64,000 nt of DNA from an uncultured Actinomycetota bacterium (GTDB lineage: Bacteria; Actinomycetota; Actinomycetes; JAHEKZ01): assembly GCA_963718235.1 (NCBI GenBank), contig CAVQYR010000002.1:512001-576000 (forward strand). The letters run 5' to 3'. Position 1 is the first letter of the stretch. Each line of letters opens with the position of its first letter. Below, piece after piece: positions 1 to 64,000 of the stretch. A program made the position numbers and the translations under genes. The notes below the pieces were generated by a model. That model made no database searches. It had not been told where the DNA came from and saw nothing but the letters and a program-made list of their open reading frames with translations.

Positions 1-1663
1 GAACAGACTCGTCCCGAACTTCGTCACGCCATCGTTGTCGTGGCTGAGCAGCACATAGCGCAGGGCCGCCCGACGCTCGGGCGCCAGGGCCTCGATCTGG
101 CCGAAGTCGTTGACCACAGCCAGCACTTCGGGGTCGACGTCGACCCGGCTCTGGTCCTGGACCTGGTGTGACCACTCGCTGCCGTGGGGAGTGCCGATCC
201 ACAGCGCGCGGTCGATGCCGAGCGCCTCCGGTCCGAGCGTTCCCCAGTTCAGCAGCGCGTCCTGGCTGGTCCAGGCGCCCAGGCTCTCTCCGAACAGCAC
301 GACCTTGGGTCGCTCTTCGGGCGGCAGGTCGCGCACTCGACGAAGGATCGACAGCCACAGCAGGCGGTTCTGCTCGCGCGCGCCCGGCACCTTGCCCAAC
401 GACAGCGGCGAAGGTCGTTTGGAGTACTGCAGCGTGACGCTGGCCATGTCGCCGCGGCGTGAAGTACTGCGCGGCGGCGATGGCGCAGTAGTTGACGTAC
501 CCGGTGCCGGTGGGGGAGACCAGCATCAGCAGGGACCGGCTCCAGGCGTCTGTGCGGTCGAGCTCGGCCAGAGCGAGCTGAACCCGGTCGGTCGCGCTGG
601 GCGCACTGTCCAGCCCGACGTAGACCTGGATGGGCGTCGCCGTGGCCGGCTCGCCCATCACGGTCGGGATCGACAGGTCCAGGTCGACGCCCTCCGGACG
701 CTCGGCGGGAGGGACCGGGGCGGGGCGCACGTACGTGAATGCGTGCCGACGTCCCTCGCGGCCCATCGTGTCCCAGGCGACGAGGCTCGCAGTGCTGCCG
801 CTGATTTCCGAGGTGACGAAGCGCTGCGCGTCCGGGCCGCTGAGACCCTCGCCGAACGTCGTGGTCCCCTGCTCGATCCGTTCCATGCCCTGGGCCCACA
901 GCACCCGCAGGCCTGCCGCGCAGGCGCCGAGAATCGCACTGTGCCCGGCGAGCTGCCAGAAGACGGGGCTCCCGGGCAACCGGGAGGCGGCCAAGGAGCT
1001 GAGATCACGGGCGAGCTTGCCCTCGCCGACGGCAAGCCCGCCGAGCACGGCCACCACGCCGGTGGCGGCAGCGACGCCCAGCAGTGGGTTCGCTCCCATC
1101 GGCCCGGGGTCGGGCTCGTCGGCGTCGCCGGACTGGCGCAGCGTCTCGACGACGGCCGCTGTGGCCAGGCCGGCGGGAACGGCCAGCGGAATCCGGGCGA
1201 GCCGACCGCCGAGCCCCAGTCGTCGGTCCACCGCGCTGGAGCCGGCGGTCGCAACCGCCAGGATGCCGGCACCGACTCCGGTCGTCCCCGCCCGCCAGGC
1301 TCCCTGCCGGGCCATGGACCGTCGAAGCGACTCGTCGTGCTTGGTGGGCATCAGGCGCATCGTGGCCACACCGACCGGCACCGCGGCCAGGTCGGCGACC
1401 AGGACCCCGAGACCGGCCCGTGTCTCGTCGGACACCGACGCGGGCAGGGGCAGACGTGGTGCGATGACCGACCCGAGGTACTGCAAGCCGTCCTGCGTGA
1501 CGACGGTCATCAGGTAGGTGGCACCGACGCTCAGCCCGGTGATGATGCCCTGGTCCGACCAGGTGCGCTTCGACAGCGACCGGGCGAACGTCCCGGGAGT
1601 CATGGCCGCAGCAACGACCAGTCCGACCTGTTGGCTGCTCCCGACGTGCGGCATCGTGTCCAT
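1..1663 (-). CDS. Membrane-anchored alpha/beta-hydrolase (Abhydrolase_9/DUF2319-like); 3' end runs off the window; +1 frameshift near 457
   Basis: Manual translation from ATG 1663 gives hydrophobic N-terminal segments, GREGR and SPTGTGYVN. After removing one extra C near 457 the frame continues with LQYSKRPS and the nucleophile motif LFGESLGA. Missing from the ORF track because neither frame has a stop inside the window. Confidence 0.75.
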   Translation of the reverse strand, partial: MDTMPHVGSSQQVGLVVAAAMTPGTFARSLSKRTWSDQGIITGLSVGATYLMTVVTQDGLQYLGSVIAPRLPLPASVSDETRAGLGVLVADLAAVPVGVATMRLMPTKHDESLRRSMARQGAWRAGTTGVGAGILAVATAGSSAVDRRLGLGGRLARIPLAVPAGLATAAVVETLRQSGDADEPDPGPMGANPLLGVAAATGVVAVLGGLAVGEGKLARDLSSLAASRLPGSPVFWQLAGHSAILGACAAGLRVLWAQGMERIEQGTTTFGEGLSGPDAQRFVTSEISGSTASLVAWDTMGREGRRHAFTYVRPAPVPPAERPEGVDLDLSIPTVMGEPATATPIQVYVGLDSAPSATDRVQLALAELDRTDAWSRSLLMLVSPTGTGYVNYCAIAAAQYFTPRRHGQRHAAVLQTTFAAVVGQGAGRARAEPPAVAVDPSSSARPAARRATQGRAVRREPGRLDQPGRAAELGNARTGGARHRPRAVDRHSPRQRVVTPGPGPEPGRRRPRSAGCGQRLRPDRGPGARASGGPALCAAQPRQRWRDEVRDESV

Positions 1664-1803
1664 GCCGAGCACGGTACCGAATCGGGGCAGGCAGGCAGAA
1701 GTCCCCGTACCGTCGTGCCGGCCAAGCCCTGGAAGGTCGGCGCGACGCTGTAGCGTGGCCGAACCGCAGGGGCCCGTGCCGTTTCGTCGTCCAGGAGTCC
1801 GCC

Positions 1804-3193
1804 GTGAGCATGTACAAGGTCGTCAACCCCGCCACCGGGGCCACCGAGAGTGAGTTCCCTACCGCCACCGACGCCGAGATCGCTGGAGTGCTCGAGCGCA
1901 CGGCTGCTGCTTTCGGCCCTTGGAGCAGTACGCCAGTGGACGCGCGCGCCGCGGTGCTCCTGCGGGTCGCCGACCTCTATGCGGAGCGGGCCGATGCCCT
2001 GGCGGCGCTGATCACCCGCGAGATGGGCAAGACCACGGCCGAGGCGCTGGACGAGGTCGAGTTCTCCGTCGACATCTACCGGTACTACGCCAACCAGGGG
2101 CCGAGCCTGCTGGCTGACCAGCCGCTGGACTCGGACTCAGGAGGCGAGGCCTGGGTGCGCAAGGCCCCGGTGGGGCCGCTGCTGGGGATCATGCCGTGGA
2201 ACTACCCGTACTACCAGGTGGCCCGGTTCGCCGGCCCCCAACCTGATGGTCGGGAACACGATCGTGCTCAAGCACGCGCCGCAGTGCCCTGAGTCCGCTC
2301 TTGCCATGGAGCAGATCTTCCGTGACGCCGGCCTGGTCGAGGACGCCTACATCAACGTGTTCGCCACGAACGAGCAGGTGGCGGACATGATCGCCGACCC
2401 GAGGGTCCGCGGCGTGTCGGTGACCGGCAGCGAACGCGCCGGCACTGCGGTCGCGGCCTTGGCTGGGCAGAACCTCAAGAAGGTGGTGCTCGAGCTCGGT
2501 GGTTCGGATGCGTTCATCGTCCTGGACACTCCGGACGTTCCCAGTGTCGTCGAGGCGGCCGTAGGGGCACGGATGGAGAACGCCGGCCAGGCGTGCAACG
2601 CCTCCAAGCGTTTCATCGTGGCCGATGCCCTCTACGACGACTTCGTCGAGCAGTTCACGAAGGCGATGGCAGCCCAGATCACCGGTGACCCCACCGATCC
2701 CACCACCACCTACGGGCCACTCGTGTCCGAGCAGGCTCTGCAGGGTCTGCTCGGCCAGGTCGAGGACGCAGCCTCGAAGGGCGCGAAGGTGCACACCGGC
2801 GGTGCCCGGTTGGACCGGCCCGGTGCCTTCCTCGAGCCGACCGTGCTGACCGACGTGACGCCGGAGATGCGCGCCTACCGAGAAGAGCTCTTCGGGCCGG
2901 TCGCCGTGGTCTACCGCATCAGCGATGTCGACGAGGCGGTCGCGCTGGCCAACGACACTCCTTACGGCCTGGGTGGCGTCGTCTACAGCACCGACCAAGA
3001 GGTCGCACTGGACGTCGCGAACCGGCTGGACACAGGAATGGTGTGGATCAACGAGCCGCAAGGCGGCGGGCCCGAGCTGCCCTTCGGTGGCACGAAGCGC
3101 TCCGGCGTCGGCCGCGAGCTGGGCCCGGCGGGGATCGACGAGTTCGTCAACCGCAAGCTCATCCACGTGCCCGGCGCTCGGGCCGATGCCTAG
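1804..3193 (+). CDS. gabD: NAD(P)-dependent succinate-semialdehyde dehydrogenase / aldehyde dehydrogenase, split by a +1 frameshift in CCCCC at 2235-2239
   Basis: ORFs 1804-2292 and 2246-3193 join into one ALDH with IMPWNYP, TGSERAG, LELGGSD, GQACNA, EELFGPV and PFGGTKRSG. RBS AGGAG upstream. Confidence 0.8.
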
Positions 3194-3194
3194 C

Positions 3195-4538
3195 TCACGA
3201 CCCGACGATCAGCGGCCCCCCGTGGCAGCGCTTCCACTTGCGACCTGAGCCGCAGGTGCACGGGTCGTTGCGCTTTCGTTTCGCGTCCTCGGTGGCGTAG
3301 AGCGCCATGATGTCCGCGGGGGAGCGTTTGCGGGCGAGCAACTCACCCATGATGCGCATCGGCCGGTCGACGTGGTGGAAGAACGTCTTGAACCCGGGGC
3401 ACAGGTAGTTGAGGCCGGGTTCGCCGTCCGGTGTTGTCGTGAACCGGTCCTTCGGGCAGCCACCGTGGCAGGCGAAACGGACGTCGCACTCCCGGCAGAA
3501 CCGGGGGAGGGAGTCGCGCTTGTCGAGTCCGAACTGTCGCTGACGCGGTGAGGAGACGAGATCGAGCATATGGTGCTCGGTGATGTTGCCCAGCAGGTAG
3601 CCAGGCTCCACGAAGTGGTCGCAGGAGTACAGGTCGCCGGTGTGTTCCAGGGCCAGGGCCAGGCCGCACGTCTCGCTGTGGATGCACAGCCCGGGCGGCT
3701 CACCCACCCAGTTGCCCAAGGCAACGTCGAACATCTGCACGTACACCGAGCCGACGTCGCGGCGAACCCACTCCTCGAAGACGTCGACGAGGAAGCGTCC
3801 GTACTGCTCGCCCCCCACCGACCGGTCAGTGACGACGTCGCCGTCCTGCACGTACAGCGGCCGGTCGCGCCATGACGACCACGTCGCTGACTCCCCGGCG
3901 GCCCCCTCAGCCACACGCTCGACGATGGGGATGAACTGCATGTACCGGGCGTCACACTCGTCGCGCAGGAACCGGTACACCTCCCGGCCCCGGTCGCCGT
4001 TCGCGGCGTGAATCGTGGTCAGAGCGTTCCACTCGACCCCGGCGTCGCGAAGGAATCCCAGTCCCCGCATCACCTGGTCGAAGGACCCCTTGCCGCCCTT
4101 GTTGACCCGGTAGGTGTCGTGCATGTGGCGTGGCCCGTCGATGGAGATGCCGACCAGGAAGTCGTGCTCCAGGAAGAAGGCCGCCCACTCCTCGTCGAGC
4201 AGCGTCCCGTTGGTCTGGATCGTGTAGGCCGCCCGCTGTCCGGGCTTCAGGTAACGCTCAGCCAGCTCGACCGAGCGCCGGAAGAAGTCGACCCCCATCA
4301 TCGTCGGCTCACCGCCCTGCCAGGCGATGGCGACCTCGGGCACCTGCCCGTGCGCCTCGATGAGCTGGCGCAGGTAGGTCTCGAGCAGCTCGTCGGCCAT
4401 CCGGAACCGGCTGCCGGGGTACAGCATCTCCTTGGACAGGAAGAAGCAGTAGGAGCAGTCCAGGTTGCAGACAGCGCCGGTGGGCTTCGCGAGCAGGTGG
4501 AAGGCCCGTGGAACTTCCGGGCCGGTCGACGGGATCAA
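3195..4538 (-). CDS. Anaerobic sulfatase-maturating radical SAM/SPASM enzyme with C-terminal SEC-C motif
   Basis: AKPTGAVCNLDCSYCF, WQGGEPT, QTNGTLL, SPASM cysteines (YSCDHFV; CRECDVRFACHGGCPKDR), RNDPCTCGSGRKWKRCHG. Confidence 0.9.
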   Translation of the reverse strand: MIPSTGPEVPRAFHLLAKPTGAVCNLDCSYCFFLSKEMLYPGSRFRMADELLETYLRQLIEAHGQVPEVAIAWQGGEPTMMGVDFFRRSVELAERYLKPGQRAAYTIQTNGTLLDEEWAAFFLEHDFLVGISIDGPRHMHDTYRVNKGGKGSFDQVMRGLGFLRDAGVEWNALTTIHAANGDRGREVYRFLRDECDARYMQFIPIVERVAEGAAGESATWSSWRDRPLYVQDGDVVTDRSVGGEQYGRFLVDVFEEWVRRDVGSVYVQMFDVALGNWVGEPPGLCIHSETCGLALALEHTGDLYSCDHFVEPGYLLGNITEHHMLDLVSSPRQRQFGLDKRDSLPRFCRECDVRFACHGGCPKDRFTTTPDGEPGLNYLCPGFKTFFHHVDRPMRIMGELLARKRSPADIMALYATEDAKRKRNDPCTCGSGRKWKRCHGGPLIVGS

Positions 4539-4558
4539 GAGTGGTGGTTGACCGACGG

Positions 4559-5446
4559 TCAGGTCACGGATGCAGCGAAGATGCTGCTGATCGAGGCGTC
4601 GAGCACCGCGTCGAACTCAGCCTCCGTCTGCTGTGCGGTCAGACCCTCGGTGAGGGCGCGGGAGAAACTCGCAACCACGCCGCGGTTCCTGGCCAGGCGG
4701 GTGTTGGCGTCGTCGCGGGTGTAGCCGCCGGACAGCGCCACCACTCGCAGCACGTTCGGGTGCTTGACCAGGTCGGTGTAGAACCCGTCCTGGTCGGGGA
4801 GGGTGAGCTTCAGCATGACGTGCTGGTCGGCGTCGAGTCGGCCCAGCTCGGCGAGGATCGCGGCCTTCAGCAGGTCCTCGGCAGCGGCCTTCTGCGGGCT
4901 GTGGATGTCGACCTCGGGCTCGATGATGGGCACGAGTCCGGCGCCGAGGATCTGCCGCCCGATCGTGAACTGCTGGCCCACCACGGCGTCGACGCCCGCG
5001 GCGTTGGCCAGCTTGATGACCGAGCGCATCTTCGTGCCGAACACCCCGTGCGTGGTGGCCCTCGCGAGAAGGGCGTCGAGGTCGGGGATCGGCTTCATCA
5101 CCTGCGCACCGTCGACCTCGTCGGCCAGGCCCTTGTCGACCTTCAGGAAGGGCACGACGTTCTTGTCCTGCCACAGGTACTCAGCCGATCCCTTGCCCTC
5201 GATCTGGCGGTCCATGGTCATCTCGAAGAGGATCGCGCCGAGGATCCGCTCGCCGGTGAATGCCGGGCTGGTGATGATCCGACTGCGCATCTCGTGGATC
5301 CGGTCGAACATCTCCGCGTCGTTGGAGTAGGCGGTCTCGTCCAGGCCGTAGAGCTTCAGGGCCTTGGGGGTGCTGCCACCGCTCTGGTCGAGTGCGGCGA
5401 TGAACCCGCGGCCACTCCTGACCTTGTCGAACTGCTCGTCGTTCAC
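4559..5446 (-). CDS. fda: Class I fructose-bisphosphate aldolase (bacterial type)
   Basis: GFIAALDQSGGSTPKAL, PFLKVDKGL, FGTKMRSVI, VALSGGY, ASFSRAL. Confidence 0.93.
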   Translation of the reverse strand: MNDEQFDKVRSGRGFIAALDQSGGSTPKALKLYGLDETAYSNDAEMFDRIHEMRSRIITSPAFTGERILGAILFEMTMDRQIEGKGSAEYLWQDKNVVPFLKVDKGLADEVDGAQVMKPIPDLDALLARATTHGVFGTKMRSVIKLANAAGVDAVVGQQFTIGRQILGAGLVPIIEPEVDIHSPQKAAAEDLLKAAILAELGRLDADQHVMLKLTLPDQDGFYTDLVKHPNVLRVVALSGGYTRDDANTRLARNRGVVASFSRALTEGLTAQQTEAEFDAVLDASISSIFAASVT

Positions 5447-5608
5447 GTGTGGTCCCTTTCGCGTCGAGGTGCCTGGCGCCGGCTCGTCCGGGAACTGCGG
5501 TGCCGCTGTGCGACCCGATCCCGCCCCCTATGCCTACCACTCGGCGCGCATGGTTCCCAGGGCCGGTCGCCCCGGCGAAGCGCCGGAGACCGGGCGTGCG
5601 CCCTCCAC

Positions 5609-6586
5609 TCAGCCGGTCGCCCCCACCTCGCTGACGGCGGCGGCGGGCGCGAGCTTGTCCAGGGGGACGTCCTTCTCGGCGATCCCGGCCGCCAGCGAGG
5701 CCGCGCCGTAGGCGGCCATGCACTGCAGGTAGAGGACGAGCAGGATGCCGATCGGCGCCGCCAGTGCTCCGTACTGGGGCTTGTCGACCGAGAAGGCGAC
5801 GATGAAGGCCATGAAGTACTTCAGGAGCTCGATCAGCACCGCCCCGACCAGCGCGCCGATCAGTCGCGGCCGACGGTCCGGCCGGATCCCGCCCAGGTGC
5901 CCCAGCAGCAGGTAGAGGATGAGGACGTCGACGGCGAGGGCCAGCGCGATGGTCACGGCGACGAGCACGAAGCGGCCAATCGTGGAGTCCAGCCCGAGGT
6001 CGTCGAGGATGGGTCCGGCGTAGCTGGCCACCATCGTGGTCGCCGCGTACGAGACGGCGACCAGAGGAAGGAAGACCAGCATCCAGCCGAGCAGGCGCGC
6101 CCGTGCCTTGGCGAAGCTCCTCGGGTCCGGTGCGGCACCGTAGATCTGGTGCAGCGAGCCGCTGGCGGCGACCATCGCCCCGCCGCCGGCCCAGAGCAGG
6201 GCCAGCAGGCCCACCACCGACGTCGTCCGCCCGACCGCTTTCAGCTTCTGCGGGTCGATGCCGTCCTCACCGACCACGCCCGGGAAGGCGTTCTGCAGCG
6301 CGTCGGTCAGATGGCTTGCCATCTGGTCGGCACCAAGGATCGCCACCAGGCCGTAGCCGAAGGCCACGATCGAGAACATCGCGAGAAACAGGTAGTACGT
6401 GGTCCCGGCGGCCAGCAGCCCAGCCTTGGCGTAGGTGAACCGCTGCATCGCGCGGTAGCCGACACCGACTGCATCGCTTGCGGCGCCCTCCTTCTCGTCG
6501 ATGTTCTTGACTGCTTCCGGGGTCTCCTTGGGAGGTGGGTCGATCAGCTCGCCAGGGATCGGCGGAGGGACGGCGATTGCGCCCAT
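5609..6586 (-). CDS. YihY/BrkB family membrane protein
   Basis: About 6 TM segments; LLAAGTTYYLFLAMF and YGALAAPIGILLVLY motifs. Confidence 0.8.
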   Translation of the reverse strand: MGAIAVPPPIPGELIDPPPKETPEAVKNIDEKEGAASDAVGVGYRAMQRFTYAKAGLLAAGTTYYLFLAMFSIVAFGYGLVAILGADQMASHLTDALQNAFPGVVGEDGIDPQKLKAVGRTTSVVGLLALLWAGGGAMVAASGSLHQIYGAAPDPRSFAKARARLLGWMLVFLPLVAVSYAATTMVASYAGPILDDLGLDSTIGRFVLVAVTIALALAVDVLILYLLLGHLGGIRPDRRPRLIGALVGAVLIELLKYFMAFIVAFSVDKPQYGALAAPIGILLVLYLQCMAAYGAASLAAGIAEKDVPLDKLAPAAAVSEVGATG

Positions 6587-6948
6587 AGTTCTGCTCCCGT
6601 GTCCAGTGTTCGGCGCCGATGCCCAGCGCCTGAGTCTAGGGATCGGAAGTGTTCCACAGCCCTCTTCGGGGCGTCAGCGGGGACGCGATGAGCGTCGGCC
6701 CCCACGTTGGCGGCGGCCGCGAGACCTCGTCCACATGTTGCGGCGCTGCTGAGGCAGCGCTAGTTTCCGATCGCGCATTCGATCACCTGCTGCGCGGACG
6801 CGTGACACGACCCTGCACGTGTCGTCCAGCAAGCGATGACGAACTTCGCTTTCTGTTGTCCCCTGTCGCGGGCAGGAGCGCCGTTGGTGATCCTGCTCCG
6901 GTTGGGGATCTGCCCAGTACGTTCCGACGAGCACGGAGGTTCATCGAT

Positions 6949-7110
6949 ATGAGCGACATGTTCAACAAGGCGAAGGACGCGCTGACCGGCGGCGGCAACG
7001 AGGCCGACTCGGCGGTCGACCAGGCTGCCGACGCGGTCAAGGAGAAGACCCCTGACCAGGTCGACACGGCGGTCGAGCAGGTCGCCGACAAGGCCAAGGA
7101 CGCGATCTAA
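6949..7110 (+). CDS. Small acidic helical protein, Rv0909/MT0933-like
   Basis: GGAGG RBS, then MSDMFNKAKDAL...VDQAADAVKEKTPDQVD...DKAKDAI (53 aa). Confidence 0.65.
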   Translation: MSDMFNKAKDALTGGGNEADSAVDQAADAVKEKTPDQVDTAVEQVADKAKDAI

Positions 7111-7130
7111 CCGAGTCCCTGCGCGTCATC

Positions 7131-7174
7131 GCGTGACGCCGGGGCCAGCTACGGTCTCGGCTCCGGCGTCACGC
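7131..7174 (+). terminator. Stable stem-loop (about 16 bp) after the small gene
   Basis: GCGTGACGCCGGGGCC ... GGCTCCGGCGTCACGC: 12 perfect pairs extended through a G-U pair. Confidence 0.5.
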
Positions 7175-7218
7175 TCGCGAACCAAGCCCCCAAGAACTCG
7201 ACCACACACCCAGGAGAA

Positions 7219-7506
7219 GTGATGCTCGGAGCCATCATCGTCGGATTCATCGCCGGAACAATCGGTAGGTTCCTGATCCCCGACGCCTTCAACAACGTCG
7301 AGGGCGTGAAGTCGTGGATCCTGTCTACGCTCCTCGGCCTCGCGGGGGCGTTCCTCGGATGGCTGATCTTCGCCAAAGGCCTCGGCTGGGGTGACGACGA
7401 CATCTTCGATCTCGGCTCGATCTTCGGCGCGATCATCGGGGTCATCATCCTGCTTCCGATCGTTGGGTTCATCGCCAAGCGCGCCAACAAGGGCAAGGCC
7501 GCCTGA
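7219..7506 (+). CDS. GlsB/YeaQ/YmgE (transglycosylase-associated) family membrane protein
   Basis: IIVGFIAGTIGRFLIP...LLGLAGAFLG...SIFGAIIGVIILL; 3 TM; AGGAG RBS. Confidence 0.8.
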   Translation: MMLGAIIVGFIAGTIGRFLIPDAFNNVEGVKSWILSTLLGLAGAFLGWLIFAKGLGWGDDDIFDLGSIFGAIIGVIILLPIVGFIAKRANKGKAA

Positions 7507-7541
7507 CCAGTCCGTCGTCCACCGCGTGAGGGGAGTGCTCC

Positions 7542-8282
7542 ATGCCCACGGTCCAGCGAACGCTCGAGCTTGACCCGGCGATCCAGGCGGTCGAGGTCAA
7601 GATCACCGCGCAGATGAAGGACGAAACGATGGTGCGCAAGGCCCTCGAACGCAGTGGGGAGGAGCCGGAGCACCGCCAGGTCTACTTCTACGACACCTCC
7701 GACCTGGCCCTGTTCGACGCCGGTGTCGTCCTGCGCGCCCGCAAGGTCTCAGGTGACACCGACGACTCCACCGTCAAGCTGCGGCCGGTGGACCCGACCA
7801 CCTTGTCGGAGGCGTGGAAGCAGACCGAGGGCTTCGAGGTCGAGCTCGACGGCGTGGGTGACTCCACGATCTGTTCGGCCAAGCTGTCGGCCGAGCAGGC
7901 CGGGGGTGAGATCGACGCGGTTGCCGCCGGTGACCGGGAGATCCGCAAGCTCTTCTCGGCCGAGCAGGAGCGGCTGGTCGTGGAGCACGCTCCGACCAGC
8001 ATCACCTGGCAGGACCTGCAGATCCTGGGACCGGTCGAGGTGCGCAAGTGGAAGATCGACCCGAAGGGCTTCGGTGAGGACGTCGTCGCCGAGGAGTGGA
8101 CGCTGCCCGACGGTTCGGACCTGATCGAGCTGTCGATCAAGATCGAGCCGGAACGGGCCAACGACGCCTCGGAGACCTTCATGGGCTTCCTGGAGGACAA
8201 CGGCTTCACCACCGAGGGCGACCAGCAGACCAAGACCCGGGCGACCTTGACCTACTTCACCGGGGGCGCAGGCTTCTCCTGA
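7542..8282 (+). CDS. CYTH-like (triphosphate tunnel metalloenzyme / adenylate cyclase-like) protein
   Basis: N-terminal ExK (VEVK), YFYDT, VVLRARK, STVKLRP, ELSIK, QQTKT. Confidence 0.6.
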   Translation: MPTVQRTLELDPAIQAVEVKITAQMKDETMVRKALERSGEEPEHRQVYFYDTSDLALFDAGVVLRARKVSGDTDDSTVKLRPVDPTTLSEAWKQTEGFEVELDGVGDSTICSAKLSAEQAGGEIDAVAAGDREIRKLFSAEQERLVVEHAPTSITWQDLQILGPVEVRKWKIDPKGFGEDVVAEEWTLPDGSDLIELSIKIEPERANDASETFMGFLEDNGFTTEGDQQTKTRATLTYFTGGAGFS

Positions 8283-8324
8283 CCGGGGTAGGTCCAGGTG
8301 TGCCTGGGTCGTTGTCCACCAGGC

Positions 8325-10322
8325 TCATCCGGGGGCAGGCGTCGCCCCCATGGCCTCGACCGCCGGCTCCAGGAACTGGCTCTCGTACAGCTCGTAGTAG
8401 AACCCACCACGAGCGATCAGCTCGGCGTGGGTGCCCTGCTCGACGATCTGTCCGCGGTCCATCACCACGATCGTGTTCGCGTCTCGGATCGTCGAGAGCC
8501 GGTGCGCGATCACGAAGCTGGTCCGACCGGCCCGCAGTCGGGCGAGGGCCCGTTGGATCAGCACCTCGGTCCGGGTGTCCACCGAGCTGGTCGCCTCGTC
8601 GAGGATCAGGATCGCCGGATCGGCCAGGAAGGCTCGAGCGATCGTGAGCAGCTGCTTCTCACCCGCAGACAGGTTCGACGCCTCGTCGTCGAGCACGGTG
8701 TCGTACCCGTCCGGGAGCGTGTGCACGAAGTGCTCGACGTTCGCCGCCCTTGCCGCCTCCTGGATCTGGGCGTCGGAGGCCCCCTCGGCCCCGTAGGCGA
8801 TGTTCTCGCGGATGGTTCCGCCGAACAGCCATGTGTCCTGCAACACCATGCCGAAGGTGCGCCTGAGGTCGTCGCGGGACATGGACCGGGTGTCCACGCC
8901 GTCCAGCTCGATCGTGCCGGCGTCGATCTCGTAGAACCTCATGAGCAGGTTGACCAACGTCGTCTTGCCCGCACCGGTCGGCCCCACGATCGCGACGGTC
9001 TCGCCGGGCCTGACGCGCAGCTGGAGGTCCTCGATCAGCGGAGTCTGCTTCTCGTAGCGGAACGAGACCGCGGTGAGGTCGATCCGTCCGGAGGGGTCGG
9101 GCACGACCTGCGCCTCGGCCGGGTCGGGCTCCTCCTCCTCGGCGTCGAGCAGCTCGAAGACGCGCTCGGCGCTGGCGACGCCGGACTGCATGAGGTTCAC
9201 CACACTGGCGATCTGCGTGATCGGCATCGTGAACTGGCGTGAGTACTGGATGAACGCCTGCACGTCGCCCAGGGGCATCGACCCGGAAGCCACCTGGAGT
9301 CCGCCGATGACACAGATCGCGACGTAGTTCAGGTTGCCGACGAAAGCCATCGTTGGCTGGATGATCCCCGAGATGAACTGGGCGCGGTAGCTCGACTGGT
9401 ACATCTGCTCGTTGAGCTGGTCGAAGTCGTCGACGGCACGCTCGCGGTGTCCGAACACCTGGACGAGGTCGTGGCCGGTGTACATCTCCTCGACGTGACC
9501 GTTGAGCCGGCCGGTCCACTCCCACTGTGCGACGAAGTGCGTGCGAGACCGTCGGGCGATCAGCAGCGTGAGCGCGAGGGACAAGGGCACGACGAGCAAT
9601 GAGATCACCGCGAGCAGCGGTGAGATCCAGAACATCATGACGAGGACCCCGACCACGGTGAGCACTGAGGTCACGAGCTGGGTGAGCACCTGCTGCAGAG
9701 TCGTGGAGACGTTGTCGATGTCGTTGGTCACCCGACTCAGCAGGTCCCCACGGGCGTGGGTGTCGAAGTATCGCAAGGGCAAACGGCCGAGCTTCAGCTC
9801 GACGTCTTGGCGCAGTGCGAAGACGACCCGTTGGGTCACCCCCGCCATCACGTACCCCTGCCCCCAGAGGAACAGCGAGCTGACCAGGTACACGGCGGCC
9901 ACCAGGACGAGCAGCCGGCCGAGGGCCGCGAAGTCGACGCCGGAGCCGGGCACCACCGTCATCCCGCTGACCAGGTCGGCCAGCTGACCCTGGCCGGCGG
10001 CGCGCAGGGCGTCCTCAGCCTGCTGCTGGGTGAGACCGGAGGGCAGCTGCTGACCGATCACCCCGGCGAAGATCATCGTGGTGGCGTTGCCCAGCAGCTT
10101 CGGCCCGAGCACGGCCAGGCTCACGCTGACCACAGCCATGCCGAGCACGCCGACGAGGGCGATCCGCTCGGGTCGCAGCCGATGGGCCAGGCGGCGCAGC
10201 GTGCCGGCGAAGTCCTTGGACTTCTCCGGAACGACCATCAACCCGGCCATGGGTCCACCACGACCCGGGCCGCCCCCGCCCGGACCTGGTCCACCAGGTG
10301 GGCCGGGGCGGGTGGCGCTCAT
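8325..10322 (-). CDS. ABC exporter half-transporter (TMD+NBD), consensus subunit
   Basis: 6 TM, GPTGAGKTT, LSAGEKQ, ILDEATSSVD, IAHRLST. Confidence 0.92.
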   Translation of the reverse strand: MSATRPGPPGGPGPGGGGPGRGGPMAGLMVVPEKSKDFAGTLRRLAHRLRPERIALVGVLGMAVVSVSLAVLGPKLLGNATTMIFAGVIGQQLPSGLTQQQAEDALRAAGQGQLADLVSGMTVVPGSGVDFAALGRLLVLVAAVYLVSSLFLWGQGYVMAGVTQRVVFALRQDVELKLGRLPLRYFDTHARGDLLSRVTNDIDNVSTTLQQVLTQLVTSVLTVVGVLVMMFWISPLLAVISLLVVPLSLALTLLIARRSRTHFVAQWEWTGRLNGHVEEMYTGHDLVQVFGHRERAVDDFDQLNEQMYQSSYRAQFISGIIQPTMAFVGNLNYVAICVIGGLQVASGSMPLGDVQAFIQYSRQFTMPITQIASVVNLMQSGVASAERVFELLDAEEEEPDPAEAQVVPDPSGRIDLTAVSFRYEKQTPLIEDLQLRVRPGETVAIVGPTGAGKTTLVNLLMRFYEIDAGTIELDGVDTRSMSRDDLRRTFGMVLQDTWLFGGTIRENIAYGAEGASDAQIQEAARAANVEHFVHTLPDGYDTVLDDEASNLSAGEKQLLTIARAFLADPAILILDEATSSVDTRTEVLIQRALARLRAGRTSFVIAHRLSTIRDANTIVVMDRGQIVEQGTHAELIARGGFYYELYESQFLEPAVEAMGATPAPG

Positions 10323-12055
10323 GCCGCCTCCTCCGCGGAGATCTGCGACAGGACGATCTCCTGGTACGTCCGGCAGGACTCCATGAGGTCGGCGTGGCGC
10401 CCGACACCGACGAGACGACCGGCGTCCAGGACGACGATCCGGTCGGCGTGCATGATCGTGCTGACCCGCTGCGCCACGATCAGCACGGCGGCATCACGGG
10501 TCTCCGGGCGCAACGCCGTCCGAAGGCGGGCATCGGTCGTGAAGTCCAGGGCGGAGAAGCTGTCGTCGAAGAGGTACACCTCGGGGCGACGCACCAGGGC
10601 TCGGGCGATGGTGAGCCGCTGGCGTTGGCCACCGGAGACGTTGGACCCACCCTGGTCGATGGGGGCGTCGAGACCCTCGGCGAGCTCTCGGACGAACGGG
10701 GCCGCCTGCGCGACCTCCAGCGCATGCCAGAGCTCGTCGTCGGTGGCGTCAGGCCGACCGAAGCGCAGGTTGCTCGCAATCGTTCCCGTGAAGAGGAAGG
10801 ACCGTTGCGGGACCAGCCCGATCCGCGCCCAGAGATCGTCCCGGGCCAGGTCGCGGACGTCGGTACCGTCCAGCAGGACGGCGCCGGCAGTGACGTCGAA
10901 GAGCCGGGGCACCAGGCTGGCCAGGGTCGTCTTGCCGGATCCGGTGGACCCCACCACCGCAGTTGTCTCCCCTGGGCCGATCGTGAAGGAGATGTCCTGC
11001 AGCACCGGCTCGGTCGCCCCGGGGTAGCGGAACTCGACGTCACGGAACTCCAGGGTCCCGGGCCGCACCTCGCGACTGGTCAGGCTCGCGACCTCGGGGT
11101 CGATCAGCGTGGGAGTGACGTCGAGCACCGTGCGGATGCGCTCCGCCGACGCCGCGGCCCGCGGCACCATGACGAACATCATGGTCGCCATCAGGACCGA
11201 CATGAGGATCTGAATCATGTAGCTGAGGAAGGCCGTCAGGTTGCCGATGGGCATGAGTCCGGCGTCGACCCGCAGGCCCCCGAACCAGATGACCGCGACG
11301 CCGGACAGGTTCATGATCAGCATGAGCGAGGGCATCATCAGCGCGAACAGGCGGTTCACGGACAGGGTCGTCGCCGTCAGGTCGGTGTTGGCGTCGTCGA
11401 AGCGACGTTCCTCGGCGGCCGTCTTGACGAAGGCCCGGATCACCCGGATGCCGGTCAGCTGCTCACGGAGCACCTGGTTGACCCGGTCGATCTTGACCTG
11501 CATCACGCGGAACATCGGCAGGGCCCGGGACAGCAACAGTCCGATCACGAGCGCCATCACGGGAACGACCACGACGATCAGCCACGAGAGGGCGACGTCC
11601 TCGCGCAGCGCCATGACGATGCCGCCGATGCAGGTGATCGGTGCGGAGAGCATCACCGTGAGTCCCATGAGGACGAGCATCTGCACCTGTTGGACGTCGT
11701 TGGTGTTCCGTGTGATGAGCGTTGGTGCCCCGAAGTGGTTGACGTCCTGCCGAGAGAACGTCTCGACGGTCGAGAACAGCGAGCCTCGGACGTCGCGGCC
11801 GAATGCCATCGAGGTTCTCGCGCTGTAGTAGGTGGCGATGACCGCCGTGATGGCGACGACGAGCGAGACGGCGAGCATCCAGCCACCGACCCGGAGGATG
11901 TACCCCGCATCACCTCGGGCAACTCCGTTGTTGATGATGTCTGCATTGAGGGCGGGCAGGTACAGGTTCCCGAGCGCCTGCACCAGCAACAGCACGGCGA
12001 CCACGACGAGTGGCCGTCGGTAGGGGCTCAGGAACTGCTGCAGCAGGGCGACCAT
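10319..12055 (-). CDS. ABC exporter half-transporter (TMD+NBD), degenerate subunit of a heterodimer
   Basis: GSTGSGKTT, VSGGQRQ, degenerate Walker B FDDSFSALD and VAQRVST; ATGA overlap with its partner. Confidence 0.92.
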   Translation of the reverse strand: MVALLQQFLSPYRRPLVVVAVLLLVQALGNLYLPALNADIINNGVARGDAGYILRVGGWMLAVSLVVAITAVIATYYSARTSMAFGRDVRGSLFSTVETFSRQDVNHFGAPTLITRNTNDVQQVQMLVLMGLTVMLSAPITCIGGIVMALREDVALSWLIVVVVPVMALVIGLLLSRALPMFRVMQVKIDRVNQVLREQLTGIRVIRAFVKTAAEERRFDDANTDLTATTLSVNRLFALMMPSLMLIMNLSGVAVIWFGGLRVDAGLMPIGNLTAFLSYMIQILMSVLMATMMFVMVPRAAASAERIRTVLDVTPTLIDPEVASLTSREVRPGTLEFRDVEFRYPGATEPVLQDISFTIGPGETTAVVGSTGSGKTTLASLVPRLFDVTAGAVLLDGTDVRDLARDDLWARIGLVPQRSFLFTGTIASNLRFGRPDATDDELWHALEVAQAAPFVRELAEGLDAPIDQGGSNVSGGQRQRLTIARALVRRPEVYLFDDSFSALDFTTDARLRTALRPETRDAAVLIVAQRVSTIMHADRIVVLDAGRLVGVGRHADLMESCRTYQEIVLSQISAEEAA

Positions 12056-12065
12056 CGGCTCGCTC

Positions 12066-13334
12066 TCAGGTGGTGGTGGCGAGGTGCCAGGTCGCTCCGT
12101 CGGGAGTGTCGCGCACCTCGACGCCCGCCGCGGTCAGCCGGTCACGCACCAGGTCAGAGGTCGCGAAGTCCTTGGCGGCCCGCGCGTGTGCTCGAACCTC
12201 GAGCAGGACCTCGACGAACGGCCCGACGACGTCACGTGGGTCGCGAGCGCCCTCGACAGCGACCTCACCGAGCCGGACGACCATGGCCCGCAGGACTCGT
12301 CGCGCGTACTCGTCATCGCCTTGCTGGGTGTCGGCCGCCCAGTCACGCAGGGCCTGCTCCAGGTCGAGCACCGAGGTAACGGCACCGTCGACGTGTCGAT
12401 CCTCCAGCGCGGTGTCGAATGCCGCTCTCGCGTCGTCGGCGACGGTGCGCAGTGAGACGACGCGCTCGACGCCGGGCTCAGCCGACTCCGGACTGTCAGT
12501 AGGGATCCCGACGGCCGGCGCGTCGAACGAGCTGGCACCAGCTCCTTCTCCGCGCAGCATGGCGCTCACCTCGGCCAGGGCCAGCACCGCGCCGTCGGTG
12601 AATCGTCGAGACGCCCCCCGAGACCGAACGGTCATCGCTCCCGCACCGACGACCTCGGCGGTGCCTGCGACGAGGTCGAGGAGGACCGCGGTGTGCTCGT
12701 CGATGCCGAGGACGCCGGTGCCCTCGGGGAGAGCCGCCTCGAGCACCTCGAGCCGCCGCTCGCCCAGGTAGCAGAACCGGGTGTCGTAGTGGCCGCCCTC
12801 GTTGTTGTCGAAGTGAGGGATGACGGCGGCTGGGAGCCCGGCCAGGGTCCCGAGCAGGTCGATGCCGTCGAGCCAGTAGGGGTCATCACCGGCCTTGTAG
12901 ATCTCGTACACCGGGATCGCATGCGCTCCGGCGAGCACGGCAGCCGCGCTGCCCAGGCAGACCGTGCCGCCGCGGGTGACGACGTCGGCGAGCGCCTCGG
13001 GGATCGGCGTCGCGGCCCACTGACGCAACGCGTAGCTGGGGCTCCCCGGACCGGCGAACGCCCAGCTCGCCGAGTGCAGCAGGGCCAGGGCCCGCTCCTG
13101 GTCGACGGTGGCGCCGTCGCGGCGCCGCCAGGAGGCCACCTTCACCTCGCGTCCCACGCTGTCGGCGAAGTAGGCCAGGGTCTTCTCGACCAGGTCGTCG
13201 GCATTGGCCTGGAACCCGAAGGGTGTGTCCAGCAGGACGGCGGACCCGGGGCCGGACTCGGCGAGCACACGTCGGTGCACGCGCACCATCGTGGGAGCGG
13301 TCTCCCCTGAGCCCATGAGCACCAGATGACTCAC
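12066..13334 (-). CDS. Peptidase S51/cyanophycinase-like (class I GATase fold) domain fused to a CysRS-type C-terminal helical domain
   Basis: LVLMGSGE, FAGPGSP, LGSAAA, IPHFDN, GIDEHTA; C-terminus LLEVRAHARAAKDFATSDLVRDRLTAAGVEVRDTPDGATW. GTG start overlaps the upstream stop and has an AAGGAG RBS. Confidence 0.7.
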   Translation of the reverse strand: MSHLVLMGSGETAPTMVRVHRRVLAESGPGSAVLLDTPFGFQANADDLVEKTLAYFADSVGREVKVASWRRRDGATVDQERALALLHSASWAFAGPGSPSYALRQWAATPIPEALADVVTRGGTVCLGSAAAVLAGAHAIPVYEIYKAGDDPYWLDGIDLLGTLAGLPAAVIPHFDNNEGGHYDTRFCYLGERRLEVLEAALPEGTGVLGIDEHTAVLLDLVAGTAEVVGAGAMTVRSRGASRRFTDGAVLALAEVSAMLRGEGAGASSFDAPAVGIPTDSPESAEPGVERVVSLRTVADDARAAFDTALEDRHVDGAVTSVLDLEQALRDWAADTQQGDDEYARRVLRAMVVRLGEVAVEGARDPRDVVGPFVEVLLEVRAHARAAKDFATSDLVRDRLTAAGVEVRDTPDGATWHLATTT

Positions 13335-14219
13335 TCCTTGCTCCCCTCTTCTTCGGCGCGGACGGCGAGCGCCAGCAAGTCCGACGCGCACCGGTCCGGC
13401 TGCTGTGCGTGCAGATCGTGGTGCGCACCGACGTACCACGATGCCTCGGCACCGGCGATTGCCGCCAGCGCCTCGCTCACTGGGGTCGGTGTCGAGGGTG
13501 CTTCGTCAACCGCCGCCATCAGGGTGACCGGAACGGTCACCTGTGAGTACAGCGGCCGCGGGTCGTCAGCCCACAACGAGTGGACGATGCTGCGGTGGTG
13601 CTCCCGCGACAGGTGCGGACGCACCGTCCCGTCGGGTCGATCGGCGAAGTTCGCCAGCGCAGCCGCACGACCCTCTTCGGGCCAGTCGGGGTGCCAGCTG
13701 CTCGACTGAGCCTCGAGCTCGGCCCGGGTCAAGTGGTCGAACCTCGGTGGTGCGAGCGCGGCCCAGCACTCCTCGAAGGTGGGATAGCGGTCGGCGAGAT
13801 GGATCCAGCCGCCGTCGACGAGGCCGAGGGCCGCCACGCCACCATGCTCGACCGCCTGGGTGAGAACGACGTTCCCGCCCCAGGACTGACCGGCCACGAC
13901 GGGGAGCCGGTCGTTGTCCCAGCCCAGCTGCGGCACACAGCGCGGCGAGGTCGGTGGCCGCCGTCGACGTGTCGTAGCCGTCCTCGGTCACCTCGGAGCG
14001 ACCGTGGCCGCGCTGGTCGACGGCTGCCACCGGGTGTCCGGCCGCCGCGAGGCGCCACGCGACGCCGTCCCACAGGCGGGCGTTGCTCGCCAGCCCGTGC
14101 ACGAGCAGGAACGGACGACCCGGTCCGTCGGCTCGTCTCACCGCCAGGCGCGGCCCACCGGGCAGGTCGACCCACTCGTCGTGCAGCCGTGGCCGGTCGG
14201 CTGAGGCGAACGTGCTCAT
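13331..14219 (-). CDS. Alpha/beta-fold hydrolase, split by a +1 frameshift near 13935
   Basis: LLVHGLASNARLW and DQRGHGRS in one frame; GQSWGG, LVDGG and AHHDLH in the next. ATGA overlap with the upstream gene. Confidence 0.8.
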
Positions 14220-15178
14220 GTGCTCGGCGCCGCGCGGGCGATGTCGTCGAGGACCACGGCCACGTCCGCGGTCACCGACAGCGGCAGTACCCATGCCGGC
14301 TGTCCTGAGGCTGCCGCGGAGACCGAGTCGACCATGAGCCGATAGGCGTCGCACGGGGCGAACGCCTCCTCCCGGGCCGCACCTGCCTCGATCACACGCA
14401 GAAACGAGGGCTCTCTCCAGCTGGTGAACGCCGGGTCGGCGAGCTCGACGGTCAGGTCAGGTGCCTCGACCCGAAGGACCTGCGACTCCGGTTGCTCGAT
14501 CGACGCCTCGATCCTGGCCCGGCTGTCGCCCGCGTCCAGGACCGCAGCGGTGGTGAGATCGACCCCGGTCGGTCCGACATGTCGGGTGACGTCATGCACC
14601 TGGACCGTGGACGTGCCGAGGGCCCAGAGCGCCGCGCCCACCAGGTAGGGGCCGACGTCCAGCAACGCGCCGCCCCCGCTCGCGGGGTCGAGCCGGTAGT
14701 TGTCGCGGGGCACCCCGGCGAACGTGAACTGGGTCTGGACCGCGCGCGGCCCGGAGGACTCACTGACGAGCTGCTGTGCTCGTCGGGTTCGGGGGTGCCA
14801 GTGGTTCCAGGTGGCCTCGACCAGGAGGCGGTCCGCCGTGGCGGCGGCGCGGGCCATGACGTCGACCTCGTCGGCGGTGCGTCCCAGTGGCTTCTCGCAC
14901 AGCACGTGCTTTCCGGCTTCGAGGGCAGCGACCACCCACCGGAGGTGGTCACTGTTGCGCAGTGACACGTAGACCACATCCACGTCGTCAGCGGCGCAGA
15001 CCGCGTCGTACGAACCGGCCGTGCGCCGAGGCTCGAGCGACTCCGCCCGCCGTTCATCGCTCGAGCCGACCACTTGGAGCACCGCTGAGTCGGCGGCGTG
15101 GACAGCTGGAGCCAGTGCTTGCGACGCCACGAACCCGGCCCCGACGAACCCCCAGCGGACGACAGGAGCCTTGGTCAC
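14216..15178 (-). CDS. Gfo/Idh/MocA family oxidoreductase
   Basis: WGFVGAGFVA, GKHVLCEKP, GGGALLDVGPY. Confidence 0.88.
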   Translation of the reverse strand: MTKAPVVRWGFVGAGFVASQALAPAVHAADSAVLQVVGSSDERRAESLEPRRTAGSYDAVCAADDVDVVYVSLRNSDHLRWVVAALEAGKHVLCEKPLGRTADEVDVMARAAATADRLLVEATWNHWHPRTRRAQQLVSESSGPRAVQTQFTFAGVPRDNYRLDPASGGGALLDVGPYLVGAALWALGTSTVQVHDVTRHVGPTGVDLTTAAVLDAGDSRARIEASIEQPESQVLRVEAPDLTVELADPAFTSWREPSFLRVIEAGAAREEAFAPCDAYRLMVDSVSAAASGQPAWVLPLSVTADVAVVLDDIARAAPST

Positions 15179-16845
15179 AGTGGCGCCACGGGCCGGCCGT
15201 CGTCGGCGGCCGAGTGTCGGGCGGCCTCCATCACGGCCAGGACCCGCCGCGACTGGGCGCCGGTGACGGTCATCGGCAGTCCGAGACGCACCCGGTCGGC
15301 AACCTCACGGTGGAAGGCGTAGGGCTCAGCGCTGGGCATGGCGAGCCGGGTGACACTGCCATCGGCGGCGTACTGGTCGAGCGTGGGCGGTGAGTCCGCC
15401 GGCGCCAGGATGTCCTCGGTGAGGGTGCCGATGTCGCTGCGGGACACCACCTTCTCGGTACGCCACTGCCCGACGACCGCCCCGAGCGTGCCCAGCACGT
15501 ACCAGCGCGGCTTGAGCGCAGCGGCCAGGTCGGAGTGGACGAACTCGGCCTCGGCGCCTCCGTCGAACCGGATGGTCACTCGAGAGTGGTCGGCGTTGGT
15601 GACGTCGTACCAGCGTCGCTTGTGGGTAGCCGCGGTGACGTAGTCGACCTCGGTGGGGACGAGGTCGAGGATCTGGTCGAGGACGTGCGACCCCCAGTCG
15701 TAGAAGGCGCCACCGGAGACCTCCTCGTCGGAGTGCCAGAGGTTGCAGGGGTGGCCGTACCCGCCGATGAAGGTCTCGATCTGGAACAGGTCGCCCAGGG
15801 CGCCGGACCGCACGAGTCGTCGGATCGCCAGATGGTCAGGGTCGTAGCGACGGTTCTGGTACACCACGGCCAGGAGGCCAGCCGCGTCGGCTTCGGCGAG
15901 GACCTCGTCGGCCTCACTCGTCCGGATCGCGAAGGGCTTCTCGACCACGACGTGCTTGCCCGCACGCAGTGCCTTCAACGCCCACGGTGCGTGAGTGCTC
16001 GGCGGGGTCGAGATCACCACGAGGTCGACGTCGTCGCGCTCGAGCAGCTCGTCGGCCGATCGGGTCGTGCTGACCCCCGGCGCCGCTGTCGCCGCAGCCG
16101 TCAGCCGGTCCGGGGAGGTGTCGCAGACCGCGGCCAGGCTCAGGCCGTGCACCGCGCGCACCGCGCGACTGTGCTCGTGTCCGATGGCGCCGTAGCCGAG
16201 CAGCCCGACACCAACCGTGGCCGCCTCGGGCACGCCGCACATGAGCTGGAGCAGCTGGGCGAGGGCACGGGTCGCACCTGCGCCGCCGACCGCCCCCGGT
16301 GACGTGCCGAGCGTCCACGCCGCCGTGGCCGTTGCCGGGCGCCAGGTCAGCACCGGTTGTTCGACCAGTCCGATCCGCGCGGTGAGCAGCACCCGGACGT
16401 CGTCGGCGGACTTGTCGACCTGAACCAGGCGGTCGGTCACATGGTCGTGCTGGCCGACGTGGTCGTCCTCGTGGTGCTGGTGACCCGCCGGGTGCAGCGT
16501 GCCCGGAGCGTCGTGGCCGGCTCTGACCCGTACGTCGTGCACCGGCGTGGTGTCGCCGACGAGAAGCCCCGCCGCCTCACCCAGAACTCGGTCCGGGTCG
16601 GCCCGAGTGAGCGTTGGGCCGGCCAGGACGACCCTGAGGTCGGTGTCGGTGAGGGCGCTGACCAGAGCAGGGGAGAGCGCTCGGTCGGCCCACACGACCA
16701 CGGCATCGGCCGCGCTCAGCTCGCGGTCCGAGCCCGGCGCGCCCACGTCGACCAGTCCGGACGACGTCAGGCGGTCGCGCAGGGCGGCCACCTCGGCAGC
16801 CAGCTCCGGGTGGGACAGGTCGACGACCCAGGCGATGCGCAGCAC
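15175..16845 (-). CDS. Gfo/Idh/MocA oxidoreductase with an extra N-terminal domain containing a His-rich loop
   Basis: C-terminal GLLGYGAIG, GKHVVVEKP, YQNRRYD, GGAFYDWGSH; about 205-aa N-terminal extension. Start at GTG 16845 is inferred. Confidence 0.8.
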   Translation of the reverse strand: MLRIAWVVDLSHPELAAEVAALRDRLTSSGLVDVGAPGSDRELSAADAVVVWADRALSPALVSALTDTDLRVVLAGPTLTRADPDRVLGEAAGLLVGDTTPVHDVRVRAGHDAPGTLHPAGHQHHEDDHVGQHDHVTDRLVQVDKSADDVRVLLTARIGLVEQPVLTWRPATATAAWTLGTSPGAVGGAGATRALAQLLQLMCGVPEAATVGVGLLGYGAIGHEHSRAVRAVHGLSLAAVCDTSPDRLTAAATAAPGVSTTRSADELLERDDVDLVVISTPPSTHAPWALKALRAGKHVVVEKPFAIRTSEADEVLAEADAAGLLAVVYQNRRYDPDHLAIRRLVRSGALGDLFQIETFIGGYGHPCNLWHSDEEVSGGAFYDWGSHVLDQILDLVPTEVDYVTAATHKRRWYDVTNADHSRVTIRFDGGAEAEFVHSDLAAALKPRWYVLGTLGAVVGQWRTEKVVSRSDIGTLTEDILAPADSPPTLDQYAADGSVTRLAMPSAEPYAFHREVADRVRLGLPMTVTGAQSRRVLAVMEAARHSAADDGRPVAPL

Positions 16846-17024
16846 CTGGCGACAGTAGAGGAATCTGCCGAGCGCTGCCGCCCAGCCCTCCTCGCACCCC
16901 TCGGGGCCGACCCGTTCTCGTACCCCGATACCGAAAGAAGGGCGCCGGCTCGGGCGCGCCGTGGCCCGGACGGTCGGCGGCCGCACCGCGCTCGAAGCTG
17001 GACCCGTCCCTATACTCCGGCGTC

Positions 17025-17651
17025 GTGCCCACCACGCCCGCGGCCCCCCGTCGGGGCCGGCCGCCCAGGCACAAGCGCGCCGACATCTTGGACGCGGCCT
17101 CCGAGGTGCTGGTCTTCCGCGGTTACGAGAGCACCCGGTACAGCGACGTCGCCGAGGCCAGTGGTGTCCCCGTCGGGAGCCTGCAGCACTACTTCCCGAC
17201 GATCGAGGTCTTGCGACGCGATGCCCTGCGCCACAAGGTTCGGGCCGAGCTGACCGCCCTGGCAACGGAGCTCGCTCAGATCGACGACCCGTGGGCGCGG
17301 ATTCGTCACATCATCGTGTCCTCGGTGTCCCTGGAACCCGCGCGTCGCCGCGGTGGCTGGGTCCTGTGGCTCGAGTACTGGCGGGCGGCGGCCCACGACC
17401 CCGAGCTGGCCGACGACACCCACGAGGTGGACGCCGCCTGGCTGGACCTCGCGGCGCAGTGTGTCGACGACGGCGTCCGATCGGGGCTCTTCCGGCTCGA
17501 CGGTACGCCACACGAGGCGGCGGTGGAGCTGCACGCCCTGCTCGACGGGCTCGGGGTGGGGCTGGCCGTGGAGCACCCGCCCGAACAGGCCGCCGAGGCG
17601 ATCGCTCTGGTGGAGCGCGCCGCGCGGCGGATGCTGTTCTCCACGCGCTGA
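17025..17651 (+). CDS. TetR/AcrR family regulator (BetI-like C-terminus)
   Basis: ILDAASEVL...TRYSDVAEASGVPVGSLQHYFPT helix-turn-helix; TATACT -10 box just upstream. Confidence 0.9.
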   Translation: MPTTPAAPRRGRPPRHKRADILDAASEVLVFRGYESTRYSDVAEASGVPVGSLQHYFPTIEVLRRDALRHKVRAELTALATELAQIDDPWARIRHIIVSSVSLEPARRRGGWVLWLEYWRAAAHDPELADDTHEVDAAWLDLAAQCVDDGVRSGLFRLDGTPHEAAVELHALLDGLGVGLAVEHPPEQAAEAIALVERAARRMLFSTR

Positions 17652-17787
17652 CCGACGGCCGGTCACCCACCGTTGCGCCTGACGGGTGGTGGGGTCTTGA
17701 CGGGGACGCCGCCCGGGGTCATCATTCCTATACCCATATGGCGCTATGAGAATGACTCGGGTCGTTCCCACGAGAGGAGCATCAGCC

Positions 17788-19164
17788 ATGACGCTGAACC
17801 GTCGGGACTTCATCAAGGTGGCCGGGGCGGCCGCCGCGGTCGTTGCCTGCTCCCCGGCCACCCGGGCCGTGGCAGCGACCAGGCAGCGGGTGCTGGTGGT
17901 CGGCGCGGGCATGGCCGGAATGGCGGCGGCGCGACAGCTGGTCGACGCCGGACACACGGTGACGGTGCTCGAGGCGCGCAACCGCCTCGGCGGCCGGATC
18001 CACACGAGCAACGCGTGGGCCGACGCACCGATCGACCTCGGCGCCTCGTGGATCCACGAGACGCAGGGCAACCCGCTCACCTCGCTGGCGAGCCAGGCGG
18101 GGGCGCGCACGGTCACCACCGACTACGCCAGCTTCGCCACCTACGACGCGAGCCTGGGCAAGATCACGACCGGCTCCGGTTCGGCTTACGCGTCCATGCA
18201 GGCCAAGTTCGACAGCGCCGTCAAGGCCGGCTACAACACCAACAAGGACACCGCGCTGCGTACGGCTCTGGAGAGCAGCCTCAAGCTGAGCACGCTGACC
18301 GAGCCGAACAAGCGGTTGGCCAACCACTTCATCGTGAGCCTGGCCGACGACGAGTACGCCGGCGACTCCGCCGAGCTGTCCAGCTGGTACTGGGACAGCA
18401 TGGGCGGCTACTCGGGTCTCGACGCCGTTCTGCCCGACGGATACGTCGCGCTGGTGAACCACCTGGCCACCGGGATCAACGTCCAGCTGAACCGCACCGT
18501 CACGGCCATCTCCCACACGTCGACGGGCGTCACGGTGACCACGTCCGGCGGCACCTTCACCGGCGACCGCGTGATCGTGACCGTACCGCTGGGTGTCCTC
18601 AAGAAGAACGCGATCACCTTCAGCCCCGCCCTGTCCTCCACCAAGACGACCGCGATCAGCAAGCTCGGGATGGGCACGGGGACCCTGAGCAAGGTGTTCC
18701 TGCGCTTCCCGAGCGTCTTCTGGGACAACGTCGACTGGATCGAGTACGTCGCGTCGACGGCCGACCGGGGCCGGTTCCACCAGTGGCTCAACGTCGCCCG
18801 GGTGTCCGGGGGCAAACCGATCCTGCTGGGCTTCCTCGGTGGGTTCTACGCCCAGTCGGCCGAGGCGATGACCGACCAGCAGATCGTCGACGCCGCCATG
18901 GGCCCCCTGCGCACGATGTACGGCGCGAGCATCCCCAACCCGGTCGCATGGCAGATCCCGCGATGGAGCACCGACCCGTTCTCCTACGGGTCGTACTCCT
19001 TCAACAAGCTGAACTCGACGCCGAGCATGCGCAACAACCTGGCGGCCGACGTCAGCAAGCGGGTCTTCTTCGCTGGTGAGGCCACCCACAAGACGCTGTT
19101 CGCCACGGTGCACGGCGCGTACCTGTCCGGACAGCGCGCGGCCACCGAGATCATGAACGCCTGA
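17788..19164 (+). CDS. Tat-exported flavin-dependent amine/polyamine oxidase family protein
   Basis: NRRDFIK Tat motif, [56 protein letters not shown]; GAGGAG RBS. Confidence 0.88.
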
Positions 19165-19214
19165 GCGAGCCGAGAGGCGGGCTCCTTCGCCGCCCAGATG
19201 GCTACAGTGAGGCC

Positions 19215-20219
19215 GTGTCGGTCCGGTGGTCCCTGCTCGCCTCGACGGTCGCGCTCGCCGTGGTCTCGAGCGTCGCCGTGGTCGACGCACCGACAGCCAA
19301 CAGTCGGGCGTTGCCGGCGGGTTCGACGCAGTCCACGCCGGGGTGGGCGCTGGACCGGATCGACCAGCGACGTCTCCCGCTGAACGGCACCTACCGGTCC
19401 AGGGCGAACGGGTCGGGGGTGACGGCCTATGTGGTCGACTGCGGCGCGCAGGTCGGCAACCCCGCGTTCGGTGGCCGCGGCCGACGCGGCCCCAACCTCG
19501 CCGGGGGCACCTGGGGCGACTGCACCGACTCGTTCGCGGTCGGACATGCGACCTTCGTCGCCGGGATCATCGGGGGTGCCGTGACCGGCGTGGCGAAGGC
19601 TGTGCGTGTGGTGTCGGTGAGGGCGCTCAACGGTGGAGAGGGCGTCGGCGCCCCGCCGACTCGGGTCCAGGCGCAGCGGGTCGTCGACGCGATCGACTGG
19701 GTGATCAAGGACGCGGCCAGACACCCCGGTCCAGCCGTGGTGAACCTCTCGCTGGGATTCCCGGAGCGATTCATCGGTGTGAGCCGTGCGCTGCAACGGC
19801 TGGAGCGCGCTCACATCACGGCGGCCGTGGCGGCTGGAAACGAGTCCGGAGACGCGTGCCAGCACACCCCTGCCCGGGTCCCCACCGCGCTCACCGTGGG
19901 CGCAGTGAACCGCCACGACCGGCGGTGGAGCGGATCGAACAGCGGGCCCTGCGTCGACCTCTTCGCGCCCGGGGTCGGCGTGCGCTCGGTCCTGCGCGGC
20001 GGTGGCGTGTTCACGTATCGCGGCTCGGGGGCGACGTCGTGGGCCACGCCGTACGTGACCGGCGCCGTGGCCCTGTACCTGTCCACTCACCCCCGGGCGC
20101 ACCCACCAGCAGTCCGTCGCTGGGTCCTGACCGGCTCGACAAGGGGACTGCTCAGCGGACTCCCGACCGGCACGCCCAACCGCCTGCTGTACGCGTTCGC
20201 CCCACTGCGCCGAGCCTGA
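19215..20219 (+). CDS. Secreted S8 subtilase (aqualysin/proteinase K-like)
   Basis: Signal peptide, WALDRIDQR, VVDCG (Asp), GHATFVAG (His), AAGN, ATSWATP (Ser), GTPNRLLY. Confidence 0.85.
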   Translation: MSVRWSLLASTVALAVVSSVAVVDAPTANSRALPAGSTQSTPGWALDRIDQRRLPLNGTYRSRANGSGVTAYVVDCGAQVGNPAFGGRGRRGPNLAGGTWGDCTDSFAVGHATFVAGIIGGAVTGVAKAVRVVSVRALNGGEGVGAPPTRVQAQRVVDAIDWVIKDAARHPGPAVVNLSLGFPERFIGVSRALQRLERAHITAAVAAGNESGDACQHTPARVPTALTVGAVNRHDRRWSGSNSGPCVDLFAPGVGVRSVLRGGGVFTYRGSGATSWATPYVTGAVALYLSTHPRAHPPAVRRWVLTGSTRGLLSGLPTGTPNRLLYAFAPLRRA

Positions 20220-20258
20220 GCCCCACGCCGGCCGTGCTCCCGACCAGGGGCGGGACCG

Positions 20259-20726
20259 TCATTGCAGGGGGATCCCCGTGTCGTCGCCCTCGGCGCGTGC
20301 TCCGTAGATACGGCGCTGCGCCGCGTCGATGGCCACGTCGTTGATGCTCGCCTCACGACGGGACATGTAGCCCCGTTCGTCGAACTCCCAGTTCTCGTTG
20401 CCATAGGACCGGAACCACTGTCCGGCAGCGTCGTGCCACTCGTACTGGAAGCGCACGGCGATCCGGTTGTCGCTGAACGCCCATAGTTCCTTGCGCAGCA
20501 CATAGTCGAGCTCGCGCTCCCACTTGCGCTGCAGGAACGACACGATCGCTGCGTGGCCCTGGAGGAACTCGTCGCGGTTGCGCCACTGCGAGTCGGGGCT
20601 GTACGCGCCGGCCACGCGCTCGGGGTCCCGGCTGTTCCAAGCGGTCTCAGCCATCAACACCTTGGTACGTGCGGACTGCTCGTCGAACGGCGGCAGTGGG
20701 GCGCGGGGGGTGGGGGCGGTCGACAT
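20259..20726 (-). CDS. DUF1348 family NTF2/SnoaL-like protein
   Basis: [50 protein letters not shown]. Confidence 0.9.
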
Positions 20727-20909
20727 GCGGCCTCCATAGGTGGGGGAACGGCAGGGTCAATCTAGGCCTCACCAGCTGTTGCCCGCCTGCGTCCGATAGA
20801 CCAGCTGCGCCACGACGCGCCGGACCCCTCGTCGCCTCCTGGGCGCCCTTTGCTGTGAAGATGGCGGGCAGCAGATGACGGCCTCACCGTTTGGCGACCA
20901 GGAGTGACG

Positions 20910-23336
20910 ATGTCGACCTCAGCGCACCAGTTGGCGTGGACCTCCGGCCGAACCCGGGTCAGCCTGGTCGTGGGGCTGCTCGCCACCACGAGCGTCCTCC
21001 TCGGTGTGCCTCAGCTGGCAGGGGCCGCCGCGGCGGACCGAGCCGTCCCTGCTCCCACTCCGAGCTACCAGGTGACGATCGTGGCGCGCACCTGCGACTC
21101 GTTCGCCTCGATCATGGCCAACCGGGCCCGGAACAACATCCAGGAGAGCCTGCAGGACCTCGGCCCCGACACGCTCTACTCCAGTGGTCAGCCGGTGAGT
21201 CCCAGGGTCGAGGACGTCAACGCCACCACCCAGGTGGCCGGCTGCGACCCGCTGGCCGGGTGGAGGTTCCAGCTGGGCACGGGGATCGCCGGCAAGTCGG
21301 ACTTCCTCAGCCAGGTCAGCAACCCGTACGCACCTCCGCCCGGACCGACCACTGCGTCGGTGCCCGAGCTGGATCCACAGGGTCAGCCAACCGGCCGCAC
21401 CGTCCAGGGCGCGCGCACCATCACGTTGACCTCGGCCCAGGCCCAGCTCGCCCAGCAGTCGAGCCGGTTGTGGATCCAGGGCGGCGTGGTGGGAGACCCC
21501 CTGCTGGACAACCCGCCGTCCCCCTTCGACCCGCCGCAGGCGTTCGGCGCCCTGCGCTGCGCGGTCGACAACCTCAACGGCGACAACGTCGAGTGGATCG
21601 GCTTCCCGAGCGGGGCCACCCACGTGTTCTGCTACTACTTCGCAGTCAGCCCTCCGCCTGAGGCGGCGACCATCCGCGTCGTCAAGCAGCTTCCGGGCTC
21701 CGAGGCGCCGGTCAACCGCACCTTCGGGTTCGCCGGCAACGTCAGCTACGTGCCGGGGCCGACCGGAGACCCCAACGACAACCCCTTCGGTGTCCCCGTC
21801 AACGGCCGGACCGGGTCGGTCGACTTCGTCCGGGCTGCCGACACGTCGGCCCCATGGACGTTGTACGAGCAGGAGGACCCCGACTGGGCGCTGACCAACG
21901 CAGACTGCCGGTCCCGAGACGGCACCAGCACGATCACGCCACCCGGAACGGTGCAACAGGGCCCGGCGGGGAGGTTCGCCGTCACCCTCGGCGCGGGCGA
22001 CCTGGTCACGTGCACCTTCACCAACGTGCGCGACATCGCCGGCCTCGCGATCGAGAAGGTCACCGAGGAGGGCACGGGCACGTTCGACTTCCGGGCCAGC
22101 AGCCCGAGCGGTCTGAACACGGCCTCGGCGTCGGTCACCACTCTCCAGCCGGGAGACCCGGTCCGCGCGCTGGAGATCACCGGCGCCTCGGGCACCTTCA
22201 CTGCCCAGGAGGACCTGCCCTCGGGCGTGGCCGCCGGCGCGTGGACGATCAGCCGGGTGTCGTGCAACGGCACCGACCTCTCACCGACTCCGGTCGTCGG
22301 CCAGCCAGCAAGCGGCACGATCGCCCCGGGGGCGAACGTCTTGTGCACCGTCTACAACAGCCCGCAAGGGTCGATCACCGTCCGCAAGACCTCCGAGGGA
22401 GGCACTGGAACGTTCTCCTTCGTCATCGTCCCCCTGGGGGGCTTCCCCCTCGACGGAACGGGCGGCAACGTCGGTCTGAGCGCGACGACGAACCAGCAGG
22501 GTGTGCGTGTCCCTGCAACGCCCACGGACGGGTCCAACACCGGCCTGCCCTTCCAGCGCTACGCCGTCGTCGAGCTCGCACCGCCCAGCGAGCCGAGCGG
22601 GACGTGGCGGCTCACCGAGGCCACGTGTGACGCGTCGGACAGCACGTCGGTGCGCTCGGCCGGCCTCATCGGTGCCGCCTTCACCCTCTCGCCGGCGGAT
22701 CCGACAGTGACCTGCGACTTCACCGACGAGCTGGTGCCAGCCGCCGCGCTCCAGGTGGTGAAGACCGTGTCCGGCGACGCCTCGGCCCGAACGGGTGAGG
22801 TGCTGGTCTCGGTCCAGTGCAACGACGCGACGACGGCATCCCTGGTCGGACCTGCAGGGCGGCCCGGCCCGTTCTCGTTGCCTCAGCGCCTCGTCTTCAC
22901 CGACTTCCTGTGGAACGCCCAGGACGAGCCGACGCTGTCGTGTCGCGTCCGGGAGGCCGAGACCGGAGTCGCCGACGGGGCGACCGTCGCCACCGAGTGG
23001 ACGGTCGTGACCGACGGGGTCCCGGCTCCGCCGACGTCCGGCGAGTCGGTCCGGGTCGACCCGACACCGGGACAGGTGGTCACGGTGCGGGTCGAGAACA
23101 CCTACCAGAGCGCCTCGGGGCCGACGCCGACACCGACCCCGTCGGGGACCGACGGCGGTGGAACGGGCGGGGCCGCCGGCGGAGGGGCGGGCGGTCCCCT
23201 TCCGGTCACGGGCCTGTCCGGCGCGCTGGCCCTCACCCTCGGGGCCGGCCTGGTGCTGCTCGTGCTGGGCGGGATCGCGCTGATCGTGTCCTACGGTCGT
23301 GGCCGCCGGACGGCGGAGCGCCCTCAGTCTTCGTAA
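20910..23336 (+). CDS. Secreted cell-surface protein with Ig-like repeats and an LPxTG sorting signal
   Basis: Signal peptide; four beta-rich Cys-paired repeats ending CTFTN, CTVYN, CDFTD and VENTY; PT/G linker; LPVTG followed by a TM segment and a basic tail. Confidence 0.75.
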   Translation: MSTSAHQLAWTSGRTRVSLVVGLLATTSVLLGVPQLAGAAAADRAVPAPTPSYQVTIVARTCDSFASIMANRARNNIQESLQDLGPDTLYSSGQPVSPRVEDVNATTQVAGCDPLAGWRFQLGTGIAGKSDFLSQVSNPYAPPPGPTTASVPELDPQGQPTGRTVQGARTITLTSAQAQLAQQSSRLWIQGGVVGDPLLDNPPSPFDPPQAFGALRCAVDNLNGDNVEWIGFPSGATHVFCYYFAVSPPPEAATIRVVKQLPGSEAPVNRTFGFAGNVSYVPGPTGDPNDNPFGVPVNGRTGSVDFVRAADTSAPWTLYEQEDPDWALTNADCRSRDGTSTITPPGTVQQGPAGRFAVTLGAGDLVTCTFTNVRDIAGLAIEKVTEEGTGTFDFRASSPSGLNTASASVTTLQPGDPVRALEITGASGTFTAQEDLPSGVAAGAWTISRVSCNGTDLSPTPVVGQPASGTIAPGANVLCTVYNSPQGSITVRKTSEGGTGTFSFVIVPLGGFPLDGTGGNVGLSATTNQQGVRVPATPTDGSNTGLPFQRYAVVELAPPSEPSGTWRLTEATCDASDSTSVRSAGLIGAAFTLSPADPTVTCDFTDELVPAAALQVVKTVSGDASARTGEVLVSVQCNDATTASLVGPAGRPGPFSLPQRLVFTDFLWNAQDEPTLSCRVREAETGVADGATVATEWTVVTDGVPAPPTSGESVRVDPTPGQVVTVRVENTYQSASGPTPTPTPSGTDGGGTGGAAGGGAGGPLPVTGLSGALALTLGAGLVLLVLGGIALIVSYGRGRRTAERPQSS

Positions 23337-23406
23337 CCCGGTACCCCGAGGGGCTGGCGGTGCCGCGCGGGCGCGGCCATGCTGTCAGCGTCGAGAGGGG
23401 CTCCGG

Positions 23407-25296
23407 ATGGGTGTCGAGTCCGATCAGGTGACCGGTTCCGCGCCGACGAGCACGCGTCCGGGTCCGACGCTGGACCCTCTCGTGATGACCCCGGAGGAGA
23501 TGCGTCGGACCGGCTACGCCGTCGTGGACGCCATGGTGGGGTGGGCCGACCAGCCGGACCCGGTCATTCGACGGGCCGACCCCGAGTCCATGCAGGCATG
23601 CCTGCACACGGCGTGCCCCGAGGTCGGCGTCGGCATGGACGACGTCCTGGAGCGGCTGTGCCACGACGTGCTTCCCTTCGCGAGCAAGGTCGGTCACCCG
23701 GGCTACTTCGCCTACATCCCCGGCTCGACGACCTGGCCGTCGGCACTGGCGGAGTTCATGGCCAACGTCACCAACGTCTACTGCGGCTCGTGGATGGAGG
23801 CGGCCGGACCGAGCCAGCTGGAGCTCACGGTGCTCGACTGGTTCCGGGACTGGCTCGGGATGCCGCCGGAAAGCGACGGCGTCCTCGTGTCGGGCGGGTC
23901 GGCGTCCAACCTGACCGCGTTGGCTGCTGCCCGCGAGCTCCGGCTCGGTCCGATGAGCAAGCACGCGGTCATCTACTGCGCCGACCAGGCGCACTCGTCG
24001 GTGGGGCGTGCGGCGCGGGTGCTCGGTTTCCGTCCCGACCAGGTGCACGTCATACCCTCCGACGACCGCTTTCGGCTGCGACCTGAGGCGTTGCGGGCGG
24101 CGATCGAGTTCGACCTGGCCGGTGGGCGTCAGCCGTTGGTCGTGTGCGCTGCGGCCGGGTCGACCAACACCGGAAGCGTCGACCCCATGCACGAGATCGC
24201 TGACCTGTGCGCCGAGCTGGGCGTGTGGATGCACGTCGACGCGGCCTACGGCGGCTTCGCCGCCCTGACCGAGCGTGGTGCAGCAGCACTGGACGGGATC
24301 GAGCGCGCCGACTCGGTCACGCTCGACCCGCACAAGTGGCTGTTCCAGCCAATGGAGTGTGGTGCCTTGCTGGTCCGCGAGCACGGGGCACTGGAGAAGG
24401 CGTTCGGGGTCCTTCCGGACTACCTCGCCGATGCCGACGCCCACGGCACCGAGGTGAACTTCAGCGACCGCGGGCTCCAGCTGACCCGCAATGCGAGGGC
24501 GCTGAAGGTGTGGGCGTCCCTCTCGGCGTTCGGGGTGTCGGCGTTCCGCAGCGTCGTCGACCGGAGCCTCGACCTGGTCGGGGTAGCCCAGCAGTGCATC
24601 GAGTCGGACCCCGACCTCGAGCTGATGAACCCCGCAAGCCTGGGCATCGTGTGCTTCCGGCGCAGGGTGGACGGACTGAGCGAGGCCCAGACGGCGCGGG
24701 TGAACCTGTGGCTGGCGGGCGAGCTGGAGGCAACCGGTCGGGCGATGGTCTCCTCCACCCGTCTGCACGGTCGATTCGCCCTGCGGATGTGCGTGCTGAA
24801 CCACCTCACCCAGGAGGAGGACGTCCGCTGGACCCTCGACTACCTCGCGCGCACCCCGATCCCGTCCCGGCTCTTGGTCGACGACGTCGATGGTTCAGCC
24901 GGCTGGGCCGCGCTGCCCCTGCTGTCCCTCCTGACCGAGGAGGGAGTGGACTTCCTGGTGAACCACTCCTTCCGGCGTACGTTCTCGGCGGGGTCGACGA
25001 TCGTGTCGCAGTGGGCCACCGACCGTGACTTCTACGTGGTGCTCGACGGCAAGGTCGCGGTGAGCGTGGACGGCGAGCTCGTGCGGACCCTCGAGCAGGG
25101 GGACTTCTTCGGCGAGATCGCCGCATCGGACTGGGGAAGCGGCTACGGCTACGTGCGGCTGGCCGACGTCCGGGCCGAGTCCGAGGCCGACCTGATGCTT
25201 GTACCTGCGGAGGCACTGGCCAAGCTGATGGGTTCCGAGCCCGCCTTCCGCGAACGTGTCCTCACTGCTCGCTCCGACCGGCTCGCGCAGATGTGA
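23407..25296 (+). CDS. Group II PLP-dependent (aromatic/glutamate-type) decarboxylase fused to a C-terminal cyclic-nucleotide-binding domain
   Basis: HPGYFAYIP, GGSASNL, AHSSV, GSTNTGSVDP, HVDAAYGG, DPHKW; C-terminal FYVVLDGKVAV...GDFFGEIA...RLADVRA. Confidence 0.88.
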   Translation: MGVESDQVTGSAPTSTRPGPTLDPLVMTPEEMRRTGYAVVDAMVGWADQPDPVIRRADPESMQACLHTACPEVGVGMDDVLERLCHDVLPFASKVGHPGYFAYIPGSTTWPSALAEFMANVTNVYCGSWMEAAGPSQLELTVLDWFRDWLGMPPESDGVLVSGGSASNLTALAAARELRLGPMSKHAVIYCADQAHSSVGRAARVLGFRPDQVHVIPSDDRFRLRPEALRAAIEFDLAGGRQPLVVCAAAGSTNTGSVDPMHEIADLCAELGVWMHVDAAYGGFAALTERGAAALDGIERADSVTLDPHKWLFQPMECGALLVREHGALEKAFGVLPDYLADADAHGTEVNFSDRGLQLTRNARALKVWASLSAFGVSAFRSVVDRSLDLVGVAQQCIESDPDLELMNPASLGIVCFRRRVDGLSEAQTARVNLWLAGELEATGRAMVSSTRLHGRFALRMCVLNHLTQEEDVRWTLDYLARTPIPSRLLVDDVDGSAGWAALPLLSLLTEEGVDFLVNHSFRRTFSAGSTIVSQWATDRDFYVVLDGKVAVSVDGELVRTLEQGDFFGEIAASDWGSGYGYVRLADVRAESEADLMLVPAEALAKLMGSEPAFRERVLTARSDRLAQM

Positions 25297-25327
25297 GGAC
25301 CTGGAGCAACCAGGGGACGAGAGGCAC

Positions 25328-25972
25328 ATGAGATTCCGCGACCGACGGGACGCCGGGCGTCAGCTCGCGGCGTCCCTCGCCTGGGTCCGACCGGAGCATC
25401 CGGTCGTGCTCGGTCTCCTGCGCGGGGGCGTACCCGTCGCCTTCGAGGTGGCTCGAGGGCTCGGGGCTCCGCTGGACGTGGTGATCGTTCGGAAGGTCGG
25501 GGTGCCCGGCCAGCCGGAGCTGGCGATGGGTGCGGTCGGCGAGGAGGATGCGCGGGTCCGCAACGCGTCGGTGATCCACGACGCCGGCGTGACCGTGACC
25601 CAGCTGGAGGCGGCCGAACGTGAAGCGGAGGCGCAGGTGAGGATCCGCGCCGGAGCCGTGCGCCGAGTCAAGCCACGCATCCCGCTGAAGGGGCGCACGG
25701 TGGTCATCGTCGACGACGGGGTGGCCACGGGGTCGACGGCACGCGCGGCGTGCCAGGTGGTTCGGACCGAGGGGGCAGGGCGTGTCGTCCTCGCCGTGCC
25801 GGTCGCCCCCGCCGAGACGGTCGTTGCGCTTCGGGAGGTGGCCGACGAGGTGGTGTGTCTCGACGTGCCGAGTCCCTTCTACTCCGTCGGTCAGTTCTAC
25901 GACGACTTCACCCAGGTCGAGGACGACGCCGTGATCGCCTGCTTGCGCGAGGTCGACCCGACCGAGGCGTAG
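25328..25972 (+). CDS. Type I phosphoribosyltransferase family protein
   Basis: FRDRRDAGRQLA, RGGVPVA, VRKVGVP, VIVDDGVATGST, FYDDFTQV. Confidence 0.88.
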   Translation: MRFRDRRDAGRQLAASLAWVRPEHPVVLGLLRGGVPVAFEVARGLGAPLDVVIVRKVGVPGQPELAMGAVGEEDARVRNASVIHDAGVTVTQLEAAEREAEAQVRIRAGAVRRVKPRIPLKGRTVVIVDDGVATGSTARAACQVVRTEGAGRVVLAVPVAPAETVVALREVADEVVCLDVPSPFYSVGQFYDDFTQVEDDAVIACLREVDPTEA

Positions 25973-25986
25973 TGCTGGGCTTCGGC

Positions 25987-26583
25987 TCAGCGGGAGTCGA
26001 ACCAGGCTGGGAATCCATGGAGGTCGTCCAGGATCACGTCGGGGCTCACCTCCTCCAGAGACTCGCGGCTCACTCCTCCGGTGAGGACCACCACCGAGAC
26101 GGCATCGGCCGCGCGCGCGGCCGCCACGTCGGCCCAGTGGTCCCCGACGTACACGTCGGCCTGCCACTCGCGCAGGGCGATCGCCTTGTCGACCCCCCAC
26201 AGGTCCCCGACGAGGGCGTCGGTCGCCAGCCGGGACGCCGTCATCGTGACCTCGGCCAGTGGCTGGTGCTTCGCCGTGACCACCACGACTCGACCGCCGC
26301 TGGCCTGGACCGCAGCGATGGCCCGGCGCGCGCCGGGCATCGCGGTGGCCATGGCGGCACCGAACTTCGCCATGTGGACGCGGAACCGGCGAACGGCGTC
26401 ATCGACGTCTTCGTCACCGAAGGCGTCGAGCAGTGCGTCGCGAACCGGAGGTCCGAGCTGCTGAACGATCGCGTCGGCGTCGATCGTGCGCCCGGTCTCG
26501 TCGGCCAGCGCGTCCAGACTGGCCCGGATGCCGGCGCGGGAGTCGACGAGGGTCATGTCCAGGTCGAACCCGACGGTCAACAC
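25987..26583 (-). CDS. HAD-superfamily phosphatase
   Basis: FDLDMTLVDS, VVTAK, YVGDHWAD. Confidence 0.85.
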   Translation of the reverse strand: MLTVGFDLDMTLVDSRAGIRASLDALADETGRTIDADAIVQQLGPPVRDALLDAFGDEDVDDAVRRFRVHMAKFGAAMATAMPGARRAIAAVQASGGRVVVVTAKHQPLAEVTMTASRLATDALVGDLWGVDKAIALREWQADVYVGDHWADVAAARAADAVSVVVLTGGVSRESLEEVSPDVILDDLHGFPAWFDSR

Positions 26584-26610
26584 AGCGCCAGCCTAATGAG
26601 CGGTCGTCGG

Positions 26611-27075
26611 CTACCGGGTCGACGGGGGAGCCGGGACGGCGCGACCGAGAGCCTGGCCGGACAGGCTCGTCGCGATGGAACGGGCCCAGCGCCGCACGTC
26701 CGCGTCCCCCTCGTCCTCCGTGGAGAACGTCGCATGGTCGCGGGCCCGCAGACGCAGCATCGCCTGCACGGCCCCACGCACCGGAACGTCGGACAGCGCC
26801 TCGCCTGCGGGCACCGAGCTGAAGAGCCAGACCGGGCGCCGGAGCAGAGCCACCGCGTGGCGACGGGCGAACCGGCGGGCGTCGTCGTGCCAGTGGGACG
26901 CGAACACCGCGCCACCCAGCACGACGGCGTCGTACCCGTCGACGAGGTGGATCTCGAGGGCAGGTGCGACGTCGACGACGAAGTGGTGGCGGCGCAGCTC
27001 GTCGGCGACGACCTCGGCGACGTGCCGCGTACCGCCGTTCGACGTGCCGTACGTCACCAGGACCCGATGGCTCAC
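26611..27075 (-). CDS. Flavodoxin-domain protein (HemG/Flavodoxin_5-like)
   Basis: VLVTYGTSNGGTRHVAE, YDAVVLGGAV, PVWLFSS, VRRWA; GGAGG upstream of the GTG. Confidence 0.75.
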   Translation of the reverse strand: MSHRVLVTYGTSNGGTRHVAEVVADELRRHHFVVDVAPALEIHLVDGYDAVVLGGAVFASHWHDDARRFARRHAVALLRRPVWLFSSVPAGEALSDVPVRGAVQAMLRLRARDHATFSTEDEGDADVRRWARSIATSLSGQALGRAVPAPPSTR

Positions 27076-27168
27076 CCGGCACCTCCCCTCGCTGACAACC
27101 GGATCTCTCGATGTCAGCACGCCCGCTGCGGCGGCGATACGGTCCAAAGACCCGAAGCGGGGCTCAGG

Positions 27169-29394
27169 TCACCCCGGGTCGGGGTCGAACCGACGGAGGC
27201 GAAGGCTGTTGGTGACCACGAAGACGCTGGAGAAGGCCATGGCGGCCCCCGCGATCAGCGGGTTGAGCAGACCCGCGGCGGCCAGCGGGATCGCCGCCAC
27301 GTTGTAGGCGAAGGCCCAGAACAGGTTGCCCTTGATCGTGGCCAGGACCCGCCGCGAGAGCTGGATGGCCTGCGGCACGGCCTGGAGGTCACCGCGGACG
27401 AGGGTCAGATCGCTGGCCTCGATCGCCACATCGGTCCCGGTACCCATCGAGATCCCGAGGTCGGCCTGGGCGAGCCCGGCAGCGTCATTGACCCCGTCAC
27501 CCACCATCGCCACGACCCGGCCCTGCTCCTGCAGCTCGCGGACGGCAGCGACCTTGCCTGCCGGGAGCACATCGGCGATGACGGTGTCGATCCCGACCTC
27601 CTGGGCGACACTGGCCGCGGCCCGGCGGTTGTCCCCGGTGAGCAGGACCGGGCGAAGCCCCATCTCCTTGAGCTGGGCCACCGCTGCGGCACTGGTCGGT
27701 TTCACCGTGTCGGCCACGACGAGCAGCCCGAGCACGACGCCGTCACCGCCGACCGCGACGACGGTGCGTCCGGCCGCCTCGGCCCGCTCGTACTGCGCGG
27801 CCAGGGCGGCCGGCAGACCCAGCGCCCAGGACTCCCGAAGCCACGACGGGCGCCCCGCGGCGACGGCTCGTCCGGCAACGACCCCCTGCACGCCCAGGCC
27901 CGCGACGCCGGCGAAGTCGCTGACCTCGGGAAGTGGCCCTACCCGGTCCTCGGCGGCAGCAGCGATCGCTCGTCCGACCGGATGCTCCGAGGCATGCTCG
28001 ACCGCACCCGCAAGGAGCAGCAGGTCATCCAGGCCCGTACCGTCAGCCGGGACGACGTCTACGAGACGCATTCGGCCCTCGGTCACCGTTCCGGTCTTGT
28101 CGAGGACGACGGTGTCGACCCGCCGGGTCGACTCGAGCATCTCCGGTCCCTTGATCAGGATCCCGAGCTGAGCGCCGCGACCGGTGCCGACCAGTAGTGC
28201 CGTCGGCGTGGCCAGGCCCAGGGCGCACGGGCACGCGATGATCAAGACCGCGACGGCCGCGCTGAACGCCATCGTGGCGCTCTCGCCCTGGAGCAGCCAG
28301 AAGAGCAGCGTCGCCAGTGAGATCGCGATGACGATCGGGACGAACACCGCGGACACCCGGTCCGCCAGACGCTGGACCGGGGCCTTGCCGCTCTGAGCCT
28401 GGGTCACCAGGCGAGCCATGGCCGCGAGCTGGGTGTCCTCACCCACCCGGGTCGCCTCGACAACCAGCCGCCCGCCGACGTTGACGCACCCGCCGACGAC
28501 GGGTTCGGAAGGCCCGACCTCGACGGGCACGCTCTCGCCGGTGAGCATCGAGGCGTCGACCGCCGACGTGCCGTCGCGCACCACGCCGTCCGTGGCGATC
28601 TTCTCTCCCGGTCGGACCACGAAGCGGTTGCCCACGGCGAGCTGTTCGATGGGCACGCGCACCTCGTGCCCATCGCGCACCAGGGTGACGTCCTTCGCAC
28701 CGAGGCGCAGCAACGCATGCAGGGCAGCACCGGACCGTCGCTTGGCACGGGCCTCGAGATAGCGACCGGTGAGGACGAAGACGGTCACCCCGGCGGCAAC
28801 CTCGAGATAGAGCTCGTCGGTGCTGCCCCGGCTGGCATCGGTGTGGAACGACATCGTCATGCCGGAGTCACCGGCGTCACCGAAGAACAACGAGTACAGC
28901 GACCAGCCGAACGCAGCAAGCACGCCCACGCTGATCAGGGTGTCCATCGTGGTGGTGCCGTGCCGCAGGTTGGTCCATGCAGCACGGTGAAAGGGCCAGG
29001 CACCCCACACCACGACAGGCGCGCTGAGGGTCAGGGCCAGCCACTGCCAGTTGCGGAACTGCAGGGCGGGAACCATCGACAAGACCACGACCGGGACGGT
29101 CAGGATCAGGCAGATCTGCAGGCGCTGCCGCAACGATCGGGTCGGGTCGTCCAGGTCGCTACCGGGAGCTTCGTCGGGCGAGGGGACGGGGAGCTGCGCG
29201 TGGTACCCGAGCGCCGCCACCGTGTCGAGAAGGTCGTCAGGGCTCACCGCGCTGTCGAAGGTCACGAACGCCTGCTCGGTGGCGTAGTTGACGTTTGCTG
29301 ACACGCCGTCCATCCGGTTGAGCTTCTTCTCGATCCGGGAGGCGCACGACGCGCACGTCATCCCCGTGATCTCCAGCTCCACCGAGCGGCTCAT
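27169..29394 (-). CDS. copA: Copper-translocating P1B-type ATPase
   Basis: GMTCASC, TGES, CPCALGLATP, DKTGT, SEHP, GDGVND, YN and MAFSS Cu(I)-type TM signatures. Confidence 0.93.
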   Translation of the reverse strand: MSRSVELEITGMTCASCASRIEKKLNRMDGVSANVNYATEQAFVTFDSAVSPDDLLDTVAALGYHAQLPVPSPDEAPGSDLDDPTRSLRQRLQICLILTVPVVVLSMVPALQFRNWQWLALTLSAPVVVWGAWPFHRAAWTNLRHGTTTMDTLISVGVLAAFGWSLYSLFFGDAGDSGMTMSFHTDASRGSTDELYLEVAAGVTVFVLTGRYLEARAKRRSGAALHALLRLGAKDVTLVRDGHEVRVPIEQLAVGNRFVVRPGEKIATDGVVRDGTSAVDASMLTGESVPVEVGPSEPVVGGCVNVGGRLVVEATRVGEDTQLAAMARLVTQAQSGKAPVQRLADRVSAVFVPIVIAISLATLLFWLLQGESATMAFSAAVAVLIIACPCALGLATPTALLVGTGRGAQLGILIKGPEMLESTRRVDTVVLDKTGTVTEGRMRLVDVVPADGTGLDDLLLLAGAVEHASEHPVGRAIAAAAEDRVGPLPEVSDFAGVAGLGVQGVVAGRAVAAGRPSWLRESWALGLPAALAAQYERAEAAGRTVVAVGGDGVVLGLLVVADTVKPTSAAAVAQLKEMGLRPVLLTGDNRRAAASVAQEVGIDTVIADVLPAGKVAAVRELQEQGRVVAMVGDGVNDAAGLAQADLGISMGTGTDVAIEASDLTLVRGDLQAVPQAIQLSRRVLATIKGNLFWAFAYNVAAIPLAAAGLLNPLIAGAAMAFSSVFVVTNSLRLRRFDPDPG

Positions 29395-29396
29395 GC

Positions 29397-29621
29397 TCAG
29401 TCCGCCAGCTCGTACCCGGCCTCGTCGACGGCCGCCGCGACCGCGGCCCGATCGAGCGGGCTGGTGCTCACGACGACGACCCGCCCGGACTCGAGCTCCA
29501 CGGTGACCGAGTCGACGTCACCGAGCGCGGTCAGCTCATCGGTCACCGCATGGACGCAGTGACCACAGGTCATCCCGTTGACGTGGTACTCGGTGGACAC
29601 CGTGGCGTGCTGATCGGACAT
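29397..29621 (-). CDS. copZ: Heavy-metal-associated (CopZ-like) chaperone
   Basis: GMTCGHC ... VDEAGY; AAGGAG RBS; directly upstream of copA. Confidence 0.88.
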   Translation of the reverse strand: MSDQHATVSTEYHVNGMTCGHCVHAVTDELTALGDVDSVTVELESGRVVVVSTSPLDRAAVAAAVDEAGYELAD

Positions 29622-29658
29622 GTCGCTCCTTCGTCGAAGAGCGAGTGGACCTGAACCC

Positions 29659-30045
29659 TCAGGTGCCGCCGCTCGTGGGTGCCCAAGCACGAACGATGTC
29701 ACGCATGGAGATGATTCCCACGACGTCGGCGTCCTGGATCACCACGAGGTGGCGGAAACCCCCTCGGCGCATCGTCTCAGCCGCCTCCTCCAGGGTCCAC
29801 GAGGGGTCGGCGTACGCCGCCTCGTAGGTCAGGTGCTCACCGGACTTGGCCTGGTCGACGTCGAGGCCGGCGGCGATGGCCCGGACGACGTCACGCTCGG
29901 TCAGGATGCCCGGTCCGTGCGCGTCGGTGTCGATCACCACCACTGAGCCGACGCTTCGGTCGGCCATGAATCGACTGGCGTCCCGAAGGGAGTGGGTCGG
30001 CCCCACGCTGACGACCTGGTCGGACATCGTGTCGCGGACCAGCAC
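29659..30045 (-). CDS. Tandem CBS-domain protein
   Basis: VRDTM, GILTERDV, MRRGGFRHLVV, GIISMRDIV. Confidence 0.88.
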   Translation of the reverse strand: MLVRDTMSDQVVSVGPTHSLRDASRFMADRSVGSVVVIDTDAHGPGILTERDVVRAIAAGLDVDQAKSGEHLTYEAAYADPSWTLEEAAETMRRGGFRHLVVIQDADVVGIISMRDIVRAWAPTSGGT

Positions 30046-30194
30046 GGCCCACCGCCTCTCGTTCGACCCGGCCCTCGGGTCGGCTGCGGGGCCCGCGAGT
30101 CACAGGTTCGTGGGCGGCGCCCTGCAGCCCTGAGCCTGTCCCGTCGGCGCGTCGGAGGCAAGGGGTTGCCCTCGACCGGTGGCCGGGGAGACTG

Positions 30195-30983
30195 GTGCAC
30201 ACTGGCCGGGTGGAGCGACAGGCAGTCCTGGTCATGGCGGTGCTGGGCTGGATCACCGTCACGTTGTTCGTCGACGCGACCGCTTCGCCTGCGACACAGG
30301 TGTTCCTCGGCGTGACGACGTGGCTGCTGCTCCTGGGGCTGCTCACCGCCGAGTCCTCCCTGGTCCGGGTCCAGGTCGCGGTCGTCGTCGCCTTCGCCAC
30401 GGTGGTGGAGTACACGTTCTCGCAGGGACTGGAGGTGTACGTCTACCGACTGGAGCACGTGCCGTCGTACGTGCCCCCGGGCCACGGTCTGGTGTACCTG
30501 GGTGCCCTGGCGTTCGCCCGGATCGGCTGGGCCCAGCGTCACGAGGGGTGGCTGTTGGTCGTAGCGGTCACGGCCGTCGCCGGCTATGCGCTCTTCGGGC
30601 TGTCACCGTGGGCGCCGCGTCCGGATGCCCTGGGCGCGTTCTGGGCCGTATGCCTGGTGGCCTTCATGATGTGGGGGCGCTCGCGCCTGGTGTACGTCGG
30701 CGCCTTCGTGGTCGTCACCTATCTCGAGCTCGTCGGCACCACCTGGGGCAACTGGACCTGGGGAACCCACGACCCGACCGGCTGGGTGACCATCGGCAAC
30801 CCGCCGAGCGGGGCGGCCGGCGGCTACGGGTGGTTCGACCTGGCGGCCCTGGTGGCCGCGCCCCTCCTGCTGAGACAGTGGTACGCGGTCTCAGCCCGCG
30901 TCCGCGGGATCCAGCAGCCCGAGTACCTCGCGGTGCAGCAGACCGTTGGTGCTCAAGGCGTTGCCGCCGACCAGCGGGTCTGA
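30195..30983 (+). CDS. Conserved hypothetical multi-pass membrane protein
   Basis: About 7 TM with YVYRLEHVPSYVPPGHGLVY and GNPPSG motifs; coding-like codon bias; 3' end overlaps hisN. Confidence 0.7.
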   Translation: MHTGRVERQAVLVMAVLGWITVTLFVDATASPATQVFLGVTTWLLLLGLLTAESSLVRVQVAVVVAFATVVEYTFSQGLEVYVYRLEHVPSYVPPGHGLVYLGALAFARIGWAQRHEGWLLVVAVTAVAGYALFGLSPWAPRPDALGAFWAVCLVAFMMWGRSRLVYVGAFVVVTYLELVGTTWGNWTWGTHDPTGWVTIGNPPSGAAGGYGWFDLAALVAAPLLLRQWYAVSARVRGIQQPEYLAVQQTVGAQGVAADQRV

Positions 30984-31709
30984 CCCGTCCAGGGCGCTGA
31001 TCCGCCCGCCTGCCTCCTCGACGATCGGCACGAGGGCCGCCATGTCCCAGGTACCGAGCTGCGGTTCGACCGCCACGTCGATGGCTCCCTCGGCGACGAG
31101 CATGTGCGACCAGAAGTCGCCGTAGGCGCGGCTACGCCAGGACCGGTCGAGGAGCCTGTGGAATCCCGCCGCCGAGCCGGTGGCGGCCCACGCGGGGTCG
31201 GTGATCTCGGAGAACGACACCGAGGCGTCCTCGACGTGGGACACCGCTGAAACGCGCAGGGGGCGCGCGTCGCTGAGCCTGTGACCGGTCCACGCCCCGT
31301 GCCCGCGGGCCGCCCACCACCGAAGGCCCAGGGCGGGTGCGGAGACGACGCCCACCACGACCTCGTCGTCGTGCACCAGGCCGATCAGGCTGGCCCACAC
31401 CGGAACGCCGCGCACGTAGTTCTTCGTGCCGTCGATCGGGTCGAGCACCCACTGCCGGCTCGCGTCACCCGTCACGCCGAACTCCTCGCCGAGAACGGAG
31501 TCGGTCGGGCGCTCGCGGCTCAGCGTCTCTCGCAGCGCCTCCTCGGCGGCGCGGTCGGCGTCACTGACCGGCGTGAGGTCCGGCTTGGTGTCGATCACGA
31601 GGTCGAGCGCACGGAACCGGTTCACGGTGATCGCGTCGGCCTCGTCGGCCAGGCGGAAGGCGAGCTGCAGGTCCTCGCCGAGGTCGGTCTGGCTCCCCTT
31701 GGTGGTCAT
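30891..31709 (-). CDS. hisN: Histidinol-phosphatase (inositol monophosphatase family)
   Basis: KPDLTPVSDAD, GEEFG, WVLDPIDGTKNYVRGVPVW, RAYGDFWS, WDMAA. Confidence 0.88.
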   Translation of the reverse strand: MTTKGSQTDLGEDLQLAFRLADEADAITVNRFRALDLVIDTKPDLTPVSDADRAAEEALRETLSRERPTDSVLGEEFGVTGDASRQWVLDPIDGTKNYVRGVPVWASLIGLVHDDEVVVGVVSAPALGLRWWAARGHGAWTGHRLSDARPLRVSAVSHVEDASVSFSEITDPAWAATGSAAGFHRLLDRSWRSRAYGDFWSHMLVAEGAIDVAVEPQLGTWDMAALVPIVEEAGGRISALDGSDPLVGGNALSTNGLLHREVLGLLDPADAG

Positions 31710-31836
31710 GCGTTCACGCTACCGCCGCCGGATCGGGTCGGGGTGGCCGAGCGTTTCGCTAAGGGTCGGGTAAGGCCGGGCCAACGCCGCGTGTTGACGT
31801 TGGAGACAGGAGAACGAGCGGGGTTGACTGGTGGCC

Positions 31837-32316
31837 ATGCCTGACAATGTCTTCGGAATCCCCGTCCACCCCCTGGTCGTGCACGCTGTCGTGGTTCTGA
31901 TTCCTCTTGCCTCGCTCGGTGTGATCGCAATCGCGTTCGTGCCGAAGTGGCGCCAGCGGTTCGGTGGGCTCGTGGCCCTCGTCACCCTTGCAGCTGTCGC
32001 CATGGTGCCGGTGGCGACCCAGAGCGGCGAGCAGCTCGAGGAGGCGGTTGGCGAGACACCGTCGCTGGAGAACCACATCGAGCTTGGGAACGCGATGCTC
32101 TACTTCGCTCTCCCGTTGCTGGCAGCCGCCGTGGCCCTGTGGTGGCTCGGTCGACGGGAGGCGGAGCGCCGGCCGTACGGACGGGGGATCACTCTCGCGG
32201 TGGGTGTCGTGTCGGTCGTGGTCGCTCTGGCCGCCACGGCGTGGATCGTGCGAGTCGGGCACTCCGGCGCCGAGTCCGTGTGGAGTGGGGTGGTCAACTC
32301 GATCTCGGCAGGGTGA
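31837..32316 (+). CDS. DUF2231-like membrane protein
   Basis: GIPVHPLVVHAVVVLIP, SGEQL, H..LG, VGHSGA..VW. Confidence 0.75.
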   Translation: MPDNVFGIPVHPLVVHAVVVLIPLASLGVIAIAFVPKWRQRFGGLVALVTLAAVAMVPVATQSGEQLEEAVGETPSLENHIELGNAMLYFALPLLAAAVALWWLGRREAERRPYGRGITLAVGVVSVVVALAATAWIVRVGHSGAESVWSGVVNSISAG

Positions 32317-32324
32317 CCCTCGGC

Positions 32325-33341
32325 CTACGGGTCGTCGTCGGTGGCTCCCCGGCTCGCGAGCAGTCGGCGCAGTGACGCCAACCGCTCCGGGTCGGCGTGG
32401 CCGTCGGCCACCCAGCGGTCCAATGCGCAGTGCTCGTCGTCGTGGCCGCACCCACGCGGACACTCCTCGGTGCCCGGCTCGAGGTCGGGGAAGGCGTGCA
32501 TGAAGCGGCCCAGCTCGACGTGGGCGAGCCCGAACGACCGGATCCCGGGTGTGTCGACCACCCAGCCGCCCTGGGGGAGCCGTAGGGCCACCGCCGAGGT
32601 CGAGGTGTGACGGCCCCGCCCGGTGACCACGTTCACGTGCCCGGTGCTTCGTGCGGCGTCCGGGACGAGTGCGTTGACCAGCGTCGACTTCCCCACCCCG
32701 GAGTGACCGATGAGCGCCGTCTCGTGGTCGCGCAGGAGTGCGGCGAGCTGGCTCAGGTCACCGCCGCGCCTCGTGACCACGAACGGGACTCCCAAGGAGT
32801 CGTAGGTTGCGCGCAGCGACTCGTCGCTGGCGAGGTCGCTCTTGGTGAGCACGAGCAGCGGTTGCAGCCCGCCGTCGAACGCGGCAACGAGTGCGCGGTC
32901 GATCAGGCGGGTCCGCGGCTCCGGGTCCGCCAGGGCGACGACGACGGCGAGCTGGTCGGCGTTGGCCACGATGATCCGCTCGTCGGTGTCGGTGTCGTCC
33001 GCACTGCGGTGAAGGACGCTCGTGCGGGCCCGCCGCCGCACGATCCGGGCGAGTGCGTCCGAGCCACCGGCGAGGTCACCGACCAGCGAGACACGGTCGC
33101 CCACGACGATTCCCTTGCGGCCCAGCTCGCGCGCCTTGACCGCGTAGAGCGCGCGGTCGCCCTCGTCGACGAGCTCGACGGTGAACCTTCCGCGGTCGAC
33201 GGCGGTCACGAAGCCTTCGGCGGCGTCGTCGTGCCCCGGTCGTACCTTGCTGCGCGGGCGGGCCTTTCCTCGGCCGGGGCGCACCCGGACGTCGTCCTCG
33301 TCGAGCTCTCGGCCCCGTGGACCGGCCCGCCGGGCGCTCAC
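32325..33341 (-). CDS. rsgA: Small ribosomal subunit biogenesis GTPase
   Basis: TKSD, GHSGVGKSTL, GRGRHTS, DTPG, CPRGCGH...C zinc site; GTGA overlap with aroA. Confidence 0.93.
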   Translation of the reverse strand: MSARRAGPRGRELDEDDVRVRPGRGKARPRSKVRPGHDDAAEGFVTAVDRGRFTVELVDEGDRALYAVKARELGRKGIVVGDRVSLVGDLAGGSDALARIVRRRARTSVLHRSADDTDTDERIIVANADQLAVVVALADPEPRTRLIDRALVAAFDGGLQPLLVLTKSDLASDESLRATYDSLGVPFVVTRRGGDLSQLAALLRDHETALIGHSGVGKSTLVNALVPDAARSTGHVNVVTGRGRHTSTSAVALRLPQGGWVVDTPGIRSFGLAHVELGRFMHAFPDLEPGTEECPRGCGHDDEHCALDRWVADGHADPERLASLRRLLASRGATDDDP

Positions 33342-34636
33342 GCGGCCGCCGAGCCGACCAGGCGATGCCACAGCTGCACGAACCCGGGGAGGGTCTTGCC
33401 GGTCGTGGCGATGTTCTCGACCGAAACACCAGCGACGCGCAGGCCGAGGATCGCCCCTGCGGTCGCCATCCGGTGGTCGTGGTAGGTGTGCCAGCGCCCG
33501 CCGGTCAGCGGCCGTGGCCTGATCGACAACCCGTCGTCGGTCACCGTGACGTCGCCCCCGAGGCGCGTGGCCTCGGCAGCGAGTGCGGCGAGCCGGTCGG
33601 TCTCGTGTCCCCTGAGGTAGTCGACCCCGCGGATCTGCGTCGGGCCGTCGGCCAGCAAGGCCAGGACGGCGACGGTGGGGGTGAGCTCGCCCAGGTCGCG
33701 CAGGTCGATCTCGCCGCCGCTGACCACACCGCGTCCACGAACGGTCACTCGCTCGTCGGTGAGGTCGACGGCACCCCCCAGCGCCTCGACCAGTGCCGTC
33801 ACCGGGCCGATGGCCTGGACACTGCGTCGACCCAGCCCGTCGAACCGCACGGTCCCTCCTGTGAGCAGGGCAGCAGCGATGAAGGGCGTGGCATTGGACA
33901 GGTCGGGCTCGACCGCCCAGTCCCGAGCGGTCACCTCAGACGGCTCGACCCGCCAGGTCTCGGTCCCGCCGTCCGGCACCGGCGCCGCGTTGACCTGGTG
34001 CGCCGCGAGCATCCGAAGGGTGAGGTCGATGTGCGGCCGGTTGGGTGCCACCCGCCCGGTGTTGCGCAGCGTCAGCCCCTCGTCGAAGCGGGCGGCGGAC
34101 AGCAGCAGCCCGGACACGAACTGCGAGGACTTCGAGACGTCGACGGACACGTCGCCGCCGGTGACCGACCCTGAGCCGACCACGGTGAAGGGAAGTGCCG
34201 ACGCCTCGTCGGAGACCGCGACGCCGCAGGCCCGCAGCGCCTGGAGGAGCGGGCCCATCGGTCGCCGTCGGGCCGCCGGGTCGCCGTCGAACAGGACGGG
34301 TCCGCGGGCCAGGGCAGCCACCGGGGGCACGAACCGCATCACCGTTCCGGCCAGCCCGCAGTCCACCGAGACGTGACCGTGCAGTGGGCCGGGCTGGACC
34401 GACCAGCTGGTCTCGTCTACGGGCTCGATGCCGACCCCGAGCGAGCGGAGCGCGTCGACCATGAGCTGGGTGTCTCGTGCAGCGAGCGCTCCACTGACGA
34501 CCGAAGGACCGTTCGCCAGAGCCGACAGGACGAGCGCCCGGTTGGTCATCGACTTCGAACCGGGAAGCGTGACCTCCGCGTCCACCGGTGTCGCGGCGAC
34601 GGGAGCGGGCCACCACATCTCGTCGCCGGTCGTCAC
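33338..34636 (-). CDS. aroA: 3-phosphoshikimate 1-carboxyvinyltransferase (EPSP synthase)
   Basis: LPGSKSMTNR, GLAGTVMRF, SSQFVSG, RGHETDR, DHRMA, KTLPGF. Confidence 0.96.
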   Translation of the reverse strand: MTTGDEMWWPAPVAATPVDAEVTLPGSKSMTNRALVLSALANGPSVVSGALAARDTQLMVDALRSLGVGIEPVDETSWSVQPGPLHGHVSVDCGLAGTVMRFVPPVAALARGPVLFDGDPAARRRPMGPLLQALRACGVAVSDEASALPFTVVGSGSVTGGDVSVDVSKSSQFVSGLLLSAARFDEGLTLRNTGRVAPNRPHIDLTLRMLAAHQVNAAPVPDGGTETWRVEPSEVTARDWAVEPDLSNATPFIAAALLTGGTVRFDGLGRRSVQAIGPVTALVEALGGAVDLTDERVTVRGRGVVSGGEIDLRDLGELTPTVAVLALLADGPTQIRGVDYLRGHETDRLAALAAEATRLGGDVTVTDDGLSIRPRPLTGGRWHTYHDHRMATAGAILGLRVAGVSVENIATTGKTLPGFVQLWHRLVGSAAA

Positions 34637-34704
34637 TTCCTCAGACTACCGAGCGCCGGGCGAGCGGCCTTCGAGCCGACGCGACCCGCGTCTAGGGTGG
34701 GCGC

Positions 34705-35490
34705 ATGTGCGGCAGGTACGCGGCAGCCAAGGACCCGGCTGCTCTCGTCGAGGAGTTCGAGGTCGAGGAGTCACTGGTCGACCAACCCCTTGCCGCCGAC
34801 TACAACGTGGCTCCGACCAAGCAGGTGTACGTCGTCGTCCAACGACGCGCCAAGGACGCGCCTGACGACGAGGTCGTGACCAGGCAGCTGAGGGTGGCCA
34901 AGTGGGGTCTGGTGCCGTCGTGGGCGAAGGACCCCGCGATCGGGTCACGGATGATCAACGCACGTGCGGAGACCCTGACCGAGAAGCCGGCGTACAAGCG
35001 GGCCTTCGCCGCCAGGCGTTGCCTGCTCCCGGCCGACGGCTACTACGAGTGGTACACCCCGGACAGTGCGTCGGCGGCGCCCAGAACGGCCAAGGGCAAG
35101 CCGCGCAAGCAGCCGTTCTACATCCACTCCGACGACGGTTCGTCGCTGGCGATGGCCGGGCTGTACGAGTGGTGGCACGACCCCAGCAAGGACCGGGACG
35201 ACCCCACGACCTGGCTGCTGACGACCACGGTGATCACCACGGCGGCAAGTGAGCAGGTGGGGCACATCCACGACCGCATGCCCCTGGTGGTGCCGAAGGC
35301 CGACTGGGCCGCCTGGCTGGACCCCGACCTGAAGGACCCGGCGCGGCTGGTGCCGGTGCTGGTGTCGGCGGGGACTCCCGCGCACTCGGTCGCGCTGACC
35401 GCGTACCCGGTGTCGACCGAGGTCAACGACGTCCGACACAACGGCCCTCAGCTGTTGGAGCCCCTGCCCCTCGACCACGCCGCGGAGTGA
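34705..35490 (+). CDS. SOS response-associated peptidase (SRAP/YedK/HMCES, abasic-site processing)
   Basis: MCGRY, YNVAPT, WGLVPSW, INARAET, GYYEW, IHDRMP. Confidence 0.93.
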   Translation: MCGRYAAAKDPAALVEEFEVEESLVDQPLAADYNVAPTKQVYVVVQRRAKDAPDDEVVTRQLRVAKWGLVPSWAKDPAIGSRMINARAETLTEKPAYKRAFAARRCLLPADGYYEWYTPDSASAAPRTAKGKPRKQPFYIHSDDGSSLAMAGLYEWWHDPSKDRDDPTTWLLTTTVITTAASEQVGHIHDRMPLVVPKADWAAWLDPDLKDPARLVPVLVSAGTPAHSVALTAYPVSTEVNDVRHNGPQLLEPLPLDHAAE

Positions 35491-36188
35491 CCCGAACCAG
35501 GCTGGTGCGGACCCCGCGCGGCCGGGCCCGGCTGCACGTCCATCTGGCGCCGATGTCGACCCGGGCGCTGCTCGTGCTGGGGCACGGAGCAGGCGGCGGG
35601 GTGGACGCCCCGGACCTGGCCGCGCTAGCCCGGTGGCTCCCCGCGCGGGGGGTGAGCGTGGTGCGGGTCGAGCAGCCTTGGAAGGTGGCCGGACGCCGGG
35701 TCGCCTCGCCTCCGACCTGGTTGGACGAGGCGTGGGTCCCTGCGGTGTCGGCGGCCCGACGCCTCTGCCCCGAGGTGCCAGTCGTCGTCGGAGGGCGGAG
35801 CGCAGGGGCGCGGGTCGCCTGTCGGTGTGCCCGGGCGACCGGCGCTCGGGGAGTGCTCGCCCTCGCCTTCCCGCTGCACCCGCCGCAGCGTCCCGAACGC
35901 AGCCGGGCCGGGGAGCTGGAGGTGCACCTGCCCCTGCTGGTGGTCCAGGGTGAGCGTGACGCCTTGGGGACGCCGGCCGAGCTGCGCGCCGCCTTGTCGC
36001 CGAGCGGCGGCTCTGGACGGGGGTCGCGCTCGGAGCTGGTGGCGATCCCGGCTGCCGACCACGGGTTCGGTGTGCCGCGCCGCGGGCCGATCACCCCCGC
36101 GGAGGTCGACAGCCTGATCGTGGAGGCGGTGGTGGGCTGGATCGCCGCGGTCGAGGCCGGCCGACCCGGTGGGGAATCTTCACCGTAG
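35487..36188 (+). CDS. Alpha/beta-hydrolase (KANSL3/Tex30-like)
   Basis: [32 protein letters not shown]. Confidence 0.8.
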
Positions 36189-36200
36189 GCGGTGGCGTTG
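36173..36200 (+). promoter_or_regulatory. SigR/SigH-type autoregulatory promoter
   Basis: GGAAT (36173-36177)-N19-GTTG (36197-36200), 8 nt before the in-frame GTG at 36209. Confidence 0.65.
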
Positions 36201-36208
36201 CCCCTGGC

Positions 36209-36949
36209 GTGACGAGGACGAGTGCCCCACGGGCGCTGCAGGCACGGGGGGGCGATGGCGCGTCCCTCGCGCCGCTACCCTTCGGCGTGATGACTGACGA
36301 CACTCACGACACCCACGACGCTGACGGCGCTGCGGGCGACCCGGCCGACGAGAGCATCGAGCAGCGCACGGCTCGCTTCGAGCGCGACGCGCTGCCCTAC
36401 CTCGACCAGCTCTACGGAGCGGCCCTGCGGATGACGCGCAACCCGGCCGATGCCGAGGACCTCGTCCAGGAGACCTTCGCCAAGGCGTTCTCGGCCTTCC
36501 ACCAGTACCGCGACGGCACCAACCTCAAGGCCTGGCTCTACCGCATCCTGACGAACACGTTCATCAACACCTACCGCAAGAAGCAGCGGGAGCCCCAGCA
36601 GTCGATGGCCGAGGAGGTCGAGGACTGGCAGCTCGCCCGGGCCGCCGAGCACACGTCGGCAGGACTGCGCTCGGCGGAGGCGGAGGCCCTCGACCGGCTG
36701 CCGGACAGCGACATCAAGGATGCGCTGAACGAGCTCAGCGACGACTTCCGGCTCGCGGTCTACCTCGCCGACGTCGAGGGCTTCGCGTACAAGGAGATCG
36801 CCGACATCATGGGGACACCGATCGGCACGGTCATGTCCCGGCTGCATCGGGGGCGCAAGCAGCTGCGCACCCTTCTGGAGGACTACGCGATCGAGCGAGG
36901 GCTCATCCCCGCGACCACCGGCGGGGACCAGGAGGAGGAGGGGTCATGA
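36209..36949 (+). CDS. sigR: ECF sigma factor SigR/SigH (disulfide stress); alternative start at 36287/36290
   Basis: [59 protein letters not shown]. Confidence 0.93.
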
Positions 36950-37227
36950 GCTGCGGGAACCCGCACGCGGTCGACTGCTCGAAGGTGCTCGAGACCGTCT
37001 ACCTCTACCTCGACGGCGAGATCGACCACTCCGAGCTCGGGGTCATCCGAGAGCACCTCGACGAGTGTTCGCCGTGTCTTCGCGAGTACGGAATCGAACG
37101 CGAGGTCAAGCAGCTGGTGGCCCGTAGCTGCTGCGAGACGGCGCCGGAGTCGCTGCGGCACGCGGTGATCGCGCGGATCCGGGTGGTGCGCACCGAGATG
37201 ACCCAGGTGGAGTTCCGCGCCGACTGA
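36946..37227 (+). CDS. rsrA: Zinc-binding anti-sigma factor RsrA/RshA
   Basis: [19 protein letters not shown] motif, RSCC..AP..LR; ATGA overlap with sigR. Confidence 0.93.
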
Positions 37228-37265
37228 TCGTCGTTCGCACCGGACCAGGCCCGGCGAACGTCGGG

Positions 37266-37340
37266 TCAGGCGGCCGGCCGGTTACCGTGGTTGGCCTTCT
37301 TCTTCTTGCGGTCCTTGCGCTTGCGCGAGCTCTTGCTCAT
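37266..37340 (-). CDS. 50S ribosomal protein bL37 (24 aa)
   Basis: Manual translation MSKSSRKRKDRKKKKANHGNRPAA with GGAG RBS. It has the KANHG.RP signature and the rsrA/rshA-adjacent position of actinobacterial bL37. Confidence 0.85.
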   Translation of the reverse strand: MSKSSRKRKDRKKKKANHGNRPAA

Positions 37341-37364
37341 GGTGTCTCCAGGCTGGGTCGAGTC

Positions 37365-37390
37365 GGGTTCCGCTGGTGGGTTCCGCTGGT
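37365..37390. repeat. 13-bp tandem direct repeat x2 upstream of bL37
   Basis: GGGTTCCGCTGGT at 37365-37377 and 37378-37390. Confidence 0.8.
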
Positions 37391-37443
37391 GGCGGCGCGG
37401 CTCAGGTGAGCCCCGAGTTTCTCACAGGGCCCCACACCCTCGG

Positions 37444-38202
37444 TCAGCCGGCGATCCGGCGGTTGAGGGCATCGAGCACCGAGCGGGCTACCGCGTCGGC
37501 CTCGTCGCCTCGGATGACCGCGCTGCCACTGGTCGACTGTGGGCCGATCCGCGGCACGTTCACGACGAGCACGGTCAGGGCCACGCTGTGGATCCCGGCC
37601 TCGATCACCGTGACCGACTCGACCTCGGTCGGCAGCCCCAGCAGCGGCTCGAGGGCCGACAGGGTCGCCTGGGCCACGAGTCGATGACGGTAGGAGGCGG
37701 CTCCGGACCCTGACGCCGCGCCGTCGAAGGTCTCGTCGCCGAAGGCCAGTCGAACCACGGCCTCGGCCTCTGCGCCGGACGTGCGGACCGTCAGCGACGT
37801 GATTGCCGGCCGCACGGTCTCCTCCGAGTCAGCCTCGACGACGTCGTCGCGGACCGGCACCGGACCGGCCTCCTGAGACTCAGCCGCGAGGACGCTCGGT
37901 GCTGTCGGGGTCTGCGAGGTCGGCGCCTCGGCCGGGGGCCGGGTCGCCCCGTTGGGCGGGGTGGCGTCCTCCTCGCCGATCTGGACCACGCTCACGATCC
38001 GGTGGTCCAGATCGATGTCGTAGCGGGTCAGCGCCACCGACTGGACGTCGCGGACGAGCTGCTTGGCGGGCTTGCCCGGGGACGCCAGCACGTGGACCTC
38101 GGTCGGGACCGCTTTGGGGTCGGTGACCACACTGACCGCGCGGATCCCGGGGATCTGGCGCAGCGCGTCCTCCAGGGCGGGCAGCAGACGCAACGTGGGC
38201 AT
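37444..38202 (-). CDS. Conserved hypothetical two-domain protein
   Basis: N-domain EVHVLA...KQLVRDVQSV...IDLDHRIVSVVQ, Pro/Ala/Glu linker, C-domain ending GSAVIRGDEADAVARSVLDALNRRI; strong GC3 bias. Confidence 0.75.
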   Translation of the reverse strand: MPTLRLLPALEDALRQIPGIRAVSVVTDPKAVPTEVHVLASPGKPAKQLVRDVQSVALTRYDIDLDHRIVSVVQIGEEDATPPNGATRPPAEAPTSQTPTAPSVLAAESQEAGPVPVRDDVVEADSEETVRPAITSLTVRTSGAEAEAVVRLAFGDETFDGAASGSGAASYRHRLVAQATLSALEPLLGLPTEVESVTVIEAGIHSVALTVLVVNVPRIGPQSTSGSAVIRGDEADAVARSVLDALNRRIAG

Positions 38203-38256
38203 GAAGGTCAGTCTCTCTCGGGTATGGGTCACGGGGTTGCGCATCGGTCAGACAGG

Positions 38257-38673
38257 TCAGGGGTCGCTGGGCAGGACGGTGAGCCCGGCGACCAGGAGCC
38301 GACGGGGGGTGGGGTCGTAGGGAGCTTCGTCTCCAGCGTCACCCTCGTCGTAGGACGGCCCCTCGTCGAGGACGTCCTCGGTGGGTTCCTGGTCGAGGAT
38401 GTCCTCGTCACGAGCCTCGGCGCGGGCCTGTTCGAGGCCGAGCATCGCGGCCGGAACGGCCGTACGGGCGTGCTCGACGAGCCCTCGCACCGACTCCCGC
38501 TGGAGCCAGCGCAGCCGCCGGGCGGTGTCGGGGTCGAGGTGACCGCTGGCCACCGCCGCCGCCACCTCCTCGTCGAAGCGCTGGGTGGCGACGTCGTCAC
38601 GGACGTCCAGGAGACCGGCGACGAGGTCGCCGTAGGCGGCCGTCCTGGCCGAGCTGCGAGCCGTGTCGATCAC
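38257..38673 (-). CDS. Hypothetical helical protein with an acidic tail
   Basis: GGAGG then GTG; RTAAYGDLVAGLL..R.D.ATQRFDEEV...RRLRWLQRES...PRRLLVAGL. Confidence 0.65.
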   Translation of the reverse strand: MIDTARSSARTAAYGDLVAGLLDVRDDVATQRFDEEVAAAVASGHLDPDTARRLRWLQRESVRGLVEHARTAVPAAMLGLEQARAEARDEDILDQEPTEDVLDEGPSYDEGDAGDEAPYDPTPRRLLVAGLTVLPSDP

Positions 38674-38810
38674 CGGATGTGCCTCCCCCCAACCGTCGCC
38701 CGCCCGCGCAGCGGGCACGCCGCGTGAGGACGAGGCTAGGGCAGCGAGATCGCCGCTGAGCCAGGGCCGGGTACAAGCCTGCGCCATTCGGGTTGGGGCT
38801 AGTGCTTGAT

Positions 38811-38839
38811 GACTATTTCTTATAGTCCAGAAGGACTAT
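38811..38839. promoter_or_regulatory. AT-rich triple-site operator candidate between divergent genes
   Basis: GACTAT (38811)-ttctt-ATAGTCC (38822)-agaa-GGACTAT (38833): two overlapping inverted repeats sharing the middle site. Confidence 0.5.
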
Positions 38840-38944
38840 GTGCGCACGACGGTTCGGGATCGACCTGCCCGGTGTCTTGACGGCACCACCCGTCACACCC
38901 TTCACTTCCGTTCGGTGGCATGTCTGATTTATCCCAGGCAGCCC

Positions 38945-38976
38945 CGGCACAGCACGACGGCACAGCACGACGGCAC
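38945..38976 (+). repeat. 13-bp tandem repeat, about 2.5 copies
   Basis: CGGCACAGCACGA x2 followed by CGGCAC. Confidence 0.8.
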
Positions 38977-38987
38977 TCACCACAACT

Positions 38988-39238
38988 GCACAGGGCGAAG
39001 CCAGGATCGGCAGCATTGGGGGTTCGACCCCGTCGTCCTCGTGACGACGGGCACGAGCTTTGTTTCATCCAGCGGAGCGAATCGCGCGCGAGCCAACCAG
39101 CGGGGCTCGTGACACTCCAACGGAGGTGATTCCCACCGATGAGCAAGATCGTGGCAGCTGTCGAGCGTGCCCTCGCCGCAGGCGCAGGGTGGGCCTGGAA
39201 CTGACCCCACAGCTGCCGATCCTGGTTTCGCCCTTTGC
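38988..39238 (+). ncRNA. Structured leader RNA closed by a 27-bp long-range stem, with internal hairpins and a small ORF
   Basis: GCACAGGGCGAAGCCAGGATCGGCAGC (38988-39014) pairs with GCTGCCGATCCTGGTTTCGCCCTTTGC (39212-39238): 25 Watson-Crick pairs, 1 G-U, 1 mismatch. Internal 9-bp hairpin CCCGTCGTC/GACGACGGG (39029-39051). Confidence 0.55.
39139..39204 (+). CDS. 21-aa small peptide MSKIVAAVERALAAGAGWAWN
   Basis: GGAGGTGA Shine-Dalgarno at 39122-39129, ATG 39139, TGA 39202-39204; below the ORF-track size cutoff. Confidence 0.65.
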   Translation: MSKIVAAVERALAAGAGWAWN

Positions 39239-39260
39239 GCCTTCCCCAGGAGTGGAGCCG

Positions 39261-40715
39261 ATGCAGGCACTGCGCCCCGCGGCGCGCGGCTACATCGCGG
39301 TGGTCATCACCATGGCCGCCGTGGCTGTCGTCGTGTCGATGGCGGCCGCCCTCGGAGTCATCGACGTCGAGATTCTGCGCATCTCCGAGGTTGACGATTT
39401 TTGGCAAACGATCATCGTGCTCGCCCCCGTGTACGTCCTCGCCACCTCCACACCGTCGGCCATGGCGGTCCCGGTGGCCATGATGGCGAACGTCCCGGTG
39501 CTCTTCGCGGCCTACCTGATCGCCGGTCCGGCCGCCGCCGTCCTCGTCGCCGCGTCCGGGCTCCTCGCGTTCACCTCGGTCCCGTGGGTCAAGCGAGGTT
39601 TCAACACCGCCCAGTTCACCCTGATCGGCCTGGGCGCCGGCCTGGTCTACGTGATGCTCGACGGCCCCTTCGCCGAGGACTTCGCGGCGGCCAACTTCGG
39701 ACGGGACATCCTGGTTCCGGTCGTCGCCTCCAACGTCGCAGCGATGGTGCTGAACGGGCTCCTGCTCTTCGGCGTGCTCCGTACCGCCGAGGGACTGTCC
39801 TTCCGGTCCATGTGGCGCACCGTCATCGCCGGCTCGGCCGTGCCCTACCTCGGGTACGGGCTGTTCGGACTCCTCATGGCGGTGCTGTGGTCCGTCGGCA
39901 GCGGGTTCGGTGCGACTCTGGTGCTGCTTCCGCTGCTCATCGCCCGCTGGGCGTACCGGCAGTACGCCGAGCAGCAGCGGGCGTACGAGGCGACCATCGC
40001 CGCGATGGTGCAGGCGGTCGAGACCAAGGACCACTACACCCGTGGACACAGCGAGCGCGTGTCGCGAGCCGCAGTGATGATCGCCCGCGTCCGGGGCATG
40101 ACGGCGGACCGGGTGAACGCCCTGCGCTACGCCGGGATCCTGCACGACGTCGGCAAGCTGGGTGTGCCCACACGTTTGCTGCAGAAGACCGGCCCCCTGG
40201 CCGACGGTGAGTACGAGCGGATCAAGATGCACCCGGTGCACGGCACCGAGATGGTTCGTGGGATCACCTTCCTGGAAGAGGCGTACGAGGGGATCCTGCA
40301 CCACCACGAGCGCCTCGACGGTCTCGGCTACCCCAGCGGTCTGAAGGGCATGGACATCCCCGAGTTCGCCCGCGCCATCGCCGTCGCCGACGCCTTCGAC
40401 TCGATGACGTCGACCCGTTCGTACCGAGGGGCTCGCAGCGTCGAGAAGGCGCTGGAGGAGCTGGACCGCTGGAAGGGTACCCAGTTCGACCCGGCCATGG
40501 TCGACGCGCTCGTGACGGCATTGGAGCGCGAACCGTGGAAGACCACCGCGGTCGTCGTCGACACCGCTGACGGCGAGACGCCGGTCGCCGCGAGCTTCGA
40601 CCACGACGACCCGGGCGCCCCGATCCCACTTGGCAGCGACCAGGCCCTGGCTGCGGCCGCCGAGGAAGCCGAGAGCGCCCAGGTGTCGGCCCTGCGACGT
40701 CAGGACGACGCATGA
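39261..40715 (+). CDS. Membrane-bound HD-GYP c-di-GMP phosphodiesterase (catalytic motifs intact)
   Basis: Multi-TM N-terminus; KDHYTRGHSERV, LHDVGK, HPVHG, HHHERLDGLGYP, ADAFDSM, RSYR; AGGAG RBS. Confidence 0.9.
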   Translation: MQALRPAARGYIAVVITMAAVAVVVSMAAALGVIDVEILRISEVDDFWQTIIVLAPVYVLATSTPSAMAVPVAMMANVPVLFAAYLIAGPAAAVLVAASGLLAFTSVPWVKRGFNTAQFTLIGLGAGLVYVMLDGPFAEDFAAANFGRDILVPVVASNVAAMVLNGLLLFGVLRTAEGLSFRSMWRTVIAGSAVPYLGYGLFGLLMAVLWSVGSGFGATLVLLPLLIARWAYRQYAEQQRAYEATIAAMVQAVETKDHYTRGHSERVSRAAVMIARVRGMTADRVNALRYAGILHDVGKLGVPTRLLQKTGPLADGEYERIKMHPVHGTEMVRGITFLEEAYEGILHHHERLDGLGYPSGLKGMDIPEFARAIAVADAFDSMTSTRSYRGARSVEKALEELDRWKGTQFDPAMVDALVTALEREPWKTTAVVVDTADGETPVAASFDHDDPGAPIPLGSDQALAAAAEEAESAQVSALRRQDDA

Positions 40716-41995
40716 GGTCGCGCTGGTTCGACTCCTCGGCGGGCGCGACGCTCGTGGTGATCGGCGCGCTCCTGCTCGTGGCCGGTGCGGTGATGTCGAC
40801 GAGCGTCCAGGGTCTCGTCCAACCGATGATCGCCCTGGCCTTCGGCGGCTTCGTGGCGGTCGGTGAGCTGATCCGGATCAACCTGCCGGGAGACCGGGTG
40901 ACCGCTCCGCTGGGCGCGGCGGGTGCTCTGGGCTACGCCCTCCTGGAGAGCTTCGACGGGGTCCCGACGCAGTACGACGCCATGCAGGTGATCGCCGTGG
41001 TTGCGGTGGGCATGCTCGTCGGCACCGTGCCGCACGTGGCGGTGGGCCAGCCTCCCCGGCTCGAGGCGATGGCCCGCCGGATCCTCACGACGGCCTTCGC
41101 CGCGGCCATCTTCCGGCCGCTGTACACCTCCGGTGCCCTCGACGGGCTCGAGACGCCGGACTGGCAGCTGCCGGCGTTCATGCTCGTCGTCGTCGCGTGC
41201 AGCGGTTTCGTCGACGCCCTGCTCGCGGCACTGATCCGCAGCAGCCGCGAGCGGCTTCCGTTCCTCGCCGCACTTCGGGACGAGGGGCGCGCCTTCGTGG
41301 GGATCGGCTCGGTCATCGGTGCCACCGGCGTCCTGATCGCGCTGGCCGCCGAGGTCATGGGCTACTGGGCGCTGCCCATCTTCGCGATCCCGCTGCTCAT
41401 CGCCCAGTTCTCCTTCCGCCGGTACGCAGCGATCCGAGCCACCTACACCCAGACGATCCGGGCACTGTCCCGCGTCACCGAGGTGGGTGGGTACACCGAG
41501 ACCGGGCATGCCCGCCGGGTCAGCCAGCTCGCCCTGGCGGTGGGGCGCGAGATGGGGCTGTCGGAGTCTGCCCTGATCGACCTGGAGTACAGCGCCCTCA
41601 TGCACGACATCGGCCAGCTGTCGTTGTCCGACCCGATCCCCGGCGGAGCGACGGTCATGGTCGCGCCGGACGAGCAGCGCCGGATCGCCGGCCTGGGTGC
41701 CGAGGTCATCCGCAAGACGGGGGTCCTGGACCGGGTCGCGGTGATCGTCGAGTGCCAGAGCGAGCCCTACCGCCGCCCAGGACAGCCCCTGGACGCCGGG
41801 ATCCCGCTGGCGAGTCGGATCATCCGGGCGGTCAACGCCTACGACGACCGGGTCGGCGGGTTGAACGACCTCGAGCACCAGCTTGCCGCGCTCGAGCAGC
41901 TGCGGCTGGGCATGGCCTACGACTACGACCCACGGGTCGTGGAGACCCTGAGCCGGGTCGTGGAGCGCAACTCCCGGCTCGGCGTCCAGCCCTAG
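40712..41995 (+). CDS. Membrane-bound degenerate HD-GYP protein
   Basis: Multi-TM N-terminus; GHARRV and MHDIGQ retained; HHE..GYP replaced by CQSEPYRRPG; VNAYDD; ATGA overlap with the upstream gene. Confidence 0.82.
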   Translation: MRSRWFDSSAGATLVVIGALLLVAGAVMSTSVQGLVQPMIALAFGGFVAVGELIRINLPGDRVTAPLGAAGALGYALLESFDGVPTQYDAMQVIAVVAVGMLVGTVPHVAVGQPPRLEAMARRILTTAFAAAIFRPLYTSGALDGLETPDWQLPAFMLVVVACSGFVDALLAALIRSSRERLPFLAALRDEGRAFVGIGSVIGATGVLIALAAEVMGYWALPIFAIPLLIAQFSFRRYAAIRATYTQTIRALSRVTEVGGYTETGHARRVSQLALAVGREMGLSESALIDLEYSALMHDIGQLSLSDPIPGGATVMVAPDEQRRIAGLGAEVIRKTGVLDRVAVIVECQSEPYRRPGQPLDAGIPLASRIIRAVNAYDDRVGGLNDLEHQLAALEQLRLGMAYDYDPRVVETLSRVVERNSRLGVQP

Positions 41996-42070
41996 CCGGC
42001 CGGAGGCGACCGCGTCGCGTGCTTGGATGGCGCTGCGTGTGCTGCACGCGACGAGGCGAAGGGAGCCACG

Positions 42071-42304
42071 GTGGCTGAGCAGGTCCGCGCGGAGATGGTC
42101 GCGAACGTCCTGAAGGTCCTGGTGGGTGCCGGCGACCCGGTGGCCGCCGGAGACGCCGTGGTGATCCTGGAGTCGATGAAGATGGAGATCCCGGTCCTGG
42201 TCGAGCACGCGGGAACCGTGGTGGCGATCGACGTCCAGGAGGGCGACGTGGTCCAGGAGGGCGACGTCATGGTCGAGGTCGCCGACGCGGTCGCGGCCGG
42301 CTGA
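42071..42304 (+). CDS. Stand-alone biotinyl/lipoyl carrier protein (TB7.3-like)
   Basis: VRAEMVANV...LESMKMEIPV...VQEGD. Confidence 0.9.
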   Translation: MAEQVRAEMVANVLKVLVGAGDPVAAGDAVVILESMKMEIPVLVEHAGTVVAIDVQEGDVVQEGDVMVEVADAVAAG

Positions 42305-42395
42305 GCCCGGCTGACCCCGGCCGAATCTGACCGCGGACCGCAGCGCGGCAGTCATTCGGGTAAAGGTCGACGCCGCAGGCACCGACACATTCCCC

Positions 42396-43569
42396 GTGGA
42401 GAGCTCCAGTGAGACCCTCGACGCCATCCGTGCGCCTCTGATCGAGGCCGCCCTGGACCCGGCGACCGGCAGCGACCTGAGCTCGAGCGCGCCGGTCTCC
42501 GTCGAGCCGTTCCTGCGCGCTCTGGTCGACCTCGGCGGCTCCGACCTGCACTGCAAGACCGGCTCGCCGCCCCGGGTCCGGATCGACGGGCGGCTGCGCA
42601 AGCTCCAGGCCCGTACCCTCACCGCCGTCGACACCGAGTTCATGGCCTCTGAGGTCCTGCGCGACGACCTGATCGAGCAGTTCGCCCACAGCAACGAGGC
42701 CGACTTCGCCTACTCGCTGCCGGGCGTGGGCCGGTTCCGGGTCAACGCCTTCCGGGCCCGTGGGTCGGCCGGACTCGTCTTTCGTCGGGTGTCGGTCGGC
42801 GCGATCGAGCTGGAGGACCTGGGGCTGCCCCAGGTCGTCGGTGCCCTGTCGCTGGAGCCGCGCGGACTGGTGCTGGTCACCGGCCCGACCGGTTCGGGCA
42901 AGACGACGACCCTCGCGGGCATGATCGACAACATCAACCAGAACCGCGAGGTCCACATCGTCACGATCGAGGACCCGATCGAGGTCCTGCACTACGACAA
43001 GCTCTCGATGATCAACCAGCGCGAGATCCGGATCGACACCCAGGACTTCGCCACCGCGCTGCGGGCCGGCATGCGCCAGGACCCCGACGTCATCCTGGTC
43101 GGTGAGATGCGCGACTCCGAGACGGTCAAGGCCGCCCTGGCTGCCGCAGAGACCGGCCACTTCGTCATGTCGACCCTGCACACCACTGACGCGGCTGAGA
43201 CGGTCAACCGAGTCATCGACTTCTTCCCACCCCACGAGCAGAAGCAGATCCGGCTCACCTTGGCCGAGTCCCTGCGCGGCATCCTGTGTCAGCGCCTCGT
43301 CCAGCGAGCCGACGGCTACGGGCGGTGCGTGGCGATGGAGGTGCTCGTCAACACCGGCCGGATCGCCGACGCGATCTCCGACCCGGACAAGACGTCGACG
43401 ATCACCCAGCTCGTGAGCGAGGGCTCGCTACTACGGCATGCAGACGTTCGACCAGCACCTGGTCTCGCTGATCCGCGACGGCGTCATCACGCTGGAGTCG
43501 GCGATGCTCGCCTCGTCGAGCCCGCACGACCTGACCGTCGAGCTGCGTCGTCTGGGCCTGGTCGCCTAA
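42396..43569 (+). CDS. pilT: PilT/PilU family type IV pilus retraction ATPase; +1 frameshift near 43428
   Basis: GSDLH, RFRVN, GPTGSGKTTT, TIEDPIE, QRE, RQDPDVILVGEMRD, TLHT. The C-terminal YYGMQTFDQHL...TAA 43567 is in the shifted frame. Confidence 0.85.
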
Positions 43570-43601
43570 TCTTGAGGTCGCGCCGCTCGTAGGGTGGCGC
43601 C

Positions 43602-43985
43602 ATGGGTATCGACGTCGGTCTGACCGCCGGGCTCGTCCACACCGTGGGTGTCGAGGACACCGCACGCTACGTCGGCAGCGGTGACCTTGACGTACTCGCC
43701 ACGCCTCGCCTGCTGGCCCTGGCCGAGGCGGCGACAGTGGCCGCCCTCGACGAGGCGCTGCCGGCCGGTCAGACCTCGGTCGGGACCCGGGTCGAGCTGG
43801 AGCACCTCAGGCCCACGCCGGTGGGCGAGACGGTCACCGTGGCAGCCGCGCTGCAGCACGTCGACGGCCGGCTCCTGCGTTTCGAGGTGGTCGTCACCGA
43901 CGACGCCGACCAGCTGGTGGGTCGGGCGCAGGTCACCAGAGTCGTCGTCGACCGCAGCGACTTCCTGGACCGGGCACGGCGCTGA
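43602..43985 (+). CDS. FlK-like hotdog-fold thioesterase
   Basis: DTA..VGSGDLDVLATPRLLALAE, SVGT..ELEH..PTPVG, RVVVD. Confidence 0.87.
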   Translation: MGIDVGLTAGLVHTVGVEDTARYVGSGDLDVLATPRLLALAEAATVAALDEALPAGQTSVGTRVELEHLRPTPVGETVTVAAALQHVDGRLLRFEVVVTDDADQLVGRAQVTRVVVDRSDFLDRARR

Positions 43986-44018
43986 GCCGCCCGACGGCTG
44001 CCCAGGTGAGCGGATCGG

Positions 44019-44189
44019 TCAGCGGATCGGCAGCCGGCTCCACGCCAGGGCCTCGTCGCGCCAGTCGCGCGGTGAGCCGGGGGGCCGGGTCGACCGGTCG
44101 CGTCGGGTGGTGCGGACCGTGGCCACCAGCGTGGCCAGGACGAGGAGGACGGCCACGAGCAGCCAGAACGAGGTCAGCGAGAGGGTCAT
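44019..44189 (-). CDS. 56-aa single-pass membrane protein divergent from the AraC regulator
   Basis: Manual translation MTLSLTSFWLLVAVLLVLATLVATVRTTRRDRSTRPPGSPRDWRDEALAWSRLPIR; GC3-biased codons. Confidence 0.6.
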   Translation of the reverse strand: MTLSLTSFWLLVAVLLVLATLVATVRTTRRDRSTRPPGSPRDWRDEALAWSRLPIR

Positions 44190-44216
44190 GGCAGTAACTG
44201 TGTCATCGCTGACTTG

Positions 44217-44285
44217 CTGCCACCAGTGGCAGTTTTGCCCGCTTTCGCATTATTCCTGCCATTTCCTGCCTTTTCCTGCCATACT
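44217..44285. promoter_or_regulatory. AdpA/GlxA-type operator array and -10 box
   Basis: Inverted repeat CTGCCAC-ca-GTGGCAG (44217-44232); TTCCTGCC x3 at 10-bp period (44253-44280); CATACT 7 nt before the GTG. Confidence 0.6.
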
Positions 44286-44292
44286 GCGTCCC

Positions 44293-45237
44293 GTGCTGCA
44301 TGACGTGGTCGTCGTGGCCCTCCCGGGCGTGGCCCCCTTCGAGCTGGGCGTCGTGTGCGAGGTCTTCGGGATCGACCGGTCCGACCAGGGGCTCCCGGAC
44401 TTCGACTTCGCCGTGGTTGCCGCCGAACCCGGCCCCGTGACGACCTCGGTCGGTCTCGACCTCGTGGTCACCGAAGGACTCGACCGGGCGGAGTCGGCCG
44501 ACCTGATCTGCGTCCCGGCCGCCGACCACGAGCGGCCGGTCCCCCCTGCGGTGCTGAACCTGCTTCGGCGTGCGGTCGAGCGGGGAGCCCGGGTGCTGAG
44601 CGTGTGCAGCGGGGCCTACGTGCTGGCCGAGGCGGGGATCCTGGACGGTCGCCGCTGCACGACGCACTGGTACCACCTGAGCGACTTCGTCCGGCGGTAT
44701 CCACAGCTGGACACCGTGTGCGACGTGCTCTACGTCGAGGACGGCCCGGTGGTGACCAGCGCGGGCACGGCCTCGGGGATCGACGCCTGCCTGCACATCG
44801 TCCGCCAGGAGCTCGGCGCCGAGGCGGCCAACGGCATCGCCCGGCGGATGGTCGTGTCGCCTCACCGCGAAGGTGGGCAGGCCCAGTTCATCGAGACGCC
44901 GGTTCCGGAGGTCGCTGCCGACACCCTCGCGCCGGTCCTGGCCTGGTTGCAGGCGCATCTGGACGACGACGTCACGATCGACGAGCTGGCCGCCCGAGCC
45001 CACCTGTCACCGCGCACGTTCGCCCGCCGCTTCCGGGCCGAGACCGGCACCACGCCGCACCACTGGCTGATCCAGCAGCGGCTGGGGCGGGCCGAGCTGC
45101 TGCTGGAGTCGACCGACGAGCCCGTCGAGCGGGTGGCCGTGCTGTCCGGGTTCGGCTCGGCGACGGCCCTGCGGCACCACTTCACCCGCCGTCGCGGGAC
45201 CTCACCGCAGTCCTACCGGCGTTCGTTCAGACGCTAG
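44293..45237 (+). CDS. GlxA/AdpA-family regulator (DJ-1/PfpI + AraC HTH)
   Basis: FELGVVCEVFG, SVCSGA, TTHW, TSAGTASGID, PHREGGQAQF, LSPRTFARRF, SGFGS. Confidence 0.92.
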   Translation: MLHDVVVVALPGVAPFELGVVCEVFGIDRSDQGLPDFDFAVVAAEPGPVTTSVGLDLVVTEGLDRAESADLICVPAADHERPVPPAVLNLLRRAVERGARVLSVCSGAYVLAEAGILDGRRCTTHWYHLSDFVRRYPQLDTVCDVLYVEDGPVVTSAGTASGIDACLHIVRQELGAEAANGIARRMVVSPHREGGQAQFIETPVPEVAADTLAPVLAWLQAHLDDDVTIDELAARAHLSPRTFARRFRAETGTTPHHWLIQQRLGRAELLLESTDEPVERVAVLSGFGSATALRHHFTRRRGTSPQSYRRSFRR

Positions 45238-45824
45238 GGGCCGGGCCGGCTCTGAGGCTGGGCGTCCGAGCGCACGAGGTCACGCTCGTGCGCCAGCAGC
45301 CGCAGGCCGGGCACCGGCTCCCAGTCGCGCTCGGTGGCCCGACGAAAGCCCAGCCGCCGGTACAGCCGAAGGGCTGCCTCGTTGCCGTCGAGCACCACCA
45401 GGACGATCCGACCCACCCCCTCGCCGGCCAGCAGACCGGCGACCTCGCTGACCAGCCGGTCTGCGACTCCCTGGCCCCAGGCCCTCGGGGAGACGGCGAG
45501 CATCCGGATCTCGGCCTCTCCGGGGCGGGCGATCTCCGACCACACCGTCGAGGTCCGGCACACGGTGACGGTGCCCAGCAGCGTGTCGTCGCGGGGGTCG
45601 ACCGCGACGAGCAGCTGGGCCTCCTCGGCTCGTTTCGCGGCGTCGCGCAGGGCCTGCACGTACCCGGTGTCACCGTCGGCCAGCGCGCCGCCGGCCTCGT
45701 AGGCAGCCAGGGTCAGGGTGCCGACGGCGGTCAGCTCGTCCGGCCGTGCCTCCCGGACCTGCACGGGAGTGTCTCCGGAGGTGTGCTCGAGAGTGTCCTC
45801 GTGGGTGTCGTCGCGCACGGTCAC
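45234..45824 (-). CDS. GNAT family N-acetyltransferase
   Basis: EIRMLAVSPRAWGQGVA, NEAALRLYRRLGF. Confidence 0.85.
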   Translation of the reverse strand: MTVRDDTHEDTLEHTSGDTPVQVREARPDELTAVGTLTLAAYEAGGALADGDTGYVQALRDAAKRAEEAQLLVAVDPRDDTLLGTVTVCRTSTVWSEIARPGEAEIRMLAVSPRAWGQGVADRLVSEVAGLLAGEGVGRIVLVVLDGNEAALRLYRRLGFRRATERDWEPVPGLRLLAHERDLVRSDAQPQSRPGP

Positions 45825-47473
45825 ACCCCGGTGGTGCTGCGGGGGTAGGGGACCTCGGGGTCGGTGACCACGTTGACCAGGTAGGGCGCGCCGCTGGCGA
45901 ACGCCCGGTCGAGGGCCGGGCCGATCTGGTCGGGATCGGTCACCGTCTCGCCCTGGCCACCGAGGGCCCGCACGACGTCGTCGTAGCGGGTCTGCGGCTG
46001 CAGGTCGGCGGCGACGTCGTAGCCGTAGAGGAGGCGCATCGGGTGCTTCTCCAGCCCCCAGGCACCGTTGTTGCCCACGACCATGACGACCGGCAGGCGG
46101 TGGCGGACCAGGGTGTCGACGTCCATGAGCGAGAAGCCGGCGGCGCCGTCGCCGAGCAGCAGCACGACCTGGCTGTCCGGGTGGGCCAGCCGGGCGGCCA
46201 TTGCGTAGCCCAGGCCGGTGCCCAGGCAGCCGAACGGGCCGGGGTCGAGCCAGCGCCCGGGCAGCGCAGGCTCGATGAAGCGGCCGGCGAACGAGACGAA
46301 GTCGCCGCCGTCGCCGATGACGACGGCGTCGCGGTCGAGCCGAGGGATCAGCTCGCCGTAGATCCGGGCCGGGTGGATCGGCTGCGCCGGTGAGTGAAGC
46401 AGCTCCTGGTCGAGCAGGCGGGCGGCGGTGGTCGCCTCGGCGAGGTCGCCCGCCCAGGCCGGGTCACGCCCGGGTGACCCCGACCAGGTGCTCGTGAGGT
46501 GCTCGAGCATCGGGCTGAGCGGTCCGGCGGCGCTGGCGCCGAGGGTGACGTGCTGGGCCAGGCGGGCGGGGGAGTCGACCAGGTGGACGACCGTGGCGGG
46601 GGGGCCAGCGTCGGGCTCCTTGCCGCCGAAGACCCCGTACCCGAGCCGGAAGTCGAGCGGGGTTCCGACCACCACGACGAGGTCGGCCCCACCCAGGGCG
46701 CGACCGCGGGCGCGGGTCACGAGCAGCGGGTGCTCGGCCGGCAGCACGCCGCGCCCCATCCCGTTGGCGATGGTCGGGACGCCCAGGGCGTCGACGAACG
46801 CCCGGGCCGCGTGCTCGGCGCCGTCCAGCCACACGTCGGAGCCGAGGACGACGACCGGCCGGACGGCCCCGGCGAGCAGGCCGGCCACGCGCTCGAGGTC
46901 GGCCGGGTCGGCCTCGGGTCTGGGGGTCGGGGTGACCGCGGGGACGGTGACCTCGGCCCGGGCGAAGAAGTGGTCGATCGCCACATCCAGGAAGACCGGC
47001 CCCCGGGGGGCCGAGACGGCCAGCCGCAGGGCCTGGTCGACCTGCTCGGCGATCGTGGCCTCGCCGGTGATGGTGGTCGACGCCTTGGTCACGGGTGCGA
47101 GCAGCGGGGGGTGGTCCAGCTCCTGCAGGGCGCCGTCGCCCCATCGATAGGCCGGAGCCCGACCCCCGAGGACGAGCACGGGCGCCCCGTTGAACCAGGC
47201 AGTCGTGACGGCGCTCACCGCGTTGGTGACGCCGGGACCGGCAGTGACCGCGGCCATCGTGGGGCGGCGGGTGAGTCGGGCCAAGGCCTCTGCGGCGAAG
47301 ACGGCCGTCTGCTCGTGGCGCACGTCGACCAGCAGGACCGCGCCGTCCGTGGCCACGGCGGCGTCGTACAGGGGGAAGATGTGCGCCCCCGACAAGGTGA
47401 AGACGGTGTCGACGCCGTGCGCGCGGGCCGCGGCGAGGGCGAGGGTGCCGCCGTGCCCTTCGAGCGTGCTCAT
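45821..47473 (-). CDS. ThDP-dependent enzyme, acetolactate synthase / 2-hydroxyacyl-CoA lyase-like (IlvG-like)
   Basis: [37 protein letters not shown]...NN ThDP motif. Confidence 0.87.
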
Positions 47474-47501
47474 CCTCGGGGTCGGGGGCCGGTCACCCCG
47501 G

Positions 47502-47750
47502 TCAGGCGCTGGCCCGGGCCCGAGCCGTACGTCGCTTCAGGGCGCGGCGCTCATCCTCGCTCAGGCCACCCCAGACGCCGGCGTCCTGTCCGGTCTCGAG
47601 GGCCCACTGGAGGCAGGCGTCGACGACCTCGCAACGATGGCAGACCGCGCGTGCCTCCTCGATCTGCAGCAGGGCGGGGCCAGTGTTGCCGATGGGGAAG
47701 AACAGCTCGGGGTCCTCGTCACGGCAGGCGGCACGGTGGCGCCAGTCCAT
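47502..47750 (-). CDS. whiB1: WhiB1/WblE Fe-S transcription factor
   Basis: [32 protein letters not shown].....[21 protein letters not shown]. Confidence 0.95.
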
Positions 47751-47814
47751 GCGGATCCACTCTCCTCGGGCTCGGTGCGAGGCGGCGCCCTCGCGGGACC
47801 GGGATGTCCCGGCT

Positions 47815-47830
47815 TGTGAACGCGTTCACG
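47815..47830. promoter_or_regulatory. CRP/GlxR-like palindrome upstream of whiB1
   Basis: TGTGA-acgcgt-TCACG, containing the perfect 14-bp palindrome GTGAACGCGTTCAC. Confidence 0.5.
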
Positions 47831-48076
47831 AGGGGTTCCGTTCCGGAGAGGCTCAGGTCCGGGGAGGCTCGCAGGCGTTCGGGGAGTGCGTTCACGGGGA
47901 CGCCGGCCCCGGTCGACACGCGACCTCAAGCCTCGCAGACGCGTCCGGGGCGCACAAGATGAAATCGGAACCAACTGCCTCCGTCGGTTGTCGGGTTGGT
48001 CACACGACTCCGGGACGGCCGGACCGGACCCCTCACCCCCGGGCCGCACCGAGCGAGGCTGGCTACCCTTCGACGC

Positions 48077-48496
48077 GTGACGGACGAGCCGAGAACCCCT
48101 GAGAGCACGGCCTCCTCGCCCCCACAGCTGCGCACCCTGGCCGCCCTGGCCGGCCTGCAGGGCGTGGCCATGCTCGGCTACGTCGCGGTCGACATCGTCG
48201 TCGCGGCGTCGGAGGCGGAGGCCAACTGGGGAGCCGTGGCCTTCACAGCGACCCTGCTCGGGCTGTGGGGCGCCGGGCTCTTGCTGTGCGCGCGGGGCCT
48301 GCTTCGGCTGCGCCGATGGGCGTTCACCCCGGTGGTGTTCACCCAGCTGATCTTCGGTGCGATCGGCCTGAGCGTGCTCCGGTCGGCGTCGGTCGGCGCC
48401 AAGGTGGCCTGGGTCGTGATCCTGGTGCTCGCCGTGGTCGCCCTGGCGCTGGCCTTCAGCCGTCCGGTCAGGGACGCCGTGACGTCCCCCCGGTAG
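48077..48496 (+). CDS. Four-TM membrane protein (whiB1-neighbouring family)
   Basis: Hydrophobic helices with the GLLRLRRWAFTPVVFTQL motif; TACCCT -10 box before the GTG (leaderless). Confidence 0.7.
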   Translation: MTDEPRTPESTASSPPQLRTLAALAGLQGVAMLGYVAVDIVVAASEAEANWGAVAFTATLLGLWGAGLLLCARGLLRLRRWAFTPVVFTQLIFGAIGLSVLRSASVGAKVAWVVILVLAVVALALAFSRPVRDAVTSPR

Positions 48497-48545
48497 CCGG
48501 CCATGCGGGGGAGTGGCCCCGCTCGTCGTGCGTCATGATCGTGGG

Positions 48546-49091
48546 ATGTCCCAGTTCCGGATCCGCAACGCCCGCCCCGATGATGTCGCCGAGATCTTCG
48601 CGATGGTCTGCGAGCTGGCCGAGTACGAGAAGGCCCGCCACGAGGTCCAGTCGAACGAGGCCCTGTTCGCCGAGGCACTCTTCTGCACCGAGCCCGCGGT
48701 GTGGTGCTCGATCCTGGAGCACCACCCTGACGACGACGCGGCACCGGACCCCGGCGGCTGGGAGGTCGCGGGCATGGCGATCTGGTTCCGCAACTTCTTC
48801 ACCTGGACCGCGAAGCACTCGATCTACCTGGACGACCTGTACGTCCGCGAGCAGTACCGGGGCCTTGGCTACGGCAAGGCGCTCCTCCAGCACCTCGCGC
48901 AGATCTGCGTCGAGCGCGGCTACCCGCGGCTGGACTGGTGGGTGCTGGACTGGAACCCCGCTGTCGACTTCTACCAGCGGATCGGCGCGATCTCGATGGA
49001 CGACTGGACGGTGAACCGGCTGACCGGACCGGCGCTGGAACGCCTTGCGTCGGGCCGTTTCGACGACAGCGGCGACCCGGAAGCGGTCTGA
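48546..49091 (+). CDS. GNAT acetyltransferase (spermidine/diamine acetyltransferase-like)
   Basis: ELAEYEK, FFTW....IYLDDLYV, RGLGYGKAL, WWVLDWN, FY..IGA. Confidence 0.88.
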   Translation: MSQFRIRNARPDDVAEIFAMVCELAEYEKARHEVQSNEALFAEALFCTEPAVWCSILEHHPDDDAAPDPGGWEVAGMAIWFRNFFTWTAKHSIYLDDLYVREQYRGLGYGKALLQHLAQICVERGYPRLDWWVLDWNPAVDFYQRIGAISMDDWTVNRLTGPALERLASGRFDDSGDPEAV

Positions 49092-49168
49092 ACGACGCTG
49101 ACGGACCTGAAGCTCGCGATCCGTTGGCCCCCGGCCGGGGACCGGGCACATCGTGGGCGCGACTGTGT

Positions 49169-49195
49169 CAACCTGATGGGTCAGTCCAACGACTC
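49169..49195 (+). promoter_or_regulatory. Putative ECF-type autoregulatory promoter
   Basis: CAAC-N17-CGACTC ending 6 nt before ATG 49202. Confidence 0.35.
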
Positions 49196-49201
49196 TCAGG
49201 C

Positions 49202-49774
49202 ATGACGAACTCCGTACCGGAGGACCTGCTCTCCATGGGTGAGTGGCGCACCAGCAGTGGGCGCGAGGCGGCGGGCTCGGCTGGCGCCGAACTCGTCGAC
49301 GTGCTGTTCCGGCGGCACTACGCCGCACTCCTGCGCCTCGGAGTGGTCATGCTGGGAAGTCGCGAGGCGGCAGAGGACGCGGTCCAGGACGCCTTCGTGA
49401 CCCTGCACCGTCGTCAGTCGTTGTTGCGCGACCCGGATGCCGCCGCGGCGTACCTGCGCTCCGCGGTGCTGAATCGCTGTCGGTCCTGGGTGCGACGTCA
49501 GGTCACCCAACGCGCTCCAAGGCCGCTGATGCTCGTGCCCGAGCACCAGGAGAGCGCGGAGGAGACGATCGTGGGTCGCGATGAGGTCGGGTCACTCGTG
49601 GCCCTCATGCGCACCTTGGCGCGGCGTCAGCGTGAGGTGCTGGCCTGCCGGTTCGTGCTGGAGCTGTCCGTCTACGAGACCGCCCAGCTCCTGGAGATCA
49701 GCGAGGGGTCGGTCAAGGCCCATACCCATCGCGGACTGCATGCACTTCAACGACGGATCGAGGTGACCCGATGA
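49202..49774 (+). CDS. ECF sigma factor (actinobacterial SigE-like)
   Basis: AAEDAVQDAF, AYLRSAVLN, RQREVL..RF, ETAQLL.IS.GSVK...HRGL. Confidence 0.88.
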   Translation: MTNSVPEDLLSMGEWRTSSGREAAGSAGAELVDVLFRRHYAALLRLGVVMLGSREAAEDAVQDAFVTLHRRQSLLRDPDAAAAYLRSAVLNRCRSWVRRQVTQRAPRPLMLVPEHQESAEETIVGRDEVGSLVALMRTLARRQREVLACRFVLELSVYETAQLLEISEGSVKAHTHRGLHALQRRIEVTR

Positions 49775-50817
49775 GCAGCATCGAGGAGCGGCTTGCACGG
49801 GACATCGCGGCAGTAACCGGAGGTGTCGTCGTGACCGAGTCAGACCTGCACGATGCGCGTGAGGTACTCGACGAGCGCATCGACCGCAAGCGCGTGCGCG
49901 ACCGTGCTCGTACCGTCGGCGTTGCCGCCGCGGCCGCAGTTGTGGTCGCGATCGTTGGCGTCACGGCGTTCCAGACACTGAGCAACGAGGACGATCCGGC
50001 CCCTCCTGCCGACTCCGGGCCGACCACGCCCGTCGACCCTGAGGCGCGCTTCCTCACCGGGAAAGCCCCGACCCCGCAGCTCATCGAGGGAGTCTGGCGG
50101 GTGGACAACGGCACCCTGCTGCTGAGGTTCAGCAGCGACGGCACCGTCCAGCTCGACGACGGTGGACAGCTGTACTCCGACCCGCTCGCCTTCGGTACGT
50201 ACGAGATCACCGATGACCTGATCACCGTCACTGTGGACGCCGGCACAGGCCAGTGTGTCGGCCAGACGTTCGCCATGCGCGCCTCCCTCCCGGAGTCTGG
50301 AGCCATGCGGTTCGTGCACACCCAGCCAGGAACGGGCACCTGCACCCCTGACCCGGTGTTGATCGATGCCGCCCCCACGGGGCCGCACACCGACGTGTGG
50401 TGGGTCCTGGAGCGGGTGCTGCCGACCAGAACGAGTGCCTGGCCACGCTTGACTTCTCCAAGGAAGGGCCCTGGACGCGGCCGGCGGACAGGAGCGCCTT
50501 GTACGGCGACTGGATGGCCCAAGGGGGCGGACACCTCCTCGAGCTGGCACCGGACGGCGACTACTCCGTCGCGAGCGAGTCCGGTGACCTGGTCGACCGT
50601 GGTCTGTGGGTGCGCCGCGGCTCGGAGCTGACCCTGACCAGCTCAGCCGCCTCCGGCGAGTGCGCCAAGGGGGACCGGCTCGTGTGGAGCGGACTGGAGC
50701 AGGCGTACCCGGGTACCACCACCATGCGCGGGACCGTCGTCGAAGACACCTGCGGCGGACCCTGGGCGTCCAAGAGCGTGGATCCTGCTCCCCCAAGAGC
50801 GAGACCAGAGTCGCTGA
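49771..50817 (+). CDS. Putative membrane anti-sigma factor with two extracytoplasmic beta-barrel-like repeats; two apparent frameshifts (about 50425 and 50775)
   Basis: ATGA overlap with the sigma gene; IEERL N-terminus, one TM, repeats LIEGVWRV...C...C and LYGDWMA...C...C. The second repeat lies in another frame. Confidence 0.55.
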
Positions 50818-50854
50818 CGGACTCCCTGATCCGTGGCCGCCGGGCCAGGTCTGC

Positions 50855-51613
50855 TCAGGCAGGGACCTGGCTCGACCGGCGCAGCGCGATGTCGCCGCTG
50901 ACCGTGCGGACCTTGACGTCGAGCGCCACCGCGTCCGAGCCGAAACCTGCCGGATCGTCCTCGAGGTCGAGGTCGGGGTTCATCGTCCCGGACAGGGAAG
51001 AGAGCTCGAGGTGCAGCCGCAGTCCGCGCTCGACCGCGAGGTCGACGTCGCCGGAGACGACCTGGATCGACGTCCGCCCGGCCCGCAGCAGACCCACAGC
51101 GACGTCACCGGACGCCGACTGGACGGTCAGGTCGCGGTCGGCCCGGCCGAGCTGGACGTCACCGGAGGCCGACCGGACGAGGACCGGCCCGGTCACGTGT
51201 TCGGCCTGCACGTCCCCAGACGCACTGTGCACGCGAAGCTCGCCGTCGACGGTGTCGACCTGCATGTCGCCGGACGCGGTGCTGACGGCCACCGACCCGA
51301 CCCGGCCGTGTGCCTCGAGGTCCAAAGCCTCGCCCTTGAGCCGCAAGGCGGTGCCCTCCGGCACGACCACCACCAGCGACACCCCTGAGCCGAACCAGCC
51401 GAACCCGCGACGGCGGGGCTGGGTGATGCTCACGGTCTGGGTGCGTTCGTCGGCCCGCACGACCACATCGTTCGGGTCGCGCGCACCGCGGACGGTGACC
51501 TCGGTGCTGGGCTGGGCGTGCGTCGTGACGGTCAGGGTGCCGTCGGGCACGCTCACGGACAGCGTCCAAGGGCCGGTGGTGGGGAAGGTGACGGGGTCGA
51601 GGTCGACGGACAT
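50855..51613 (-). CDS. DUF4097 family beta-strand repeat protein
   Basis: Repeated TASGD/SASGDV/VSGDV units. Confidence 0.85.
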   Translation of the reverse strand: MSVDLDPVTFPTTGPWTLSVSVPDGTLTVTTHAQPSTEVTVRGARDPNDVVVRADERTQTVSITQPRRRGFGWFGSGVSLVVVVPEGTALRLKGEALDLEAHGRVGSVAVSTASGDMQVDTVDGELRVHSASGDVQAEHVTGPVLVRSASGDVQLGRADRDLTVQSASGDVAVGLLRAGRTSIQVVSGDVDLAVERGLRLHLELSSLSGTMNPDLDLEDDPAGFGSDAVALDVKVRTVSGDIALRRSSQVPA

Positions 51614-51645
51614 GAGTGGCTCCGATGCGGTCAGAGAGGAAGGGC

Positions 51646-52110
51646 TCAGCTGCTGGCGTAGCCGCTGAAGTGGTTGCCGGTAACGGTTCGTCTGCGGGGG
51701 GCGCGGCCCTCCAGGGCCGAACGGATGGCCTGGACCAGCCAGGCGTTGGTCGACTGACCGGTCATCGCCGCCGCCTGCTCGACTCCCGTCTTGAGCGCTT
51801 CGGGTAGCCGCAGGGTGATCCGGGCGGCCGAGCCGTCGTCGTCTGGGGTGGTCGGGGTCGGGCCGGACACCGTGGCGTCCTCGACGTACAGCAGGTGGAC
51901 GTCGCGTCCGGCCAGGCGCAGCTCGACGTGGCCCTGCGGCACCTGGTCGGACAGCTCCAGCGCTGCGACGCCCAGGACGTCCATGACCTGCAGCTGGAGC
52001 GCGGGTTCCAAGGAGGCCAGCAGCCGGTGCACGGTCGCGGCGGTTGCCTCGTCGGGCGCCGCTGCCTCGAGTCGGGCGGACAGCTGCTGGACGTGGGGGG
52101 TGAGGTCCAT
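51646..52110 (-). CDS. Ribbon-helix-helix (HicB-like) DNA-binding protein
   Basis: MDLTP.V, VELRL.GRD, ARITLRLPEALK..VE.AA...GQSTNAWLV. Confidence 0.8.
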   Translation of the reverse strand: MDLTPHVQQLSARLEAAAPDEATAATVHRLLASLEPALQLQVMDVLGVAALELSDQVPQGHVELRLAGRDVHLLYVEDATVSGPTPTTPDDDGSAARITLRLPEALKTGVEQAAAMTGQSTNAWLVQAIRSALEGRAPRRRTVTGNHFSGYASS

Positions 52111-52116
52111 CGTGGG

Positions 52117-52251
52117 TCAGTCCTCGCTCCGGGGCTCGGGGTAGCGCACGTTCGTGACGCCGGGCCGCCGGGCGTCCCGGCCAGGGGCGTGGCGAAGGTT
52201 CGGACGGGTGGAGTGGTACCGGCGCATGTAAGAGTGGATCTGGGGGTCCAT
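52117..52251 (-). CDS. 44-aa basic small ORF leading the RHH-DUF4097 operon
   Basis: AAGGAGG RBS; MDPQIHSYMRRYHSTRPNLRHAPGRDARRPGVTNVRYPEPRSED; stop 6 nt before the next ATG. Confidence 0.45.
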   Translation of the reverse strand: MDPQIHSYMRRYHSTRPNLRHAPGRDARRPGVTNVRYPEPRSED

Positions 52252-52274
52252 GACGCCTCCTTCGCAGTCAACAG

Positions 52275-52313
52275 GACGTCTCACTGACATCCACATGACG
52301 TCACTATGACATC
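52275..52313. promoter_or_regulatory. Four phased (T)GACRTC boxes, probable RHH operator
   Basis: GAC(G/A)TC starting at 52275, 52286, 52297 and 52308 (exact 11-bp period). Confidence 0.65.
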
Positions 52314-52350
52314 AAACCGCCGTCAGGTCAACCGCCGGGGCCGGCTCCGG

Positions 52351-53310
52351 TCAGGGGTCGTCGAGCAGTCGGTCGAGCAGGTCGTGGACGGCGGCGACCT
52401 CCGATCGGCTCCTGGCCCGCACCGCGCTCCACAGGGCGTGCTCCAGCGCGCGGGCCCTGACCCACGGCGCCAGCCTGACGTCGTCCGGCGGGTGCCCGTC
52501 CGGAAGGGTCCCGTAGGCGGCGACCGCGGCCGCACCGTCGTCCGCCGACGTGCTGCGCAGAGTCGCGAGGTCCCACTCGACGGGCGCCAGGCAACAGTCC
52601 TCGAGGTCGTTCCACACCAGGCGTCCGTCCAGCCGGAGGACGTTGCCCGGGTGGGCGTCGCCGTGGACCGCCTGCCACCCCGCCGTCAGCGGGTCCGACC
52701 CGGCTGCGGCCAGGAGGGGGGCGACGACCGCCTCGTGCGCCGCCCGCAGCCGGAGCTGCAGCTCGGCGGCGATCTCGCCGGTTCCGGACGTCGTGCTGAG
52801 GACACTCTCGAGGTCACCGGCCACCGGCGCGAGGTGCGGCAATTGGTCGGCCCAGGGAACGCCACGAGCCGCGGCGTGGAGCGCCCGCAGCGCCTGCGCC
52901 AGTCGGGCAGGTGTGGCGTCTCGCGGCGTAGGGACGGCTGCGGCCCGCCAGACCGTGAGGGTCAGTCCGTCGACCTCGTGGGGGCCGGCCTCCAACCAGT
53001 CGCCGGGCCCGGCGGGGGGCACGACCGGACCGCCGCGCGCCACGAGCTCCCGAGCCAACGCGACCTCCTGGTGGATCCGCCAGGGGTTCTCCAGCCGCTG
53101 GCCGGCGAGCAGGTCGGTGCGCGACGGCGACCGTACGACCAGTCCCGCCCCGGTGCTCGGCCGGCCGTCGAGGGCCACGACGATGTTGGCCTTGGCGGAC
53201 AGCACCCGAGGCTCGACTGCGGTGAGGCCGTGCCCGGCGAGGAACGTCCGAGTCGCGCTCAGCACCCGGGTCGCACGGGCCGCCCTACGCTCGTCGATCG
53301 ACGCGGGCAC
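52351..53310 (-). CDS. Aminoglycoside phosphotransferase/choline kinase-like protein
   Basis: LRALH, HGDAHPGNV, WNDLED, PVEWDLA. Confidence 0.82.
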   Translation of the reverse strand: MPASIDERRAARATRVLSATRTFLAGHGLTAVEPRVLSAKANIVVALDGRPSTGAGLVVRSPSRTDLLAGQRLENPWRIHQEVALARELVARGGPVVPPAGPGDWLEAGPHEVDGLTLTVWRAAAVPTPRDATPARLAQALRALHAAARGVPWADQLPHLAPVAGDLESVLSTTSGTGEIAAELQLRLRAAHEAVVAPLLAAAGSDPLTAGWQAVHGDAHPGNVLRLDGRLVWNDLEDCCLAPVEWDLATLRSTSADDGAAAVAAYGTLPDGHPPDDVRLAPWVRARALEHALWSAVRARSRSEVAAVHDLLDRLLDDP

Positions 53311-53599
53311 GGCACCACCTCATCGCATGGAGGTGGACGCTCAGGCCTTCGTGGTCTCAGGGTGTCTGGAGGACTCCCCGGCCACCGGCGATGCCCCGCC
53401 GATGGCCTCTGACCTGCGCATTCACCGTTGATCGGAGTTGGTCGCTGTTGACTGCGGACGAGCCTACTGCGGACTCTCTGCGGACTGGTTGAACGTGAAG
53501 GCGCGGGTAACGTCGGAGACGGAAGCGGGTCGGGGTGTCGAACCAACAGGGCGACCCCCGGTCGTTGCGCGATCGAGAATCGCGCGAAGGATCGCGCCG

Positions 53600-53896
53600 A
53601 TGATTGAGGCGTCGTTCGTCGCCACGCTGGTGCGCCACCACGGAGAGGCCCCGTGGTTCTTCATCACGCTGCCCCTCGACGTCGCAGACGACATCCGTCA
53701 TCGCGTGGAGCCGGTCGGGTTCGGCTCGGTCGCCGTCGAGGCCACGGTTGGGGCGACCTCGTGGTCCACCTCGGTCTTCCCCGACAAGAAGTCGGGCTCG
53801 TTTGTGCTGCCCGTGAAGGCCGCCGTGCGCAACCGGGAGAGCCTCGACGACGGCAGCGAGGTGCACGTCGGACTCCGGATCCGGACGGACCACTGA
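53600..53896 (+). CDS. DUF1905 domain protein
   Basis: WFFITLP, GFGSVAVEATVG..SWSTSVFPD, FVLPVKAAVR..E.L. Confidence 0.82.
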   Translation: MIEASFVATLVRHHGEAPWFFITLPLDVADDIRHRVEPVGFGSVAVEATVGATSWSTSVFPDKKSGSFVLPVKAAVRNRESLDDGSEVHVGLRIRTDH

Positions 53897-53995
53897 CGCC
53901 GGACCCACCGGTCTAGGGTCGCAAGGACGCACGACCACCGACCGGGGCAAGGCGGATTCGCTGCCCGGTCCGGCACTCGAAACCTCAGTCGACGG

Positions 53996-54610
53996 TCAGT
54001 CGAGCCTCCCCTCCTCAGCCAGCACTCTCTCGACGCGACGATCGGGAACCACCCAAAGAATCGCGACCCCGACGAAGATCGCGTAGGAGATCCATACCCA
54101 GACGAATGCGGCAGGGATCGCCACGGCGTAGCCCACGACAGAGAGCAGGCCCTTGGAGTCTCGCCCCATCGCACGCGCCGTCAGTGAGTCCTCGCCCTGG
54201 CTACTGATGATCACCCGGACGAGGAGGGTGTATGCGGCTCCAGCCGCGAACAGCACGACGCCATAGGCCGCAGCAGGGGCTGGGTCGCCCACGTTCTCGC
54301 CCATCCAGCTCGTGGCGAACGGGAACAGTGAGAGGCAGAACAGAAGAGCCATGTTCGCCCACAGGATGCCTCCGGTGACCCGATCCACTGTCTGCATCAG
54401 ATGGTGGTGGTTGTTCCAGTAGATGGCGATGTAGAGGAAGCTCAGCAAGTAGCTGGCGAAGACGAGATGCGTTCCTCCAGCCCACAGGTCAGACAAGGAC
54501 GCCGGTCGCCCCTCGGCGACCGGCGCTCTCAGTTCGAGCACCATGATGGTGATGATGATGGCGAGCACACCATCGCTGAACGCTTCGAGCCGGGTCGACC
54601 GCATCGACAA
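53996..54610 (-). CDS. TMEM175 family potassium channel (DUF1211)
   Basis: RLEAFSDGVLAIIITIMVL, SF..IAIYWNNHHH, LFPFATSWMGE, PDRRVE. Confidence 0.9.
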   Translation of the reverse strand: MSMRSTRLEAFSDGVLAIIITIMVLELRAPVAEGRPASLSDLWAGGTHLVFASYLLSFLYIAIYWNNHHHLMQTVDRVTGGILWANMALLFCLSLFPFATSWMGENVGDPAPAAAYGVVLFAAGAAYTLLVRVIISSQGEDSLTARAMGRDSKGLLSVVGYAVAIPAAFVWVWISYAIFVGVAILWVVPDRRVERVLAEEGRLD

Positions 54611-54668
54611 CCTCCCACCGGGCCGTCATGGACGCGACCAGGACGGGTAACGACCAACGGCGGACCGA

Positions 54669-54709
54669 GCGGGCCTCCTGGGAGCGTTTCCGCAGGTCAG
54701 GAGGCCCGC
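54669..54709 (-). terminator. 12-bp stem-loop downstream of sodN
   Basis: GCGGGCCTCCTG-N17-CAGGAGGCCCGC, perfect inverted repeat 8 nt after the sodN stop. Confidence 0.6.
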
Positions 54710-54717
54710 GACGGAGC

Positions 54718-55116
54718 CTAGGCCTTCTTGGTCTCCCAGAAGATCTCGGCGATCTCGTCGATCTTGGCGAGCAGCTGGTCGGCCACGGCGACGTCGGTGC
54801 TGCCCTTGGTCCCGCCCGCGCCGGCCAGCTTGGTTGCCTCGTTGAACAGCCCACTGAGCTGGGGGTACTTCTCGAAGTGGGGAGGCTTGAAGTAGTCGGT
54901 CCACAGCACCCAGAGGTGCTCCTTCACCAGGTCGCTGCGCTGCTCCTTGATGAACACCGCGCGCTGACGGAACTCCGAGTCGTCGCTGGCGTGGAACTTC
55001 TCCATGCAAGCCTTCACCGACTGGGCCTCGAGGCGTGCCTGGGCGGGGTCGTAGACACCGCACGGGAGATCACAGTGCGCGCTCACCTCGGCGATGGATC
55101 GGGCGAACCGACGCAT
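54718..55116 (-). CDS. sodN: Nickel superoxide dismutase precursor
   Basis: Short propeptide, then the Ni-hook HCDLPCGVYDPAQA; LWTDYFKP; IFWETK. Confidence 0.96.
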   Translation of the reverse strand: MRRFARSIAEVSAHCDLPCGVYDPAQARLEAQSVKACMEKFHASDDSEFRQRAVFIKEQRSDLVKEHLWVLWTDYFKPPHFEKYPQLSGLFNEATKLAGAGGTKGSTDVAVADQLLAKIDEIAEIFWETKKA

Positions 55117-55147
55117 GGGGGATCCTTTCGACGCAGACAGTAGGGAT

Positions 55148-55516
55148 GTGAGCGACACTACCCCTGGCGAGGCGTCGATGCATCGGGGAGGGCGAGCCGT
55201 GCCCAGCTGGTCTCTGGTGCGCGTCCGGGGTTCGTCGATGTCGCCGACGCTGGCCGACGGCGACATCCTGCTGGTCCGTGGCGGTGGACCGGGTCGGGTG
55301 GGCGACCTCGCCGTCGTGCGCCTTCCTGGTGGTAGGCCGTGGTCGGTCAAGCGCCTGGCGCGGCTGGACGGCGACGGTTGGTGGGTCGAGAGGGACAACC
55401 CCCGGGAGGGCGTGGACTCGTGGACGCTCGGTGTTCCCGTCCCAGGCGCCGATGTGCTGGGCATCGCCCGAATGCGGGTCTGGCCCCGCCCGGGGCGCCT
55501 GCTGCGCCGCGCCTAG
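55148..55516 (+). CDS. sodX: NiSOD maturation protease (S26 family)
   Basis: VRGSSMSPTL..GD, VKR, DNP..G.DSW; divergent from sodN. Start uncertain (55148 or 55178). Confidence 0.8.
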   Translation: MSDTTPGEASMHRGGRAVPSWSLVRVRGSSMSPTLADGDILLVRGGGPGRVGDLAVVRLPGGRPWSVKRLARLDGDGWWVERDNPREGVDSWTLGVPVPGADVLGIARMRVWPRPGRLLRRA

Positions 55517-55520
55517 TCCG

Positions 55521-56459
55521 CTAGCGAGTCACGTGAGCTCTGCGCTGAAGCCCGATCACGTTGATGATGAGGCGACTGATCGTGAGTGCCGTCAGGTCGC
55601 GGACGTCGAGGTGCGGCTGGTACTCCGTGACGACCAGGGCCGCCACCCTGTCCTGTCGGGCCAGATGGCGGAGTATCCCCCCGATCTCCGGGTAGGTCAG
55701 GCCACCCGGCTCGGGCCACCCCACCCCAGGGGCGATGCTGGGGTCCAGTCCGTCGCAGTCGATCGTGACCAGCCAGCGGTGGTCGGTCGGGAGTGTCTCC
55801 ACGAAGGATGCGACACCGGTCTCGCGAAGCTCCCAGGCGGTCACGATCCGGTTGCCGACCTCGACGGCGTCGCGCAGGTCACCGGGCCGCGCGCTGCCGA
55901 CGGCGCGTAGGCCGAGTTGGACGACGTGCTCGACGCAGCTGAGTTCGCGGATCCGACGAATGGGGCTGGAGTACCCATCACGGACCCCGTCGACCTCGTC
56001 ACGGAAGTCGAGGTGTGCATCGACGTGCAGCACGTTGACCTGCTCGTGGCCTTCGAACGCTCGAGCGACCATCGGCGGGACGGAGTCGAGTCCACCGAGC
56101 ACCAACGGGGTCCGTCCGTTCCTCACCAGCCGGCCCAGGACGTCGAGCGCGGTGTCCAGGATCGAGTCCGGATCGCGTACGTCAGCGACCACGTTTCCGC
56201 AGTCCGACACCGTCGGGACCCCGTCGGGGAAGAGCGGGCCCCCGAGGTCGAAGTCGTAGTGCTGGGCCAGCCGGCCGTACTCCATCCGATCGGTCAGCTC
56301 CCGGACAGCGTCCGCGGCGCCGGCGCTGACGACCAGGTCAGCCGGTACGTAGGGAGGCCCGAAAGGGATGCCGACATAGGCGTACGGCGTCTCGACCAGG
56401 TCGGGGTCCAGGACCACGGGGGCGTTGAGAAACGGCGTCGTGCCAGGGCTCAAGGACAT
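55521..56459 (-). CDS. Ureohydrolase (agmatinase/arginase family)
   Basis: GIPF, DCGNV, HVDAHLDFRD, QLGLR, TIDCDGLDPSIAPGV, PGGL, EYQP. Confidence 0.85.
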   Translation of the reverse strand: MSLSPGTTPFLNAPVVLDPDLVETPYAYVGIPFGPPYVPADLVVSAGAADAVRELTDRMEYGRLAQHYDFDLGGPLFPDGVPTVSDCGNVVADVRDPDSILDTALDVLGRLVRNGRTPLVLGGLDSVPPMVARAFEGHEQVNVLHVDAHLDFRDEVDGVRDGYSSPIRRIRELSCVEHVVQLGLRAVGSARPGDLRDAVEVGNRIVTAWELRETGVASFVETLPTDHRWLVTIDCDGLDPSIAPGVGWPEPGGLTYPEIGGILRHLARQDRVAALVVTEYQPHLDVRDLTALTISRLIINVIGLQRRAHVTR

Positions 56460-56514
56460 GTGCAGCACCTCGGCGGAGTAGGGGCCTGTCGGGGGGACAG
56501 ACGACCTGGTCGCA

Positions 56515-57282
56515 TCAGAGGACCTTGGACAGGAACTCCTTCGTGCGCTGGTGCTGAGGGTTGCTGAGCACCTGTCGGGGGTCCCCCGCCTCCACGACGA
56601 TGCCCCCAGCAATGAGGACGATCTGGTCACCGACCTCTCGGGCGAACCCCATCTCGTGGGTGACCACGAGCATCGTCATGCCCGACAGAGCGAGGTCCTT
56701 CATCACGTCGAGGACCTCGCCGACGAGCTCCGGGTCGAGAGCAGACGTTGGCTCGTCGAAGAGCATGAGCTTCGGCTCCATCGCCAGCGCGCGGGCGATC
56801 GCCACCCGCTGCTGCTGGCCCCCGGACAGCTGGGCCGGATAAGCGGCCGGCTTGTCGGACAGTCCGACCCGGTCCAGGAGCTTCTCGGCTCGCTCGCGGG
56901 CCACCGACTTGGCTTCGTTCTTGACGCGCATCGGCCCCTCCATGACGTTCTGCAGCGCCGTCATGTGTGGGAACAGGTTGAACCGCTGGAACACCATGCC
57001 GATGTCGCGACGCTGAGAGGCGACCTCCTTGTCCTTCATCTCGTGCAGCTTGCCGCCGCGCTCCACATAGCCGACGAGTCGCCCCTCGACCGACAACCGA
57101 CCGGCGTCGATCTTCTCCAGGTGGTTGACGCACCTCAGGAAGGTTGACTTCCCACCACCGGATGGGCCGACGATGCACATGACCTCACGTGGAGCGACCT
57201 CCAGATCAATGCCCTTGAGCACTTCGACCTTGCCGAAGGACTTGTGCACGTTCTCTGCCTTGACCATGGCTGGTTCGGTCAT
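56515..57282 (-). CDS. Polar amino-acid ABC transporter ATP-binding protein
   Basis: GPSGGGKST, MVFQRFNLFPH, LSGGQQQR, FDEPTSALDPE, VTHEMGFA. Confidence 0.93.
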   Translation of the reverse strand: MTEPAMVKAENVHKSFGKVEVLKGIDLEVAPREVMCIVGPSGGGKSTFLRCVNHLEKIDAGRLSVEGRLVGYVERGGKLHEMKDKEVASQRRDIGMVFQRFNLFPHMTALQNVMEGPMRVKNEAKSVARERAEKLLDRVGLSDKPAAYPAQLSGGQQQRVAIARALAMEPKLMLFDEPTSALDPELVGEVLDVMKDLALSGMTMLVVTHEMGFAREVGDQIVLIAGGIVVEAGDPRQVLSNPQHQRTKEFLSKVL

Positions 57283-58199
57283 GAGCGCCCCCTGGACAGC
57301 GACCTCTTGAGCCGTTGGATGGGCGTGGGCGGAAGGTTGCGCGTGGCCCCCTTGGCGTAGTGGCGTTCGATGTAGAACTGCCCGACCATCAGGATCGAGG
57401 TCAGGGCGAGGTACCACAGGCTGGCCATGATGGCCATGGGGAAGGGCTGGAACAGCCGGTTGCCTATGGCTTGCGCTTGGAAGAGAAGCTCCGTCGACAG
57501 TGGGATGGCGATCACCAGGGAGGTGGTCTTCAGCATCGAGATCGTCTCGTTGCCCGTCGGGGGAACGATGACCCGCATCGCCTGTGGGAAGACGACACGA
57601 CGGAAGCTCTGTCCGCGGCTCATGCCGAGTGCGGTCGCGGCCTCCGTCTGGCCCTCGTCGACGCTGAGCAACCCGGCCCGCACGATCTCGGCGAGGTACG
57701 CCGCCTCGTTGAGCCCCAGGCCGAGGAGTGCGGCGACGAAGGCCGGGATGAGTGTTCTCGTGTCGAACGAGAACCACTCTGGCCCGAACGGGATCCCCAG
57801 GGCGAGCTCGTTGTACAGGGCGATGAAGTTGCCCCACAGGAACAGCTGGACGTAGATCGGTGTGCCTCGGAAGACCCACAGGTAGACCCATGCCGACCCG
57901 GTGAAGACCGGGTTCGGGGACAGACGCATCACGGCCAGGATGACGCCACCGACGATGCCGATGATCATCGACAGCACGGTCAGCGTCAGAGTGATCCCGA
58001 CGCCCTTGATGATGGGCTCGGCGAACATCCACTCGAAGACGAGCCCCCAGTTCCAGTTGGGGTTCGTGAGGATGCTGTGCACCAGCATCGCGAAGAGCAA
58101 CGCGATGAAGGCCCCACCGACCCAGCGCCAAGGGTGCCGAACCGGAATGGCCTCAATGGCCTCGGGCCGTTGTGGTTCGGTCGTCACCGGCGCGGTCAC
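57279..58199 (-). CDS. Polar amino-acid ABC transporter permease
   Basis: FRGTP, NEAAYLAEIVRAG, GQTEAA.ALG, PQAMR, LKTTSL. Confidence 0.93.
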   Translation of the reverse strand: MTAPVTTEPQRPEAIEAIPVRHPWRWVGGAFIALLFAMLVHSILTNPNWNWGLVFEWMFAEPIIKGVGITLTLTVLSMIIGIVGGVILAVMRLSPNPVFTGSAWVYLWVFRGTPIYVQLFLWGNFIALYNELALGIPFGPEWFSFDTRTLIPAFVAALLGLGLNEAAYLAEIVRAGLLSVDEGQTEAATALGMSRGQSFRRVVFPQAMRVIVPPTGNETISMLKTTSLVIAIPLSTELLFQAQAIGNRLFQPFPMAIMASLWYLALTSILMVGQFYIERHYAKGATRNLPPTPIQRLKRSLSRGRS

Positions 58200-59128
58200 G
58201 AAGTGACGGGGTTGATCTCAGACGTGGTGATGGCACCGTCACCGACGCCCCACCCGTCGAGGATGGTCTGGTAGGTACCGTCGTCGATCAGGGCCTGGAC
58301 CGCACCCTGGATCGCCTCGGCGAAGTCCGACGCATCCTTCGGGACGACGATTCCGTAGGGCGCCGAGTCGTAGATGTCACCTGTCCCTTCGAGCTGGCCG
58401 TTCGTCTGCTCGATCGCGTACGCAATGACTGTGGAGTCGGCCAAGACCGCATCTGCCTTGCCTGACACAACCGCCCCGGTCGCCTCGGACTGCTGGACGT
58501 ACTGCTGGATGGTGATGGGTTCTTCGCCGGCGTCTGTGCACGTCGTCGATCGGGCGGTGAGGTCATCGACCTGGACGGTTGCCTTCTGCACGGCCACGAT
58601 GTGACCGCAGGCCGTGTCCGGCGTGATGTCGGCTGGGTTGCCCGACGCCACTGCCCACAACGTGCCGGCGGAGTAGTAGCTGATCATCTTCGACTCTTGC
58701 TCACGCTCGGCCGTGATCGTGAACGAGGACATTCCGACGTCGTAGCGGCCCTTGTTCACCCCGACGATGATGGAGTCGAAACTGGCGTTCTGGAACTCCC
58801 CGTCGAGACCGAGCTTGGCTGCGATGGCCACGCCCAGGTCGACGTCGAACCCGACGATCGTGGTGCCGTCCTCGGCGAAGAACTCACTGGGTGCGTATGA
58901 CGCGTCGGTGCCGTAGAGGATCTTTCCGTCGCTGCTGATGTCCGAGGGGACCATCGCAGCGAGGGCGTCATCGGCAGTGACCGAGGCCGGGTCGAAGCTC
59001 TGGGACGCGCCCGCTGCGTCGCTTCCCCCGCCGCCATCGTCACTACCCCCGCAGGCAGCCAGCACAAGGGTGGTGCTCAGACCCAGGGCGGCGAAGGCAA
59101 GAATCTGGCGTCGTGTCGAGAGGGTCAC
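58196..59128 (-). CDS. Polar amino-acid ABC transporter substrate-binding lipoprotein
   Basis: Lipobox LAAC, YAPSEF, GFDVDL, FDSII, SSFTITAERE, PYGI. Confidence 0.92.
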   Translation of the reverse strand: MTLSTRRQILAFAALGLSTTLVLAACGGSDDGGGGSDAAGASQSFDPASVTADDALAAMVPSDISSDGKILYGTDASYAPSEFFAEDGTTIVGFDVDLGVAIAAKLGLDGEFQNASFDSIIVGVNKGRYDVGMSSFTITAEREQESKMISYYSAGTLWAVASGNPADITPDTACGHIVAVQKATVQVDDLTARSTTCTDAGEEPITIQQYVQQSEATGAVVSGKADAVLADSTVIAYAIEQTNGQLEGTGDIYDSAPYGIVVPKDASDFAEAIQGAVQALIDDGTYQTILDGWGVGDGAITTSEINPVTS

Positions 59129-59327
59129 AGGAGTTTCCTTCCAATGGTGCGGAACCGAACAGAATGACTGCCCTCGCAGCTGGTGGCCTGCGGACCAGGA
59201 CAGTTGCGCCTGGGTCGAAACTTTCACCAAACCCGGCGCTCGGCACCGTCCGGATGATCACGATTCCGTCACGGTCCCGCCGGACGTGTCGTACGCAGAT
59301 GACAGCTCAGAACTCAAGGGGCCGAGG

Positions 59328-60365
59328 TCACACAAACCTCGGTGCGGTCTCGCCGACCGCCGCGGCAAACCGGTCGACGTCGTCCTCGGTGGTGTCCCAC
59401 GAGCACATCCAGCGAACCTCGTGGGTGGCCTCGTCCCACTCGTAGAAGTGGAACTGGTCCTGCAGCACCTTGACTGCTTCGCCGGGCAGGGTGGCGAAGA
59501 CACCGTTCGCCTGGACCTTCTGGGTCAGGACCACACCGTCGACGCCCTCGACCGCGGTCGCGAGACGTCGGGCCATGGCGTTGGCGTGCGACGCGTTGTG
59601 TCGCCACAGGTCGTCACTGAGCAGGGCCAGGAACTGAGCGGAGATGAACCGCATCTTGCTGGCCAGCTGCATCTGCTGCTTGCGGATGAACAGCGCGTTG
59701 CTGGCGAGGTCAGGGCGGAAGAACACGACGGCCTCGCCCCCGACGAGGCCGTTCTTCGTGCCGCCGAAGGAGAGCACGTCGACACCGCAGTCACCGGTGG
59801 TCTCGCGCAGCTCGACACCCAGCCCCGCGGCCGCATTGCTGATCCGGGCGCCGTCCATGTGCAGGTACATGTCGAGGGAGTGCGCGGTGTCGGCGAGGTC
59901 GCGGATCTCGTCGGGGGAGTAGACGGTGCCGACCTCCGTGGACTGAGTGATCGACACCACCCTCGGCTGCGACCGGTGCTCGTCGCCGATCCCGGTGTGG
60001 GTGGATCGGACGAGGTCCGGCGTGAGCTTGCCGTCCGGCGTCTCGAGGTCGATCAGCTTGCTCCCGAGGTGACGCTCCGGAGCCCCGCACTCGTCGATGT
60101 GGATGTGCGCGGTGCGCGCGCAGACCACGCTCTCCCAGGTGCGCAGCAGGGCCTGCAGCCCCACGACGTTCGCGCCGGTGCCGTTGAAGACGAAGAAGAC
60201 CTCGACCTGCTCGCCCAGCAGCTCGCGAAACCGGCTCACGGCATCGGCCGTGGTGGGGTCGGCGCCGTAGGAGGTGACGTGGCCCACGTTGACCTCGGCG
60301 AGGGCGGCCAGCACGTCTGGGTGCGCCCCTGCGTAGTTGTCGCTGGCGAATCCACGCTGGCTCAT
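59328..60365 (-). CDS. ltaE: Low-specificity L-threonine aldolase
   Basis: FASDNYAG, NGTGAN, ECGAPE, HMDGAR, FGGTKNG, QLASKMRF. Confidence 0.9.
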   Translation of the reverse strand: MSQRGFASDNYAGAHPDVLAALAEVNVGHVTSYGADPTTADAVSRFRELLGEQVEVFFVFNGTGANVVGLQALLRTWESVVCARTAHIHIDECGAPERHLGSKLIDLETPDGKLTPDLVRSTHTGIGDEHRSQPRVVSITQSTEVGTVYSPDEIRDLADTAHSLDMYLHMDGARISNAAAGLGVELRETTGDCGVDVLSFGGTKNGLVGGEAVVFFRPDLASNALFIRKQQMQLASKMRFISAQFLALLSDDLWRHNASHANAMARRLATAVEGVDGVVLTQKVQANGVFATLPGEAVKVLQDQFHFYEWDEATHEVRWMCSWDTTEDDVDRFAAAVGETAPRFV

Positions 60366-61069
60366 GCAGGGCTCCCGGAGTACAGGCGAAGACGTTGACC
60401 GTTCATCGTGGCGGCGGCGTCGGAGGACAGGTAGACGAGAGCGTCGGCGATCACCTCGGCGGACACGAAGGAGGGGCCGCCCTTGGCCGGGTCGGCGGCC
60501 CGCATCTGCGGGGTGAGGATGGCCGGCACCACGACGATGTTCGCCGTGGCGGAACACCCGGCGAGCTCGTCAGCCAGGGCCAGGGTGACAGCCTCGGCAG
60601 CGGCCTTGCCCGCTGCGTAGGCGGCGTTGGTCGACGTCGGTGCCAGCGCCTGCGGCGACGACACGATCGCGAACCGACCTGCCGGTGACGCCTTGAGCGC
60701 AGGGGTGAACGCCCGGATGACGTTGACCGTCGTGCGGACGAGCCCGTCGTACAGCTGCGCCCAGTCGTCGAGGCTCTGCTCGTGCACCGGGCGGCCCCCG
60801 CGCCACCCACCGACCAGGTGCCACACGAGGTCGACGTCGTCGACGAGGGACGCCGCCAGCTCAGTGACCGCGGTGGGGTCGATCAGGTCGACGGGGTGGG
60901 ACCCGGCCACCGCGGGGCCCAGCTCGGCCGCGAGCCCGGCGAGTGCGGTCGGGTCGCGGCCGACGAGGTGGACCGAGGCGCCAGCAGCAGCAGCTGCCGC
61001 GCAGGCCACCGGCCCGAGCCCGCCCGTCGCACCCGTGACCAGCAGCCGACGCCCGGCCAGCGGACTCAT
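60362..61069 (-). CDS. Short-chain dehydrogenase/reductase
   Basis: VTGATGGLG, YAAGK. Confidence 0.85.
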   Translation of the reverse strand: MSPLAGRRLLVTGATGGLGPVACAAAAAAGASVHLVGRDPTALAGLAAELGPAVAGSHPVDLIDPTAVTELAASLVDDVDLVWHLVGGWRGGRPVHEQSLDDWAQLYDGLVRTTVNVIRAFTPALKASPAGRFAIVSSPQALAPTSTNAAYAAGKAAAEAVTLALADELAGCSATANIVVVPAILTPQMRAADPAKGGPSFVSAEVIADALVYLSSDAAATMNGQRLRLYSGSPA

Positions 61070-61251
61070 GACGGGTCGTCCGGGTCGTCGTCGAGGCGGG
61101 CGAGCCAGGTGGCGAGCCGCTCGACCGGCGTCTCGAAGTCCGGGTTCAGGTCGACGAACTCGCGCAACCGCTCGGCCAGCCAGTCCAGGCTCACCTGCTC
61201 GTCGCCCCGTCGCTGCTGCAGCTCCTCGATGCCGCGGTCGGTGAAGTACAT
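61066..61251 (-). CDS. DUF6104 family small protein
   Basis: MYFTDRGIEEL..RRG.E...WLAERL..FVDLNPDFETPVERLATWLARLD. Confidence 0.8.
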   Translation of the reverse strand: MYFTDRGIEELQQRRGDEQVSLDWLAERLREFVDLNPDFETPVERLATWLARLDDDPDDPS

Positions 61252-61252
61252 G

Positions 61253-64000
61253 TCAGGCGAAGGCCGCTTCGACGATCTCCCGCTGCTCGCGCTCGTGCGA
61301 CTGGTGCGAACCGCCGGCCGGGGCGGAGCTCGCGGGTCGGGAGACTCGGGTCAGGGAGTGACCCAGCGCCTCGGCGAGGTTCAGCGCCACGAAGGGCCAG
61401 GCTCCCTGGTTCGCCGGTTCCTCCTGGACCCAGCGTAGCTCGGCGTCCCCGTACTTGGCGATGGCGTGGAAGACCGGCTGGGCGGGCAGGGGGTACAGCC
61501 GCTCGACGCGCACCAGCGCGGTGTCGGTGATGCCGTGCTTGTCGCGGTAGGCGGCCAGGTCGTAGTAGACCTTGCCGGTCGACAGCACCACCTTGCGCAC
61601 CTCGGACTGGTCGACGCTCTCGTCGTCGATGACGGGACGGAAGTGACCGCTGGTGAAGTCGGCCGTCGCGCTGACCGCCGCCTTGTTGCGCAGCATCGAC
61701 TTCGGCGTGAACAGCACGAGAGGACGTCGAACCGGCGACAGCGCCTGCCACCGGAGCAGGTGGAAGAGGTTGGCTGGCGTCGTGAGGTTGGCGATGGTCA
61801 TGTTGTCCTGCGCCCCCATCTGCAGGAACCGCTCGATGCGCGCGGACGAGTGGTCGGGACCTTGCCCCTCGTAGCCGTGCGGAAGCAGGAGGACGACGCT
61901 GGACCGTTGGCCCCACTTCTGCTCTCCGGAGGAGATGAACTCGTCGATGATCGTCTGGGCGCCGTTGACGAAGTCGCCGAACTGCGCCTCCCACATGACC
62001 AGGGCGTCGGGTCGCGCCACCGAGTAGCCGTACTCGAATCCGACGGCGGCGAACTCACTGAGCGGGCTGTCGTACACGTACAGCCGAGAGCCCTTCTCGT
62101 ACATGCGCTTCAACGGCTTGTAGGCCCACCCGCTGTTGCGGTCGATGATGACCATGTGCCGCTGCCCGAAGGTGCCGCGGCGGGAGTCCTGTCCGGCGAG
62201 GCGCACGGACACTCCGTCGGCGAGCAGCGACCCGATGGCGAGCGTCTCGCCCATGGCCCAGTCGATCGTGTCGTCGGTGACCATCTGCGCACGTCGCTGC
62301 AGCTGCGGGGCCAGCCGGTGGTGCACGGAGAATCCCTCGGGCAGGTTCAGCTGCGTGTCGACCACGCCGTCGATCACCGAACGCTCCACAGCCGTCGGAA
62401 CGTCGCGCTCGGGGGTCTGGGGGGCCAGGGTGACCTCACCGCGCTGCTCGACCTCGGTGACGGGCTCGATGTCGGGTGAGTCCTCGCCGGAGCCACGGGT
62501 CTCGGTGAAGACCTTCTCCAGCTGCTGCTGGTAGTCACGCAGCGCCTGCTCGGCCTCCTCGACGGAGATGTCCCCGCGCCCGACCAGGGCCTCGGTGTAC
62601 AGCTTGCGCACCGATCGCTTGGCGTCGATGACGTTGTACATCAGAGGCTGGGTCAGCGACGGGTCGTCGGCCTCGTTGTGCCCGCGGCGCCGGTAGGACA
62701 TCAGGTCGATGACGACGTCCTTCTTGAACGCCTGACGGAACTGGAAGGCGAGCTGGGCCACGCGCACGACCGCCTCAGGGTCGTCACCGTTGACGTGGAA
62801 GATGGGGGACTGCACGGTGCGGGCGACGTCGGTCGCGTACACGCTGGAGCGCGCGGCGGCCGGAGCGGTGGTGAACCCGACCTGGTTGTTCACGACGACG
62901 TGGATGGAGCCGCCCGTGCGGTACCCCCGCAGCTGGGACAGCTCCAGGGTCTCGGCCACCACTCCCTGCCCGGCGAAGGCCGCGTCGCCGTGCAGCAGCA
63001 GGGGGAGGACGGTGAAGCCGTGCTCGCCCAGTCCGAGGATGTCCTGCTTGGCCCGGGCGAAGCCCTCCAGGACCGGGTCGACCGCCTCGAGGTGGCTGGG
63101 GTTGGAGACGAGCGAGACGGCGACCGTCGAGCCGTCGGCCGCCTTGAACGTGCCCGCGGCGCCGAGGTGGTACTTGACGTCCCCGGACCCCTGCACCGCG
63201 TGGACGTCGAGGTTACCCTCGAACTCCCGGAAGATCTGGCCGTAGCTCTTGCCGACGATGTTGGCCAGCACGTTCAGCCGGCCACGGTGGGGCATGCCGA
63301 CGGTGACCTCGTGCAGGCCGGCCTGCGCCGCCTCGGTCAGGATCTCGTCGAGCAGGGGGATGACCGACTCGCTGCCCTCGAGGGAGAAGCGCTTCTGGCC
63401 CACGTACTTGGTCTGCAGGAAGGTCTCGAACGCCTCGGCACCGTTGAGCCGGCGCAGGATGCGCAGCTGCTCGTCCTGGCTGGGGCGCTCGTGGGGGCGC
63501 TCGACCCGCTCCTGGATCCACCGGCGCTGGTCGGGGTCCTGGATGTGCATGTACTCGATCCCGACCGTGCGGGCGTAGGAGTCACGCAGGACGCCGAGGA
63601 TGTCGCGCAGCTGCATGAGCGGCTGGCCGCCGAAACCCCCGGTGGCGAACTCGCGGTCGAGGTCCCACAGGGTCAGCCCGTGGTTGACCAGGTCGAGGTC
63701 GGGGTGCCGCCTCTGCTCGTACTCCAGAGGGTCGGTGTCGGCCATCAGGTGGCCACGCACGCGGTAGGCGTGGATGAGCTCTTGCACCCGCGCCGTCTTG
63801 TTGATGTCGTCCTCGTGCGAGGCCGTGATGTCGGACACCCAGCGGATCGGCTCGTAGGGGATCCGCAAGGCGCCGAAGATGGTGTCGTAGAAGTCGTCGT
63901 CACCGAGCAGCAGGGCATGTACCCGGCGCAGGAAGTCCCCGGACTGAGCGCCCTGGATGATCCGGTGGTCGTAGGTCGAGGTGAGCGTGACCACCTTGCT
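61253..64000 (-). CDS. kgd: Multifunctional 2-oxoglutarate decarboxylase/dehydrogenase (E2-like + E1 fusion); 5' part outside the window
   Basis: [12 protein letters not shown] (E2-like), [57 protein letters not shown]. Confidence 0.96.

Follow-up and report, generated by a model that had tools for sequence, protein, structure and literature searches.

The long inverted repeat that precedes an HD-GYP gene pair in the window (the whole 64,000-nt stretch of DNA analysed here) forms helix P1, which closes a conserved RNA leader domain of about 250-300 nt. On the plus strand, a helix of two turns, a conserved core and a translated small open reading frame (ORF) are tied to the HD-GYP operon, and, judged from the homologues compared, the element is kept in many actinobacterial families ahead of an hdgA/hdgB-like operon. 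As a whole, it is a structured mRNA leader with a small ORF, in which the helix probably serves for processing. The features referred to below, with their window coordinates, strand and basis, are as follows.

38877..38906, plus strand: promoter-like block, TTGACG (38877-82), 18 nt, TTCACT (38901-06); conserved in family f1
38982..38987, plus strand: unpaired 5′ flank ACAACU, directly before P1; conserved
38988..39014, plus strand: P1 left arm, purine-rich; from repeat search, fold, pattern shuffles and class-wide covariation
39017..39021, plus strand: P1 inner extension, UGGGG pairing with CCCCA (39205-39209); from the minimum free energy (MFE) fold, lineage-specific
39029..39051, plus strand: hairpin of the variable region, 9 bp; from repeat search and fold
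39071..39082, plus strand: near-invariant strand AGCGGAGCG(G/A)AU; from invariant columns
39087..39111, plus strand: hairpin P3, 7 bp, C39087-G39111 to C39093-G39105, loop AGCG; from covariation
39115..39130, plus strand: CUCC-AAC-GGAG hairpin (39115-39125) over the Shine-Dalgarno sequence of the peptide ORF, GGAGGUGAU; from sequence and fold
39139..39204, plus strand: small ORF of 21 codons, MSKIVAAVERALAAGAGWAWN; from the ORF list and homologous ORFs
39212..39238, plus strand: P1 right arm, C-rich; from repeat search, fold, pattern shuffles and class-wide covariation
39241..39252, plus strand: CUUCCCC tract, then the AGGAG Shine-Dalgarno sequence of the HD-GYP gene; from f1 leaders
39261..40715, plus strand: gene for a membrane HD-GYP phosphodiesterase, hdgA-like; Pfam HD_5, E = 1.9e-37
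40712..41995, plus strand: second membrane gene with a degenerate HD-GYP domain, hdgB-like; Pfam HD_5, E = 1.5e-8, GYP motif absent

The sequence-only reading of this DNA had described a stem of 25 Watson-Crick pairs with one G-U and one C-U, and this description is confirmed by the window sequence, in which positions 38988-39014 face 39212-39238 (27 positions; the partner of x is 78226-x) with the wobble pair G39000-U39226 and the mismatch C38991-U39235, and U38987-G39239 as a possible additional pair. The inverted-repeat search returned arms of 34 nt (38988-39021 and 39205-39238) that are 88% complementary. A 22-nt pattern of the left arm, searched with up to three mismatches, matches the two arms only, for a chance expectation of 0.01, and two or more matches were obtained in none of 100 shuffles. 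Folding of the region 38940-39270, which had been proposed as a check, places the long stem together with the inner extension in the MFE structure of the plus strand at -165.3 kcal/mol, far beyond the shuffles (z = -5.1; 0/100 equal); the minus strand of the same region gives z = -2.45, with 1 of 100 shuffles equally good. Inward of the conserved helix, at positions -2 to -6, pairing is seen in only about 40-50% of the homologues.

The 301-nt region is present as one full copy in the 3.17-Mb genome, and all other matches to it are 54 nt or shorter with E ≥ 0.018. The earlier reading had asked for a genome search for further copies and had named many dispersed copies with target-site duplications as the sign of a MITE; the single full copy and the lack of any dispersed set remove a MITE or other dispersed repeat from consideration. 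An inverton was rejected as well: all 56 aligned homologues have the same order and strand, and no inversion joints were found in the contigs of four runs (one DNA run and three RNA-library runs), among which rare forms may be missed. The inverted repeat is perfect enough for pairing at the DNA level, whether in a MITE, in an invertible segment or as paired operator sites, but such a DNA-level element has next to no credence given the single copy, the constant order in 56/56 homologues and a wobble asymmetry, described below, that points to one RNA strand.

Blastn detects the region in 18/19 other genomes of the family and in none of 21 genomes that each represent a different further family. 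A covariance model, R1, of the 89-nt core built from 18 family members matches 19 of the 20 genomes of the order, the non-matching genome being 76% complete; 18 of the 19 matching genomes have one match, and G007 has two of equal score on separate contigs. In the class sample, R1 matches 61 of 151 genomes at E ≤ 1 and 54 of 151 at E ≤ 0.02. A full-length HD-GYP orthologue is encoded in 54/54 class genomes that R1 matches at E ≤ 0.02, and 21 further sampled genomes have the orthologue with no R1 match (53 and 20, respectively, when G050 and G033, which are flagged as unpublished, are left out). Upstream DNA was at hand for 18 of these 21, one stretch being too short, and the 17 regions examined contain no comparable stem and none of the motifs, so the HD-GYP operon can work without the element. 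The best long-range stem scores in these regions are 30-43; among the 60 carrier loci searched, 58 score 55-76 and the other two 30 and 38. The 17 genomes include large ones, of 5-9 Mb.

An ungapped search, which left out three loci without the exact core motif, gave arms of 24-40 nt in 58 of the 60 loci with that motif and of 11-15 nt in L075 and L095. The orthologue lies directly downstream on the same strand in 22/22 distant loci with enough flank, at 47-66% identity. A pattern scan of a species-level genome collection returned at least 120 loci, about a third of which read as true elements; the 42 true elements picked among the matches listed come without exception from Actinomycetota records, for the most part MAGs under labels such as Nanopelagicales, Frankiales and Sporichthyaceae. 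The remaining matches listed mostly look like the antisense of a conserved coding motif, which we take to be dnaE-like, and a few look like other chance matches.

The stem is present in orthologous leaders and covaries class-wide with its wobble pairs on the plus strand, in agreement with the earlier proposal of plus-strand selection at the RNA level. In 57 loci anchored on conserved inner sequence (three were dropped because the anchor motif is absent), positions 0-22 are nearly all Watson-Crick or G-U, and one P1 pair runs through the series U-A (23), U-G (15) and C-G (17). The same loci contain 56 G-U cells vs 14 A-C cells, an asymmetry that indicates selection on the plus-strand RNA. Alignment A3 holds 56 distinct sequences under a named structure with 25 P1 pairs, 19 of which show compensatory change and four of which never vary, with 93.4% of cells paired; in P3, 6/7 pairs are compensatory and 98.7% of cells are paired. 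The observed covariation value was matched by 0/500 shuffles on each of five measures, and pairing drops to 33-44% in a control with the partner slid by 1-3 columns, although the structure was derived from the same sequences and kinship among them inflates the counts. Family f1 alone already has double changes at 8 of 23 predicted P1 pairs. From this comparative record, selection on P1 as plus-strand RNA is strongly supported.

A closer look at the helix shows zero indels in the P1 arms over 25 positions in the 56 sequences and a conserved duplex length of 23-25 bp, with a median duplex energy among homologues of -50.3 kcal/mol. Single mismatches recur at position 11, the exact middle of the 25-bp helix, and at position 17. 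In the inner 12 bp of P1 the sequence itself is conserved, beyond what pairing demands.

The order of left arm, core, ORF and right arm is identical in 56/56 aligned homologues. P1 encloses the invariant strand AGCGGAGCGGAU, a covarying hairpin and an ORF of 13-25 codons, arranged from 5′ to 3′ as a variable stretch, the near-invariant strand, P3, a conserved GUGAC that follows P3, a strong Shine-Dalgarno sequence and the small ORF. The smaller features pointed out from the letters of the window are all in place, namely the 9-bp hairpin 39029-39051, CGAGCC/GGCTCG at 39089-39109 and CUCC-AAC-GGAG at 39115-39125. The variable region is 14-97 nt long among homologues, differs in sequence and is often a hairpin. 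The strand AGCGGAGCG(G/A)AU forms invariant columns in the 56 sequences, from many families, and also in 75 distinct core sequences. The pairs of P3 rank as the top mutual-information pairs in the latter set, which also reveals an extra covarying pair under P3 (position 19/51; C-G in 28 and G-C in 19 of 75). Two further pairings were tried and set aside: that of the invariant strand with ORF codons 6-7 (CCGCU), where third positions vary freely, and a competition of the core with the left arm for the right arm, for which the 6-bp match is confined to right arms with the sequence CCGCUC and is absent from f1.

On the 5′ side, ACAAC stands just before P1 in 55/56 distinct homologues, and the ACAACU flank does not pair with the 3′ flank (positions 26-29 of the homologue comparison). 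This flank was also considered as a -35 element (TTGACA) and rejected, as such an element is not conserved in f1. Further upstream, the block 38877..38906 is presumably a promoter and the likely start of the leader transcript, judging by its conservation in f1 and its visibility 5′ of the element in other families; the promoter-like pattern has only two occurrences in the genome, and a promoter scan found no sigma-70 consensus at 38877..38906. The transcript probably starts near 38912.

A rival reading of the domain is a riboswitch-like or protein-operated regulator. The invariant AGCGGAGCGGAU, P3 with its AGCGG loop and GUGAC would then form a binding pocket or protein site that controls the small ORF and thereby the operon, with P1 as scaffold, a reading that we regard as possible though doubtful. 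Twelve consecutive near-invariant, apparently unpaired bases and a conserved loop are kept across many families, P3 covaries and is lengthened by the further pair beneath it, and in f1 the Shine-Dalgarno sequence of the small ORF lies in a local hairpin. The downstream genes take part in c-di-GMP turnover, a pathway that riboswitches often control, which also counts for a regulator. Small membrane-associated proteins of C. difficile are described as being under c-di-GMP riboswitches in the part of the source consulted (PMC13724677). The hairpin over the peptide Shine-Dalgarno sequence, CUCC-AAC-GGAG, is however predicted within family f1 and absent from the class-wide consensus, and no conserved alternative pairing that might act as an expression platform was found. 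It would be unusual for an aptamer to have an ORF within its closing helix, and neither a ligand nor a protein is indicated by any result.

Comparison with known RNA families points the same way: a cmscan of positions 38000-40000 against Rfam 15 at E ≤ 10 gave three chance-level matches, none of them on the element. A literature search of main texts brought up no account of these genes having a leader or a small ORF. The element thus seems to be an undescribed candidate RNA motif, absent from Rfam. We consider it unlikely that it represents a new class of sensing RNA in which AGCGGAGCGGAU and the P3 loop would bind a nucleotide signal of the c-di-GMP pathway or a dedicated protein and set the production of a micro-protein docking on the HdgA/HdgB intramembrane sensors, with P1 as the processing helix releasing the module; if true, this would be an RNA-peptide-phosphodiesterase feedback unit kept in a large part of the Actinomycetes.

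Homologues of the small ORF were recovered by a strict filter in 71/78 distinct loci, and the seven remaining loci contain frames that begin with ATG or TTG and that this filter failed to parse. The encoded peptides occur as a form of 20-21 residues (MKKIVSAVEQFLQSGAxWKW and MSKLVSAVERFLSSGAGWSWH), a hydrophobic form of 24-25 residues (MKKIAAVFGGLVALFMSAGAGVYWG) and, in a family with small genomes, a form of 13 residues; their central part ranges from amphipathic to fully hydrophobic, and an invariant UGG (Trp) codon is located 0-2 codons before the stop. In a set of 50 unique ORFs of the 20-21-codon type, the entropy at codon positions 1, 2 and 3 is 0.77, 0.61 and 1.12, respectively, and 65% of single-difference codons are synonymous vs 24% expected. 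On this codon signature, the frame is coding and translated, and the peptide is under purifying selection. Pfam and NCBIfam searches returned nothing for the 21-residue peptide. It is likely to have its role in trans, perhaps on the membrane domains of both HD-GYP proteins.

A small, partly hydrophobic peptide bracketed by long-range pairing recalls type I toxins, whose mRNA stays inactive, its 5′ and 3′ ends paired, until it is processed, and some homologues do encode hydrophobic peptides of 24-25 residues. Type I loci are often multi-copy and mobile, with an antisense RNA and a long-range pairing that covers the ribosome-binding site of the toxin. We nevertheless find this option of the sequence-only reading highly improbable here. 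The element has one copy per genome, its synteny with the HD-GYP pair is fixed (22/22 loci), and element and orthologue co-occur in 54/54 genomes; many peptide variants are amphipathic, the minus strand folds less well, and the Shine-Dalgarno sequence of the peptide (39122-39130) is in the loop, outside the long stem.

The hdgA-like and hdgB-like genes overlap by 4 nt. Searched against Pfam, the N-terminal membrane halves of the two proteins have no credible match. In S. venezuelae, HdgA and HdgB are a 6TM-HD-GYP protein followed by a 6TM-degenerate HD-GYP protein, an architecture that matches the window pair, and the consulted part of the source assigns no role to the pair in Streptomyces (PMC6205966). 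The N-terminal domain of HdgA is termed MASE9, for which ligand binding within the membrane is proposed in the consulted part of a preprint (bioRxiv 10.1101/2021.11.05.467447). The upstream neighbours of the element are SigH- and RsrA-type genes and bL37.

The start codon of the HD-GYP gene is the ATG at 39261, with AGGAG at 39248-39252 as its Shine-Dalgarno sequence, which corrects the earlier placement. In the window, 22 nt separate the end of P1 from this start; in other loci the gap is about 20-40 nt, the automatic start calls of homologues being partly uncertain. The small-ORF stop is 3-45 nt (median 10) before the conserved helix. Both ribosome-binding sites are outside P1, and, given these distances, neither is sequestered. 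The variable distance from the stop to P1 further implies that exact contact with a ribosome is not needed. The CUUCCCC tract precedes the HD-GYP Shine-Dalgarno sequence in 18/18 f1 leaders and also in several other families, and a small CUUC/GGAG hairpin is predicted in f1; a count of CUUCC in 40/56 sequences is inflated, since in some families the motif represents Leu-Pro codons of the HD-GYP gene.

These positions bear on an anti-anti-Shine-Dalgarno switch, another of the options raised earlier, in which the right arm would leave P1 and pair with the HD-GYP Shine-Dalgarno sequence while the left arm competes. UCCUGG (39220-25) is complementary to CCAGGA (39246-51) in the window, and the pyrimidine-rich right arm can pair with a purine-rich Shine-Dalgarno sequence in some families, but over the 56 homologues the longest complementary run between right arm and 3′ flank averages 6.45 vs 6.33 in shuffled flanks, so that the match is specific to the genus. 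In f1, the two arms change in step with each other, whereas the Shine-Dalgarno region remains CCAGGAG, and a helix of 6 bp would be unable to compete unaided with a duplex of about -50 kcal/mol. Such a switch is accordingly very unlikely.

The invariant UGG codon invites a different comparison, with attenuation of the tna type, in which the small ORF would encode a sensor peptide and the right arm together with CUUCCCC would form a Rho loading site, hidden by P1 formation or by a ribosome that pauses on the stop codon. Taken with a further 20 nt, the right arm has a median composition of 44% C and 24% G, the genome has a rho gene, and the peptide sequence is conserved. The C-rich stretch is nonetheless short (about 45 nt), the distance from Trp to the stop varies as does that from the stop to P1, and the amphipathic-to-hydrophobic middle is more in keeping with a trans-acting micro-protein than with an arrest peptide. 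The downstream genes have no link to tryptophan. Of the mutually exclusive terminator and antiterminator helices that mark a leader-peptide attenuator there is no sign: the sole terminator-like site, 39038-39057, is upstream of the ORF in the variable region of this genome, and no conserved alternative pairing of the right arm was found. We judge attenuation of this type quite unlikely.

Our tentative preference is for P1 as an RNase III-type processing helix or end-clamp that separates the peptide mRNA from the hdgA/hdgB-like mRNA. A transcript starting near 38912 would pair the two arms into a near-perfect duplex of 23-25 bp at about -50 kcal/mol; RNase III would cut P1, or P1 would simply seal both ends, and the peptide cistron would become a stable RNA module of about 190-230 nt, the level of the peptide mRNA being thereby uncoupled from that of the long membrane-protein mRNA. 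This reading is preferred because the near-perfect duplex has a constant length of RNase III size, because it brackets a self-contained cistron at no fixed distance to the ribosome, and because it occludes no ribosome-binding site in a genome that has an RNase III gene (TIGR02191, 233.8 bits vs a cut-off of 166.25 bits). A duplex of roughly two helical turns is required by bacterial RNase III, whose classic substrates are long-range helices that bracket a functional RNA. With 23-25 conserved pairs and no indels, P1 offers the at least about 20 nearly uninterrupted base pairs expected of such a duplex. The anatomy therefore fits best with the first option of the sequence-only reading, an RNase III stem releasing a stable peptide mRNA; the cleavage itself is a prediction.

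Contigs assembled from the RNA libraries of three metatranscriptome runs cover the enclosed part (39022-39205, 39030-39205 and 39015-39148, the last with adapter letters at both ends), at a low depth that cannot give ends, strand or level; they speak weakly for the processing or clamp helix. None of them reaches the arms, the upstream leader or the HD-GYP start, a gap that carries no weight at such depth. The stop of two of these contigs at 39205 was considered as an RNA end and rejected, as the DNA contig of run X1 likewise breaks off close by, at 39209. The recurrent mismatches at helix positions 11 and 17 could equally well hinder cleavage by RNase III. Neither a simple RNase III site nor a clamp calls for a conserved sequence, and the conservation of inner P1, ACAACU and the 12-nt strand therefore suggests a specific protein or ligand partner; it is this conservation that keeps the riboswitch-like or protein-operated regulator alive beside the processing or clamp helix.

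Membrane HD-GYP pairs of the HdgA/HdgB type are widespread in the Actinomycetes, and the three conserved, apparently unannotated parts before the pair, that is, a translated micro-ORF, an invariant RNA core and a 25-bp closing helix, provide concrete handles on the control of an HD-GYP signalling module. The mRNA of a 21-residue peptide sealed in a two-turn duplex is an unusual design. Cleavage of P1 by RNase III, if it takes place, would make the locus a clear case of a micro-protein uncoupled, inside one operon, from the proteins that it partners.

Several known systems share parts of this arrangement. The window operon has the same gene pair as hdgA-hdgB of Streptomyces venezuelae, as far as described in the consulted part of the source (PMC6205966). 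Like tna, with TnaC and Rho-dependent attenuation, it has a short conserved peptide with a critical Trp and C-rich RNA after the stop, ahead of downstream genes; unlike tna, which has no 25-bp closing helix, the spacing and the Trp position are variable and a link to tryptophan metabolism is lacking. As in the type I toxin mRNAs hok and aapA1, a small and partly hydrophobic peptide ORF is bracketed by long-range pairing, whereas the window element is single-copy, vertically conserved and fixed beside hdgA/hdgB-like genes, and its Shine-Dalgarno sequence is not sequestered. The small proteins under c-di-GMP riboswitches in C. difficile, in the portion of the source consulted (PMC13724677), offer a parallel in that a small, possibly membrane-associated peptide stands behind a conserved structured leader in a c-di-GMP circuit; unlike the GEMM riboswitches, the window element has no match to GEMM or any other Rfam family. 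The RNase III helices of the 16S/23S rRNA stalks and of the early mRNA sites of phage T7 are alike in being long-range duplexes of at least two turns formed by sequences flanking an RNA, and in their constant length and isolated mismatches near the helix middle. Unlike these, half of P1 and one flank are conserved in sequence, cleavage is here a prediction, and the enclosed RNA is an mRNA that encodes a peptide of about 21 residues and has a conserved leader of its own.

The features listed below, in window coordinates, lie in and around the RNA element, a conserved domain closed by helix P1.

38800-38838: imperfect AT-rich palindrome from the repeat search, with 17-nt arms that are 76% complementary
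38877-38906, + strand: promoter-like block TTGACG-18 nt-TTCACT, kept 5′ of the element in several families
38950-38975: 13-nt tandem repeat from the repeat search, CAGCACGACGGCA twice, in the variable 5′ leader ahead of P1
39038-39057: terminator-like hairpin, then CTTTGTTT, in a variable part of the RNA domain
39241-39247, + strand: CUUCCCC tract 5′ of the HD-GYP Shine-Dalgarno

The CUUCCCC tract is found ahead of the HD-GYP Shine-Dalgarno in all 18 leaders of family f1, the source organism's own, and again in several other families; a simple count of it is too high, because in yet other families the identical letters are Leu-Pro codons of the HD-GYP gene. The terminator-like hairpin was not found in the closest relative (G001), and it is spanned by RNA-library contigs, which were assembled at low depth from three metatranscriptome runs.

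The promoter-like pattern occurs only twice genome-wide. Within the block, family f1 carries three direct repeats of ~10 nt each (GTtCACACCt), which could be a response-regulator site. The AT-rich palindrome may be an operator; on one side of it is the gene that diverges upstream, on the other the putative promoter of the leader.

We also observed, among the matches listed from the species-level genome collection, the actinomycete leader in two MAG records titled Bifidobacterium breve. The leader of one (L141) is of the small-genome-family form with an ORF of 13 codons, while that of the other (L171) is of the form with an ORF of 21 codons; the species labels of both records look doubtful. One genome of the source organism's order (G007) has the core twice with equal scores, on contigs C33 and C61, probably as an assembly duplicate and not a second locus.

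The following genes and ORFs lie upstream of the leader.

36209-36949, + strand: actinobacterial SigH-type ECF sigma factor gene (362 bits)
36946-37227, + strand: mycothiol-system RsrA-type anti-sigma gene (98.7 bits)
37266-37340, - strand: Lys/Arg-rich bL37-type ORF of 24 residues, matching a ribosomal protein model
37444-38244, - strand: divergently oriented ORF of 266 residues, without assigned family
38257-38787, - strand: divergently oriented ORF of 176 residues, without assigned family

Pfam and NCBIfam searches gave no family match for either divergent ORF. The SigH- and RsrA-type genes overlap by 4 nt, with the HD-GYP operon ~2 kb downstream of them, and the 24-residue ORF scores 36.8 bits (cut-off 30) against the model of the mycobacterial-type 50S ribosomal protein bL37.
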